This document shows, piece after piece, positions 1-64,000 of a stretch of 64,000 nucleotides of DNA. Position 1 is the first letter of the stretch. Every line of letters starts with the position of its first letter. The stretch comes from Podarcis pityusensis (Eukaryota), in assembly GCA_964106645.2 (NCBI GenBank), contig OZ067043.1; one strand, given 5' to 3'. The notes beneath the pieces were generated by a model, which saw nothing but the letters and a program-made list of their open reading frames with translations, searched no databases and was not told the origin of the DNA. Both the position numbers and the translations under genes were made by a program.

Positions 1-235
1 GCCAGTGGCCCATCTAGTCCAGCGTCCTGTTCTCACAGTGGCCAACCAAATGCCTATGGCAAGTTCGCAAGCAGGATCTGAGCACAACAGCATACTCTCC
101 TCTTTTGATTCTGAACAACTGGTATTCAGAAGTATACTGTCTCCAGCAGTGGAGGCAGAACATAGCCATCATGACTAGTAGTCAATGACAGCCTTATTCT
201 CCATTAATTTGTCTAATCCTCTTTTAAGGCCATCC
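1..235 (-). mobile_element. CR1 LINE 3' end (3' UTR and last ORF2 codons), truncated by window edge
   Basis: GGCCCATCTAGTCCAGCGTCCTGTTCTCACAGTGGCCAACCA...TTTGTCTAATCCTCTTTTAAGGCCATCC is the reverse complement of the squamate CR1 3' end. Confidence 0.85.
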
Positions 236-949
236 CAGTTTCAGAACCCAGTTCTGAAAGTTACAGTTCTTATGATGATCAGCTGTGATAGAAACAGTTC
301 AGGTAGACTGACGGAAAGTGATGGTTGGGAAAGCACCAAAGGCTGCTGGTCTCTGGGCAAAACCAATAGAATAGTCCTGCTTCCCTTCTCTCCTTCTGCT
401 CTGCAGCCGGCTTCCACCTGCCTTGCTTTGATCTGGAGGGTCAGAAGCTGTGCTCTTTTGCAACTTAAAGTGTTTCTGTACCTACGACTGCATTGCATAA
501 GATTCCCTTTGGGTCTTGTATAGCTCTGTAATTCAACCCAAGTCACAGCTTGCAAACTAATTCTGGGGCTCATATAGAAAGGTGCTTTCAAGGCATGTGA
601 GGAGGAAAATTCTATCAAGTCTCCCACCATCAGCCATTTCTAATAATGAGATGTGGTAACAGCCTCCTGTTGTGACAGGATACTAAAGAAAAACAGTTCC
701 TAAAATGATATAATTTTGTATGCATTGTTATTTATTCTATGATTTGGCTGTATGCTTTTTATTTAGTGTTCTATACACCATATCTGTACGGTGGGTTATA
801 AATACTTTAATAAAATAAAAATAAATCATAAATGTACATCAGCTTTGTAATACGCTATTATCTGCATCTACCTTAAGATTCATAAATGCTTTCGTAAATT
901 GGAAAAATCCTGTAAGCCAGGCCCCAAATGCAGCCATTATTTCTATTAA

Positions 950-1176
950 TATATTTATTTGTATCCTGTCTTTCCTCTAAGTAGCTCAGGGTGAAATATA
1001 TGGTTTCCTCTTCCCTTCTATGATCACACAAGTCATGTGAGTTAGGTTAGGCTGAGAGGCAGGAAACAGGCCCAATGTCAAATAGCAGGCTTTGTAGCTG
1101 AGCAAGGATTTCAACTCCAGCCTTCCTAGTCTAAGTCCAACACTCTAGTGACTGTCACTACACCACACTAACTCTC
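950..1176 (-). mobile_element. Degenerate tRNA-derived SINE with L2-type tail (Squam2/MIR-like)
   Basis: TTTATTTGTATCCTGTCTTTCC tail, GTGAGTTAGGTTAGGCTGAGAG body, reverse B-box (GGATTTCAACTCC) and reverse A-box (CACTACACCACAC). Confidence 0.65.
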
Positions 1177-2468
1177 ATGAGGCCACAGGCGCTTTTGCTA
1201 CATGTTTGAGGTGGCCTTTGGCCCCAGCAATTCTTTATGGGATGCTATTTTCCACAACTCCTGAACACAGTCGTGTTCTAAAGGAAAAAAGTCTCAAAGA
1301 GCTGTATTTCTGTCAACCAGGCCCACATTGGGGCTTTCTGACGGCTGTCTTAACAATGGCAAGGCTGGTGAGACATCTTCATTAAGCACAGTCTCAGCCA
1401 GTTGCAAGGTCTCCCATGAATGTCCACCTGCCCTTTCGGACTTACTCTTCTTCACTACTTTTCCTAAGTCCCAACTCTTTACTGCAGACAATTTGAACAC
1501 TGAATTTGTACTGTTGCAAAGAACTCCAGCATCGGAACCACCAGCACCTTGAAATTACCATATGACAGGACACAAGCTGTAATAAAAATATCTTTACCTG
1601 TCAGTGAAAGACAGTCAGAGAAGGAGCCACCCAAATTTTGTGAAGCAATGTCTATCTCCTGTTCCCATAAAATACCGAAGCATATAATATTTATTCACAA
1701 AAATGCAGGGCATTCTCCTCCAATGTGGTACCCACTCTTTGGAACTCCTTCTTCTGGCAGATCAGACAGGCAAGGTTGCGAAGAGTTGGTGAAAAACTGC
1801 ACACCAAGGTGTTTGTGGTCTTTCATGACTGTTCTTTGTGTTTTTCAATAGTGTTTTATTATGATGGGTTTAGATAGCCTTGAGTTCCTAGCAATGCCTA
1901 GAAAGAGTTCTGAAAATGTTTATGCAGAAACAAATAGATGAATAAATGCAGGGTAGACTACCTGGGCATATAGTGGGACGCCAAGGACCTGCACTGGAGA
2001 AAAAATTACTCAGCCTCTGTGATTAATACCACTCACCCAGCCCTGATGCATACATAATGCTGCTCAATAGTAATGAAGTGTTAACAGAGCCATTTCCTCA
2101 GAAATTCCTTTTTATCTTTCCATAAGTCTTTATAAAGGCAGAAGCAACGGCATTTCCCACCTGTCAGGATATTTGTGGAATGGGACAAGTCACTTACGAC
2201 ACTTCTGAAAGTTCTGTTTTATTTATGAAGGAGTTGGACAGACATCCAGTTAAGAAAAACATCAATCTATTTAACCTGGTAGGTTCTACAGAGTTTTCTT
2301 GAGTCTCAGGAAGACGTCCTTCTCAGCCCTGCTACGTGAGAACTTTTTAACCAGATAACCCAAGGAATCTATCTGTGTCTTCATATGAACACTGCCAAGC
2401 TGATGTTCTTCCACACTCCTCTCACCTCAGAAGTTTCTCCAGTGGCAGACACTAGACTGGTACCTACC

Positions 2469-2655
2469 AACATAACCTTATGCCAAGTCAGACACTGGTC
2501 CATCCAGCTCATTGTTGTCTATACAGACTGGCTTGTGGCTCGCCAGGGTTTTAGACAGAGAAGTTTCCTCCAGACCTACTTGGAGGTGCCAGGCACTGAA
2601 CTTGGTACTTTTTGCATGTAAACCATGTGCTCTTCTACAGAACTACATTCCTTCC
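2469..2655 (-). mobile_element. Squam3-type tRNA-derived SINE
   Basis: Reverse strand carries the TAG..C.GTAGAAGAGCACATGGTTTACATGCAAAAAGTACCAAGTTCAGTGCCTGGCACCTCC head and GAGCTGGATGGACCAGTGTCTGACTTGGCATAAGG tail. Confidence 0.8.
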
Positions 2656-2769
2656 CCTTGTAGTGAGGGCATGGTCCACAAACCTGAAACCACACTTGGA
2701 GGCAGTATACGCCTGAAAACCAGTTTGTGGAAACCACAGGAAGGTAGGCAAAGTGCTCACATGCTCATG

Positions 2770-2860
2770 CCCTGCATGCAAGTTTCCCACAGGCATCTGG
2801 CTGGATGCTATGAGAACAGGATTCTGGACTAGATGGGACATTAACTCTTCTTACATTCTA
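2770..2860 (+). mobile_element. CR1 3' UTR terminal fragment
   Basis: TTCCCACAGGCATCTGGCTGG..TGAGAACAGGATTCTGGACTAGATGGG...TCTTCTTACATTCT. Confidence 0.75.
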
Positions 2861-3302
2861 ATGAGATGCTACATCTGGTCTCTTCTCTGTGCTACACTCA
2901 ATTTTATAGCCACAAACTCAAAAAAAAGTCCACACTGGGGCCACTGAAAGTGCTTATGTGCACAACAAGAATGATGGGAGAAAGAAACGAACCAGCAGCT
3001 GACTGCAAATATAACCTCTGTTCACCAGAAAGCTCTCTGTAAACTCTGCCGAAATGAGAGCTGAGCCTTGCAGCTACACTGAAGCTTTGCAATATGGGCA
3101 TTGCCTATTCCTTTGTATAAAGACAGAGATGGCAAGCCTGGATGTGAAAAGCCATGGCATGGTCAGATACAGTAAGGCTAAAACTGTGCCCCCTTCCCCT
3201 CCATGAGATAACGACCAGGCTGATATTGAAGGATAACAGTGGTTCGGCAATAAGAGGGGGGGAAGCAATTTCATCTTTATTAGTGGGAGAATTCTCTTTT
3301 AG

Positions 3303-3442
3303 NNNNNNNNNNNNNNNNNNNNNNNNNNNNNNNNNNNNNNNNNNNNNNNNNNNNNNNNNNNNNNNNNNNNNNNNNNNNNNNNNNNNNNNNNNNNNNNNNN
3401 NNNNNNNNNNNNNNNNNNNNNNNNNNNNNNNNNNNNNNNNNN
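3303..3442. other. Assembly gap (140 N)
   Basis: Run of n directly visible. Confidence 1.
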
Positions 3443-3479
3443 GAGGAGTGGAGATTTTTTTTCCTACTTTGCGCAAAAA

Positions 3480-4370
3480 AAAATCCTCATAAAGTGTTTA
3501 TTAAGAGCGGGTAAGAAGGGGATAATGATGTGTTTGGAAATTAAGGCAATCAAACATTTAATGCTATGCACTCCTGTAGGCAAAAGCATTCAAATGAGTC
3601 AATTAGACATCCATTATCCAGGCACGATTAAACACGGCAGAACGAGAGGCTGTCCGCCCCAGTGCCTGTTTGTGCTGAGGACTTATGCCCACTTAAAGCT
3701 GGCTAATAAAACACTAAACTTGGAAGAGGATGCAAAATGCGGGTGTGGGGGGGGGGGGGAGGCAAAGGAAGGAAGGTAAGACATAAGGAAGTGGATTGCC
3801 AGGATGACAGGCAGGCCATGAGAGGAGGGACAATGATGTAGTGGTGTCTTGTGGACCAGGGTTTCATAAATCACAATAATTAAGTTAACACGGAAATCAA
3901 CTTCACCATCCCGTTAAATTACAGTATTTGCATATTAGGGCTCAAATGAAGTCTGTGTTTTGGCAGGACAAGGAGCGGGCTGGAGAGAGGGGAAAAGTAG
4001 GGTGGGAGGGGAGGAAGGAGGGAGCTGATAAGGGATCCATTTATTATGGTGAATAACTAATTTCAGAATTTATAGTGCTGGATTTTCGTCCCCATGCCAT
4101 TTATATTACCGGTGGAAATTAAGGGGCGGGCAGGAGGCTGGCTGGACATCTTTCTGCGTTATTGCTTGTCTGCCATTTGCAAATCATTATTAATTGTGGC
4201 CCACGCACATGGTGCAGCAGGCCACAGCGCCTGGACAGACAGTGCCAGCACACATATCTCTTCATCAGGCCCCCAGCCACTGGCCCTGAGAGGCAATTAC
4301 CCCTCCCTGATTGGTATCAGATAAGGAGGGAATTTTTACAAATTAGAGAATAAATAGGATTTCCACACAT
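3480..4370. promoter_or_regulatory. Putative conserved non-coding element / enhancer block
   Basis: TE-free; dense TAAT/ATTA sites, octamer ATTTGCAT near 3926, CATAAATCA (Pbx-Hox), GC box GGGGCGGG, retained CpGs. Conservation is inferred. Confidence 0.5.
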
Positions 4371-6928
4371 GGAGCAGAGAGGACTTGAGAGGCGGTAATG
4401 AAAAACGATACATCACCATCAGCTAGACAATCCTATTCATACAGTCCTGTATTATGCTCACCACTCATAAAAATCCCACCAAATGACAGACAGACACCGA
4501 CAACATGTCTTGCAAAATCAGACACACTCCCCACCCTCAGAGTTTCCTTGGGCAGTTATCGGGGACCTTTCCCTCCAAAATGGCTACCACTAGAGATGCA
4601 ATCCTGCCAACAGCTGGTTTTTTCACATAAGGATTTCCCTGGGCTAGTGAAGCCATGCCTTCAGGTTTCAACGTCCTGTCCCGTAACTGGAGATGAGAGG
4701 TGTGGACTGTGAGTATACAGTGTGGGAGATGCTCAGTTTGCACATCATCCTTAAAAATATTTCTGTGTTAGCACTTTACCTAGACCAGGTCTGAACCCAG
4801 CATTGAGAGGAATGAGCTGAAGTTGGACTGATGACTGATTACCAGTTTTCCATCAGAAAGACCAGGGCAAAACTAATGAATATATTTTAGAGATACAAAA
4901 CTAATTTTCTCCATCATGCCAAATTTGACTGGCAATTCTGTTTTGTTTTTAAATTCCCATAGCGTATTAACATAAGAAAACTGATCCTGTTGCAAATCAC
5001 AGCCTTGAGTGGACTTCCTCTTGCGCTCTCTCTTGCTATCTCTAAACTATGCCTTAATTCGCTTGGAATCTGTTTGGCTTAATTATATCTCAAGAGGCAT
5101 TCATTTCTGCACTTCAGATAGAATTTTGGGGGTAGACAAAGCCTGGCTTAGAATAGCAGCAAAAATATCTGCAGGCTTTCTAAGAGACTTCCTTGTAGTG
5201 CAGCGTAATGTCTCTCTCCTGGGAATAAGTATACCACTCTGCTAGGGAGCATTTTTGTGGTATACAGTTTCTATAGGTGTTAAGACACTTCAGAAATCCA
5301 GCATGCATCCGAGCAGGGAGGCAAAGAGGATTCAAAACTCACCAGTTGCTCAGGATCTGGGCCAATTCAGAATGACAGACCCAGTTCCCTAAGCATGTCC
5401 CCTCTGTGAAATGGACTTGGACAGTTATTAATCTGGGCTTGGTTAAGAGATCTTGCTATGACTTGTTTTAATGGTTTCCACATTGGCTGATGTACCTATC
5501 CAGACCTCAGTCTAAGCAAAATTATGAGAACTCCTCCCCAAGTACGACTCACCATTTGACAGCACTAATTCTGGTCCCTATAATCCACAGAAACCACTTT
5601 CACTTCAGAATATGCCTTGGTCCCACACTGCTCCCTTTACAATGCTCCTCTAACGTCAGAGAGAGGAGAAGAGGGGCATCTACAAGGAGACAGAAAGCAA
5701 ACTGGAATCTTCCATCCTGGATTTGCAGTTAGTCCTCCACTGTGGAAACCATGAGGTTGGGATATAAGCCCTTACAAGGTTACTGGTTTGATCCACACAT
5801 GACTATGTTCAATTATAACCTTTAATTAACCCCCCTCATAATTCTACAGCCACATTTCCTGGTCTGCAATATTTCAGAGAAGAATCTTAGGGCCAAATAA
5901 ATGGGAGAACATTTCAGGCATTAAGCAATTAAATGAATTTTTTGAAGTATAGATGTTAGGCACGAAAGCCTCAATCCTGATTGAGACCCTGTTTGGAGGA
6001 GGAATTTAAACCCTTTGCCGTCACTGCAGTCCCAATCCAGACCAGGCCCCCATACCTGCTACACCAGCTATATTCACTTAAATGAACATTCATACAATTG
6101 CTAACTGAATGGTACCATGGTTAAGTTGGCCCACAGGCAGTTATACTTTGGCAACAACACCGTTTTCTGTGCAAGCTCCAGTGAAATAAATGGCAACTGA
6201 GCCAAAGCATAGCCGTGTTTTTGAGCAAGCCCCATTCATCACAGGGGCCTCACACAGAAGATGCTCAGGCTTACTGTGCCATAGGTTGAGTGGCTGTGTG
6301 ATGCTATGGAGAACAGCTTAAAAACATACCTAATGACCAGAAAGGAGCCCAAATGGGATTTAAACTGGGGCAGAATTTGTTAGAAAACAATTGTCACAAT
6401 CCGTTATTTCCTCAACTTTCTTGTGCATTTAGATGCCTAATTGTATGTGCCAGCTTGATTTAGCCATTATTCCCCAGTTTTGCTCTGGTGGGTGTTCCTG
6501 GGAGCACTCATTCACACACACACACACACACAAAACAGGCAGAGAGTGTAAGGGTCAGGGGTGAAGCAGGAGCCAATACTCTTAAGCTGAAAGGATCTCC
6601 ATCCTTCACTGCTCCAAATCAACCAGCCAGGTGTTTGACTGTCTTGGCAATGGGGATGGATTGCCATTTCCGGCACAGAAGCTGTTCTACATGCAGTTTG
6701 AAATGCGTAAAGGAGCTCAGAGACTGGGAGTTGGGGGAGGGGGACACGGTGAAGGTCTGCACTATGGAAAGATACGTCGTTAGGTAGTGCCTGAAGCACA
6801 ACTGTGTTTAAAATGGTAACACCAGGGGAATTGCCCGTATTCGTCTGTGACTATTGCGGGGGAAAGGGTTTGAGTATGGAGACTGCTAGCCCCAAGTGAT
6901 CCAGTGCATCTCTTTTTGAACAAGAGTA

Positions 6929-7118
6929 CAGTGGTACCTAAGTTTACGAACTTAATCCGTTCCTGAAGTCCATTCTTAAACCAAATCTGTTCTTAAACTG
7001 AGGCACACTTTCCCTAATGAGGCCCCCCCGCCACTGGTGCCCTTCCACCATTCAGCTTCCATTCGTAGACTGAGGTAAAGTTCGCAAACCAGATAGTTCG
7101 TAAACCAAGGTACCACTG
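6929..7118. mobile_element. Tc1/mariner (Tigger-like) MITE
   Basis: TIRs CAGTGGTACCTAAGTTTACGAACT / AGTTCGTAAACCAAGGTACCACTG; TA on both flanks (6927-28, 7119-20). Confidence 0.92.
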
Positions 7119-8245
7119 TATATGTGGGAGCGGTACTATTTTCTACTCCCTGATCTTCCATGGATCTCCTGTGTGATCACAGACAAGAACATGCTCTGGG
7201 CTACTTCCCAAACTCTACTATAGGTAATTCTGATTACAAAAAGTGGGAGAACACTGAACTTTTCACAGCGTCGTTCCATGGATCTAGTGTAGAAGGAGGT
7301 AAGAAGTCACAATTCAATAGCTGAAAATGTTATTCTAAAAGCAACATTGGGAAGGCAGAGTGTGGGGCAAACAGCAGTAGTGTATACCTGCCTGCAAGGA
7401 CATTGCCTCCTCTCTCACTAGAAGAAATGGCTAGAGCAATACTGCTTCTGGTATACAGCCATATATTCTCTAGGGGAAGGTCAGACCTCTGCTCGCTGTA
7501 AAGGAGTCATGTCTTAGCACTTATCCTCACAATATTTATGGCAAGTTTATGCCTGGCTGTTAAAGTCAGCAGTAGTTACTGCTGATAAAGGCAGGGCTCT
7601 GCTCCCTGGAACTTTCTGCCCTTGCTAAACTGCTCATCGCTGTCTCTTGCCTGCTCCTGTGAGAACCTCACATGAACACTGGGGTTTCCTTTCCAGCAAT
7701 GAGAAATTTCAATACTCGCTGCAGAAAAGCACCAGTCACCTCTGCAGGCACTGAAGTGCCTCGGGGTTCTATATTCCTATGCTTGGATTGCTACAAGCAA
7801 GGACCGGCTTTTTCTGTCTACACTTGCACCATGTGCTAGGGACTATAGCCTGGCCTCATGGGTACCTTCACAATCAAAGATTTTAAAATGAAATTATAAT
7901 GATCACCCATTCATCTCCACTGAAGCCCCACTGGTCTCTTGTGGATATCCTGGGTTGCAAGAGGAACCTGGTCCTAAATATTAACAGGTATTTTTGCTTT
8001 ATTGGTATCTTACACAAGAAGTATGTGACGAGCAAGAAGTGGTGGATCTTATCTTCCCAAATAGCTGCTTGCATCCTTACCACCAGATAGAAAGGAGATG
8101 CACCCTTTGAGTAGGGTAGGTGGTGAGAGCTGGTCTTCCAGCTACTCCACTTGCCTGTTATTTTTACCTTGTCAATAAATTATTTTTACCACATTCGCTG
8201 ACTTGAGAGCAGGTGCCCTTCCATCCCTTTCCATCCACTGCTCAT

Positions 8246-8467
8246 GAGTGGGATTCAGCTAATAAGACCATTAATGGAATCCCTATGCAAGGGCTTTCAT
8301 TTGTGCAACAGGGGCTTCCCCACCTGCACCCCCCAAAATTGGCTCTTGGGCAGGGGGAGAACCCTCGGAACAGCCTGCTCAGGAAGGAAAGGGGATATTG
8401 TTCAGTCTGCAAGCCAAAATGCTTGCCCTGATGCAACAATCACCTTAGCACGGCACTGAATCCCTCC
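8246..8467. mobile_element. Degenerate non-autonomous DNA transposon (MITE)
   Basis: Inverted ends GGGATTCAG...CTGAATCCC around about 200 bp of non-coding sequence. Confidence 0.5.
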
Positions 8468-9472
8468 CCACGTCTCACCAGCAAGCCTTGAACAACCCCC
8501 TGGTCACTTCCTGGTTCAGCTGAAGCTACTGGGATTGGGACCCTAATTAGGAAGAGACATCAAAGTCAAAATGGGAGAATCTGTTAAGTAGAGCTACTTC
8601 TCCCTGAGAGTGACACACCATGACAAGAAAAAGGAATGAAAGGGAAGGGTTGCAATTCCGGAGCTTCCAAGAGTCCTAATATAAAGTTTTCTGCTTTAAA
8701 GCCAGGCGAGATGGCCTAGTTATTGCGTTGAAAGGCTTTGGAATGAAACTGCAGAGCTACACTCAAAATCTTTCAAATAAGCCCAGCTTCATTTTGGCAG
8801 GTCCAGCAAGGCAGAGGCACTGATTGCACACAGAAGGCCAGCTCTCTTTATCTTGGAGGGAGACCTGCCTATTTTTAAACATTAGCTCCCAATCCTCAGT
8901 CCAGCCCTTTGTCTCTCTTGCCTTCGGAAGGACAGATCAAACGCCAGACCCTTGCCATTGTTTCTCTCCCAGCGAGAAGGATGCAGAGCTGTAATCTTCC
9001 CACAAAGCCACACGCTTCAAAGGAATCAAAAGTGCTTATTAAAAGTCCTGGGAAACTAATTTAATAACATCCCAAAGGGCTGGAAAAATCAGCACCGGAG
9101 GCTCAAAATATAGCCAGGGGTGAGGAACTATTTTATGTAGCTACAGATGCACAACAGCCTCCTGTGCTCAAGAGGGAGTTTCTTCCATCTCCACAAGGGA
9201 AGAATCTACATTTGTTTTGTGCCTTTAAATGATTTCTCTGGTACTCTGCCTACTGATCGTTCTTTGCCAGGACTACTTCTAAAAATCCACAGCTCTTCAT
9301 CAGACTACACGGGCTCTAATGAACTGATCAACATTATCAGTAGCCTCAAAAAACTTTTATTATGAAAAGCAACCAATAATGTTATGTATCTCTCTGGGTC
9401 CCCACCAAAGACAAGGACCACACTTTCAACAATAGCCCAGAATTTACAAGAAAGCCATTCTAGGAGGTAACA

Positions 9473-9474
<2 letters not shown>

Positions 9475-9510
<36 letters not shown>
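9475..9510. repeat. (GT)n microsatellite
   Basis: Directly visible. Confidence 0.98.
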
Positions 9511-9512
<2 letters not shown>

Positions 9513-9664
9513 TTGCAAGTGTGGGAATTAATAAATCAATAGATTAATAAATCAAAGCATAGGATAATTTATTTATTAAACTATTACTTTAAGGATTAGC
9601 TATGGGCACTGCTTTTAGAAATAAAGTTGAAGCTTAAATTTACCTGGTTTTGCATATGCCTATA

Positions 9665-9878
9665 CAGTCATATTTTGATTTTCAAACCATTTAGTTCAAA
9701 CGTTTTGGCTCCCAAATGCCACAAACCTGGAAGTGACTGTTACGGTTTGCAAACTATTTTGGGAAGCCAAACATCTGACGGGGCTTCCAATTGGCTGCAG
9801 GAAACTTTGGTTTCCGAACGTTTTGGAAGTCAAACGGACTTCCAGAATGGATTCTGTTCGACTTCCAAGGTACGACTG
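9665..9878. mobile_element. Tc1/mariner (Tigger-like) MITE
   Basis: TA-CAGTCATATTTTG...TTCCAAGGTACGACTG-TA; subterminal GGACTTCCAGAATGGATT shared with the other copies. Confidence 0.85.
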
Positions 9879-9895
9879 TATTGAATGGCTTAGCA

Positions 9896-10031
9896 CAGGC
9901 ATAGGCAAACTCAGCCCTCCAGATGTTTTGGGACTACAATTCCCATCATCCCTGACCACTGGTCCTGTTAGCTAGGGATCATGGGAGTTGTAGTCCAATA
10001 ACACCTGGAGGGCCAAGTTTGCCTATGCCTG
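9896..10031. mobile_element. Palindromic hAT MITE with perfect 8-bp TSD
   Basis: TIR CAGGCATAGGCAAACT / AGTTTGCCTATGCCTG; TSD GCTTAGCA at 9888-9895 and 10032-10039; internal GGACTACAATTCCCAT / ATGGGAGTTGTAGTCC palindrome. Confidence 0.95.
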
Positions 10032-10119
10032 GCTTAGCATATATTATAACCCCCAGGGGTTGTTGGACTAGAATTCCTTCAGCTACAGCCAGAAGACCAA
10101 TAGGGATGACAGAAGCTGG

Positions 10120-10200
10120 AGAAGGAACCATGTAGTTCAAGTGGTAGAGCACCTGCTTTCCATGCAGGAAGTCTTGGATTCAGTCCCCAGCATCTCCAGG
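10120..10200 (+). mobile_element. Squam3 SINE 5' (tRNA-like) head fragment
   Basis: GTAGTTCAAGTGGTAGAGCACCTGCTTTCCATGCAGGAAGTCTTGGATTCAGTCCCCAGCATCTCCAGG with A and B boxes. Confidence 0.75.
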
Positions 10201-11105
10201 AAAATGCACAACCCCATATTCTTAAACTCCAGCTACCTTAAGCAAAAGCTTGTGCATAAAGCTGCCAATCCCCACAAACAAATAACTCCCAGAAAATAAA
10301 TAAGATAGAATCAGACAGAATAAAGATTTGGAATAATTGTCTGCATCAGTGGAGCTACAACATTCTTGTAGGAAATAAAAAATGTTGGATTGTGATGATG
10401 TCCTAACAAGATTATCACATGCCCAAAGTTGGCCTCGGGTTCTAGCAGCCCTCAAATGTCAAAAGATGACTGATCAAGAAAGTTATTAAGATTAATATAC
10501 AGAAAAAGTATTGTTTCTTCCAACTTCACATTTACATGAGGTTAATATGGTGAAGTTGACCCAGGAAAAGAAAGCTGCATCTTAGAATCTTGCTGAGTGT
10601 CACCATGATAACTGCTTCAGACTGAATCTAAAGAATCTAAAGAAAAAACAAGCCTGCTGCAGTTGAAAGTCTCCTTCTTTTCACCATATGCTGTGGTAAC
10701 AATTGCATTCATATAACTATTTGGAACATTGCAGAACTTCACATACAGTACACTGCTTTCTTGTAGTTCTTACAACAGCCCTTTTAAGTAGGCCAGACTT
10801 CTTTTTGCTTCAGTAGGCATTTTAAGAAGATTTTACCGATTAATTTTCTCTATTGTATCTTTCTTCTAACCTATGATATTAAGTGGATATAAATTGTTGA
10901 AATAAATATTCTTATCAGCATAGCACAGACTGGGGGAAGAGGGATGGAGCTGAAAGTTGGTTGCTTAAGTGAGTTTGTAACACTGCCAAAACGCAAACAG
11001 AGAAGTTTGCAAGTCACAGCTCAGTCTCTTAGTCACTATGCTACACCAGCTGATTGATTTATCAACATAAGGGGGCATGCAACAAAATGTTGCAGCATCT
11101 TAGAG

Positions 11106-11311
11106 CAGAGCTTTCCAAATTTTTCATGTTGGTGACACCCTTTTTAGACATGCATCATTTCGTGACACTGTAATTCAGTTTTACTAGCAAACTGGAGGTT
11201 AAACTAACCTCTTTTCAGCCCCGGGAGGAGCCCAGGGAACGTTTGTGCGGCACACCTACACACTGCAGCTAACGCACTAACGTGTCACAACACACAATTT
11301 GGAAAGCTCTG
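11106..11311. mobile_element. hAT MITE
   Basis: TIR CAGAGCTTTCCAAA / TTTGGAAAGCTCTG; 8-bp TSD TCTTAGAG (11098-11105) / CCTTAGAG (11312-11319). Confidence 0.92.
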
Positions 11312-11526
11312 CCTTAGAGGAATGCTTCAGTTCAAGGCTCTAGAGATTCTGGACTGAGAGACATACAGACCTGCCCCGGCCTCTTGGGAAGCTGGGAAAG
11401 TTTCAGGAAAGGTACCCTGGCAAGACCTCCCCCTCTGGTGTTACAGCAACAGAGAGTTGCTAGCCCCAAACCTAAGTGTTTTATAACTATTTAGCAGGGA
11501 ACACACAGTTCTGGAGATGGGAAAAA

Positions 11527-11555
11527 CATCTCATCTCATCTCATCTCATCTCATC
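11527..11555. repeat. (CATCT)n microsatellite
   Basis: Directly visible. Confidence 0.95.
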
Positions 11556-11918
11556 CAACACTACCCCCCACCCCCACTTACTATAACTTGTCAGGGGCTT
11601 GAGCATGTCCATTCCTTCTCTTCTTCTGCCTTCCCATAAATGCTTTGTGTTCAAGTGGCATATGATGATTCCGTGTCTCAAACAGTTCTCAGGCACAAAC
11701 TTAATTCATAGACTCACACAGTTTGCCTGACCTCAAGTTTCTTTAGGTCATGTCAAAGTGGGTTTTTAAAAGTCATTTTCATTTAATATAATTCACAAAC
11801 CTGTGTACTTCTGTGTACCAGGGGTGTCCCCTGAGTAGGCAGAAGCCACTACCTTATTTTTGAGTGGTTTTGTTTCAATTCCACACCAAGAGGGACTCAG
11901 CTACCTGAGCTCATTATT

Positions 11919-12068
11919 GGGAGCCTGGATAGCTCAGCTGGTTAGAGTGTGGTGCTGATAACAGCAAGGTCGCAGGTTTGATCCCTGTATGGTACAGCTG
12001 CATATTCCTGCATTGAGGGGCTGGATTAGATGAGCCCCAGGGTCCCTTTCAACTCTATGATTCTATGA
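11919..12068 (+). mobile_element. POM-type SINE (tRNA-derived head + CR1 3' tail)
   Basis: GGATAGCTCAGCTGGTTAGAGTGTGGTGCTGATAAC...GGTTTGATCCC head, then CCTGCATTG..GGGG.TGGA.TAGATGA...GGTCCCTTTCAACTCTATGATTCTATGA CR1 terminus. Confidence 0.88.
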
Positions 12069-12824
12069 GCAAGTGGAATCTGTAGCAAAATGTATCAGTG
12101 TATCCCTGCCTCTCTTCCTGTTCTGGCATCTGTAAGAAAGGAGTTTTGAAGTGCTGTTTAGGTCTCATTCAGGAATATCAGGAAGGATGAAGACCCTGAA
12201 GCCTTCTGCTGCCACACTATAACATAAAGCTAGAAGGCTTAGGTTTGGGCCTGACTGCTAGGCCTGAACTCGCCCAGCACAGAGGTAGGACTTTTTAGAT
12301 GTGACAGCATGCTTCCCTCAACCCAAATCTTCCCTGCAAAATGATAAAGCTGCAGCTTTGCGCTTGAAGAGACCACTAAATTTTTGAAGCATTCTCCTTC
12401 CCCATATAAAGTTTTTACTCTGTCTCTCAACTGCCTTCAACATTCCATACATCCTGGAAGATCATAGATCCTTGTCAGAGTGTTCTGAGCCCTCCCCCCT
12501 TTAATTAACAAGAATATACTATACCTAGGAAGTCCCTTGAGTATGCAGAAACCACTAACTTATTTTTGGGTGGACCCACTTATAGAACCCTCATCCACCC
12601 AAGTTCACTATTAGAAGGAATGGTGATACTCATAGGAATGGGATAGGGACTTTATCAGAATGCATGTCTTTCTGAGACTGCACACGCAAAACAGAAATGC
12701 AGGAACTAAAAGAAATGTGAGAGAAATGTGAGGTTTCACTGTTGGACCCAAGGCATCAAACTAGGCAGAGCATGAAGCTGCCTCTATCACAATAATCCTG
12801 GCATGTGGAAGTCTAAGTGGAGTA

Positions 12825-13065
12825 CAGTCATACCTTGGTTTAAGAACAGCTTAGTTTATGAACAGCTTGGATTAAGAATGCTGCAAACCCGGAAGTAGGG
12901 GTTTTGGTTTGTGAACTTTGCTTTGGAAGCAGAACATGTTCCGCTTCCTCTTGAGTGTGTTCCATGTCCCCCGCTGCTATGAGAAAACACACCTTGGTTT
13001 AAGAACGCTTTGGTTTAAGAATGGACTTCCGGAACGGATTACGTTCGTAAACCAAGGTACCACTG
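12825..13065. mobile_element. Tc1/mariner (Tigger-like) MITE
   Basis: TA-CAGTCATACCTTGGTTTAAGAAC...GTTCGTAAACCAAGGTACCACTG-TA. Confidence 0.92.
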
Positions 13066-13569
13066 TAGGCAGTTTCATTCCTATGAAAACTGCATTATTT
13101 TGTTGTTTAATTATCAGTTTATTCAACTACACATGGAGATTCTGAGGGCAGTGGGGGGGGGCGCACCATGGTTCCATAAGCACTAGAACAGAGCCACTCT
13201 GTCTTCAGAACTATTCAGAACTATTCAGTACCATTTAGCCAATGGGTGTTCTTATTCTATTAAACATCTTCTCTGAAGTACCAAGTTCAAGCCTACCCAG
13301 CCTGTGAAGTGTCAGAGAACACTTAGGTCCCAAAGAACCTTCTCTGGAAGTTGGAGGGAAGGAACTCGCTTTGTGGGCATGCTACAGCTCCTGCAAGCTA
13401 GCTAATATATGGCTTTTGCAAAACTCTGCTCAGAATGGTGAGAGCAGGGAAGCCATCACCAGCTGCCCCTGTTTAAGGGGGTCCGATCGAGGAAGAGGCC
13501 ATTTGGGACTGCCAGAGCCGGCTACCTTTGAGAAGGGAAGAGAATAGAAGTGTCGACCCCCATTAGCAG

Positions 13570-13830
13570 GCTGCTTCACTCCGGATCATTAAATATGTAT
13601 ATCTTATTACACGCCTTGTTAGAGGATTGAGCTCTATTGACTGATAATAAATTCCAAGCCTTATCCCAGCCATAAATTTATCTGGAGACGATGAAGACTC
13701 AATAATCTAGTCATGCAGATAATATGATAGGGCCTTAAAAAGATCATTACACTGGATGTCAAAATTAAAAGTGAAATACACTTTATTAACACTGTTTCCA
13801 CACTCAGACCCATTACTCGTTCTAGGCCCT
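13570..13830. promoter_or_regulatory. Putative conserved non-coding element
   Basis: AT-rich, TE-free; CATTAA, CCATAAA, TTTATTA, AGATAA motifs. Confidence 0.45.
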
Positions 13831-14429
13831 ATTCCCGCCCATCCAAACCTGCTGACTGATGATTTGGGGCCAGGCAAAACAAGCCCCCGGCCTCCTGGAA
13901 CTATGTGAGTGTGCAGCTAGCGCAGTGCTTGATTTCTAAAAAGACAGAAGCCAGGGTTGATGGAAATGATAGTTCTGCTCTGAAAGACTTTACTCCCTGA
14001 TTCAGATACATTGGGGTGGGGTTAGCTGTGTTTTTTCAGTAGAAACACAAAGATGTTCTGAACTTGCTCTGTTTATATAAGGTGCATGTTCCAGGACTGA
14101 GCCCTGGCTTTGAAAGCATGGTCCACAGCTGATATTGGCACATCCTGGCTCAAATTAAGCCTGACTATACCACCCTCACCATCTAGATGGGAACAAGCTG
14201 CAGAGCTGGCAAGTCCCATTGAGTGCTATGAGAATCCCAATAGAAAGCACAGCACAAGCCACATTGTTTAAGCTCCACCACCCGAGAACACATCAGCAAC
14301 AGCGCAAAGTCACAGGTCTGTGAGCTGCAAGCAGCCCTTGCCAAGGCCACAAACAGAGCAGTATGGCGGGCTCAGAGGCTTCAGGCCACCCAATGCCTTC
14401 TACTCCCCAGCTAGCTACCCCTCCAGACA

Positions 14430-14960
14430 TGATTTCTCGCTTCTAATCAGAAGGTCACAACCATTTAAACCCCTTTGATTAGGGCTGGCGGCTCCTGCTC
14501 TTCTTGTATTGGCCCCACTGGCCTCTTTGTGCTCCTGCCTCCGGATCAATTGTATGTATCAAGTTTAAAGTGGTTCCACCAAGGGCTCACGCACTTCAAT
14601 TCCACTATACACCCCCCCTTTCCCACCTTCCTCTCCAGACAAACAAGGTGGAGGGCACGCGAATCGATAAGGCAGCACAGATCAGCTGCCAGGAAACCAA
14701 TCGCAGATCAGATTGAAACTGACTTCTGCTTGTATCTTACCAGCTCTCTCTACAATAGATTGGCTTGCAAAATCCGATGGAAAAGGAAGACAAAAGGGAG
14801 GGGGGGATCCGATAATACTCCTTGCCATGGCTGCTCTAATCTGTGACAGCCTGAGGATTTGCTGAAAACCATTATCACATCACAGGCTCCCTCCTCTCCT
14901 CCTCGATAAAACCCTGGCTAATCTGTTTGTTGCAAGGACTGAACAAATGCATTTAGCGAA
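14430..14960. promoter_or_regulatory. Putative conserved non-coding element
   Basis: TE-free with retained CpGs; TCF-type CCTTTGAT, TAATC sites, AATCGATA (Onecut-like), several GATAA. Confidence 0.5.
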
Positions 14961-15196
14961 ACAAGGAATGGGGATTCCCCACACCCACCTCAGGAAATGT
15001 GGGAAATGTGAGCAGGACCTGGTCAGGTTGAGAAGCCTGTTGCAGGAAGAGACCCTAAGCAAAGAATGGTGGGAGGGAAGCAGAGCAGGTGTATTCTGCT
15101 TACCTCTACAAGGCAGTTTGGTTTGCCGGTAAATATAGGTGTTAACTGCTGTGAGATTTCTAAAAGTTTTGTCTGGTTCAGGGACACTAGTCACCT

Positions 15197-15320
15197 AGGG
15201 AAGCTTTTAATGTTTGATGGATTACTGTGTTTTAATGTTTTGTTGGAAGCTGCCCAGAGTGGCTGGGGAAGCCCAGCCAGATGGGCGGGGTATAAACAAA
15301 CAAACAAACAAACAAATAAT
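15197..15320 (+). mobile_element. 5'-truncated L2 LINE 3' end, same family as 56.4-59.4 kb
   Basis: GGGAAGCTTTTAATGTTTGA...GCCCAGAGTGGCTGGGGAAGCCCAGCCAGATGGGCGGGGTATAAA matches the 3' end of the long copy; tail is (CAAA)n. Confidence 0.92.
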
Positions 15321-17284
15321 GTAATTGACTGTAATTCCTTGGTTTTGAGAATAATCCTTGATGATTTGCAGTGCTTGCATCACAGCACCCTGGGTTCTTC
15401 TTGAGCTCAGATTTTGACCCGAGCCTGGGAAGAATTCCTCCCTCCCAACCACCCGGCTCCTATTAAGGCTGAGCAGGAAATTTCTTTCCCCTCTCCAGTG
15501 CCTGGATTGCTGTTTACAACAATGCCAGGATCCTTAGAATATGCAGTTTTCTCAGGGTAGACAGACACCTTGGAAAAATCTGCCTCAACAGCTGCTGTAT
15601 CCCATTATCCCAGGCACGGCAGATTGGGGAAAGGAAAATACAACCCTCCTTCATACTGCCAAAGAGGTGGGGGAAGAGACATGCCACTACAGCAGTAACT
15701 ATTGCCATGTAAAGAACCTGAGTGGCTGCCTCAGAATGACCACTGAAAAATAGGAGGATTAGTATACTTTATCTTCTTTTAGTTCCCTTAGTTAAACCTC
15801 TGGCTACCTGATTTGTATGTATAGTTTGACATGGCAGAAAGGGGTAGGGGTGTGTGTGTATTACACATGTTTGTTGAATGCCCTTTAGACAATGTTGCCA
15901 GTCCTTGAGTTCTATGCACACTGGGAACCAGACACCTAACTTATTTACTCATGTAAGTTGCAGGGCACTGGCTCGAACCATTCCTGGGACCTCAATGCCA
16001 GTTTGGTATGGTGCTTCTTCCTCCCTCCTGCTGCCAGTTGGCTGCTACAGGCTCTTATTACCTGTACACAGAGAATGCAACAGGAACAAAGGGACTCTGG
16101 GATCTGCCGTTATTGAAAGGGCATGTCATGCAACAGAAGCATTCAGGTCTCCTGCACTCTGCCTACAGGTCCATGTTTCTTCTACAAGTGTGTGCTGTGT
16201 GTGTATGCATGTTGTGGAGGAGATGCCTGGCCTATAAGCTAATAATTCGGAATCCTGCCTGCTCTGTTCTAACACTGCTTTGCCAGAGGCAATCTCACAC
16301 AATCTCACAAGATTTAAGGTTCCCTCACTTGTTATCTGCAAAAAGCAGGCTCCATGCATTGAAGACACAGTAGGCTCTGCTGCTGTCCTTGTCCTGAACA
16401 TCACACTGCTCCCCAGCTCCCACACCCCAGCCAAGCAATAGGTACATACTGTAAAAAGGCTTCCACAAGAACAGGATTCCAGACTGTATACAAGTCATGC
16501 ATGGTTCCTCTGGTGCATATGTCCACATTCAATGTGTGGACACCAGGGAGTAGGACTGCAGAGCCATGTGATATTGGAAGACAGGGCCAACAAAAGGCCT
16601 TGCTACCTCTTCAACAAGTGGAGTCCCCTTCATGCAGGTTAATGCATCAAGGAAGTTCTAGACATCACATATAGGTAAAACAGATAGACAGAAGTAAGTT
16701 TGCATAGACATTCTCAAACACCATTAAGCCTCAGGTTTTTTCCTCATGGTGATAAGCTTACAGGGCGGGCTTCTTGGCCATCCCTCATGCTCAAGCTCTT
16801 CTCACATAAACAAAAACAAACACACACTTACTTTGCTCAGTGTAGAGGACAAGGCTTCCACAGGTAGGTTTGAACTGAGATGACCTTTTTCATCATACAG
16901 ATATACTGAACTATGTTCTTTCAACAGAGAGGTTAGGTTAGCAGTCCCTATATGTTGCCCCTGTACTTTATCATACAAATGTTTCTGTGCTGTAGCCACA
17001 TAGGAGGAGGAGGAGGATCGGTCACGACTGAACAAGAACAGCTACTTTCTCAGTGCTGAATGATTTCTAAGTTATTTGCAAAAGGGCAGTTTGGAAAGGG
17101 CAGACCAGGGACCGCATACTTTTCCTGATATCCTCCAATGTGAGTGTGTGGTGTACGGGGAAGGCCATATCTGAGCTCCACAAAGCTACGCCCTCTGGTG
17201 TCTCTTCATGTCTGATTCTGTGGCTACGAAACAAGAGAAAGGGAACAGGAGCATGCAGAGCTATCTTTCTCTCCGTGATCTCAT

Positions 17285-17730
17285 GCCTTCAGGCAATCAG
17301 TTAACCCAAGCGCCATCTCCCCCTCCCTCCTCCATGTAAAATAATGCTCAACAAAGCTGGGTGGGCGCAGGGCGGCATTGCAGCAGTATGTCAAACAGAA
17401 GGACATTTTCCTTCTATCTCAGCTGCTGCCCCAGGGTACATTCCACCTACATTCAATCTTTACTCCACTACACATGTTTCCTCTCCAGCCTGGGATTATT
17501 TTTTATCATCAAATTACTGTAGCGATAAGATAGACTCGATGTGATAGCCAGCAGAGGCCCCCGACCTCATTGCCTTCCCCCAGCCCGGCATCACCCACCA
17601 TGCCTGCACCGCAAACAGGCAGAGTGCTTTATTCAAATGTCATCAGGGGGTGAAGATACGCCCGTCGGCTGCCTTATTCACTGGCTGAGACCAAACAGCA
17701 TATGACAGCAAACGCCTGGGAAAAGGAGGC
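17285..17730. promoter_or_regulatory. Putative conserved non-coding element
   Basis: TE-free with retained CpGs; GATAA, TGACAG/TGTCA (TALE) and GTAAAA motifs. Confidence 0.45.
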
Positions 17731-18007
17731 GGCTGTTAGCAAGTTAGCTAGGTTTTGCCAAGGCCTTTGTGGGGCAGCAGGGAACTTTCACACACTCACA
17801 CTTTTAGCACAAATGTAGCTGGAGCTGCAAAAATGATACAGGCAGAGGTGCAGGGCGACAGGAGGGACGAGCAGTTACTGTTTAAGGGCAATATTCAGTA
17901 AAGGCTAGATACCAACAGCCAGTTTGTTCCACCCATCTGTGCATTTCTATACTAACAATGTTAGCAACAGGGGACACTTGTGGCCTAGTCTTCTGCTAAT
18001 AGCAGCC

Positions 18008-18240
18008 ATCGCAGCATGGTGGCTAAGAGAGAGAGTCACAAATCAGGATACCCTTGGTTCAAATCTTGCCTCTGCCATGGTCTCACCAGATGGCCTCTGG
18101 CTAGCCACTCTCTCTTAGCCTCAGACCCCCCCAACAATCTACAAAATGATAATACTGACAGACATTATACTGGGGCCGTTGTAAGGATTACTATTAGACA
18201 ATACACGTGAAGTGCTTTGACAACACGCTTGCTAAAGGCC
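18008..18240 (+). mobile_element. MIR/CORE-type SINE
   Basis: GCAGCATGGTGGCTAAGAG head, GGTTCAAATCTTGCCTCTGCCA B-box region, CORE-like ATCTACAAAATG..ATAATA..GTTGTAAGGATTA..GTGAAGTGCTTTG. Confidence 0.75.
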
Positions 18241-18521
18241 GAACTAAATAGACATGAGGTTGATGGCATGATTGAAATTAACATGTATTGTCTTAAAAAA
18301 TAAAATAGTTGCCAATTGAGAGACCTGAGGGAGGGGGGCTGGTTACTCCCCCTCCCCATACATTGGTCCTGATGAAACTCCTCCTCGCCCCCACAAGCCG
18401 CTATTTACTCCAGGAGGGAAGTTTCATTTGCTTGAAGCTTCCTTTTCAAGGCAAACAGCAGCTTAAAAAGCAAGGGGAGGATTTCAGTGAGATCAGAGTA
18501 GGGGGAAGGGTTAATCCTGAC

Positions 18522-18984
18522 TGTCAGGGACTGCCATTGGAACAGGGGAGGGAGGCAGGGGGGCCGTTGGGATACAGAGAGCCTCCAAAACTGAGGAGCA
18601 GTTCCTCTTCCAGCAGTGGGAAAAGCCACACCTCCAGTGCAGAAGAGGGGGAAGGGGCCAGCCAAGCGAGGAAAGGGCTCGAGGATGCTGCGGAGAACCC
18701 CAGCGCCTCATCTAGCCAGGCTGGCCAGGAGGGAGGCACGCCCCTTCTGTCACCTAGCTTGCGCAGAGGGGTGAAACGCAAGGAGGGGAGGAGGAGGCTT
18801 GGGGTGCTGAAGTTCTTCTGTTGGGGGAGAAACCAGAAGGTGGCACTCCCGGATTCTGCAAGTGACTGAGACGGACATGAACTTGGTAGATCTGCACTGT
18901 AAATAGTTTGCACAATAAAACCTGTAAAAGCCAGGTCAGAGTCCTGCCTGGTTACTCACGAGCAGCCACCACCACCATCTGACA
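18522..18984 (+). mobile_element. Solo LTR (probably Ty3/Gypsy), 463 bp
   Basis: Starts TGTCAG, ends CTGACA; 5-bp TSD CTGAC at 18517-18521 and 18985-18989; AATAAA at 18914-18919; no internal domain follows. Confidence 0.88.
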
Positions 18985-19300
18985 CTGACAGTTCCCATCC
19001 TGATTCTTTCCCTCAACCACATGGCTACTATTTCTATTTTGTAAGATTAGGCATATTGATTGCAATCACTCTAGGAATGGCATGCCTAGTTTGGCCCTGA
19101 TGGAACCCTAGCTCAAGTAAAGCTGGTTCCCATATAGAGTACCAGATTTGTTACTCCCCTTTCAAGTGCATTATTTAACAAACTGTATGCCCAGCTTGAC
19201 ACCTTTAGTGTCTACTTTTCACTGCAACCTTAGATGGCTAGAAATGTAGCAGCTGGTTGGAGCCAAACAAAGTGTAAAGAAGAGATACACATTCTTAAAA

Positions 19301-19303
<3 letters not shown>

Positions 19304-19342
<39 letters not shown>
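19304..19342. repeat. (TG)n microsatellite
   Basis: Directly visible. Confidence 0.98.
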
Positions 19343-19343
<1 letters not shown>

Positions 19344-19894
19344 AGACTCCTGAGCAAACAATAGCTCCCTATCACAGTTTCACATGTGCTTAAGGAAGCA
19401 TTTGTGCCTTTCACACTTCATGTCTGTGCTACACAGGAAATACTATGTCCTTACAGCAAATGCAACTGCCATATAAAGTGTGGAACGTCTCATACAAGGA
19501 TCTCAGAAAGCTTAAGAAATAGACCAGAAGAAACCCCTCTAAATGCTTACACAATAGGTTGGGGGGGGGGATAACAAGGAATTGTTGCTGTCTCGCATCA
19601 TTCAGAGCATCCCAGCACTGGGCCAATTTGTGTCATGCAAAAACATCATAGGAAATGGTGCCCCACCTGCTGTTTTCAGTCTCACCAGAAGTCTCACTAT
19701 TCATCCTTGACTGAGCAACCCAAGAGGCTCAAGTAAGGCAAATGACAGGTAGGGGATCCAAAACAGATGGAAGGATCCACCTGTGCTTGCAAAGCCAAGG
19801 AAACTCAGTCAGGCCTTTGTGATGAATCTCCTCTGCTTCTTGTTTACTCCAACCCCTTCTCTGAACAACTGCCTGCCCAGCTGCATGTCAGGGC

Positions 19895-20230
19895 ACTCCC
19901 TCTAATCCCTATTAATTTAAGCAATGCTGGGCTGCTGCTCGCCCCAAACTCTTTATTATTTATCAGGTTTGTTTATTTGTAGCTAACAGGTAGTGCTCAG
20001 CGTGGGCCCCCAGGACAGAGACAGGGGCCGTTAATCATATTGGCTCCCCCGCCATCCGCCATCCGTCAATTACTCCTGCTTCCTTTAATTAGTAATGAGG
20101 ACTAATATCCCTGCCTCGCACACAGGCTGGAGTGGAACTCCCCTCCAGGGGAAGGAGAGAGTGAGGGCCAGGGGAGGATTCGAAATAAATAAGGGAAATG
20201 GGGCTCCTCTTTCTCAAGCAGCCACTAAGC
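19895..20230. promoter_or_regulatory. Putative conserved non-coding element
   Basis: CTAATCCC, ATTAATTTAA, TGTTTATT (Fox), TTAATTAGTAATGA homeodomain cluster; TE-free. Confidence 0.5.
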
Positions 20231-22534
20231 CCCAGGCTCCTGTCACTCCTGGAGAAACAAGCAGCCCCCAAGGCCCTTATTTATCACCCACTTGAGAGTG
20301 CCTACTGCAAAAGGCAAGCAGGAATTATTTTTCCAAGCAGCAGACCCCTCTCTAGTTGATGCAGAGTGAGGAACAAGACAAGCAGCCTCAGTCACAGAGG
20401 TATGCAAAGAAGATCAGCAGGCCAAGGTTCTGCTCACACGCAGAGGGCTTTCAAAAGGAACCTGAGGGCAAGAAAGCTGGATGGGGCCCAAGCTCTGAAA
20501 TGTTGGCCATCCAGAACTATAGTCCTGGAAAGCAAATACATTTTCTGATGCCCCTCAGTTCTGACCCAAATCTCTCTCTCTGTGTGTGTGTTTCACCAGT
20601 AAGCCTCACTCTAATTCATCCCAGACCCAGCCTCTGTGTCCAGTCTTTTAGATGCCCACTAGCTCTAAGTCCATGAATCCCTTGCAAGTTCAACCACACT
20701 CCTTGCTCAAAATTTTAATGCCACACAGTTCTGATTCATGCTTCCAGCCCCAAATTATCTTCTTCACAGTTTAGGAGATTGGCTATAATTTCCATGCACA
20801 ACCTGCTATCCCATACAAACATCAGGGGAAAGTGCCGGGGGGGGGGGCATGAACACCCATAGCCTTGAAGCCCAAACAAGGAGTGCCCCAGAGTAAGAGG
20901 AGGAATGAATTTTACAGCTCTAAATTTCTGACTCCCTCCTTACAAGATCGCATTAGACATTTCCTCTTATTGGCATGGAATGGTATCCTCCTATATGTTT
21001 CCTTTCTGAAGAAACCAAGTCTAGACAGAATAATGTTGGAGGAGGGGAGAGAGGAGTGACTGAGAAAGTCTAACACTAGATTAGAGATTGAAACTATTTA
21101 CAGAATAGCTGCCACATCCAATTGTTCTTCCTGTGAGCTCCCAAAAGGTAGTGGAGGAAGAAAGTTAAGTCAAATGGTCATTAAAGCTGGCTGTTGTGGG
21201 GAGTCTTGTGTGTGAGTAGGTTTACCCAATGCCTCAGGCAGCATAGGATACAAATTATGCCCTTGTGATTTATTGACTGGGGAAGTTTTTACACTGCAGC
21301 CCATTAAAACAGATGGCTCTGTTTACAGCTTGGGCTTCATGCCGTAGAAACCTACACTGACTGGATGTTAAGCTTATGATGACTCTGCAGGTGGACATCT
21401 CATTAAACATATCTGTATGCACTGTGCTCAAGATCCAAGCTTCATGAGCCCTTAGGGAGGTTTTTAATGAGTTTAATAAGTGAGATAGGTTATCAACTGT
21501 TCAGGCCTCTTGGCTCAATGGATCTGTAGGAGAACATACATAAAACTCTACAAATCAGAGCTATGTAGTGGTAGCTGTTACCACTTGAACACTAAGGTAG
21601 GGTCAACAATGGCCAGACCAGGCCCAATTTTGCCCTCCAAGTTTCAAGGGTTTAAGGAGTCTGTATGACTACTTTCTCAATTTTTCAAATTCTTCTCACA
21701 CTTGAAGGGCTCTGGGTTTGGCATAGAGACTACTGTGGTTTCTCCAGAGTAAAAAATCTAAAAGAAAGTTGCTTGTGCCATAAGGCAGTTAGGGGTCAGA
21801 GGTTTGACTGCCAGGAGAGTGGAGAGTGCTTGTCCTAGCTCAGAAGCTGCAGGGCTAGTCTGGTCTGAGGCTGCCCAGGGATGATGGAATATCCATGCTT
21901 CCAGACCCTCAGGATTTTACAGTGCCTTGGATCCAGAGATCCCATTCAAACATGTGGTCAATTACCCAACACCCATATCTACAGTTGCCTGAACTTGTTG
22001 AAAAGCTACTGTGGTGGCTAACCCATTAAATCACTTTTCATGGAGGGCTGCAGCTACTCTGTGGTGGTAACTAATGGAGGCAATGTGTGTGTGCGGGAGA
22101 GCACAGTATCAATGCAAAAGTTCCTGCTGCCATGCAGCTCCACTAGGTACCACTGCTGTTGCTGCCACTACCTGAGGGTGAAACAAATGCTCCCTTCTCT
22201 GATCGCAGAACCAGGCCCCATGTGGGGAGAAAATAGTTGGGAGGGAGTATGCTGGAAAGCAGAGCAGAGAAGTGCAGGTGGGAGCACTCAAGATGGTAAA
22301 ACAAACTTTTCTTAATTAATGCAAACTTTCTAGTCCAACATATTTATGAAACCCACTTTGCATGGTAATGTTGACAACTGTACAAATCCTTCTGGGCATG
22401 GAATAAACTACTTGTGTAGACCACGATAGCCAGCTATTCCCCTCCAAATTGTCTGGGTGGAAGTATGGGATGGGAAGGAAGAAACAGGCAGGGTTGGCAT
22501 TTTCACCACTAATTCTCTCCTAAACAGGCTGCAT

Positions 22535-22870
22535 CTCTCAGAAATGAAATTTTGTAGGCGATTAGCTCACAATGTGAACTTAATCGCTTTGGGTATTTAA
22601 AAAGCCCCATTAAATTAAATGGCCAAGATATTGAGGTTTAAGCAGTGGCTGCGTCCAATGCACAGTAACTCCCAAGCTCATTACCAGCATTGCCAATTTT
22701 GCAGTTGGAATTACAGACCCATGAGAGGCTGAGCTATTTAATGCCCATTCACAGAACACAGCACAACAGAGCTTTTTGGGGGGGTGAAATTGCTGCAATA
22801 ACACAAAGCTTGTGGCAAAAAGGGCTAATGTGACATTCATGTGTAAATAGGGATGAATTGAACATGCCAC
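22535..22870. promoter_or_regulatory. Putative conserved non-coding element
   Basis: GCGATTAG...TTAATCGC inverted K50-type sites, CATTAAATTAAATGG, CTCATTAC; TE-free. Confidence 0.45.
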
Positions 22871-24109
22871 TGGGGGGGGGAGAGAGATAGCTACCAAATA
22901 CCACACACAAATCAGAGTTCCAAAACCAGGGTGAAAAGGAAAAATAAAGTGGTAGCGGCACAAATGCCATTTTGGCAACATATATATGGAATGGGAAGTT
23001 GATACACATGGCAGCTTAGTGATCAGTCTAAACATAGTGAAAGAATACTGTTGTGCATGTTATGAATATGTTTGCTGTCTGTCCACTAGTGCCTATCCAT
23101 TAGGAAGGGATGGGGATACTCCCACTTCCCAAATCAAAGAAATTCAAGTTTGCATCTAACTTTTAACATTCACACAATATGTTCCTTGAGGCCAAGAAAT
23201 AACCAAACACAAGACACATTTGTGATCTTGCATGTTGACAACTGTACAAATGTACTGTGTAGGACACTGTAGGACACAGCAGCAGCGAGGCCCACAAGAG
23301 AGCTGGCACAAAACCAAACAGATTGTTGTTTAATTCCAGCTTTGAGGAAGAAATAGTTGGAATGACTGAAGAGGCTGGGCTCTGCTTTACATTCCTCTCT
23401 GTAACACTATTGAGCTGTAAGTGATTGCAATTTTACCTGACATTGTTCATTTAAATTATTTACACTCCTCAAGTGTAGATATGCAACTTTTCTTGGAATG
23501 CCTTGCGAGGGGAGACTGGGACAACAGCTTTAAAATTACTTGCATCTATCACTCAATCGCTTTCAAGTTGTACACACCACTCTGGACTTAATGACATCAT
23601 TTCTGCAGTCACAAATCTGTCACTGATTTTGGTTTAAAGCCAACAGGATTCCCTGTCTGAGAGCTGAAATTACCAGGCTTCTCAATGATGGAAGAACCTC
23701 ATCACTCAAACTACACTCTTCCTGCAAGTTGTGAAAAGTGTGGTTTCCTCTCTCTCTTCTGGCATGAAACATGTTGCATTGTAAATGCTATGGAATACAG
23801 AATGGACAAATGAAGCAACCTAATCCCTCATTCTAATTCTATACTGAGTATAGCGAATATTTGCCAGAGGATGGGGTCAAGTAAGGAATAAGACAAGACA
23901 GGAGAATCCAGAAATCAACATGGCTTATTATCCTTTAAAGAAGCTCAGATTCCCATACTGCCTCCCCCCCAACATTAACATAGGAATTAATTTCAGCAGG
24001 TCAGTGGCCAGGGAGAGGGAGAGAAAATCTACACTATTAACCTTCTGTGGCTGCCCATACCAAAAGAGCAACTGCATCAAATAATTTGCATGAGCTTGCC
24101 TGTGCATAA

Positions 24110-24450
24110 GGTTAGCTTTAGAGGCCCAGCTCCTAGTCCATCTTTACTGAATACTGGATTGATGAGTACTACAGACAGTGCTTTTTCAGTGGTGGTACCA
24201 CAGATATTCCCTGCCTGGGAACAATCACCCTCTCTTTACATTCATGAAATAGGCCTTTTATTATTATTATTCTGGCAGGCATTTTCTATTTGATCTTTGC
24301 AGTTCTAAGAAAAGAATGGTTTTAAGCTCAATGGTTTTATTGTGGTATTTTTAGTCTCATTTTATTATTTCCGATAGTTTATCTTTTTATACTGAAAGCA
24401 ACTTTGATTAAATCGGTGAAAAGCTGAACAGAAATAACTTTACATACATG
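24110..24450 (+). mobile_element. Old L2 3' fragment
   Basis: Translates to DSAFSVVVPQ (L2 C-terminal RAFSVVAP motif), followed by a T-rich UTR. Confidence 0.55.
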
Positions 24451-26684
24451 CAAACTAATGAGCCACCAAACCCTTTTGGAAAGCCGAAGCAATGAGTGCA
24501 GTGCTGGTACAATTAACTCAAGCAGTCACGAATCTTTGCTTCTGCCATTGATTTCGATTCAACTCCAATTTTATGCTTTGACCTTCTCCCCACAGCCCTT
24601 GCTCCCAAACCAACAAACAAATCTTATGCAGTTTTCTGTCTGAGAACAACTATAAGAAATCCCAGTGAACAATAAAAGCACCTAGGGAGAAGAGCACCCC
24701 TCTGGCTTTGGTTTGTTTTAAGCCCTCAGGTTTCTGCGTAGAAGCCTCTTGGCTGAGTGGTGATGCAAAACGAATATTGTGAGCTCCAGTATGGCTTCCT
24801 TTGCTGCCAGGAAGATATTATTCTGATGAAAGTAATATACAATTCAACTTTAGCAGAGAAATAGCCCCTAACAGAATTTGTATCTACAAAAGCTCATGCA
24901 AGTTATGGTTTCAAATGATGATCCAAGAAGGAAGATGAAAAGGCAAAACAGTCTATTTGTCTAACCACAGGCTTCTTCACTGCTGATCCTTGGCCAAACA
25001 AGTGGATCAGAATGATTCCAAAATGCAGCCCGATGCACAGAAGCCTTTTTCTTCAACTGCCAGAAAATGGTTAGCAATGGCAGGCCATTTAAAGTAAACG
25101 CAGGGTCTCTTCCAACAAGCCTGACTGATTCAAGATTGGCAAGAGGTGCCTGTGTGCCCAAGCATAACCAATCAGGGTTCAGGACAGGGCTGGCCTTCAC
25201 TGTACCATTTTCCAGATGTAAAGCAAAGGGGCGTTCCTAATGGTTTATAATTGTGTTGGAAAGATTTTGCTTGTCCCTTGAGTGGGAAAGGTCATGAACC
25301 ATAGCTACTGCCCAACTGCTAAGTAATGGTTGTTTTTAATCTAAATTGTACAGATAACAAAGCTGGATTCCATCCAAGACTGTTCATTACTATTCCATTC
25401 ATCATGTGACAACCAATGCTGCAATATCTGCCAGGAAGGGGAAGAAAAATAATAGCAGTGTTGTGGGGCTGCTGTCAAACGCAACCACCCTAAGCAACAG
25501 GTATGAGTGCCTGAGGAATGGGAGAAGGGCATTGGAGGTTAGCTTCCTGTTAACATACTGAAACATGAAATCAAAATTTCAGTTCATAGTCAAAGGGCAG
25601 GCATATACTCCAAATAAAAGCAGGTAGTACTGGGTCCTGATCAAACTATGTAGTACTATTCTCTTGGGTCCACTCACTCTCCACAATACATGCATTGTGA
25701 CAGATCCACCAAACTTAGGAGAGGTCTAAGAGTTGAAATTTTCTACATCAGTCCTCAATGCTCTGTCCTGAATAGCATGCCCAGCAATGGTGCCTGCCAG
25801 TCCCCTCCTTTCTTCTTTCCCACTGCTTAATGGAATATGAACCAATCATTCAGAAGGAGTTACACCATCAGGGTGTAATGCACTAATGGGTAAGAGAACA
25901 GATTAGGGCACCACTTATGTTACATCCCCATCGAGGTGGAGCAATGGGTTGGATCTCCTGGAATAATATTACAAGAGGCAGAGATGGAAGGCCTTCACCC
26001 CACAGAGTTTTGTTTCTGTTCAGCAGCAATTTACCATGTGAAGGGACTGGATATTTATAATTATGCTCAGAGTGGCCACTTTGAAAAATCTATATGTCTC
26101 TAGGCTCTGCGTACATCACCATGTCAGCTCTCTGAACAGAGGCATCCATCAGCTACCACGCATCACAGATCTTGGAGAGCACTTGAGAAATGCTTAGTGA
26201 GGCCTGTGTCCAACCATCCTGGCTGAGAAGGCATTCTGGTCCAAAGCAGCCACCTTAGCCTGGGCCAGTAAAGTAGGGCATTGCAGCCACACCACCACCA
26301 AAGAATAAGACTCAGTAACTGGAGCCTGGGTTTTGTCCAGGAAGTGATGTCAGCATCACAGGATTTTAGTCTTAGCATCTATGAAGTTAGCAGAATCTTG
26401 TTTTGTGCTTTCTCCAATCATACTAGGTATACTGGCAGAAATATGGAGTCAAGATGTACAATGATGGAGGGGGAAATCACTCAAACTGACAAAGATGAGA
26501 TACAGAAACTCATGTCCACATCTATTTATCCATCCATCGAGAGGCAAAAGCAGGTGCAAGGGGACTTTTGGATGACATCACACTGGCAGGATCCTTCCAA
26601 ATACTTTTCATAATTCCGTCTCCCCCAAGCAACTCTCATCGTAAAGGTGAAGACATCAAGGTCCAATGGAACTTCTTGAGAATG

Positions 26685-26800
26685 TAAGAATCGTCCTGCT
26701 GGCTCAGTCTAGAGGCCCATCTTGTCCAACCTGTTATCACAGTGGTCAGCCAGCTGCCTTGGGGAAGCTTGCAAGCAGAACATCAGTGCAACAGCACTCC
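26685..26800 (-). mobile_element. CR1 3' UTR fragment
   Basis: CCTGCTGGCTCAG..GGCCCATCTTGTCCA..CACAGTGGTCAGCCAG..GCAAGCAG, homologous to 1-90. Confidence 0.75.
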
Positions 26801-26989
26801 ATCCCTTTTATTTAAATCATGTGTTTTTCCCAGGATGTGGGTGGATATGCTCTAACTAACCTGCCACGCTTCTGCGAAGAGTGAAGAAGAGCTGTTATCA
26901 GGCACAGAGAGGGCTGGAAGCGGACGCACCATGCTTCCTTCCCTAACACTCTGCCCAGGCTGTTCTTAAAAATTTATTACTCTGTTGCA

Positions 26990-27280
26990 ACATGAAAAAT
27001 AAGACAGAGAAGCAATCATTAGTATAACTATAACTCCCCGTGCAATAGTCACACTTGTAAATTGAGATTTATGATTGCAGCTGCCGATATTTTAGAGCAG
27101 GGTGCCTGCGCCGGCATCAGCAAAGCCCCGCTGCTCGCTGCCCCGGCGCTGTTACAGTTTATCACAATCTGCAGAGATTATTGCAATGAATAATACAGAA
27201 CAGGCTGGCAGTGAAGAACTATTCCCGATCAAACGCTTCTGTAAACAACTGAATAAATAATATTTCTCATCCCCTCTTTG
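26990..27280. promoter_or_regulatory. Putative conserved non-coding element
   Basis: AGATTTATGA (Pbx-Hox type), GTAAACA (Fox), ATTGCAAT, CpG-rich core; TE-free. Confidence 0.5.
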
Positions 27281-29056
27281 AAGCCCTTGCGGGCCTGGGG
27301 AGATCACTCATTGCACAGTAGAAGAGCTAAGGGCTTGGGGAGAGTGTGGGGGGGGGGGAGAGATGGTCATTAGAATAAATGCAACACCAGGCATGCGGTG
27401 GAAGCTCTATGAAGACCAAGCTCTATCAGTCACAGCTCACAAAACCTCCACTTGTTTACGGAGGAGCAGCCAGTGAAGAAGGGGCATGACTAAGACTGTA
27501 TCACAAGTCTGTGGCAGAGAACAGATTGAATACCCAGTCTTCTGAAATTTAGCCCAGTGAAATTGAGAAATAATCAGCTAGGATTGAGCCAAGTATTATT
27601 TCAATACATATCTACTTGTCTAAGTAAATGAAAAGATCACATTGAAAGACAACAGAGAAAGAGGCAGACAAGAGAAGGAGGAATTTGCTCACAGGCAGGT
27701 TCAGGAGCAGGTGCAAGTATGATGAAACGACATCCCCCGAGACACACCAGGGCTGCCTCTCAGGCCATGTAGAGTTTGAGGGTATGCAGGGAGGCCAGAC
27801 TCTCCGCATGCATAAATGTCAATAAGTAATGTAACATGATGAGGATTATGTGCCAGCAACTGCAAAAAGGGCATATCTTGCAGGATGTTATACGATAAAG
27901 TTCACCTCTGGAACAGCCTTCAATTTTTCACTGCTACAGCAGAGCCATTCTTGTCTCTCTTTAACCTGTTCTGTGTGGTTTCAGTGTTCAGCATGACAGC
28001 TCAAGTATTGGGGAGCCAAAGGGACGTTAGGCCAGAGCTTTCTATTTTTCTATAATACTACTGAATTATTTCAAGAAAGGCACCCCATTCAATTTTTTTG
28101 TCATCCCAGTCTAGGAGACTGGATGGAAATATGGCATACATGTTCATAATATTCATAGTTAACAAGGGAACATGGAACAGGAACCAAAGGTTTATTCTGG
28201 GACATGAGCACACAGCTTTTGTGGGGGGCGGGGCTGAAACCCCTGCACCACCACTTTGCCTTATAGAAAACAGGCAGTTTTAGTGCTGCATGAAAAGGTC
28301 TTACGGTGAGTGTGGGAATGGGAGAAACCAAGTCACATTATTTAATTAATTACTGTAGGATAGCTAATTTCATTCATAGTGATGAAAAATGAAATAGCTT
28401 TGCAAAATGCACTTGAATGTCTGGTGCCCCTAAGATGGTGTGAGAGCAAAGGAAGCACAAGAGAGAGATGCACACCAGTAGAGCAGAGCAACTCCCAAGG
28501 GAAGTTCTGCCTCATTCAGGCTTAGAAAGACAAAACAACCCTCCAAGGTCATGAAGGTAAGAGGCAAGGATTAATCTGATTTTTGGGGCCTTGGCTATTA
28601 GCTTAGAGGGCTTGTCTGTATGGATTGCTCTAGCTTCCTCTCTACCTCCAGAAAAAAAAGTGAAGAGGAATACCTTTTTATAAAGTTTCTCAACAGTTCT
28701 GACTTACACCTCTATTCAGATTGCTGCTGCCCTTATTCTCACTGTCTTCTGGCTCTCCTTTACCCATTTTTCTTCCTATCTTACTTGAGAAAGACACCCT
28801 AGCTATATTCTGAATTTGTACTTATCTTCTCCTTGGACCACCACTAAGGTTGTTCCAAATACTGTCTTTCCCAGGGTCTTAGGATCACTTTACATTACAC
28901 TGATGTTTCACCATATAGTCCAACAGCTTGTTTCCGATGGCTGAGACAATGGATTTAAATGTTCATGCCTGAGAAACATATTTATAGTATCAACTGCTTA
29001 GACCACCATTTCCATCCCATTGCCACAGTGAGTTCCAAGATGATGTTTCCATAGCC

Positions 29057-29160
29057 GGTGGAGTCAACTAACTTCTACTCAGAGTAGACCCATTGAGATA
29101 AATGACCATGACTTAACCTAAGTGGGGTCTACGCTGAGTAAAAGTTAGTTGAATACAGCC
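29057..29160. mobile_element. Short palindromic MITE
   Basis: TCAACTAACTTCTACTCAGAGTAGACCC ... GGGTCTACGCTGAGTAAAAGTTAGTTGA, near-perfect inverted arms. Confidence 0.85.
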
Positions 29161-29459
29161 TTGTGTATAGAATTTAGAAGGATATCTTGTTAATATTATC
29201 TCTCATCCCAATTGACTACTAATATTTCATAGATCCCCTTAGGAAATGCTGTGGCACCAAGTCTGGAAGCAGATACAGATTGCAGTTCCTGTTCTTGCAC
29301 GGTCTGTATTGGCCCTAGATGTGAACCATACACAGTATGGGCCTTATTCCTTTCTGAGTTTTAGCCAAGTCTTTGGTTATGTTCTTTCTCAACCATCCCA
29401 CCAAGAACTAACAGAGATAATTACTAAAGTCCTGTATATTTGCTGGGCACTTACAACTA

Positions 29460-29682
29460 CAGTGGTACCTCAGGTTACAGATGCTTAAGGTTACATACTC
29501 CGCTAACCTAGAAATAGTACCTTGGGTTAAGAACTTTGCTTCAGGATGAGAACAGAAATTGTGCGCTGGCAGCGTGGCGGCAGCAGGAGGCCCCATTAGC
29601 TAAAGTGGTACCTTAGGTTAACAGTTTCAGGTTAAGAACGGACCTCCAGAACGAATTAAGTTCTTAACCCGAGGTACTGCTG
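29460..29682. mobile_element. Tc1/mariner (Tigger-like) MITE
   Basis: TA-CAGTGGTACCTCAGGTTA...TAACCCGAGGTACTGCTG-TA. Confidence 0.92.
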
Positions 29683-29929
29683 TACTTGGAAAGGTATCAA
29701 CAAATGAATGGCAAAAGTCTGGCCCCTGGGAAGACATTCTCCACTACAGAGACACCAGTAAATAATGCACAATTTTCTGAGGCTGGCCAAACTCCCAAAT
29801 ACCCCAGCTTTTGTGAGGCCAGGAATAACTTCACTTTGCATTCTGAATGCGAGCCAATCATTCCACTTTCCTCAAAGGGCCCCGGTGGGACAAGGGCCCA
29901 GTCTCAGCGGAGAGAGGTGGTGAGTCTGT

Positions 29930-30300
29930 GCTCTATGAGCAGGAATCGGTTCCAATTAATCCCCTCTCAGCTTGGCCTGCCCGCTTCATTACCTCCCCTT
30001 GATGAGAACCATCAGTGGGGCCTGTATGATTTTGCTAATTAGCCTCACTTCGTTTATCATTTCCATTTTCTCTCAGCGACGCACGGCTTGCTGGGCGACA
30101 GCTTCATCTCCTGCTGAAACAATGCGGCCCCTTCTGTGCCTGTCTCACTTAGCGCTGTCACTGCAGCCATTATGAAATTGGGGTTTCATTTACACACTAA
30201 TTAAACATTACAGCTTGTTCACAATTACAACACGGGGATGAGGAGGTAACTAATTACTTAAGAAATGAGCTAACATTTATCTCCAATTCTCTTCTTTATC
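29930..30300. promoter_or_regulatory. Putative conserved non-coding element
   Basis: CAATTAATCC, GCTAATTAGC palindrome, CTAATTAAAC, AACTAATTAC, AACAATG (Sox); retained CpGs. Confidence 0.55.
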
Positions 30301-30589
30301 CATCTCCCCTCCCCACTCCCTCTGCAATCAAGATTAGATTGTTGTTCAACAGAGATGGTGCTGGAGGCCCTTGGTAGCCTCAACCCATGCAGCCCCCCTT
30401 CTGAGTACACTTTGCGGGGTTCGGTCGTAGGACAATAAATCAGTCCCTAATTGCTTCTAAGGTTGCAGGGGACCACCAGAGTCACTAACACACCAGACAA
30501 AGGCTGAGGAAGCAAGCACCTTGGCACTCGCCCCAAGTATTGTTAGGGAGGGCGGTTGAGTTGATGCATGTGTCTCCCCCACCCCACCT

Positions 30590-30910
30590 CAGGTAATAAT
30601 AAGAAAAATACACGGGGACCAGCATTTTTCATCTGGGGAAAACAGACTAATTCATTGCTAATTTACCTCTGAAAAAGGCCTCTGACCCCTATTCTTAATC
30701 ACTGCTTTGCATCAGGCGCTGCTCTAGGTGTTTGTGATTATGCCCTGTCCTTCATTAAGCCAGTAGCCCAGCCCCACAATATTTACTGACTTGCTCCCCT
30801 CCAAGTGGTCACAGTCTCGGGCTCAAATATGTGTTTGTATTTGTGCTGTTATAATCCAGAACCAGGCAGTACAAGCAATGAGGAAAATCAATGGTTCTTT
30901 TTATTTCCCC
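30590..30910. promoter_or_regulatory. Putative conserved non-coding element
   Basis: TE-free with multiple TAAT sites (CTAATT x2, TTAATCA, GATTAT, CATTAA). Confidence 0.4.
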
Positions 30911-31642
30911 AGGGAGGCGTAGACGGGGAGTTAACTGCCACAACAGTTTGGGCTGGAGCCAACACCACGGTTCCCTTCTGATTTGGTCATTCCTGTCACA
31001 TAGGGAGCCAAGCTAGTCTTCTTGGAATGTTGCAACAGAGACTAAGCTGTTTGTCAAACAGTATTCACCCCCTTCCTACCCACAAAAAAATTACCTTACT
31101 GAGTAAAGCTAAGCTTTTGGTTTAACGTGCCTACTTACCTGTTTAAAATTAGTTTGCTTGTAACACTTTTTAAAAAAACACTGAAGTACTTTAATGAAGT
31201 TTGGTGTGCATGTTCTAGATTTCAAGTTTTAAAACCAGCTCAGCCTCCATACCCATCCTCAAAGTGAGAGAGGGACATGCAAAATATTATGCTATTTGCC
31301 TAAAAGGCAGAGACATCAGGAAGAATGTTGGTGTGCACGTTAGAACATTTTTTTAAAAAGGGATGCAGATTACAAAATATCTTGGTACATGATTATTTAA
31401 AGTAAGAACTCTAGAATGTTGTCATTTACTAATAATATTTGTGCTTTATTCGTATTATTTGTATTGCACAAATGTTCTGAAATGGAGCAATTAATACTTA
31501 GAAGGACAGCTATTACAAAAAGGACTCTTGGCTCAAAATCAGAACAAACTGCCAAAATGTGTGCTTATTGGTTTCATGCATCTCCCACTCTTCCTTTAGA
31601 ACTAATTAGTTAAGAAATGAGCTAACTTTTATATCAAATTCT

Positions 31643-31813
31643 GCTCCCCTTTGTTTTACCATGTTTGTCTCACAACCAACCCAGTGCGGTAGGCTATACT
31701 GAAAGATAGTGACTGTTCAAGGCTCTGCCAGTAAGCCATGTGGAGCTTTTCTGAGTGGAGATTTAAACCTAAGTTTCCCACATACAAATCAATATTCTAG
31801 CCACACCACCACA
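31643..31813 (-). mobile_element. Degenerate Squam2/MIR-like SINE
   Basis: CTCACAACCAACCC..GCGGTAGGCT..CTGA body, reverse B-box GAGATTTAAACCT, reverse head CCACACCACCACA. Confidence 0.65.
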
Positions 31814-32604
31814 AATGTTATTATACACTCTGTTTACAGAGAAAAACAATTGTAGATGCACCATTCCTTCAAAAGCCAGGGATCCTAAGGGCTAGGGCAA
31901 TATTGCAGGAAGGGTTGGATGGGCCAGGCCCAGAATAAAACCTTTTCCTTGAGATGGGTTTCCAGTCAGGCTATCAGAGCCGTTGCCAGCATTTATATAT
32001 CCAAATAGGTGCAGGCATGACTGTGGTGCAATATGAGAGGCCAAGAAGGGAAGATGGCCCAGGGGTGGGGGTGGAGAAGGGGCACAGATGCAGCTAACTG
32101 GCTGGGTAGGCATGATGTCTGTCTATGTTCTCAACTACAGGGGTTGAGATGGACCTTGCACACACTCTGATGTGTTCAACTCAGTGACGGCCAACTCATC
32201 TTGAAGATACATTTTCTTCAGGGAGGAATTAACATTTACAAATGAGACCTATTAGAGTAAATAAAGGCGATTGTCACTTGGCTCAGGAGGCAATGGAGAC
32301 CATAGGCTTAGATACAAATCTGATTAGGGAGATGAGCCATTTGGAGGGGGAGGCAGCCTTTGGCATTGATTGGGTGTGCATGTGTATGTGTGTTATTTAT
32401 TTATTGACTTGGACACAGGAGCATTGTGCATTTAGCCTAGGCAAAGCAGCAGAATGGCAGGGGACATGCTTATGAGGCAGATTTGGAATGGACTAGGCAG
32501 GTTGGTGAGGAATATTACCACAATTATCAGGTCAAAATAATCTGGACATGGGGGCACGAAACAGAATGACACCGCTGAGACCAACAGTATACCTTCCTTT
32601 GCAA

Positions 32605-32883
32605 GGGTTGCGGGTGACGTCGTGGTCTAAACCACTGAGCCTCTGGAGCTTGCTGATCAGAAGGTCAGCGGTTTGAATCTGTGTGACTGGGTGAGCTCCT
32701 GTTGCTCCATCCCAGCTTCTGTCAACCTAGCAGTTTGAAAACACACCAGTGCAAGTAGATAAATAGGTATCACTTCGTCAGCAAGGTGCCGGCTCCCTCG
32801 GCCTAAAAGCAAGATGAGCGCCACACCCCAAAGTCGCCTTTGACTGGACTTAACTGTACGGGGTCCTATACCTTTTTACCTTA
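32605..32883 (+). mobile_element. Sauria SINE (Squam1) with internal deletion
   Basis: GCGGGTGACGTCGTGGTCTAAACCACTGAGCCTC..GCTGATCAGAAGGTCAGCGGTTTGAATC head, GTGCAAGTAGATAAATAGGTA core, GAGCGCCACACCCC..GGGGTCC..(TTTACC) tail. Confidence 0.92.
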
Positions 32884-33849
32884 CATTACTTTTAAGCTAG
32901 CATACAAAAAAAAAATCTGTTACTGAGTTGAGTGGTCTGATTAGAATGCAATAATGCCCTCATATAACATGTCATGCTGGGGTAAAAGACCATAAGCTCC
33001 AACAGATTTGATGGCAAAACCAGCAAGAAAGGAAAGAGGAGAGGAAAGACAAATTAGGATTACCAAACTAAAGCACCAAATGCTGTTGCCTACAAACCCA
33101 ACTGAAGAAGAAAAATGCCACCATACCTGAAAATGCTTCTTAACTGTTTTGGTAACCTGAAGAGGGTCTTTCCTAGTAAAGTACCAGAACAGTAGGGAGG
33201 CTGACCTGGAGCCAGTTCCAAACAAACTGAAATTGGGGGTGAGGTGCTACAACTTTTAATCCACGTTTCCCAGAAAGAAAGTCTGATTTATGCAAATAGA
33301 AATGTGGAGCTTCTTGAAAGAGAACCAGTACGTGACAAACCAATCTCGTGAAGTAACTTGCTGCCTGTTTTTCTAGTGATACTCACCACATCATCACAAA
33401 ACCACAAAGAAAGAAGATATGCACAAGGCCTGGTGAAACTGGAGTGGCAGAAGATTTCACACAGCTTGCCACACACAAGCATCACCCAGGTTCACTGCAG
33501 CCAGTGTTGCTTGTGTTAACTTTAAAAAATAAATGCCTGGACATTATGAAGGTCCCCAATTGTTCCTTGGCTACATAATCCTGGAGTGTACCATGGACAG
33601 GGGTAGTTGTCTCACAACCAACCCAGTGCGGTAGGCTATACTGAAAGATAGTGACTGTTCAAGGCTCTGCCAGTAAAGCGCTCTCACGAGAGAGCGCTTT
33701 AGGAATGCGTAAAATATATGGGCCTAGAAATAGTTAAAGAATGAACAGGGATGGGGCTCTGTGGACTTTAATAATAGTAACTCCTCATTCTCATAGTTTT
33801 TATCCTTCCTGTCTTTGGCCTACAAAAAAATTCTCAGCTAAACTACTGA

Positions 33850-34080
33850 CACCGGCTGGGAGCTTAGAACTCCCAAATCAAACAGGGCCCTTGATTCTCC
33901 AGCACATAATTGTGCTGCCCTTTCACCCCCACCTTCAATCAGTGCCGTTTAACTATCTCGTTTAGCCTACGCGACCCACCCCTCTGCTAACTAGCAGCCA
34001 TATTCTTCTCATTAGGACAGAGGCTGCTCTTGCTTTACAGACAAGTAGAGACAAATCTGTAATGTCTCTCTCAACACAGT
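33850..34080. promoter_or_regulatory. Putative conserved non-coding element (twin of 37600-37730)
   Basis: TE-free; shares collinear motifs with 37607-37727 (see findings). Confidence 0.45.
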
Positions 34081-35559
34081 TATATATAGAAAGGGTTTGA
34101 CGGGGGGGGGGGGTCAGGCAATCATGGTCTCCCACAAAACAGCCCAGCTTGCATCTGTCTCAGCCTGAATAATAAACCAGAAAAATTACTGTATTTACCT
34201 TGCTCTTATTCCAGTAAATAAACATCAGGAAAGGGGGGGGTGGTGGTGGTAGGGAGGTTCACTCACCACAGAGTATATCTTTATACAAAATGGATGCCCT
34301 TACTGTGGGACAAAATGTTTCCAAGGTAAAGAGACAAGCACTCTCACAAAGCCTTGGGTAGTCTTTGTTCATCAGGAGCACCTTTCTCCAGAACAAGAAA
34401 AATTACGACTTTTTGTTCAAGAGCAAACTGTACCTCTCTGCAGTAGTGCAGCTAGCAATGTTGGGGGAAGTTGGGTTAATTATTCATTCTGTGTACTCAT
34501 CCTCTGCCTGAGAGGTTCACTTTTAAGCTTCTCCGTCTTATGGGTCACTCAGAATCCAGAAAAACCCAAGTATCACTATGCCAAACAAAATATCCCCAAT
34601 CCTTCTATAGTCTATTCCACCAAAGAAGCATCCATATGCTATTATGTAAACACACCTATTCTCTTATGTACCATTCCATTTGCTCTGTATTTGCTAATTG
34701 TAGCTGTCAACGATTGGGCATAGAAAGCAGAAAGCTTCTCTTCAGCACAGTGACCAGGACCTCTGACATGACAAATCAGCATCACCCAAGCCAAAGTATA
34801 TCAACTGTTATGCTCCTGCTGTTCCAGAAATTTTTGGAAGCCCAGCATGAAAAATTGAGAATGGAATACACCAATCTTCTGCAGACTGTATCTCAGTAAC
34901 CATTCATTGGCCAATATCTATTACTTAGTTTTCAGGCCACAGGAAATGCAGGGCTTCCAGGTACCATCCAAACACCAGGCTTGAGATTTTACATTGTTGA
35001 AAGACAGAACCTCAAGTATAGCTTTGAGAGCTATTGAAATGAAATTATAGTAAGACAATGTTCAGCCTTTCCCATCCTATACTGACACCATGTTAAGGTA
35101 CTTAACTGTATAAATAGATTTTCAGAAATACATCAGTGGAAGAACTGGTTCATTTCCTTACTCCAATACATGTAGGTGTGTTTCTTTGGTAGAGACCTAT
35201 CAGTAAATAATATAATCTATCAATAGAAATAAAACCAGCAGCTGCCCCAAAGTGATGTAAGTTATATGAGACAAAGATGTAGATCAGTTAATTAGGTTTT
35301 CCTCCTTTTCTGATGATGAGAACCCCAGCTGGGGGGGGGGGGGGAACCTTACTTCTTCCTAAAAGCTGGTGGCCTACCACAGAACATGTCTTTTGGGTGG
35401 TGACACCTATTCTTTGAACTCCACCTCTTAACACAGTGCAGCAGACTCGAGAACTTGCCCCTTTAAAACCTTCCTTTACAGGCCTGCTTTTTATTACAAG
35501 GGCTTGGGGTTTTTGTTTTTTTCATGCCTACTTCAAGTTTACCATGTTGTTCTTTTTAT

Positions 35560-35710
35560 TAAGAACACAAGAAGAGCTTGCTGGATCAGGCCAAGGGCCC
35601 ATCTAGTCTGCCAACCTGTGCTCACAGTGGCCAACCAGATACCTATTGGAAGCCCACTTGCTCAGCAGCTGCAGTTTCCAGCAACTGGTAATTCAGAAAT
35701 ATACTGCTTC
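35560..35710 (-). mobile_element. CR1 3' UTR fragment
   Basis: AAGAACACAAGAAGAGCTTGCTGGATCAGGCCAAGGGCCCATCTAGTC...CACAGTGGCCAACCAGAT...TTTCCAGCAACTGGTA. Confidence 0.85.
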
Positions 35711-35924
35711 CAAATTCTGTACTTTTTCTGCATTGTTAAAATTCTCTGAAGTATTAATTGTACCTCATTGTAGGGTTTATTATTATTTTTTTAAAAAAAA
35801 CATGTTGCAAAATAACAAGTGAAAAGGTTGGGCTTTTTCTTAAATTGGGGCAGCAACTTGTTGCAGAAATGCATGGTTTTGGTCACATTACTAATATTCT
35901 ATACTGATATATACCAGAAGCCAT

Positions 35925-36085
35925 GTATTTGAGCTTGAAAGTTGGACAATCTTTCCCAGGCCTGCAAAAGAGCTCTGTGATGTTTTAAAGCTTGTCTCTT
36001 CTTCCAAGAAATGGTAGTCCAATAAGAGATTCTACTTGACCCACCTTGTCAGTCTCTTGCTTGCATCCTGGGACTAATACGGCTG
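35925..36085 (+). mobile_element. Penelope-like element terminal fragment
   Basis: CTG.AAAAGAGCTCTGTG..AAAGCTTGTCTCT..GTCCAATAAGAGAT..AC..ACCCACCTTGTC..ATCCTGGGACTAATACGGCT resembles the sauropsid Penelope terminal repeat (from recall). Confidence 0.65.
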
Positions 36086-37599
36086 TGATCAGCTATTAAA
36101 AACATTCCAAGTTCATTATCTTGCAAAGACCAGCCAGGACATGGGGCAGTGAGGCTTAAACCAATTAACAGAACACTTCAGTTTTTAAGCAAGAAGAAGC
36201 TGTGAGTCAGGTCTTCAAGAGAGGGATGTCAATGCAACAGGAAGAAACATGTCACGGGTCACAGCAACTCTGAACAGAGGGGCCTGTTAGATCTTAACGA
36301 TGGTTGGGAAAAGCTGGTCAACTCAGGTCAGATAGTGCTGTTGCCAAGTCTGGGCTCTGCCACAGAATGCTTCCAAAGAAAGAAAACTTGAAGTTTTCAA
36401 GAGCAATATAGAAGTCAGCCAGATCTCCTAGAAAACGGGAATCCTGCAAGCAGCACAGTGCGAAAGTGAATGATCAAGCTCCTCATATACTGGCAAAAAT
36501 CTCATGTAGTCCCTAAACAAAATACCTGGTGAACGTATGCAGGAATTTCACCTCTGATGTTAGTGGGGGGGGGGGGAATCAAACAGATGAAAATAACAGA
36601 AATGGACAGAATAGGACTAAACAAAAAAAAAACTGGACTTAGTTTTAACTAGGCACACTTAGAACAGCTCTTTCTGTTAGGCTGACAGAAATAAATACAT
36701 AAATGGATGGTTAAAGAGATTATTTTGTCCTGACCATGAACACTTAAGAAGAAAATGCTCAACATGAAAGGGCCTCTTTCAGAAGCAAATGGTGTCAAAG
36801 GAAAAAAACTTATTCTAATTATATAATTAATATTATCATACCACCCAGCTTCGTATCTTGCTTCTGAGTGAAGTTACATAGAACCAGAAATCAAAGGCAA
36901 GGGAGGGCCTAGTAGGTATGCAGAACAAAAATAGGATGTGTTATGAATTCCAAAGACGAATTCCAATTTGAGAAGTATTTGGCATCTCTAATTATAAAAA
37001 AATCTCTGAGCCCAGTTTTTAAACTGCTCTCCTTTTCTCATCTCAAGCCAGGTAAGACAAGAGGAGAAGCTGGTAGTTGTTCTGGGCTTCAAAAATTCCA
37101 ATAGATGAATGATTGAAAATTCAGTAATACACACTCAATCAAAACACTCATAGGTAAACCCTGAAAGAGATAAAACATCACGGCAGAGACAATCAAGGGT
37201 GATCAATTTTGAATGAAACAATTTTTTGGCCTTAAAATCCAGAACATTTTGTGACGACATCCACCTGTCTCCAGTTTGAAAGTCCTGATAACTAGTTCCA
37301 AACAGAGCCAACTAAACTTATGCCCATTTAGCACAGTGGCTACGGTAAGTCAACATCCCATTATTAGCTGTCCATTAGTCAATTGGCTTTAGGTGGGAGA
37401 ACTATGTTTAAAAGATCACGCTATACCTCACACATGCTGGGTAGCAAGACACCCCTTACTGTCCCCCTGTCCAAAGGGAAACTTCTTTAAAGGCCTATTT
37501 CAATCCTTGCCAACCCTTTTTTGCTAGAGGAAAAGGGGAGGGATAGTAGGAAGTTAAAGAGAATTGTCTTGCTACTCAAAGCCTTTAACAACTATTTTT

Positions 37600-38400
37600 A
37601 ATATCAGGCTGAGGAGCTGGATTTTGAAATGAAACAGCCAGTTCCCCTTTGATGCAGGAACTACAGATCTTGAAACAAGGTCCAATCCCTCCTCCTTCAC
37701 TAACTAACAGCCATATTTCTCTCATTAAAAGGCAATCTGACTGTATTTCCAAACTTCTTAACAAGGCGATCACCGTAATTTGAGGTTTCTATTATCCCTG
37801 TCCTATTTCAGTTGGATCGAGAAGCAGTGTGCTCTTTGGGGGCTGGGGGGGGTGCAGTTGCCTCTGTTCACCACCCTCTCAAACTGCTGCCAGTGATAAT
37901 GATGACTTGTGAATATTGATTAAACAAGACTACCGAGAGGGGGATGTTGGCTTTTTTTTGTTCTGGGTGGAAGCAGATAATAAGAAATAAAATATAAGCC
38001 AAATCAAAATGAAGTTTGTTTATCTCCCATCTAGAGTTTGGTCTTATACCTCCTGGAGAATACAAATTAATCTGATGCACCCTTTCTCCTTCCTATCACT
38101 TCCAATCTCCCATCACCCTGTCCCCTTCCCAAACGCACAGAGCCAGAGCTCCAAAACACCTCCCTCTTTGGATCGTTCTCTGCCCGCCCAGCACCCTCAC
38201 TCCTCTGAGCCAGCTCTGCCAGATGGATGCAATTTGCATAATATCACCAGCAGAGGCTGCAGGATCAACAGGGGTCAGGCTCTGACATCTCCAGCACAGT
38301 CTATCTCCGAGTGCTAATTTGGACTGCATTGATCTCTCTTTCTGATTTCTTTGTCATTTATGTCTGCAGCAGTTTGACAGGAGATATGGAGACAGGCAAG
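37600..38400. promoter_or_regulatory. Putative conserved non-coding element cluster
   Basis: CCTTTGAT (TCF), GCCATATT (YY1-like), TGATTAAAC, octamer ATTTGCAT at 38232-38239, TGACAG; TE-free. Confidence 0.5.
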
Positions 38401-39213
38401 GTGGGGGGGAGAGAGGCAAGTGGGGGGAAGCAAGGAGAGAAACAAAGATTGTAGTTACAGATGTCTTTAAGGAAAGAAAAAGATTAAGCCAAGGACTCCG
38501 CTGAGGGTCGAAGCTCAGAGACATCCTAATTACCTTGTTCTTAGGGATTCTTGTACAGACTTAGAGGGGGGTCTTGTCATGGAACTTGCAGGAAAGGAAA
38601 CTTGTTAAATTGCAATGGAGTGCCTCCAGTTGTCTGCTATCCACACACCCCCATAGCCCACCCCCATGCCACACCTCTCAGTGGTTTCTTATTAGGTAAA
38701 TGCCGGGCTGCTAAAAGCCAGAATCATCCACCAGCACATCCTCACCTCCATACCTCTCCAGAATGTCTCATTAAAGACAAAAACAAGGCCGCTCCAAAAT
38801 GCAGCCAGGTGCCAGCTCAAAAAGCTGGCAATGAGCAATCTCCCTGCCACACACCCACAGTTTGGAATGTAATGGGGAAAGTCCAGCCCCTCTCCCCAGC
38901 ACCATCAGTGCCCAGCCACAATGCAGGATGCTTTCTGCTTTGATTATGTTTTCACGTTGTTTTATGCATTTAATATTCAACTTTAATGCCAACCAACTTG
39001 AGGGCCTTTGATAGACAGAAAAGATGTGGGAGGGGCCAAGCATGCTATAAATACTCTCCTACTTTAAGCAAAACTCTGTTAGATACACCTATTCAAAACA
39101 TTCCATTTACACTCATTTTTATGCACTCTGCACGATCTTTTGCCTGCCCATTTCCCAAAGCATCAAGATTCAACATGTTGGTAGCCAGCCAGCATTTGAA
39201 GAGCATATCTCCT

Positions 39214-39741
39214 TTTTTAAAAAAAATTAATATTTATTGCATTTTAAAGGGTTACAAAAAGAGTTTAAAAACAACATATTTAAGAAATACAAAACATCAC
39301 ATCACGATAATTATCAAAAAAAAAAAGAAACAAGAAAAAAAAGAAGAAAAGAAAAAAGAAAAAATACAATAAATCTTCCCATAACTTATCTTTCATTTGC
39401 TTATTTCCTTGGCCTCCTCACACCTCCCTTTTTTGTATTCTAGTTCAATTAGCTATTTCAGCAAATCCTTTCCATCTTTTCCAGTTTTTGTCCTCTATTC
39501 TATCCTAATATAATGTAACTTTACTTTCCCTCCTTCACCATTTAGCAATCTATTTTTCCTTAATCCTTTATAGCATTTCTGCTAAAACCACATTATTTCA
39601 TTCCAACATCCTTCTAACATTCCTTAATTTTACAATGTTTCTGTAAATAAACTTTAAATTTCTTCCAATCTTCTTCCACCAACTCTTCTCCCTGGTCTCG
39701 GATTCTGCCAGTCATTTCCGCCAATTCCATGTAGTCCATCA
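39214..39741 (-). mobile_element. 5'-truncated L1 LINE with 17-bp TSD
   Basis: Minus strand encodes MDYMELAEMTGRIRDQGEELVEEDWKKFKVYLQKHCKIKEC* (lizard L1 ORF2 C-terminus), then 3' UTR, AATAAA and a short A tail; TSD TGAAGAGCATATCTCCT at 39197-39213 and 39742-39758. Confidence 0.9.
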
Positions 39742-40879
39742 TGAAGAGCATATCTCCTCTTCCCCAAGTCCCCTGTCTCTCCCACACAGAAGCCTTGGGA
39801 GAGGAATTCAGTCTCTCACCACATACTAGGCTTGAACCCTTTCAGAAACAGCACTGGGAAATGTTTCTATCCACTTGAATAAGTCTCCAGATCATGGTGC
39901 AAGCAAACTAAATCCCTTTACCTCTCTTTCCCCCAAGCTCTAAAGAAGATTGAAGAGGGAAGGGATCATTCTAGCATCTTGCACAGGATTCACTTATGAG
40001 TGTCTCCCAGACCAGCATCAGCTATGGAGTCTGCACAACCTGCTTCCTGATTTGGATGAAGAGCTATTTTAGGAGGAGGAGGAGAAATATTAAAAATGAG
40101 TTTTTCCAAAGTCCCATGCTCTTTATGTGCATGTGTGAAGCTGTACAAAACAGCTTCACAAACTCTGTTCCTAGCCTTTTCTAGTCCTCACCTCAGTCCT
40201 CAACTTCAGGGAAGGCAGGTACAGGATATGTGTTTGATGTGTTGCAGATCCAGCTTGTGAAAATCCAGACACAGGCTAAGGATGACCCTCTCCTAACACT
40301 AGTCAGAGCCTGAGGTCCAGACATTCAGTGACATGAGTGAGCACATTTAGACAAGGTTGTTCCATGCCTTCACCAAAATCCACCGTTTAATCCAGCTAAC
40401 TGCTGGGGGGGGGAGTTTCTTCTAAAAGGAGAAGCACTTGAATATGCATGTGTTTGTGTGGTTTAAGCAACATACACATGAATGAGTAAGTTTCTCTGCA
40501 GCATTCCTCCCCAATAGTTTTGAAGAAAGAAGCTGCACTAATGACTGCATGCAGCAAAAAACAAACAAACCCGTATGGTCTGGACTGTATCACTAGCAAT
40601 CAAGCTAAAATGGCCACTGCAGCTCACTTGGCAGGGACTATCATAAGATAGTCTACCCAAAATATTATGGGTCTACCTTTGCCATTGCTGGGTGTGGAAA
40701 GTATGTTGCAGTGAATAGCAGAATGACATAGAAAGACAAAAAGTCAACACAAACACCCAATCATATTCTATCATCCCACCCCCACCCCCGGCAACCCAGT
40801 TTCTTTGTTAACCATAGGAAACAGCTGAAAGGCCTTGAGTCCTCCATTGTAACATGCATAGGAATAGAGCAGCAGTGAT

Positions 40880-41540
40880 AAGAACATGCCCCCTGCCGCT
40901 GCCAGGAAAAAAGAAGCGCTGAATCTTTGCTAAAAAGGGCTGAACGCTGGCAAGAGTGTTCTGTCACTTTTGCGCACAGTAATCCACTGTGCCACTGAGT
41001 CCCATCAGAGGGATTTTGAAAACTTAAATGACTGAAAGCAAAAGAGCACCAGCTCAAGGTTCCCAGCCAGCCCAGACATCCTAATTAGCTTTACACACAC
41101 TCCCACTCGGAGGGGAGAGAGCACACACACAAAAAGGACTGTCACTTTGCTTTTTTCTCTTTCTAAAAGCGTGTCTGCGCTTACTGGCTTTCCCACTGTG
41201 ACACCTCTCACAGTAGTTAATTAGAATCATGTCACCACGTTAATGCGCTCTGACTGGACGCTGACAGACATTCGGCCTGTATCCTGCCCAAACCCCCTCC
41301 TCCCAGGCCAACAGTACCTACGCAAAGCACCTCTCTGCTTCCAAAAACCTCTCCTCACATCCTGGGCAGAAAGGGCCTTGTCTCGTCCACCCGCCTGCCA
41401 GCCCATACTCTCTCCTTGCCAGAAATATCTGCCATATTGCCTCACTCACGGAGCATCCGCTTCACCTGTTTTGAGCTTCCTGACCTTTAGCAGCACTAAT
41501 TCAAAATGACACTGCTCATTTGATGACATTTCTGATGATT
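40880..41540. promoter_or_regulatory. Putative conserved non-coding element (core twin of 45310-45363)
   Basis: CTAATTAG, GTTAATTAG, repeated TGTCA/TGACAG, retained CpGs; TE-free. Confidence 0.55.
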
Positions 41541-42654
41541 TTTATTTTAGTCTCTTTTAATTATTTAACTCTGGAGTCTTTGGCCCTATCCCTTAGGCTG
41601 TGAGACAGTTGGCCCCCTACCATAAATCTGGTCTAGGGCCACACCCCACTCCTGCCCATTCTCTGTAAGTAAGGGGCACCACAGTGAATCAAACGTAGAG
41701 CAAGATGTTCACAACAGACTGATGTGATGTAGTTTGAGAAACCTTAAAACTGAGAACTGGGCCATATCAGTCGCAAGATCTCCCGCTTATGTCAGAAAAC
41801 CATTGCTTGGAAAGCTATCAAGGGAACAGAATTTAGAAAGGCACTTTCTTTTTAAATACAATCAGATTCTGAAGAATCTGAGCAGCTACCAACTTCATCA
41901 TGGCCATGCACACTTCAAGACTGAGCTGCATCTAACAAAGTTCTTCTATTCATTTAAGGACTTCTGCTTGCACAATAGAACTTCCTCTCTCTCTCCTCAC
42001 CTCATGTACCAATCTGCTCTCAAGTTTTCCCCGAACCACCAGGGCAAATTTGAGGAGTGGGGGGCATGCGGGGAAAAGAGAGGGAGGGGAAGTTCCTAGC
42101 ATGAACAGGACAATTTCACTGGATTCAACCATCGAAGAGGATTTTGCTACAGTTTGTCTGGAGCTGCTACCAGGTAACTTATCCATAGAAGCACATGGCA
42201 CACAGGTCTTCAGGCATGCTAAAATTAGTATGTTTTCAGTGCCTTGGTTCTCTCTACCTTGAAGTCAAACAGTATGAAGGAAAGATATCACATTTTTCAA
42301 TTCAATTCAATTCAAAATGCTTTTTTTGGCTATTAGAAAAACTTTGAAATATTTATATCTAAAATTATCAAGGCACACTAAGCACAAAGAAACAAACTAC
42401 TTAGGGCAACAGAATATATTCCAATTCAAATTTTTCCACAGTATCCACATTCACTGTTTGATACCCAAGACAAGTATTAATGAGAAGAGTATATACCCTG
42501 AAATGCAGAGAGGCCAAGAGAGTGCACAGAAACAAGAAAGAACATGCACAGTAAATAAAGTCCAAAGAGACTAAAACAGTGGATGAAGTGAAGCCAGGGC
42601 TCCCTTGCTGAGTGGTATGGAGTTGGTTGTGTGCTGACTGAATCTGTTAACAAA

Positions 42655-43560
42655 TGAATATGCTGTCTCCTAGGTGAGCAGATCCAGGATGTGATGAACA
42701 AGTTGTCAAGTCTTATCAAGTTCACCGATCATTATCCTTTCTTGCTTTTCCCCAAGGGAATGAATTACACCAGAGACAACTATGAACGTATCACATTCGA
42801 CTACAAAACTCTGAGGGGGGAGGTGAAGGACCTTGGGTCTCAGGTGATGTCCTTGTCAATTCTTCCTGTAAAACAGGAATGGGGAATCTCCAACCCACCA
42901 AGCCTCTCCATGTGGCTCCTGACTCTCTCCCCAGGATATGTCCCCTTTCCCCTCACTGACTCACTGCAGTATGTCTCTCAGGAACCACAAGCGCTGAAAA
43001 TCCTGTAGATAAAAGTGCAGACCATTTTCTTCCCCTTGCGCATTGCTGCAATGTGTCTTTAAGCTGTGGTAACAGAAAATATACAAGGGAAGTCCACCTT
43101 CCTGGGCAGAATGTGTCCTTCATTGTGAAAAACATGCTTATGATTTGGCCTTCTGGGATGTTGTGCTCCTATGAGCTTCCCTAACAGTTTGGCCATTGTG
43201 GGGACAGCATAATAGACTATACAGGCCTTTGGTCTGGTCCAACAGGGCTGTTCTTATGCTCCACTAATCACATATTCCTCTTTTGGCTCCACTCCTTCCC
43301 TATTTTAGGTCTGGCCTGATTGCTCGTGTAGCACAGCCCCTGGGAAGGAATTGGTTCTTGGGCTAAAAAAATATTATTTTGGCTGCAAAAGGCAGATGAC
43401 AGAAAGAGTGGGGGGGGGGATGAATACATCAGGTGAATAACTAGCAATGCAAATGCTGTTGAGAAGAAAGGTTGGTTTTTAGGGCCACCAGCTTAATTTT
43501 CCTCAGTAAAGGACAACTGGAAAGTAGCAGGTGAACCTGATCAGGAAGGTTTTAAACTGA
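42655..43560 (+). pseudogene. Degenerate CR1 ORF1 (SGNH esterase-like domain), interrupted
   Basis: 42661-42880 translates to CCLLGEQIQDVMNKLSSLIKFTDHYPFLLF...DYKTLRGEVKDLGSQVMSLSILPV (CR1 ORF1 CCLPGA..DYYPFLL..GAQVVFSSILPV); 43531-43560 gives VNLIRKVLN*, the CR1 ORF1 C-terminus. Confidence 0.85.
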
Positions 43561-43762
43561 AGCCTGAAGTTAAGTACCCCATCCTGGTACCACTACTGAT
43601 GAAGGGACGGCTGCAAATCTTCAATATAAAGTTAAGCATTAGAGAAAGAGATTTAGATATTATAGGAGAAACTGCAGGGGGAGATGGCCAATGTGGGTGT
43701 ATAGCAAAACACACAATAAAACAGCAGGAGACACATTGTAGCAGATTATTTAAGGTTTTTTA

Positions 43763-44180
43763 TGTCTATACACTACTGCACACAGCAGTAGTAGGAAATA
43801 AACAAGATGAGCTTGAACTGCTTGTAAAGCAAGGGAACTACGACAATAGGTATTAATGGGACTTAGTGGGATGGCTCCCATGACTGAGATGTAGCAACTG
43901 AAAGATACAGCTTGTTAAAAGAGGACTGACACAACCAAAAGGGAGGGGGGAGCAGCAGTATGTGTCTGCACCTGCACAGAAAAGAAAGAAAGTGAACAGA
44001 GTGGGTCTATGGGGATTATATGGGTAGAATGAATTGGGAAATTAGCAAAAATAATACAGTGATGAAGTCTGCTACAGACTCCACACCAATGTGATGAGTA
44101 ACACATTACAGATGTTTCAGGAAAGGAGGAATTAGTAGTAATGGGGACCTACCTTGGTATCTGCTGTGGGCAAACTCCGC
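43763..44180 (+). pseudogene. Degenerate CR1 ORF2 endonuclease domain
   Basis: Frameshifted motifs CLYT.A.S, GNKQDELELLVKQGNYD, WDGSHD, GGG.AVCV, VCYR, LVVMG. Confidence 0.88.
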
Positions 44181-44544
44181 TGTTTATTTATTAATTACCA
44201 TTTACACACTGCATGATTGGGGGGGGGGCACCCCAAAGCAGTTTACAAACAGATAAAGCAACAAAACAGAAAATTCACAACCATACCTTAAAACATACAA
44301 AAATTAAAATACTAAAACAGATTTAATTACTTCAACTTTCTAAACATATGGGCGGGCTTGTATAAACAAGAATGTTTATACCAAAAAGAATATGGTGAAG
44401 GCACCTGCTTGATCTCAATAGGCAGGGAGTTCCGAAGTGCAGCTGTTGCCAAACTAAATGATAAGAGTTCTTACAAATGCGGAAGAGGCATTATGTGGTA
44501 GCTGCAGTAGTGCCAATTCCACTGATCAAAGCAGTTGAGTGGAG
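44181..44544 (-). mobile_element. Old L2 3' fragment inserted antisense in the CR1
   Basis: TTTATTTATT tail, CCCCAAAGCAGTTTACA, GAAGGCACCTGCTTGATCTCAATAGGCAGGGAGTTCC (reverse of L2 xNSLP..IRQ.PS). Confidence 0.75.
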
Positions 44545-44873
44545 ATTGTGAGGAGGCATAATAGCAATCTTCAAATATCTAATGGGATGTCACATGTAAC
44601 AAGCTTCTTTTCTCCTGCTCCAGAGGCTAGGACCCAAACTAATGGCTTCAAGTTACAATAAAGGAGATTCTGACTAAACATTAGGAATAACTTTCAGACA
44701 GTAAGAGCTGTTTGGCAGTGGAATGGACACCTATGAATGGTAGTGGGCTCTCCTTCCTTGGAGGTTTCTCAGCAGAGGTTGGATGGCCATCTGTCATGGA
44801 TGATCTAGTTGAGATCATTGCAGGGGTTGGACTAGATGACCCTCAAGGTACCTTACAACTGTACAATCTGTGA
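44545..44873 (+). mobile_element. CR1 ORF2 C-terminus and 3' UTR
   Basis: IAIFKYLMGCH..APEARTQTNGFKLQ..RF.LNIRNNF.TVRAV.QWN..VVGSPSLEV..QRLDGHLS, then GGGGTTGGACTAGATGACCCTC terminus. Confidence 0.9.
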
Positions 44874-45279
44874 GCAGCTCAACAATGAAACTAATTAATC
44901 ATTAAGATCTTCAAGCAGAGGTTGGACTGCAATCTGTTGGGGATGGTTTAAGCTCAGGATTTTCAGAATCAAGGAGGGCATTGGACTAAATGCACTAAGA
45001 AACTAGATTTCTAAGAGGTTGTTCTGGACTACCAAAGGGCAGCCCAATGTACTAGCTTCCAGAACAAAGAACATTGCATGACAAGATATGTCATTCCTAC
45101 AGTAAACAGCCCCAGCTTGCTGGCACACACAGCAAGTGCATGAACACACCCACACAGGCACAATCATACCTGTCCTTTTACATTAGACATGAAAGCCTGC
45201 CTGTGTCTCTCCAAACACAAACTCTATATACAGAATGAGGAGTTTGTAAAGATAAGAGGCTGCACCATGGCAGCTCCCC

Positions 45280-45570
45280 ATGGGGCAGGCGGGTGGCCAG
45301 CTTGGTGGGAGTTAATTAGAATCTTGTCACTAAGTGAATGCGCCCTGCCTGGACTATGACAGATGCTCCCCTCTGACACTGGGGGCCAGGAGACAATCCA
45401 CATCAAGCTACTGCAGGGTGACCCTTTTAACACAAAGAGTAAACTCACTGCACAGCAAGTTGAAGCTCATTAAAACTGTCTACTCTGTGAGCATCCCATT
45501 AACCTCCCTGTTAAAAACACGCAATCCCTCTTCTTCTTCTGCAGGCCTAATTAATGCTCAGGATCAGGAA
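45280..45570. promoter_or_regulatory. Putative conserved non-coding element (core twin of 41215-41268)
   Basis: GTTAATTAG, TGTCA, TGACAG, CTCATTAA, CTAATTAATG; 46/54 identity to 41215-41268. Confidence 0.55.
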
Positions 45571-48500
45571 CAATATAACACCCTAACCTTCCTAGATTTC
45601 CAATCAGTAAATGAAAAGAGAGAGGGGAAGCCAGAAAGATACAGATGCATCACCTGCACTTCACACCATATTGGTGGTTGACCCTTTCAAATAGGTAGGC
45701 TTTCCCATGAGGCTTTCGTGAGTTAAGGGAGATGGCCTGTGCATAGCCAGGGCAGTGTAATCAGGCTGCCATTTGCACTACATGCTTTGGTTGGGCAGCT
45801 TGTAAGGCATCTACACTCGATTTCCAAAATTGCTCTGCATGCTAGGGTATATGTGTGCACACATGCAGTTCTCAATTCCTTCCCACACTCCAAACAGCCC
45901 CATAGTCAGTTCATGGGTGCTAGCTTTTTGATTCATGCAGCAATGAGTAGATTAGGCTACTGCATATGCACTAACTAGGGGTTTGTTGGGAAGGAAGTCA
46001 AGCAGTATAGACAGAAAGGAAGGAAAACAGGTAGTCCTTGGCAAATCATCAGCAGAGTTGTCTAACCAGTGTTCAGCACTTGCCGAGCAATGAAGGCGAA
46101 GAGGCTCCCTCAGATCTCAGCCCACTCTATTGTAGGGTGTGTAAAGCAAAAACAAACAAACAAAACTGCTACTTCATGGCAACTCGGCCTAGAGACCAGC
46201 ATACAACTATAACTGCAGGATCCTTCTTTGACCCTTTACCACAGGAAGGGAAAGCAAAGGAACTCCATGCCACTACAGGGATGCTAAGTAAACCATGCAC
46301 AGCCAGAAGCGATAAAGCTTGAGGTGACTTGTATGGGAGAAGCTGCTCCCCAAGATATGCTAGGCACAAACCATTTGGGCTTTTATAGCCACCACTTTAA
46401 ATCAGGCCTGAAAGATAATTTGCAGCCAAGAAACTGAGGAAGAATTGCCTTAATATATTCTCTGTGCCCATTTCTCAGAAAGCCCACCAAAGAATTCTGT
46501 GCCTGATAAGAGTTTCCAAATCATTGTCAAGGACAGTCCTGTGTAGATTGCACATTACAATACTTTATCTGAAAGGTTACCAAAGAATGGAGCAGACTGA
46601 GGACAGGTATGTTTCCCAGGCTCCCTCAGCCACTGTATCAGAGGAAGAAAGTGAGCGATTGCATCCAGAACATGTGATCCTCTACAACAGACTGCCAACC
46701 ATCACACCTGTTGTCTAGATTCAGTCTAGCATTCATCCAGTCCAGAATGTGCTGCTGCTCCTTGATCCGATGAAGAACAACAGAGCTGAATCTCATCAGA
46801 ATATCCGATTTGAAGTTTGCTTCATCTCTAGTGAGACTACTCTACCTGCCAGTCAACCCCTCTTTCACTGTTTCTGCACCCTATCAGGGCTCCTGGCCTC
46901 CCCAACTGAAGTGCTTGCTTTTGAACTGAAATGTTCTAGACCAAACTCACATGCCATTACACTGTTTATGGCAAGTAACACTTACTAAAGTCACTGTCAA
47001 GCATTCGGAAATCACATATTTTAGGAATATTTTTCTATATAAATGCGCAATGGTTACTGAATAGGTCCAGAGAGAAAAACACGTTACTGTCTTCCAGTAA
47101 TGGAAAATATTTATTAATTTTAAAACTAAACTGACACACATTGTTAGGGTCTACACAAATTGTAAAAGAGCCATGACAAGCTTGAACGAATCACAACTCC
47201 AAAAGCTGCTTTACCATTGGTTGCAAAATGGAGTATGTTTGGGAGAGTAGGGAGACATACTTGGCACAATACTACAGTGAGAAGGAAAACTTCCCTTGTT
47301 AAAATGAGAAGTCAGGCTCGACAACCTTACTCAAGGGCTAACTGCTGGGCTCAGAGCAGATATGGCGCAGTGTTTAACCTCAGCGCTACAACCTCAGATG
47401 GCATGCAAGTGCATCACACCAAAAGCAGCAGCAGTAGCAGCATGTGCTCCCACCTCAAGGCTGTTTAACTGAAATGAAGAAGCAAGAGCCCCTGGAAAGA
47501 AAAGTCAGTCAAGAAGATTGGGGAAAATAAACCACTATTGTGCACTGCTATCCAGCAGGGCAAAGCCAACTAATGACAGTCCGATAAATGTACAAGGTAA
47601 TTAAAGGAAGTGACAGATTATATTCTAGGGATGTTTGTTGCTTTAGTGTGGTAAGAGGAGACACTATAAACACTCCTATAAAACAGAGAGGAGATGAATG
47701 GTTCTAAGGGGTCCCTAGCAACAATGTGAAACAGGTTTTGCATCAGGCTCCCCCTCCAGCCCAATTTGTGGACTTTTCCTACAGCATACATATATTGCTG
47801 AAATGAATTTACACTCAGGCACAGAAGCAAAATTTCAATGCTACATCCTATCAATGAAGCAACCAGATCCATAGTTCAAAAGGAGCTTGCTAATTAAAAG
47901 CTGGTAAGCTTTAAATAATTCATCTCCTTAACTCATATTGATTTGGTAGTTTAGTGGTTAGGATCTTGAAACAATATTAAACAGCTTCCTCCAGGCTCGG
48001 GTGGTGGGTAACTTTCTCACATAAGTCTCTCACCCTAGGAAATGTAAATGCACAGCAGCAAGAAGCAGACAGAGGTGGACACGCCTAGGCAGGGGCAAAG
48101 GAAAGGAGAAATGCAACTAGTTGGATTAAAAGGTCAGACATTTGAAGGGTTTTACATAAAGAACAGGAAACAATGAACAGGTTGTATCAATATCCCTCAA
48201 TCTGAGAGCTTTTCATATTTTCCTGGACTGGCACGACACACAGGTTCCTAAAGAACAAACCCTATAGTAATTCTCCCGCGCGCAGGACAAGGAAGCACAC
48301 AGATATATATTGGCCCATACCAGCTAGGACTGTCACATTAGAGGTTTTAGGACTTTTGGGCAAAAGCTCAGAGAAGTACAGCAAAAGCTGAAGAGAAGTA
48401 CAGTATATACTCTCCTAGATGTATGATAGCAGGACTAACAAACAGCCAGCTCTCCAAAACTTGTTGGATCCAGAAGGTGGGATGATCATGGCTAAAACAC

Positions 48501-49429
48501 ACACACTTGAATAGAAAAATGGATTCTAAAATCAGGGGCCAAGTGAGGGGTGGTTTGGCATGACCTCAGGAAGGACCCTACCATGATGATCTGGCAAAGC
48601 CCCACTATGGGGGAAGGAAGACAAAGGCATCATGTTCACCGTTGCCACTCAAATGCAGCAGCAAGTGTCAAGTGGCTTAGAAACATATATAGAGGTAATG
48701 GATCTGGATGCTAGACTGACAAAAGAGAAACGATATCAAAGTGGAGCATGCTTATTTCTCTACTACCAGCTCCTTTGGGATCCAGCATCCTTTTGTATTC
48801 CAGAGGTAGTGGCAGCCCTAACCTATGTGCTCAAGTTCTTGCCACACCAAAGACAGTGATAAGCTGGTTTCCACAGAAAAGAGAGCCATACATCCTTGGG
48901 AACTGCAGATGAGCCTGCCACTATACACTATTCCACAAACAGAGAAAAATACACCTGGACTGGAGTGAGAGAAGGAAGTCATGTTACTGACCTATCCCAC
49001 TGTGAGGCCTTCCTATGTGCTGTAGGTTCAGGCCTTTGTTCATGTCTAAGAGTCCATTCTTTGGCCAGCTCCCCATGGCAAAGCTGTATGCCTGCAAAAG
49101 AAAGAGGAAAAAGACATTTTAGATAATTGTACAACAAGCGGATGGCTCAGTATCACAAGGCCAGACCCTACTGAAGCATTGTAAAAAGTTGCATAATACC
49201 TTTAGGCCCTCTCTTGCTGATATTTGACAATATGATCTGCCCAGTGCTTTTACTTTGGGCTTTCCATCTCCACATAATTCTGCAAATACAAATTCTTACT
49301 CTATTGTCTCAAGCTTTCCTTCTCTCTCGCAACTTAAATCTGTTTTAGTGCAGATATTGTTGACTTGCTGTCTTAGTTTATTCCAGGTCCCACAACACAA
49401 AATGCCAAGTTCTCCACATTTTCTGCAAA

Positions 49430-49960
49430 CAGAATGTTGAAAATTGAATTAAGCAAATTTTCATTGATCATTTCCACTAATAAATCAATCAGATTTGATT
49501 TGTTGTACATAAACACCATTTACCATCAGCAACATTCCCAATAACTCATTCAGAACTGTGCCACCCACACTGATTAAAGTACTCCAGCCTTAGCAGATGC
49601 CAACAGGAAAGTGGAAAAATATAATGCCAAGCAACAGTCATAGAAAAAAAAAAGCAAATGCATAAAGCAGGTGACGAGGTATGCAAAGATTAAATATGAC
49701 ATTCCCCTAAGCTGCACTGAGTATCCCTCTCAGAACCCTCTGAAATCTTTATCAGTCACTCTTGCATCTTTTCATATTTTTCTTTGCACCATGAGGGTAA
49801 CACACATTTTAAAATTAAACCTCAGAGTCTATCTGACATACCTCCTCTGTCACCTCATTCCTTCTGCTCCAGAGAAAGATGAAAGCCTTTTTCTTATTAA
49901 TTTACAACCATGTGAAATTTTACTAATCAAAATATAATCACGTTAGGTTCTAAAGTCCAT
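49430..49960. promoter_or_regulatory. Putative conserved non-coding element
   Basis: ATAAATCAATCA (overlapping Pbx-Hox sites), TAAACA, many TAAT; TE-free and AT-rich. Confidence 0.45.
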
Positions 49961-50188
49961 TATTAAATTGGGTGGGGAGCTGGGAGAGAGAATTTGCCTG
50001 CTGATGGAAGCCACCTAGAAGAAACCCCAATTATTTGTCTTCCAATAATGAGAACAAGCTTTTGACTCCCGAACCAACTATGACATTGTTAGTCCTAGAT
50101 CCCAAAGGCACCCACAAAGGTTTCTGACTAAACAATGTAACTGATATTCTACCAGTACAAAGGGATTCTGCCTCGGAGCCTCTAAAGC

Positions 50189-50325
50189 CAGCCTTTCTCA
50201 ACCTGATGCCCTCCAAATGTCATGGACTGCAACTCCCACCAGCCCCAGCAAGCATGACCAATGGTCAGGGATTATGGGAGCTGCAGTCCAGTATATCTGA
50301 AGGGCACCAGGCTGAGGAAACTTTG
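50189..50325. mobile_element. Older palindromic hAT MITE
   Basis: CAGCCTTTCTCAACCTGATGCCCTCCA..GGACTGCAACTCCCA ... TGGGAGCTGCAGTCC..GAAGGGCACCAGGCTGAGGAAA. Confidence 0.85.
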
Positions 50326-52298
50326 CACTCTTTCTGATGCTCCTATATGTTTGATCTCTAGCCATAATGTTTAGGGACTTGCAGCTCTGTCCTAACCTGA
50401 TTACTTTTGTATTGCAGTCTACAAGAATTATCCAAAAATCCTATGTGGATTTCCATTTCAACAGCTAAGTTGGGAGACCACTCCATACTATGCACTGTAA
50501 CCACTTTGAAGAAGGTTGGATAGAAACATAGTAAGAACAATAAACTCTGGAACTCGTCATCAGTCATCCCCGCCCCCTGCACTCTGCCTTGAGCTTAACA
50601 TATTTAAGGAGACATTTGAATGCATTAGTTAAGCAATAGTTATTTTTCTATTTGCTTGAATCCCTCAAACAAGTTTAAGGATTGCAGGTTTTTGTTATAA
50701 AGATATTCTTTTTGGCTCAGCTATTCTAAGTTTAATTATGCCTAAAAATAAACAATGCTTAGTGCTATAATATGAATCTAAGCAGTTGGGTGAGGAAACT
50801 GATCATGTCTTCAGCTAAATACTGTTAAAGAAAATAAGGTTTAAACCAAATGCTCCTGTTATTTTTCCAGGTATCCATTAAGGCAAAGTTTCTAATTAAT
50901 AGATGACAGGGACAATGTTCTTTTGGAAAGAAGGGTCCAGCATAACAACTTGTGAGTAGAGTTCCATTTAGAGCTCTATTTTGACTCTCACCCAGCTTGT
51001 GCAAGAGAATGAGTGCAGTTTAGTTTGGGTAACTGGCTCCTGGCAGCCACTGTTCCTTCCTTCATTCCTGAACTGAGGATTCCAAGAGTCCCTTCTTTGA
51101 GGCCCAGGAGATAACACTGCTGTTTGCCACCTGCTCTTTCCAACTCACTCCGTCTCATCATGCAGTGATTGTCAACAGCACTTCTAGCACATATTAGACC
51201 ACAAGGCAAGGCATTCACTGTTCACATCACTGAACTGTCCAGGTGCTATACTTGAATAGCTTGGGAACCATGTGCTGCTCCAAGGCTATATTTCAGCTAA
51301 CCCAACAATAATTATAGAGGAATATTTGTTCATGAGCAGAAGCTTGAATACCCAGGGTTTATCTGGAGCAAGGGAAACACCTTACTAGAACAAACTTGAT
51401 GGAAGAGGATCCTAGACTAGTTCACAGAGGGACAAGGTAGAAAAGAAATGAGCAAATTTAAGCGTGCAATGTGGCAAAGTGCACTAACAGCTACACAAAG
51501 CCTCAGGGCCTTAAAACACCACAATAATTATGATCTGACAGCAGCATAACTTCTCCATCACAAGGTATTACTGAAGCTGTGTCATTGTGAGATATTAATG
51601 GTGCACGGCTTAGCTATACTTAAGTGCTGGGCTGCCATGTGAGCCATTGTTCCCAGACAAGATCATGTCAGTCCACAGAATATAGGTCCACTTTATCTCA
51701 GCTACCTCAGAAATAGGCAGAACAGGGATCTTAACAGAGTTAGCAGCTATCCTTTTCCTTACCTGGCTAACCACAACTTGGAGAAGATAACAGCCACGGT
51801 TGTGTCTGAGGGCTGTTACACTGGAAGGGGGAATCAAGCCCAACTTTGCTCTTGTAATCACTAAAGTACTTACTGGGTCAGCTTGTGGGGGAACCCATAC
51901 CTACTATACTGTTAAGTGTTTGAAAATTACTCACTGGGGAATCTTCATCTAATACAAAACGGTCTCACACTAGTTTAAAATGCTCCTCTATCTGCTGGTG
52001 CCCAAATACGCACAATATCCACCTTTCTGATATGCAGAGAATTACATTTTTCTAAGAGGGACACAGAGGGACCAATTTCATTTAATATTTGCTATCAGAT
52101 ATCTTTCAGCATAGTATGTACTGTATTTCATTTTCTTCTATTAGCTTTTTCTAAGCCTTCAGAGAAACTTTAGATCAAAATAAAAGCGAACAAACAGTGA
52201 AATATCATTAAAATCAACCTCCTTACATTCGGTATCCTCAAATCTTCAAAAACTCTCCAATGGTTTGACTTAACCCCCAATGGCCCACTCTTGCAAGA

Positions 52299-52427
52299 CA
52301 GACGGATGGCAACAAAATTAACCTCCACTGTACACAGTTCACTGAAAACTCCAACTCCACATGCAGTGCAGAGTGGAGAACTCTACACATCCAGATGCAA
52401 TGTGTAGAGTTCTGTACATCCCATCTG
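52299..52427. repeat. Fold-back element, probably a degenerate MITE
   Basis: Perfect 14-bp stem AGAACTCTACACAT (52377-52390) / ATGTGTAGAGTTCT (52400-52413); outer imperfect ends CAGACGGATG / CATCCCATCTG. Confidence 0.6.
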
Positions 52428-52494
52428 AAAAACACAGAAAAAATTGCAACAAAAATGATCAAGTGCTGGAGCACATTCTCTATTAGTTAAAGCC

Positions 52495-52945
52495 TTTGGA
52501 GCTTTTTAGTTCAGAAAAAGGACAACTAAAGGGAGCCATGATAGGAGCTTTATAAGATTACTAATGACACAGAGAGGATGGATAGAGATTTTTCTCTTTC
52601 TCTCTTAATATTAGGACTCAGGGTTGCCAAATGAAATTGATCAGCAGTAGATTCAGAGCAGACAAAACGAAGTACTATCTCACCTAAAACAAAACTACCT
52701 TAGGCAATTTACTGCCATGGTATGTAGCAATGGCCACTACCATACATGGCTTTTAAAAAGGACTAGACAAATTCAGTGGGAGAACAGGTCTATCAAAAGC
52801 TATTCGTCATGGTAGCTAAGTGGAATCTCAATGTTTAGAGGCATGATACTTGGAAGGCATGCAGTGTGGGAAGACTCATGACTTCTAGGGGACTTCCCAG
52901 AGTCCTCTGGAAGGTCACTATTAATATCATCTAGACTACTGACCA
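52495..52945 (+). mobile_element. Degenerate CR1 ORF2 C-terminus and 3' UTR
   Basis: LFS.EKGQLKG.MI..YKI, FFS.S.NIRTQGCQMKLISSRFRADK.KYY, NLLP..V.MAT..GF.KGLDKF. Confidence 0.85.
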
Positions 52946-52948
52946 GTT

Positions 52949-52951
<3 letters not shown>

Positions 52952-52983
<32 letters not shown>
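52952..52983. repeat. (AC)n microsatellite
   Basis: Directly visible. Confidence 0.97.
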
Positions 52984-52987
<4 letters not shown>

Positions 52988-53559
52988 ATAAAAATAAAAC
53001 TGCCTCAGTACAATTATTAAATATGGCTAAAGTGACCCTTGTCCATTTATCACCCTCCAAGTGGCTCCCCTGAAGGCGAACCTCCATTTCGTGTCATCCC
53101 TTTGATGACTAGCCGCCAGTGGTGACCCCTTACAAATAAGCCCAGCAGTGAGTCAGAAACACAGAAGTCAGTCCTTATTGGGTGGGGCAGATCCTCACTA
53201 AGATGCCAGCTTTGATAGGCTCTTGGTCTGATCTAGCAGATCATTTCTAATTATCTTATTCCCATTTTAAGGGCATGCAAAGCTGACTGCTTTGGCACTC
53301 AAGTATTCTACTCACAGAAGTTTTTGGAAAAAGCATCCTTTATGAGGCAGTCACTGCAAGGGAAGCAAGGAGTGAACACCCCATGGAAAGCATTTACAGT
53401 CCCAATAGCCACACAGATACAGAGCTAGGAGACTCCTGCTGTACCACCTACAGCTCTCCTGACTAGCAAACTCTCTCTTTCAAAGCCAGTGTATTTAAGG
53501 CCCCTCCCCACCAATCAGTGCCACTGCTGAGATGTCCCTGGAGTTCCATCACAGGGTTT

Positions 53560-53800
53560 TGGGTAGTTAATTTATTGCCACGTATGTAGCCATTTATGCT
53601 GCTTTGTTACTCCTGCCTTAGCAAAACACAGGGGCTCCACAGGTAATTAATAGACAACACTGCTAATCCTATTGGGAGATGATTAGCAATTAAAACTCCT
53701 AATTAAGTCTATGCATAATTCACTGAAATTACATCCCTGTGTACACAATAGAGAGGTTTCCTTCGCCTTTGACAAATACGCACTGATATCTTTATTACTC
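53560..53800. promoter_or_regulatory. Putative conserved non-coding element
   Basis: Very dense homeodomain sites: GTAATTAAT, CTAATCC, GATTAG, CAATTAA, CTAATTAA, ATGCATAAT. Confidence 0.45.
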
Positions 53801-55579
53801 ATTCAAATCACTGTGGCCCAGGATCTGGTCTATTACCCACAAGGGAGACTGAACTTCTGGTTTTCTTCCTCTTCTGTTGAGCTGTACTTCATCCCTCCAT
53901 CCCCTGCCATGCAGCAAGAAACTTCTCTTTTTTTATTATTTGGATGGGGGGAGCTGTTCCACCATAATACCAGGAGGGAAAAGCAGCTCAGCTCTTTTTA
54001 AATAGGCACAGTGGTGCCCCCTCCTGGCTTTAACTTATATTTGGAAGGTGCCAGAAAGGAAAGTCGTGCAAGCAAGTTAGTGGAAGGTACATTGGAAAAT
54101 GTAATCTTCAACAAAGGGGCAGAAAGCTTAGCCAAGAAGGCGAAATGGTAGAACTCTCTCAGCCTCATCCAAGAAGCAGCCAGCAAAATTAGGCTCCACT
54201 TACTAAGTACTGTGCAAAAGTTACCAAGAATTTGAGACTCAGAAGCACTTCACACATTACACTTTGCTTATATAGTTCTGCATACTTCTGTGCATGGAAT
54301 ATCACACACAAAACGTATACACTATAAAGAATACAAGTGTCTATTTCACTGCGTGTTTCCTTCATGCATGTTCTTCACAAATGATCATATAGATGTTTTA
54401 TAATAATACTTCTTCCTACAAATAAAGGCAAATTGCCTCACTCTCTGTATGGCATGGGTGCATCCATACTTTGCTGGACTAATTGCATCATATGAAAAAA
54501 GACGTGGTATCAATATGATGCACAGGAAATTGTGCTAATCTGAAATGGAAGCCTCGATCTCTACATTGCATAGAATAATGCAGTAATGAAGAGGTAAAAT
54601 AGACTATCCCACTTTAAGCTGTAGATAGGGGAGCATTCAAAAATGTGATCTGTGTAAAAGCACCACCTCCCTGCAAGGGGAAAAGTAGCAAATCAGGAAA
54701 AGTAGTTTTCCCTGATGTGTTAGTTCCTTTAGTTAAATGAAGAGGTGGTTTTGTTCGCGTGGAAGAGCATTCAAAACTTGAATCTCCTAATTGTGGCTTG
54801 ACATACTGCAAGTACCCTCTGCCACCTCAGGATTCTAACACCTTGTTTGGTTGCGTCCTACACACGTGTGTGCATATTCACACTTATGTGGCCTAAGAAA
54901 CAAGTGCATTAAATGACCCTGAACCTTAATGAACAGAAATTGTCACCTAAACAAAATCCAGGCTGACACCAAAGGGTGTCAAAGCCTGTTGATAGCAGCT
55001 CACTGAGGCTCCAGGTCAAGATTTCCCCCCAGGTCCCATAACAGGAATTGCTGGGCGTTGGGCCTGGATCCTCATATAGATAAAGCATGTACAATACAGC
55101 CCCACTTCACATTCTCTAGGTCTATCAGCTTATATGGAAGAGCCAGGCTTCTAAGGCTTACATCTGAGCCCCGAAGTCAGGATCAGGACCACAACTGGGC
55201 TTTTCTTTGCATCACATTCTGCTTTGCTCATCAAGGTCGTTGAGAACGGCAGGAATACCTGAGCAAACTTGTTAAAGAGGCAGCATGGAAGGTGGCCTGA
55301 GCACTGAAGGTCAAGTGTGCCCTTATGCATATTCACAGCTGCCTGCAGGATCGATTGGGTTTTAATTGTTTTTCCTGGGGTTTTGGAAGGAAGTGCCAGG
55401 GGCATTGATCAGCCCTTGACGAAGCCACTCACACTTGGGGCCTCACATAGGCTGTCACTTTGGTACAGGCAGACGGAAACGAAGGAGCTAAGAATGAGAG
55501 ACAGAAAGCAAAACATGCCACTTGAGAAGGGGATGCTGCCCCAGTCTGCGCCGAGTAGAAAACAGGGAGGGGAGGCAGG

Positions 55580-55780
55580 AGCTGCGCGCGGAGATGTGTG
55601 ACCAGTGAATTGTATTTGAAAATAAAGTTTTTAATTAAAATGGGCAATTCTGAGCCGCCTGCTGGCAGCGGCCAAGCAATCAGGAGACAGGAGCATGGCT
55701 GTTTAATATTTAAACACAACGTTTAATCTTTAAACAGGAAAGTTCTTCTTCTGACTGTTAAAGCCTCTATTAAAGCAGGA
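55580..55780. promoter_or_regulatory. Putative conserved non-coding element with CTCF-like site
   Basis: TTAATTAA, TAAACA x2; minus-strand CCAGCAGGCGGCTC within 55652-55670. Confidence 0.45.
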
Positions 55781-56348
55781 TGGAAAGGGCTTCACAGCGG
55801 CTGCCACTGGGGCTTCCCAGACCATCTAAGGGGCAAGACAGATGAAAGGGGGAGATGTAAAAAGAAAGTGCTCTCTCCGGGTACACATCCCGTAACAGGA
55901 AATCCCATGTACTGTGAGTGGAGGAGAGACAGAGTCAAATAACCCAACTAACTATTCATCATCCAGGCTTCAGAAAAGGACTGGGGCAGGGAGGCACAGA
56001 CAGGAACAGGCACACCCCAGTACCTGTAGTTTGCTTAGTTTCACCCACAGCCATTAATAATGAAAGGAATTTCAGCTTTAGAGAAATAGATCTCACAATT
56101 TTACTGCAAATTTCAAAATATACTAGATTTCTATATATTTCCTGGAGCCCTATTTAAATTAATGCTACCAGCCCACAGTGATATCAGGAAAGGCTTAAAA
56201 ACATAAAAGGGAAAATAGTCTGATCTGCCCTCCACTTGCACATGGGAGTGGAGAAGTGCAAGCACAACACGGGTCTCCCTTGATTCTATTTTTATTGTCA
56301 TGTAAACACCTCCATTAATATTAGATTTTAACAGGACCTCTTTATTTT

Positions 56349-59276
56349 ATGAACTCATTTATTCATTGTACAATCCTATTAGGATGTAGCAGAGCCTCCA
56401 GGTTAACTAAGGGGATATTTTCCTGGGTACAATACTCTCATGACCTGAAAGTGTTGCTGTGCAATGCCAGGTCATTGATGAATAAAACCTCTGCCATCCA
56501 CGACCTGATTGTGGATGGAGGATTTGACCTGGCATGTGTGACAGAGACCTGGTTGGATGAAGCAGATGGGCCCGTCCTTGCCGCTGCTTGTCCACCAGGT
56601 TTCTCTTACGCACAGCAACCCAGGCCTTGTGGGCGGGGAGGGGGGGTTGCAGTGATTTTTAGGAAGTCATTAGTTTGCACCAGGCGTCCTATTGGAAAGA
56701 CCCAGTTCTCTGAGTGCATGTTCTGGAAGTTGGGCAATAGGGGCAGTACAGGATTCCTATTGGTGTACCGACCTCCCCGCTGCACCAAGGATTCCCTGCC
56801 CGAGCTGCTTCAGGTCGTGGCGGATGTCCTCCTGGAGACACCTAGTTTGGTTGTCCTAGGGGACTTTAACATCCATGCCGACACGACCTTACAAGGGGCC
56901 GCTCGGGACTTCGTGGAAAGCATGGCCTCCATGGGGCTGTCCCTGAATAAGTCTGGCCCAACTCATAGCCACGGGCATGCCTTAGACCTGGTGTTCACCT
57001 CTATGGATGTTGGTGATCTGACATTAAGTAAAAGCGAAACCAAAGAAGTGCCATGGTCAGATCACTTCCTGGTGCAACTGGACTTCTCCGTGACCCTTCC
57101 CCTCTGCAGGGAGGCGGGACCGATTCAGATGGTCCGCCCCCGCCACTTAATGGATCCAAATGGTTTCCAGAGAGTGGTAGGGGATGTTTTATCCCATGTT
57201 GATGGCCTTTCAGCTGATTCCCTGGTGGCCCGCTGGAATGTGGAGTTAACCAGGGCTATTGACTGTTTGGCTCCAAAGCGCCCTCTCCGATTGCATGGAG
57301 TCCGGACAGCCCCGTGGTTTTCCACGGATCTGAGGGCAATGAAACAATCGCTGAGACGGCTAGAGCGCCGGTGGCGGATAACCCATTCCGAATCTGACCG
57401 GACACGGGTTAGAGCTCAATGTCGAGCCTACCAAGTGGCGATAGCGACGGCGAAGAAGACTTTCTTCACCGCCTCTATTGCATCTGCGGAAAACAGCAGC
57501 AGGAGACTCTTTCAGGTGGTTCGCAATTTAGCGGAACCACCTGCTCCATCAGGGCCCAGTAGCGGCCACATGATCTCCTGCAATGACTTTGCAAAGTTTT
57601 TTGCAGATAAAGTCGCTCAGATTCGAGAAGAGGTAGACTCCACCGTGGGAGCAGGGCCGGGGCGGGAGAGTGCTAGAGTCCTGTCTAGTCAAGTTGTGTG
57701 GGATCAATTCCAATCTGTTACCCCCGAGGATGTGGACAGGCTGCTTGGACGAGTGAAACCAACCACTTGCCTCCTTGATCCTTGCCCATCCTGGCTTATA
57801 AAAGCTAGCCGGGAAGGACTGGGCGATGGGCTTCGTGGGGTGGTGAATGCTTCCCTCCGTGAGGGAGCCTTCCCAGACCCGCTGAAAGAGGCGGTTATTA
57901 AACCGCTTCTTAAAAAACCATCTTTAGATGCGGCCACGATAGCCAACTATCGCCCAGTCTCAAATCTTCCATTCTTGGGCAAGGTGATTGAGCGAGTGGT
58001 TGCTGAACAACTCCAGGCACGCCTGGAAGAAGCGGACCATTTGGATCCCTTCCAGTCGGGATTCAGGCCTCATCATGGGACTGAAACTGCCTTGGTCGCA
58101 CTGGTTGATGATCTCCGGCGGGCTAGGGACAAAGGTGAGAGCTGTTTCCTAGTTCTGCTGGATCTCTCAGCGGCGTTTGATACCATCGACCATAACATCC
58201 TTCTGGACCGTCTTGAGGGGTTGGGAGCTGGGGGCACTGTTATACAGTGGTTCCACTCCTTCCTCCTGGGCCGTGTTCAGAAAGTGGTGGTGGGGGATGA
58301 GTGTTCAGACCCCTGGGCCCTCACTTGTGGGGTGCCTCAGGGTTCTGTCCTCTCCCCCATGCTTTTCAACATCTACATGAAGCCGCTGGGAGAGATCATC
58401 AGGGGATTTGGGCTGGGTGTTCATCAGTATGCAGATGATACCCAGCTCTACCTCTCTTTCAAATCAGAACCAGTGAAGGCAGTGAAGGCCCTGTGTGAGT
58501 GCCTGGAGGCGGTTGGAGGTTGGATGGCGGCTAACAGATTGAGGTTGAATCCTGACAAGACAGAAGTACTGTTTTTGGGGGACAGGAGGCGGGCAGGTGT
58601 GGAGGATTCCCTGGTCCTGAATGGGGTAACTGTGCCCCTGAAGGACCAGGTGCGCAGCCTGGGAGTCATTTTGGACTCACAGCTGTCCATGGAGGCACAG
58701 GTCAAATCTGTGTCCAGGGCAGCTGTTTACCAGCTCCATCTGGTACGCAGGCTGAGACCCTATCTGCCTGCGGACTGCCTCGCCAGAGTGGTGCATGCTC
58801 TGGTTATCTCCCGCTTGGATTACTGCAATGTGCTCTACGTGGGGCTACCTTTGAAGGTGACCCGGAAACTACAACTAATCCAGAACGCGGCAGCTAGACT
58901 GGTGACTGGGAGCGGCCGCAGAGACCACATAACACCGGTCTTGAAAGACCTACATTGGCTCCCAGTACGTTTCCGAGCACAATTCAAAGTGTTGGTGCTG
59001 ACCTTTAAAGCCCTAAACGGCCTTGGTCCAGTATATCTGAAGGAGCGTCTCCTCCCCCATCGTTCTACCCGGACACTGAGGTCCAGCACTGAGGGCCTTC
59101 TGGCGGTTCCCTCACTGCGAGAAGCCAAGTTACAGGGAACCAGGCAGAGGGCCTTCTCGGTAGTGGCGCCTTCCCTGTGGAACACCCTCCCACCAGATGT
59201 CAAAGAGAACAACAACTACCAGGCTTTTAGAAGACATCTGAAGGCAGCCCTGTTTCGGGAAGCTTTTAATGTTTGA
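56349..59276 (+). CDS. L2-clade LINE ORF2: AP-endonuclease + reverse transcriptase (975 aa; true start uncertain)
   Basis: EN motifs NARSL, VTETWL, GGGVAVI, VYRPP, GDFNIH, LDLVF, SDH; RT motifs YRPVSNL, QSGFR, LDLSAAFDTIDH, GVPQGSVLSP, YADD; L2-typical LHWLPV and RAFSVVAPSLWN. Confidence 0.95.
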   Translation: MNSFIHCTILLGCSRASRLTKGIFSWVQYSHDLKVLLCNARSLMNKTSAIHDLIVDGGFDLACVTETWLDEADGPVLAAACPPGFSYAQQPRPCGRGGGVAVIFRKSLVCTRRPIGKTQFSECMFWKLGNRGSTGFLLVYRPPRCTKDSLPELLQVVADVLLETPSLVVLGDFNIHADTTLQGAARDFVESMASMGLSLNKSGPTHSHGHALDLVFTSMDVGDLTLSKSETKEVPWSDHFLVQLDFSVTLPLCREAGPIQMVRPRHLMDPNGFQRVVGDVLSHVDGLSADSLVARWNVELTRAIDCLAPKRPLRLHGVRTAPWFSTDLRAMKQSLRRLERRWRITHSESDRTRVRAQCRAYQVAIATAKKTFFTASIASAENSSRRLFQVVRNLAEPPAPSGPSSGHMISCNDFAKFFADKVAQIREEVDSTVGAGPGRESARVLSSQVVWDQFQSVTPEDVDRLLGRVKPTTCLLDPCPSWLIKASREGLGDGLRGVVNASLREGAFPDPLKEAVIKPLLKKPSLDAATIANYRPVSNLPFLGKVIERVVAEQLQARLEEADHLDPFQSGFRPHHGTETALVALVDDLRRARDKGESCFLVLLDLSAAFDTIDHNILLDRLEGLGAGGTVIQWFHSFLLGRVQKVVVGDECSDPWALTCGVPQGSVLSPMLFNIYMKPLGEIIRGFGLGVHQYADDTQLYLSFKSEPVKAVKALCECLEAVGGWMAANRLRLNPDKTEVLFLGDRRRAGVEDSLVLNGVTVPLKDQVRSLGVILDSQLSMEAQVKSVSRAAVYQLHLVRRLRPYLPADCLARVVHALVISRLDYCNVLYVGLPLKVTRKLQLIQNAAARLVTGSGRRDHITPVLKDLHWLPVRFRAQFKVLVLTFKALNGLGPVYLKERLLPHRSTRTLRSSTEGLLAVPSLREAKLQGTRQRAFSVVAPSLWNTLPPDVKENNNYQAFRRHLKAALFREAFNV

Positions 59277-59383
59277 TGTATTATAGTATTTTAATATTCT
59301 TTTGGAAGCCGCCCAGAGTGGCCGGGGAAGCCCAGCCAGATGGGCGGGGTATAAATAATAAATTATTATTATTATTATTATTA
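56381..59383 (+). mobile_element. Young L2-clade LINE, 5'-truncated just upstream of ORF2 (5' boundary approximate)
   Basis: Sharp rise in GC/CpG, uninterrupted ORF2, 3' UTR stem-loop and (TTA)n tail; no clear TSD. Confidence 0.93.
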
Positions 59384-60891
59384 TCTCTCCAAAGGACACT
59401 TGTGACTATTGTACATTTGCATGCCACAGTTCTTTTATTCCTTCTTCCAAAGTGTGAGATTGTGCCCCCTGTCCAGAGATGGAGATGTTAGTTAATATGT
59501 TTGTGCACATGCCATCAGGAAAGTTCCTCTGCACAAATGGTAGGCATTGTCCAATATTTTCTCAACAGCTCTGGGAGGCAGCATAACCCCACCAAATGCA
59601 AACCAAGCCTTGCTATTAGTGAAAGCCCCATCATAGGGGCAGACACAGAGGAAAATTGAGGCACAGGAAGGATTCGGCACTCTACAAAATGAGTATCTGG
59701 GTTTGGCACCCAGCCCTTCATAAGACAGCCCAGCTGCAAATACATTTCAAACTGAATCTTATGTCCAGTGTGCCTTTTGACTTGCCTAAGGAACAGGCAT
59801 TTCATTTTCAATAGAAAACCTTTATTCACACCCACAACAGTGAGTGCATGTTATCTGCATTCTCCCCAAATCTTGTATGATGTTGACAAGACTATTTACA
59901 AAAGACATATCTGCACATTTCAGGTATGCTTGCAATTTTCTTTACAAGTGACCTGTTAAGGATATAGTCTACTGCTCAAGCTATTTACAATATTTGAACA
60001 ATTTGGACCCAATCCAGCAGGGCTGTTATCTGGGAGTGAGAGCTCAAATCTAACTTTCTGTGGTAAACTGGTAAAAAATGGGTGCAAGACAGACTAGGTG
60101 TCTTGACTCATGGAAATCATAGCCTTTTCACCACTCTTCCAAAAACAGCTTAGCATGTGATGTGGTAATTCTAATCCATGTGACAGCAAGAAAAAAAAAC
60201 CAGGAGCCAGACTGATTTATCCAAAATAAAAGAGCTCAAGATGCAAACAACATCAAATTCTCATCACCATTTAGTTGTCTAGCCCTCCCCACAACTTTGC
60301 ATCCTAGTACTACAGCTCCCTATCATCTCCATCACATTTCTAATCTGGACAGGGGGTCGATCCACATTTTCTCTCCCTTTGCCTTCTATAATGAAGTGCA
60401 TTGTTGAATTTATTCAACACTCAGTTCAATGAAAGGTACCCAAAAGCAGCATGTCCTCTGTCCTATTGCAAAGGAGGGCAAGCACTCTCCCAACCACCAT
60501 CACACACGATACTCAGAGCACAGCATGACACAATCAAAGAGTTGGCTAATTAAAAGTGCACGTAAAGCAAGCAGCTGCAGGAAATTAAGATCCCATATAT
60601 GAAACAGATAGGCAACTTCCACTCTCTTGGGAAATTGCTAGCCAATAAGTTTTGGAAGAAAATTCCTTCAAATCAGTCATAAACAAAATGTATCTATGCA
60701 GTCTTCTTCTCAAGAAGCTTAGAACTTCCAGTTGAGAAGAGGCCACATGGCAAACAACAGGACCTGCAAAGAGAAGCAAACTGGTTCCAAGGTCAGGTGC
60801 AGTAGCGGACTGCATGGTGGGACAATGGCACTCACCTGACCACCCAACAGCTGGGTTGCTGCTGCTTACTAGGAAGGAGAGAGGAGAGGCA

Positions 60892-61040
60892 AGGTAGTTA
60901 GAAGGTTAGGTCCAGTCGCGGACGACTCTGGGATTGCGGCGCTCATCTCACTCTATAGGCCAAGGAAGCCGGCGTTTGTCCGCAGGCAGCTTCCGGGTCA
61001 TGTGGCCAGCATGACTAAGCCACATGGTGCAAACACCAGC
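60892..61040 (-). mobile_element. Sauria SINE 3' half
   Basis: GGTTAGGTCCAGTCGCGGACGACTCTGGGATTGCGGCGCTCATCTC..CAGCTTCCGGGTCATGTGGCCAGCATGACTAAGCC. Confidence 0.9.
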
Positions 61041-62569
61041 AGGAGTGCTGTGTTGGCTCCTTGGTGCATTTGCATCACAACAACCTCCACTCTATCCTCC
61101 CAATAAACTGCAGCAACTCAGCTATTGGGAGGTTAGGTAAGCACCATGACCCTATCATGCCATCTGCTACTGTTTTGGTGGTAATTTTTTCTTGGGAAAT
61201 GCAGACAGATACAAGGGTCTTTGAACACAGTCTCCAAGACCTTGCTCTGAACTAGAAACTGCATGCAAATGTGATAATTGAGAAGAACAGCTGAACATTG
61301 TACAATGGGGAAAAACATGGAAGAAGTTCACTTTGCTGTGGTCTTAAATCTGAAAATGTATGGCTAGCACTGTGTTAGGGATATATTAGGTCACACCTCA
61401 ATGGATGAGGATGGGCCAGGCTGGCCATCAGGCACTTGTTCAAACTTAGTGTTATGAAGTGGGAGCTTCATTACAAAGACAAAGGATATGACATGAGCAT
61501 TTAGATCATGCAAATGATTGTGGAAAGGTCTGTAGATTTTCCTTACAACTAATCATCTTTGCTTAATGGCTCAAAAACAACCATTTAAGTAGTATCATCA
61601 ACACAATGGCACAGGTCTTTTATTTTGACACGTGTATGTATATTTATTTATAAGATTTCTTACATGCCTTTCAACGTAAGGTCTTAGGAAAGGATACAAC
61701 AACATAATACAGTAAACATTTATAAAAACAGATCGAACTATTACAAATATGAAACAAGTAAAACATTCTGAATGGAAGAGAACAGCGTACATAAGAAATC
61801 AAGCAGCTAGAACACTTCAAAGATATGTGTACATTTTCACTTAAATGGTAATTACTTCATTTAATGCCCCTTATTCTAAATTTCTCACATCTTTCAAAGA
61901 GACTGATCCCAGGTTAGGACCCTTAAGGTTCTGCTCTTGTGAGAAACATTCCCTACTGCACAAACTGAAAAATCTGGTTGCAAACAAAGAAATGTCTTAA
62001 AAAGAATCAGCAGCTCAGAGGTTTGGTGTATGGGGCTCATCAATCCATTCTCCAATAAATAATGTAGCTAAGAAGGCACTAAGTACATCCAAGTAACAAT
62101 TCCAATCATCAAGACTCCCATGTTCAGGTAACTCTGGGGCTGTATAATATAAGCCTTGCAACAAAGCCAGCTGAAAAGAAAATTCTACAATGCCCTCTCT
62201 GCCCACTCTCTAGGATGCTAGCAAACTTTGTACATAAACAAGATTTCTCACACAGCCTACCCATCTCAGTCAGAAAGAAAGGCATGTACAGTCTTCCATG
62301 CCCAGCTCTACATACACCAAGTATGTTCCTTTTTAAGCACTTTAAACAGAGGTGCTGCTACATTCACAACTATTCGAGTATTTTTAAATCACTTACAAAA
62401 GCAGGATTAAACTATCAGAAATTCCATTTAATAGGACAAATAAAGAAATAACAATAAACTCCATCAGACCCAGGAAGGCAGGTTTGATTTTAAAAAAAGG
62501 ATCAGAAAAAAGGAAGAGAGGGATAAAAAAAAAAAGGATAATGTGTGTTTACTCAAGCAAAGAAAAAAA

Positions 62570-62900
62570 TATTTAAGTGATGTAGGAGAGAAGATTGCAG
62601 TAACTAGTGAAGAATAACATCGTCTGCTTTGCTGTCAAATCACACAAAAATTTCAGTAATAGATTCTCATTCTGACACTCAATTCAATTCGAAGGTGATC
62701 CTGCTTTATCCCAACACATCAAATATTAAACACTCGTATTAGCCAGGGTGCTGTCGCCTTCCCCGGCTTAGAGACACGGCGTAGGAGGGGGAGGGAAAAA
62801 AAGGGGGGGACCCTTCTTCCCTTCACTCACTATAATATTCTCAATGTTATCTAAACATGCCTTCATACACTAGGCTCCTTATCAATTCTATTTGGGGGAG
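62570..62900. promoter_or_regulatory. Putative conserved non-coding element
   Basis: TE-free; TGTCAAATCA, ACATCAAA (TCF-like), TATTAAACA, retained CpGs. Confidence 0.45.
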
Positions 62901-64000
62901 GGAGGGGTACTTAAAATGGTATTAGTTGTGGGGAGCTGTATTATTCTGATTTCCAAAAGCTTTTCAATTTTGTGTGGAAAAAGCTTAAGAGGAAGCTGGG
63001 AAGGGAGGGGAAAAGGGGGGTGGGGAAAAGAGCTGGAGCAGGAGAGCGAGAGAAAGTCTAAGAAAGGGAAAAAGCAGCCAGCAGCTCTCGTTTGACGGAT
63101 GCCTTTCAACAAGGGCAGTCTAGCTTGTCAAAGCCCAGGCTGGAGATGAATTGGCATATCTATTCAGCCTGCCTCTGGATGTCATGCAATACAGTTTCAT
63201 ATTCCAAGATAAGGCTTGATAAGCAATTGCTGCCCTGACACCAGCTCCATCCACCCCTTGCCTTCCTGAGCACATGAGTGTGCACCACATCCCTCCGCTC
63301 AGCTGCTAATAAGCGGCACTCTGCTATTTTCAAATGCCTAGGTAAAAAAGTACCTGGAAACATCCCAGAAACTCCCCAAACACACACAGAAACCCACAGC
63401 AAAACACTATTAAAACAGTTAATGTTTAATTACTTTCCTTCCAATGTGCACTTCATGCTAAGCAGGCGTGGGGCACACATGCAAAGCACTCAGAGTGGTA
63501 CAGACACTGAACAGCAGGAATACCTTTGGGTGGAAATGCCTGCTGATTCAAGGGACAGAATTTGAGCAGAATTAGACCTGCCAGATTCAGAGCATGACCC
63601 AGCAGAAGTGGAAGGTTCAGGGGAACAGACAGAGGAGGAGGTGGTGGGCAGAAACAAGAACACAGGCCAGCTAGAATCCCTAAAGCAGCTACTGTAAAGA
63701 GACAAAACGATGGCTGGGTCTTCCTCAGGTGGGGAAAGATACCAGCTGTCAATAGATATCAGAGCCTTTTCTTTTATGGCAAAACTAGACAAGATGGTGG
63801 GAGTTCCATGACTGTACCCTCCCATGCTTTGTTTTGTAAGCCTAAAAAGCATCCATGGGGAGGGGATTGGGGCCACAGCCCTTGAGGGAATGTTAAACTT
63901 CCCTCACACCATTCTAAATTCCCCTGAAGCTGCCATTTGTCCAAGTGGAAACACATAGGAGCCTGTACCAATTCCCCCACAGGGCACATATATCAATTGG

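Follow-up and report, generated by a model that had tools for sequence, protein, structure and literature searches.

Short local sequence pairs in the last ERI3 intron of the lizard Podarcis pityusensis, including a polymorphic insertion, as probable products of break repair

Introduction

Four pairs of short, similar segments lie within 15 kb (30248..45363) of a Podarcis pityusensis window, the window being the whole analysed stretch of 64,000 nucleotides (contig OZ067043.1, assembly GCA_964106645.2). They raise the question of whether such pairs are binding-site cores left over from larger duplications, i.e., shadow enhancers in the making, or short copies pasted in singly. The former was proposed in a preliminary description made from the sequence alone, which saw in the most recent pair a possible mechanism.

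The penultimate coding exon of ERI3 was located at 48993..49088 on the minus strand from its splice sites and a phmmer search against ERI3 in the PDB (E 8e-17); a Pfam search with this 32-aa exon returned no match, and the exon is named by the PDB search. From here the last ERI3 intron extends for ~64.6 kb, past the left end of the window, to the last exon, and all pairs lie inside it. RNF220 adjoins ERI3 at this locus, and the order KLF-like, DMAP1-like, ERI3, RNF220 matches a conserved vertebrate block; in human, ultraconserved elements abound at the ERI3-RNF220 locus.

Results

All four pairs were recovered with the match counts first reported for them: pair A (A1, 30248..30290; A2, 31600..31642) with 39/43 identical positions, pair B (starting at 31665 and 33607) with 70/70, pair C (C1, 33987..34014; C2, 37700..37727) with 25/28 and pair D (D1, 41215..41268; D2, 45310..45363) with 46/54. 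Twins share the plus strand and do not overlap, and the proposed short-range, same-orientation duplications are real. The best chance scores in 50 local order-3 Markov simulations had a median of 30 and a maximum of 38.3 bits; pairs A, B and D, at 61–127 bits, lie well above this range, whereas pair C, at 38.3 bits, equals the maximum, and neither C copy, used as the query in a genome search, retrieved its twin. Despite its score at the chance ceiling, pair C is probably real, since weak pairs accumulate at short range (19 at 0.3–5 kb versus 3 at 5–20 kb). The collinear block described upstream of C fails to reach significance, whether compared with shuffles (p 0.145) or with other local DNA (0.22).

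Distances between twins are 1352, 1942, 3713 and 4095 bp, all below 5 kb and on one chromosome. The arrangement had been called head-to-tail, but the twins are set apart by 1.3–4.1 kb of unrelated DNA and are not tandem copies. The scarcity of flank similarity, also noted beforehand, is borne out: nine of the ten flank tests, carried out on five pairs, were null, and the tenth, at the right flank of C, owes its p of 0.03 on shuffles to a G-run and gives 0.22 against other local DNA. The residual flank homology expected of a larger duplicated block was thus not found in these tests. Because nine of ten flank comparisons are without homology, the pairs give the impression of short segments that were pasted in, not of cores remaining from larger duplications.

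The A and D cores were detected in two copies each in the genome at the sensitivity used, and for none of A, C and D did many copies turn up elsewhere; common words are skipped in these searches, and the copy counts are lower bounds. A single parent can be identified for A and D, with their two copies, and for B, which is exact to B1 only. All of the cores but one had been taken as free of transposable elements; this holds for A and D, whose two copies also set them apart from fragments of a dispersed repeat, whereas B corresponds to part of a high-copy SINE. Between their twins, A and D together show 12 differences, 10 of them transversions; among the per-run differences counted by kind in three congener runs around B2, transitions account for 15 of 25. 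The A/D spectrum is unlike usual neutral decay, a feature which we count against a repair origin with passenger copies.

B2 (33609..33679, plus strand) is a recent, polymorphic insertion of 71 bases, of which 68 match 31667-31734 and the last three are AGC; together they replace a TTG. The donor, B1 (31665..31734, plus strand), comprises 70 bp inside the SINE and is present in all four runs. In 4/4 runs, each under its own species label, a contig runs from 33608 to 33680 with just TTG in between; the congener runs were read around B2, and this empty-site result applies to B. Run X1, which has the best-matching species label, holds both the empty site and contigs across both insertion junctions. 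The ancestral site lacked the 71 bases and had TTG in their place, and both alleles still coexist. Because contigs of X1, which may be the assembly's own sample, cross both junctions, B2 is not an assembly artefact. B1 is collinear with the SINE family on both sides (54 matches in 1.26 Mb), and B2 matches over the copied piece only, a segment of SINE DNA without a TAATTA site. The junctions of B2 exhibit TT microhomology, loss of TTG, an AGC filler and no poly(A) tail. The neighbours of B2 are much older, A and C having formed long before it. We also considered whether the 1.9 kb separating B1 from B2 had been inserted, leaving a 70-bp target-site duplication, and rejected this: relatives keep that DNA beside B1 and lack B2 only.

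The right junction of B2 forms a 12-bp perfect hairpin (33674..33701), found at one place only in the genome, in which 33674-33679 and 33696-33701 are reverse complements of each other. The empty site already has the inner 6-bp stem, at 33680-33695, and the filled site the 12-bp stem; a pre-existing inverted primer repeat has been extended to a longer inverted repeat, and its outer 6 bp are likely the product of snap-back synthesis. A mini-transposon with TA duplications was discarded as an explanation of the hairpin, which is unique in the genome and half of which pre-exists in the empty site.

An old MIR/Ther1-type SINE copy (31571..31815, minus strand; nhmmer 48.8 bits, E 4e-15) is the source of B and the likely host of A2. 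Its body, at 31660-31815, is ~73% like the consensus of the profile built in this analysis, and the whole is collinear with a copy on C12. The head of the profile is presumably tRNA-like. The profile also shows TAAA/CTT-type tails like those of Squam3, a high-copy, Ther1/MIR-derived squamate SINE of ~220-240 nt (PMC7983390), and the host is likely Squam3, judging by the description in the available text of that paper. The SINE tail aligns directly left of A2 (anchored p ~0.002-0.007, a single test chosen after the alignment had been seen), and the body resumes to the right. A2 likely interrupts the old SINE, with ~20-30 SINE bases lost; judging from other SINE copies, its junctions would have microhomologies of 2 and 4 nt and a deletion of ~20-30 nt. 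Because SINE tail and body flank A2, A1, a single-copy core of 43 bp that contains the word TAATTA, is the likely donor and A2 the acceptor. That TAATTA was already in place to prime A2 by microhomology is unsupported, SINE copies being without the word there. No interrupted repeat giving polarity was found for C or D, and no recognised repeat around B2, C2 or D2; the flanks of D2 are single-copy.

A 1.264-Mb sample contains 22 short pairs that are not repeats, 19 of them spaced 0.3–5 kb apart (13 on the same strand, 6 on opposite strands) and 3 spaced 5–20 kb apart; the short-pair process is therefore genome-wide in this lizard. Five of the 13 same-strand pairs fall in the window, 10.7-fold over the rate outside it (P ~1e-4), and the refuting observation named in the preliminary description, an equal density of such pairs in other regions, was not made in this sample. 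Under a Poisson model, only ~20 stretches per genome with three pairs in 15 kb are expected. The local excess likely stems from a repeat-poor, slowly turning-over intron, where old copies stay recognisable, especially if the donor is constrained.

Discussion

We consider it highly probable that the pairs are short local copies made by germ-line break repair on separate occasions, each taking 30-70 bases from 1-4 kb away. A germ-line chromosome break would have been patched with nearby DNA, as in repair-mediated duplication or templated insertion. At B, the right broken end would have folded onto the existing 6-bp hairpin and been extended by 6 bases; the new end would then have annealed to TAA(GC) in the donor, which lies 1.94 kb upstream, and copied ~65 bases, and the left end would have been rejoined via the TT microhomology, with TTG lost. 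This route would correspond to snap-back synthesis-dependent end joining, and the junction pattern points to polymerase theta as the likely enzyme. An earlier repair of this kind, within the SINE, is the likely source of A2, and C and D may be assigned to repair-mediated duplication by analogy. The second copies are likely passengers, and the repair process that probably made the pairs is a known one. What had been seen as a recent event possibly revealing how enhancers arise does illustrate the repair copying step, but not enhancer birth, the copied SINE DNA having no TAATTA.

The doublets of Thomas et al. (2004) are reportedly short, same-strand-biased pairs with ~1-kb spacing and are said to be defined as exact matches. 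The present pairs are likewise short copies on one strand, with unrelated flanks; B alone is exact. Repair-mediated duplication through the capture of nearby DNA was described by Pace, Sen, Batzer and Feschotte (Pace 2009; PMC2671141), whose available text lists a donor at <=5 kb, microhomology, deletion, filler, an empty site in the outgroup and occasional polymorphism as hallmarks, and suggests repair copying as a route for binding sites. The pairs resemble these events in the short copy and the donor at <5 kb, in the polymorphism and empty site of the identical pair B, in the microhomology, deletion and filler at its junctions, and in the copying of TAATTA, a predicted site, in A and D; A2, which likely interrupts a SINE (p 0.002-0.007, post hoc), would add an acceptor inside a transposon. 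They differ from that account, as far as its available text goes, in that several events are clustered in one intron and that the B filler is readable as snap-back synthesis; the published pipeline accepted only inserts that lay in a transposon and measured >=50 bp, a length that A and C do not reach, and no lizard was among its species. Snap-back SD-MMEJ, or polymerase-theta templated insertion (Khodaverdian 2017; PMC5728401), matches B in that a short inverted repeat at a broken end primes synthesis, yielding new microhomology and a longer inverted repeat (here 33674-33701). In the part of that work available, however, the new end anneals across the break, whereas here it apparently primed first on a donor 1.9 kb away.

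That selection kept a repair-made A2 and/or D2 as putative homeodomain-site modules (shadow or booster) in the RNF220/ERI3 landscape is unlikely. A and D both start with TAATTA, a word present in just 4.4% of local 45-mers, and it is retained in both twins of each, which favours retention, as does its local density (21 in 19 kb, 2.6 times that of the sample); a constrained donor alone, however, would over-represent motif-bearing pairs among the old pairs that are still detectable. The 10-fold raised pair density and the conserved, in human ultraconserved-element-rich, gene block are also consistent with retention, and in the available text of Pace 2009 (PMC2671141) 45 of 824 acceptors have PhastCons segments. 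Yet the motif is missing from the DNA copied in B, the sole dated event; the SINE around A2 is a decayed one; and D2 is without D1's second TTAAT word. A length of 43-54 bp is short for an autonomous enhancer, which we also count against retention of the copies. It is rather doubtful, too, that break repair pastes 40-55-bp putative homeodomain-site modules from existing enhancers a few kb off and that selection kept D2, and perhaps A2.

Serial kilobase-scale tandem duplications, of which all but the binding-site cores decayed to leave a chain of shadow enhancers, are very improbable. Shadow-enhancer birth by duplication is treated in a preprint by Ness, Kosztyo and Wunderlich (2026; PMC13345019), in which short shared cores without flank homology are common: among the hit pairs they make up 62% in fly and 31.5% in mouse. 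The pairs studied there consist of enhancers already known or predicted, whereas ours are non-coding sequence matches, and in its available text repair is not named as a route and the word 'repair' is absent. The same-strand, non-overlapping layout would suit such a model (chance of no overlap 0.05; of two gaps <=320 bp given no overlap, 0.055). The chaining on which it drew holds for A2 to B1 (23 bp), but B2 and the C core are 311 bp apart, the reported 178 bp needing the unsupported block, and because B2 is still polymorphic the B–C link cannot be historical, nor the chain a shared history. Where polarity is readable, only a short piece was copied, and not a large one from which cores were selectively retained: in B2 nothing but the core was inserted, which refutes the model for B, and A2 likely interrupts a SINE without counterpart around A1. 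Sharp boundaries and the lack of residual flank homology in the tests argue in the same direction.

Least probable of all are dispersed-repeat fragments, chance matches or assembly error, to which the SINE derivation of B, the score of C and the lower-bound nature of the genome searches lend some colour, but which are refuted for A, B and D by the two-copy state of A and D, the complete identity of B1 and B2 (next relative 88% over 43 bp) and the X1 contigs spanning both B2 junctions.

With break repair as the preferred origin, the locus provides, in a lizard, a clean natural case of a type of repair scar already known: a templated insertion, still polymorphic, with junctions from which fold-back and template switch appear readable, in an intron with ~10 times the usual density of such copies. 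Our literature search found no tested case of break repair giving redundant enhancers. If the retention reading were true, templated insertion would be a route to redundant enhancers, with B2 displaying the copying step and a snap-back junction in the same 15 kb. Should A2 or D2 prove conserved and active, break repair would be linked to the birth of redundant enhancers.

Genomic setting

The window lies at C6:50,778,001-50,842,000 of a 1.5-Gb genome whose SINEs point to a lizard. A search of the window and its 400 kb of flanking sequence with short ERI3 motifs located five coding exons of this gene on the minus strand, including one at 48993-49088 that matches solved ERI3 (E 8e-17). The last exon lies ~15.7 kb beyond the window's left end, and the 64.6-kb last intron houses all four same-strand pairs of short copies, A to D (suffixes 1 and 2 denote left and right members). 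RNF220 domains follow to the right of ERI3, and reading frames to its left are presumably those of KLF-like and DMAP1-like genes. This gene order is vertebrate-conserved according to PMC3820594, and ERI3 and RNF220 are among the human genes that PMC13513235 lists as rich in ultraconserved elements.

The intron is repeat-poor (10% masked vs 13-25% elsewhere). An ERI3 intron contains a young LINE at 56325-59276 (+ strand), which we take to be L2/CR1-like; its unbroken reading frame of 983 aa includes both an endonuclease and a reverse-transcriptase domain. At 39197-39761, a ~530 bp repeat fragment between copies of a 17-bp direct repeat is an ordinary retrotransposon insertion with its target-site duplication, and the short palindromic elements at 9888-10038, 29064-29152 and 50194-50319, at least one of them multi-copy in the sample, are likely miniature DNA transposons. 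Between the KLF-like gene and ERI3, a reading frame that lacks introns and encodes RRP4 N-terminal and S1 domains (sequence piece L009:9072-9698, +) is likely an EXOSC2 retrocopy. A 5.6-kb element from L013:5162 to L014:1393 has long reading frames and is bounded by direct terminal repeats of 595 bp that are 99% alike; it is a young LTR retroelement.

Significance and copy number of the pairs

The match counts of the preliminary description were borne out for pairs A (30248..30290 and 31600..31642; 39/43), B (31665..31734 and its twin starting at 33607; 70/70) and D (41215..41268 and 45310..45363; 46/54), all far over the best chance score (median 30, maximum 38.3 bits in 50 simulations). Pair C (33987..34014 and 37700..37727) matches at 25/28 as described, its score equals the simulation maximum (38.3 bits), and the collinear upstream block claimed for it is not significant. 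Flank similarity was indeed lacking, with nine of ten flank tests null across five pairs. Origin from a dispersed repeat does not explain A and D, each found in only two copies in genome searches, and does apply to B1, which was placed within a SINE; searches seeded with pair members C1 and C2 each found the query itself alone, with no twin.

A polymorphic insertion and its SINE donor

A SINE profile made from other copies, with the 31660-31815 locus excluded, puts B1 inside an old SINE at 31660-31815 and has 54 matches in 1.26 Mb; this SINE is likely Squam3 (PMC7983390). A third B match, on sequence C12, stays collinear with B1 beyond either end, but with B2 over the copied piece alone. Four of the 24 runs listed, each bearing a different species label and all from a single study, were compared over 32900-33840. 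In all four, a contig joins 33608 to 33680 with TTG in between, and run X1 (the best-matching label, possibly the assembly's own sample) carries both forms, because its contigs also span both insertion junctions. Contigs demonstrate presence, never absence, and therefore the insertion may still occur in the three other labels. By parsimony, the empty site common to all runs is the ancestral state. B2 is one well-resolved polymorphic event.

The insert (33609..33679) comprises 71 bases, 68 matching 31667-31734 plus AGC. The stretches 33674-33679 and 33696-33701 are reverse complements of each other, the TAA of the former is common to the donor's end, and the predicted fold at the right broken end has a terminal 6-bp hairpin (-5.4 kcal/mol, z -1.6; weak taken alone). 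We infer that the right end would have been extended by snap-back and then primed on the donor, with rejoining at TT. This route corresponds to the SD-MMEJ snap-back scheme outlined in PMC5728401, joined with proximal capture.

Pair A and the supposed chain

The SINE portion missing beside B1 aligns immediately left of A2 (31571-31596). Anchored there, the alignment has p 0.002-0.007 against random 40-mers, in a test picked after seeing it; applied on the left of four other cores, this test gave lower scores, and the unanchored version gave p ~0.1. A2 thus likely took the place of 20-30 bases within the SINE, in which case A1 would be the donor and A2 would postdate the SINE. Donor/acceptor polarity was also sought for C and D, and none was obtained. 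The proposed chaining of successive pairs falls away: the 23-bp A2-B1 link would exist because both members involve one SINE, and the other link involves the still-polymorphic B2. Under random placement, non-overlap has a chance of 0.05 and, given non-overlap, two gaps of ≤320 bp one of 0.055.

Density of short pairs

The density sample of 1.264 Mb comprised the window with its surroundings (664 kb in all) and three further pieces of 200 kb, one from each of the genome sequences C1, C3 and C9. Pairs of ≥37 bits, ≤200 bp long and 0.3-20 kb apart were retained; simple repeats and pairs >20% overlapped by a repeat mask built from the sample itself were excluded, whereby B was lost. In 19 of 22 pairs the members are no more than 5 kb apart (13 pairs on the same strand, 6 on opposite strands), so proximal copying is genome-wide. 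The rest of the sample does not share the density described for this region: the window has five of the 13 same-strand pairs, 10.7x the rate found per unmasked base outside it. Three pairs within the 15 kb have P 2e-4, or ~20 such stretches per genome, and the cluster is real, though the stretch was chosen for being extreme. The excess is intron-wide, since two extra same-strand pairs lacking TAATTA, 11826-11867/12532-12573 (37/42, 706 bp apart) and 22368-22387/23232-23251 (20/20, 864 bp apart), also lie in the last intron of ERI3.

Enhancer duplication or repair

Shadow-enhancer duplication is documented in PMC13345019; in the intron pairs, flank homology is absent. Two observations count against repair: TAATTA starts both A and D and occurs in 4.4% of local 45-mers, and 10/12 differences in A and D are transversions, vs 10/25 in congener runs (P ~0.003, a post hoc hand estimate), or 12/20 once C and the pair at 11826 join them. 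Neither demonstrates functional second copies; constraint on the donor would cut the rate at which a pair diverges by half and would skew old detectable pairs toward motif-rich DNA. The enhancer-system reading is unsupported, though with low probability it may hold for A2 and D2. Within 28000-52000, TAATTA density is ~2.6x that of the sample, spread over several blocks, which are candidate conserved enhancers.

The features of repair-mediated duplications, as given in PMC2671141, fit the intron pairs: 824 human cases within 5 kb, showing microhomology, deletion and filler, one polymorphic and 22 with predicted binding sites, and treated there as the same thing as the doublets of Thomas 2004. 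The pairs are real and likely a known kind of repair scar, at high local density.
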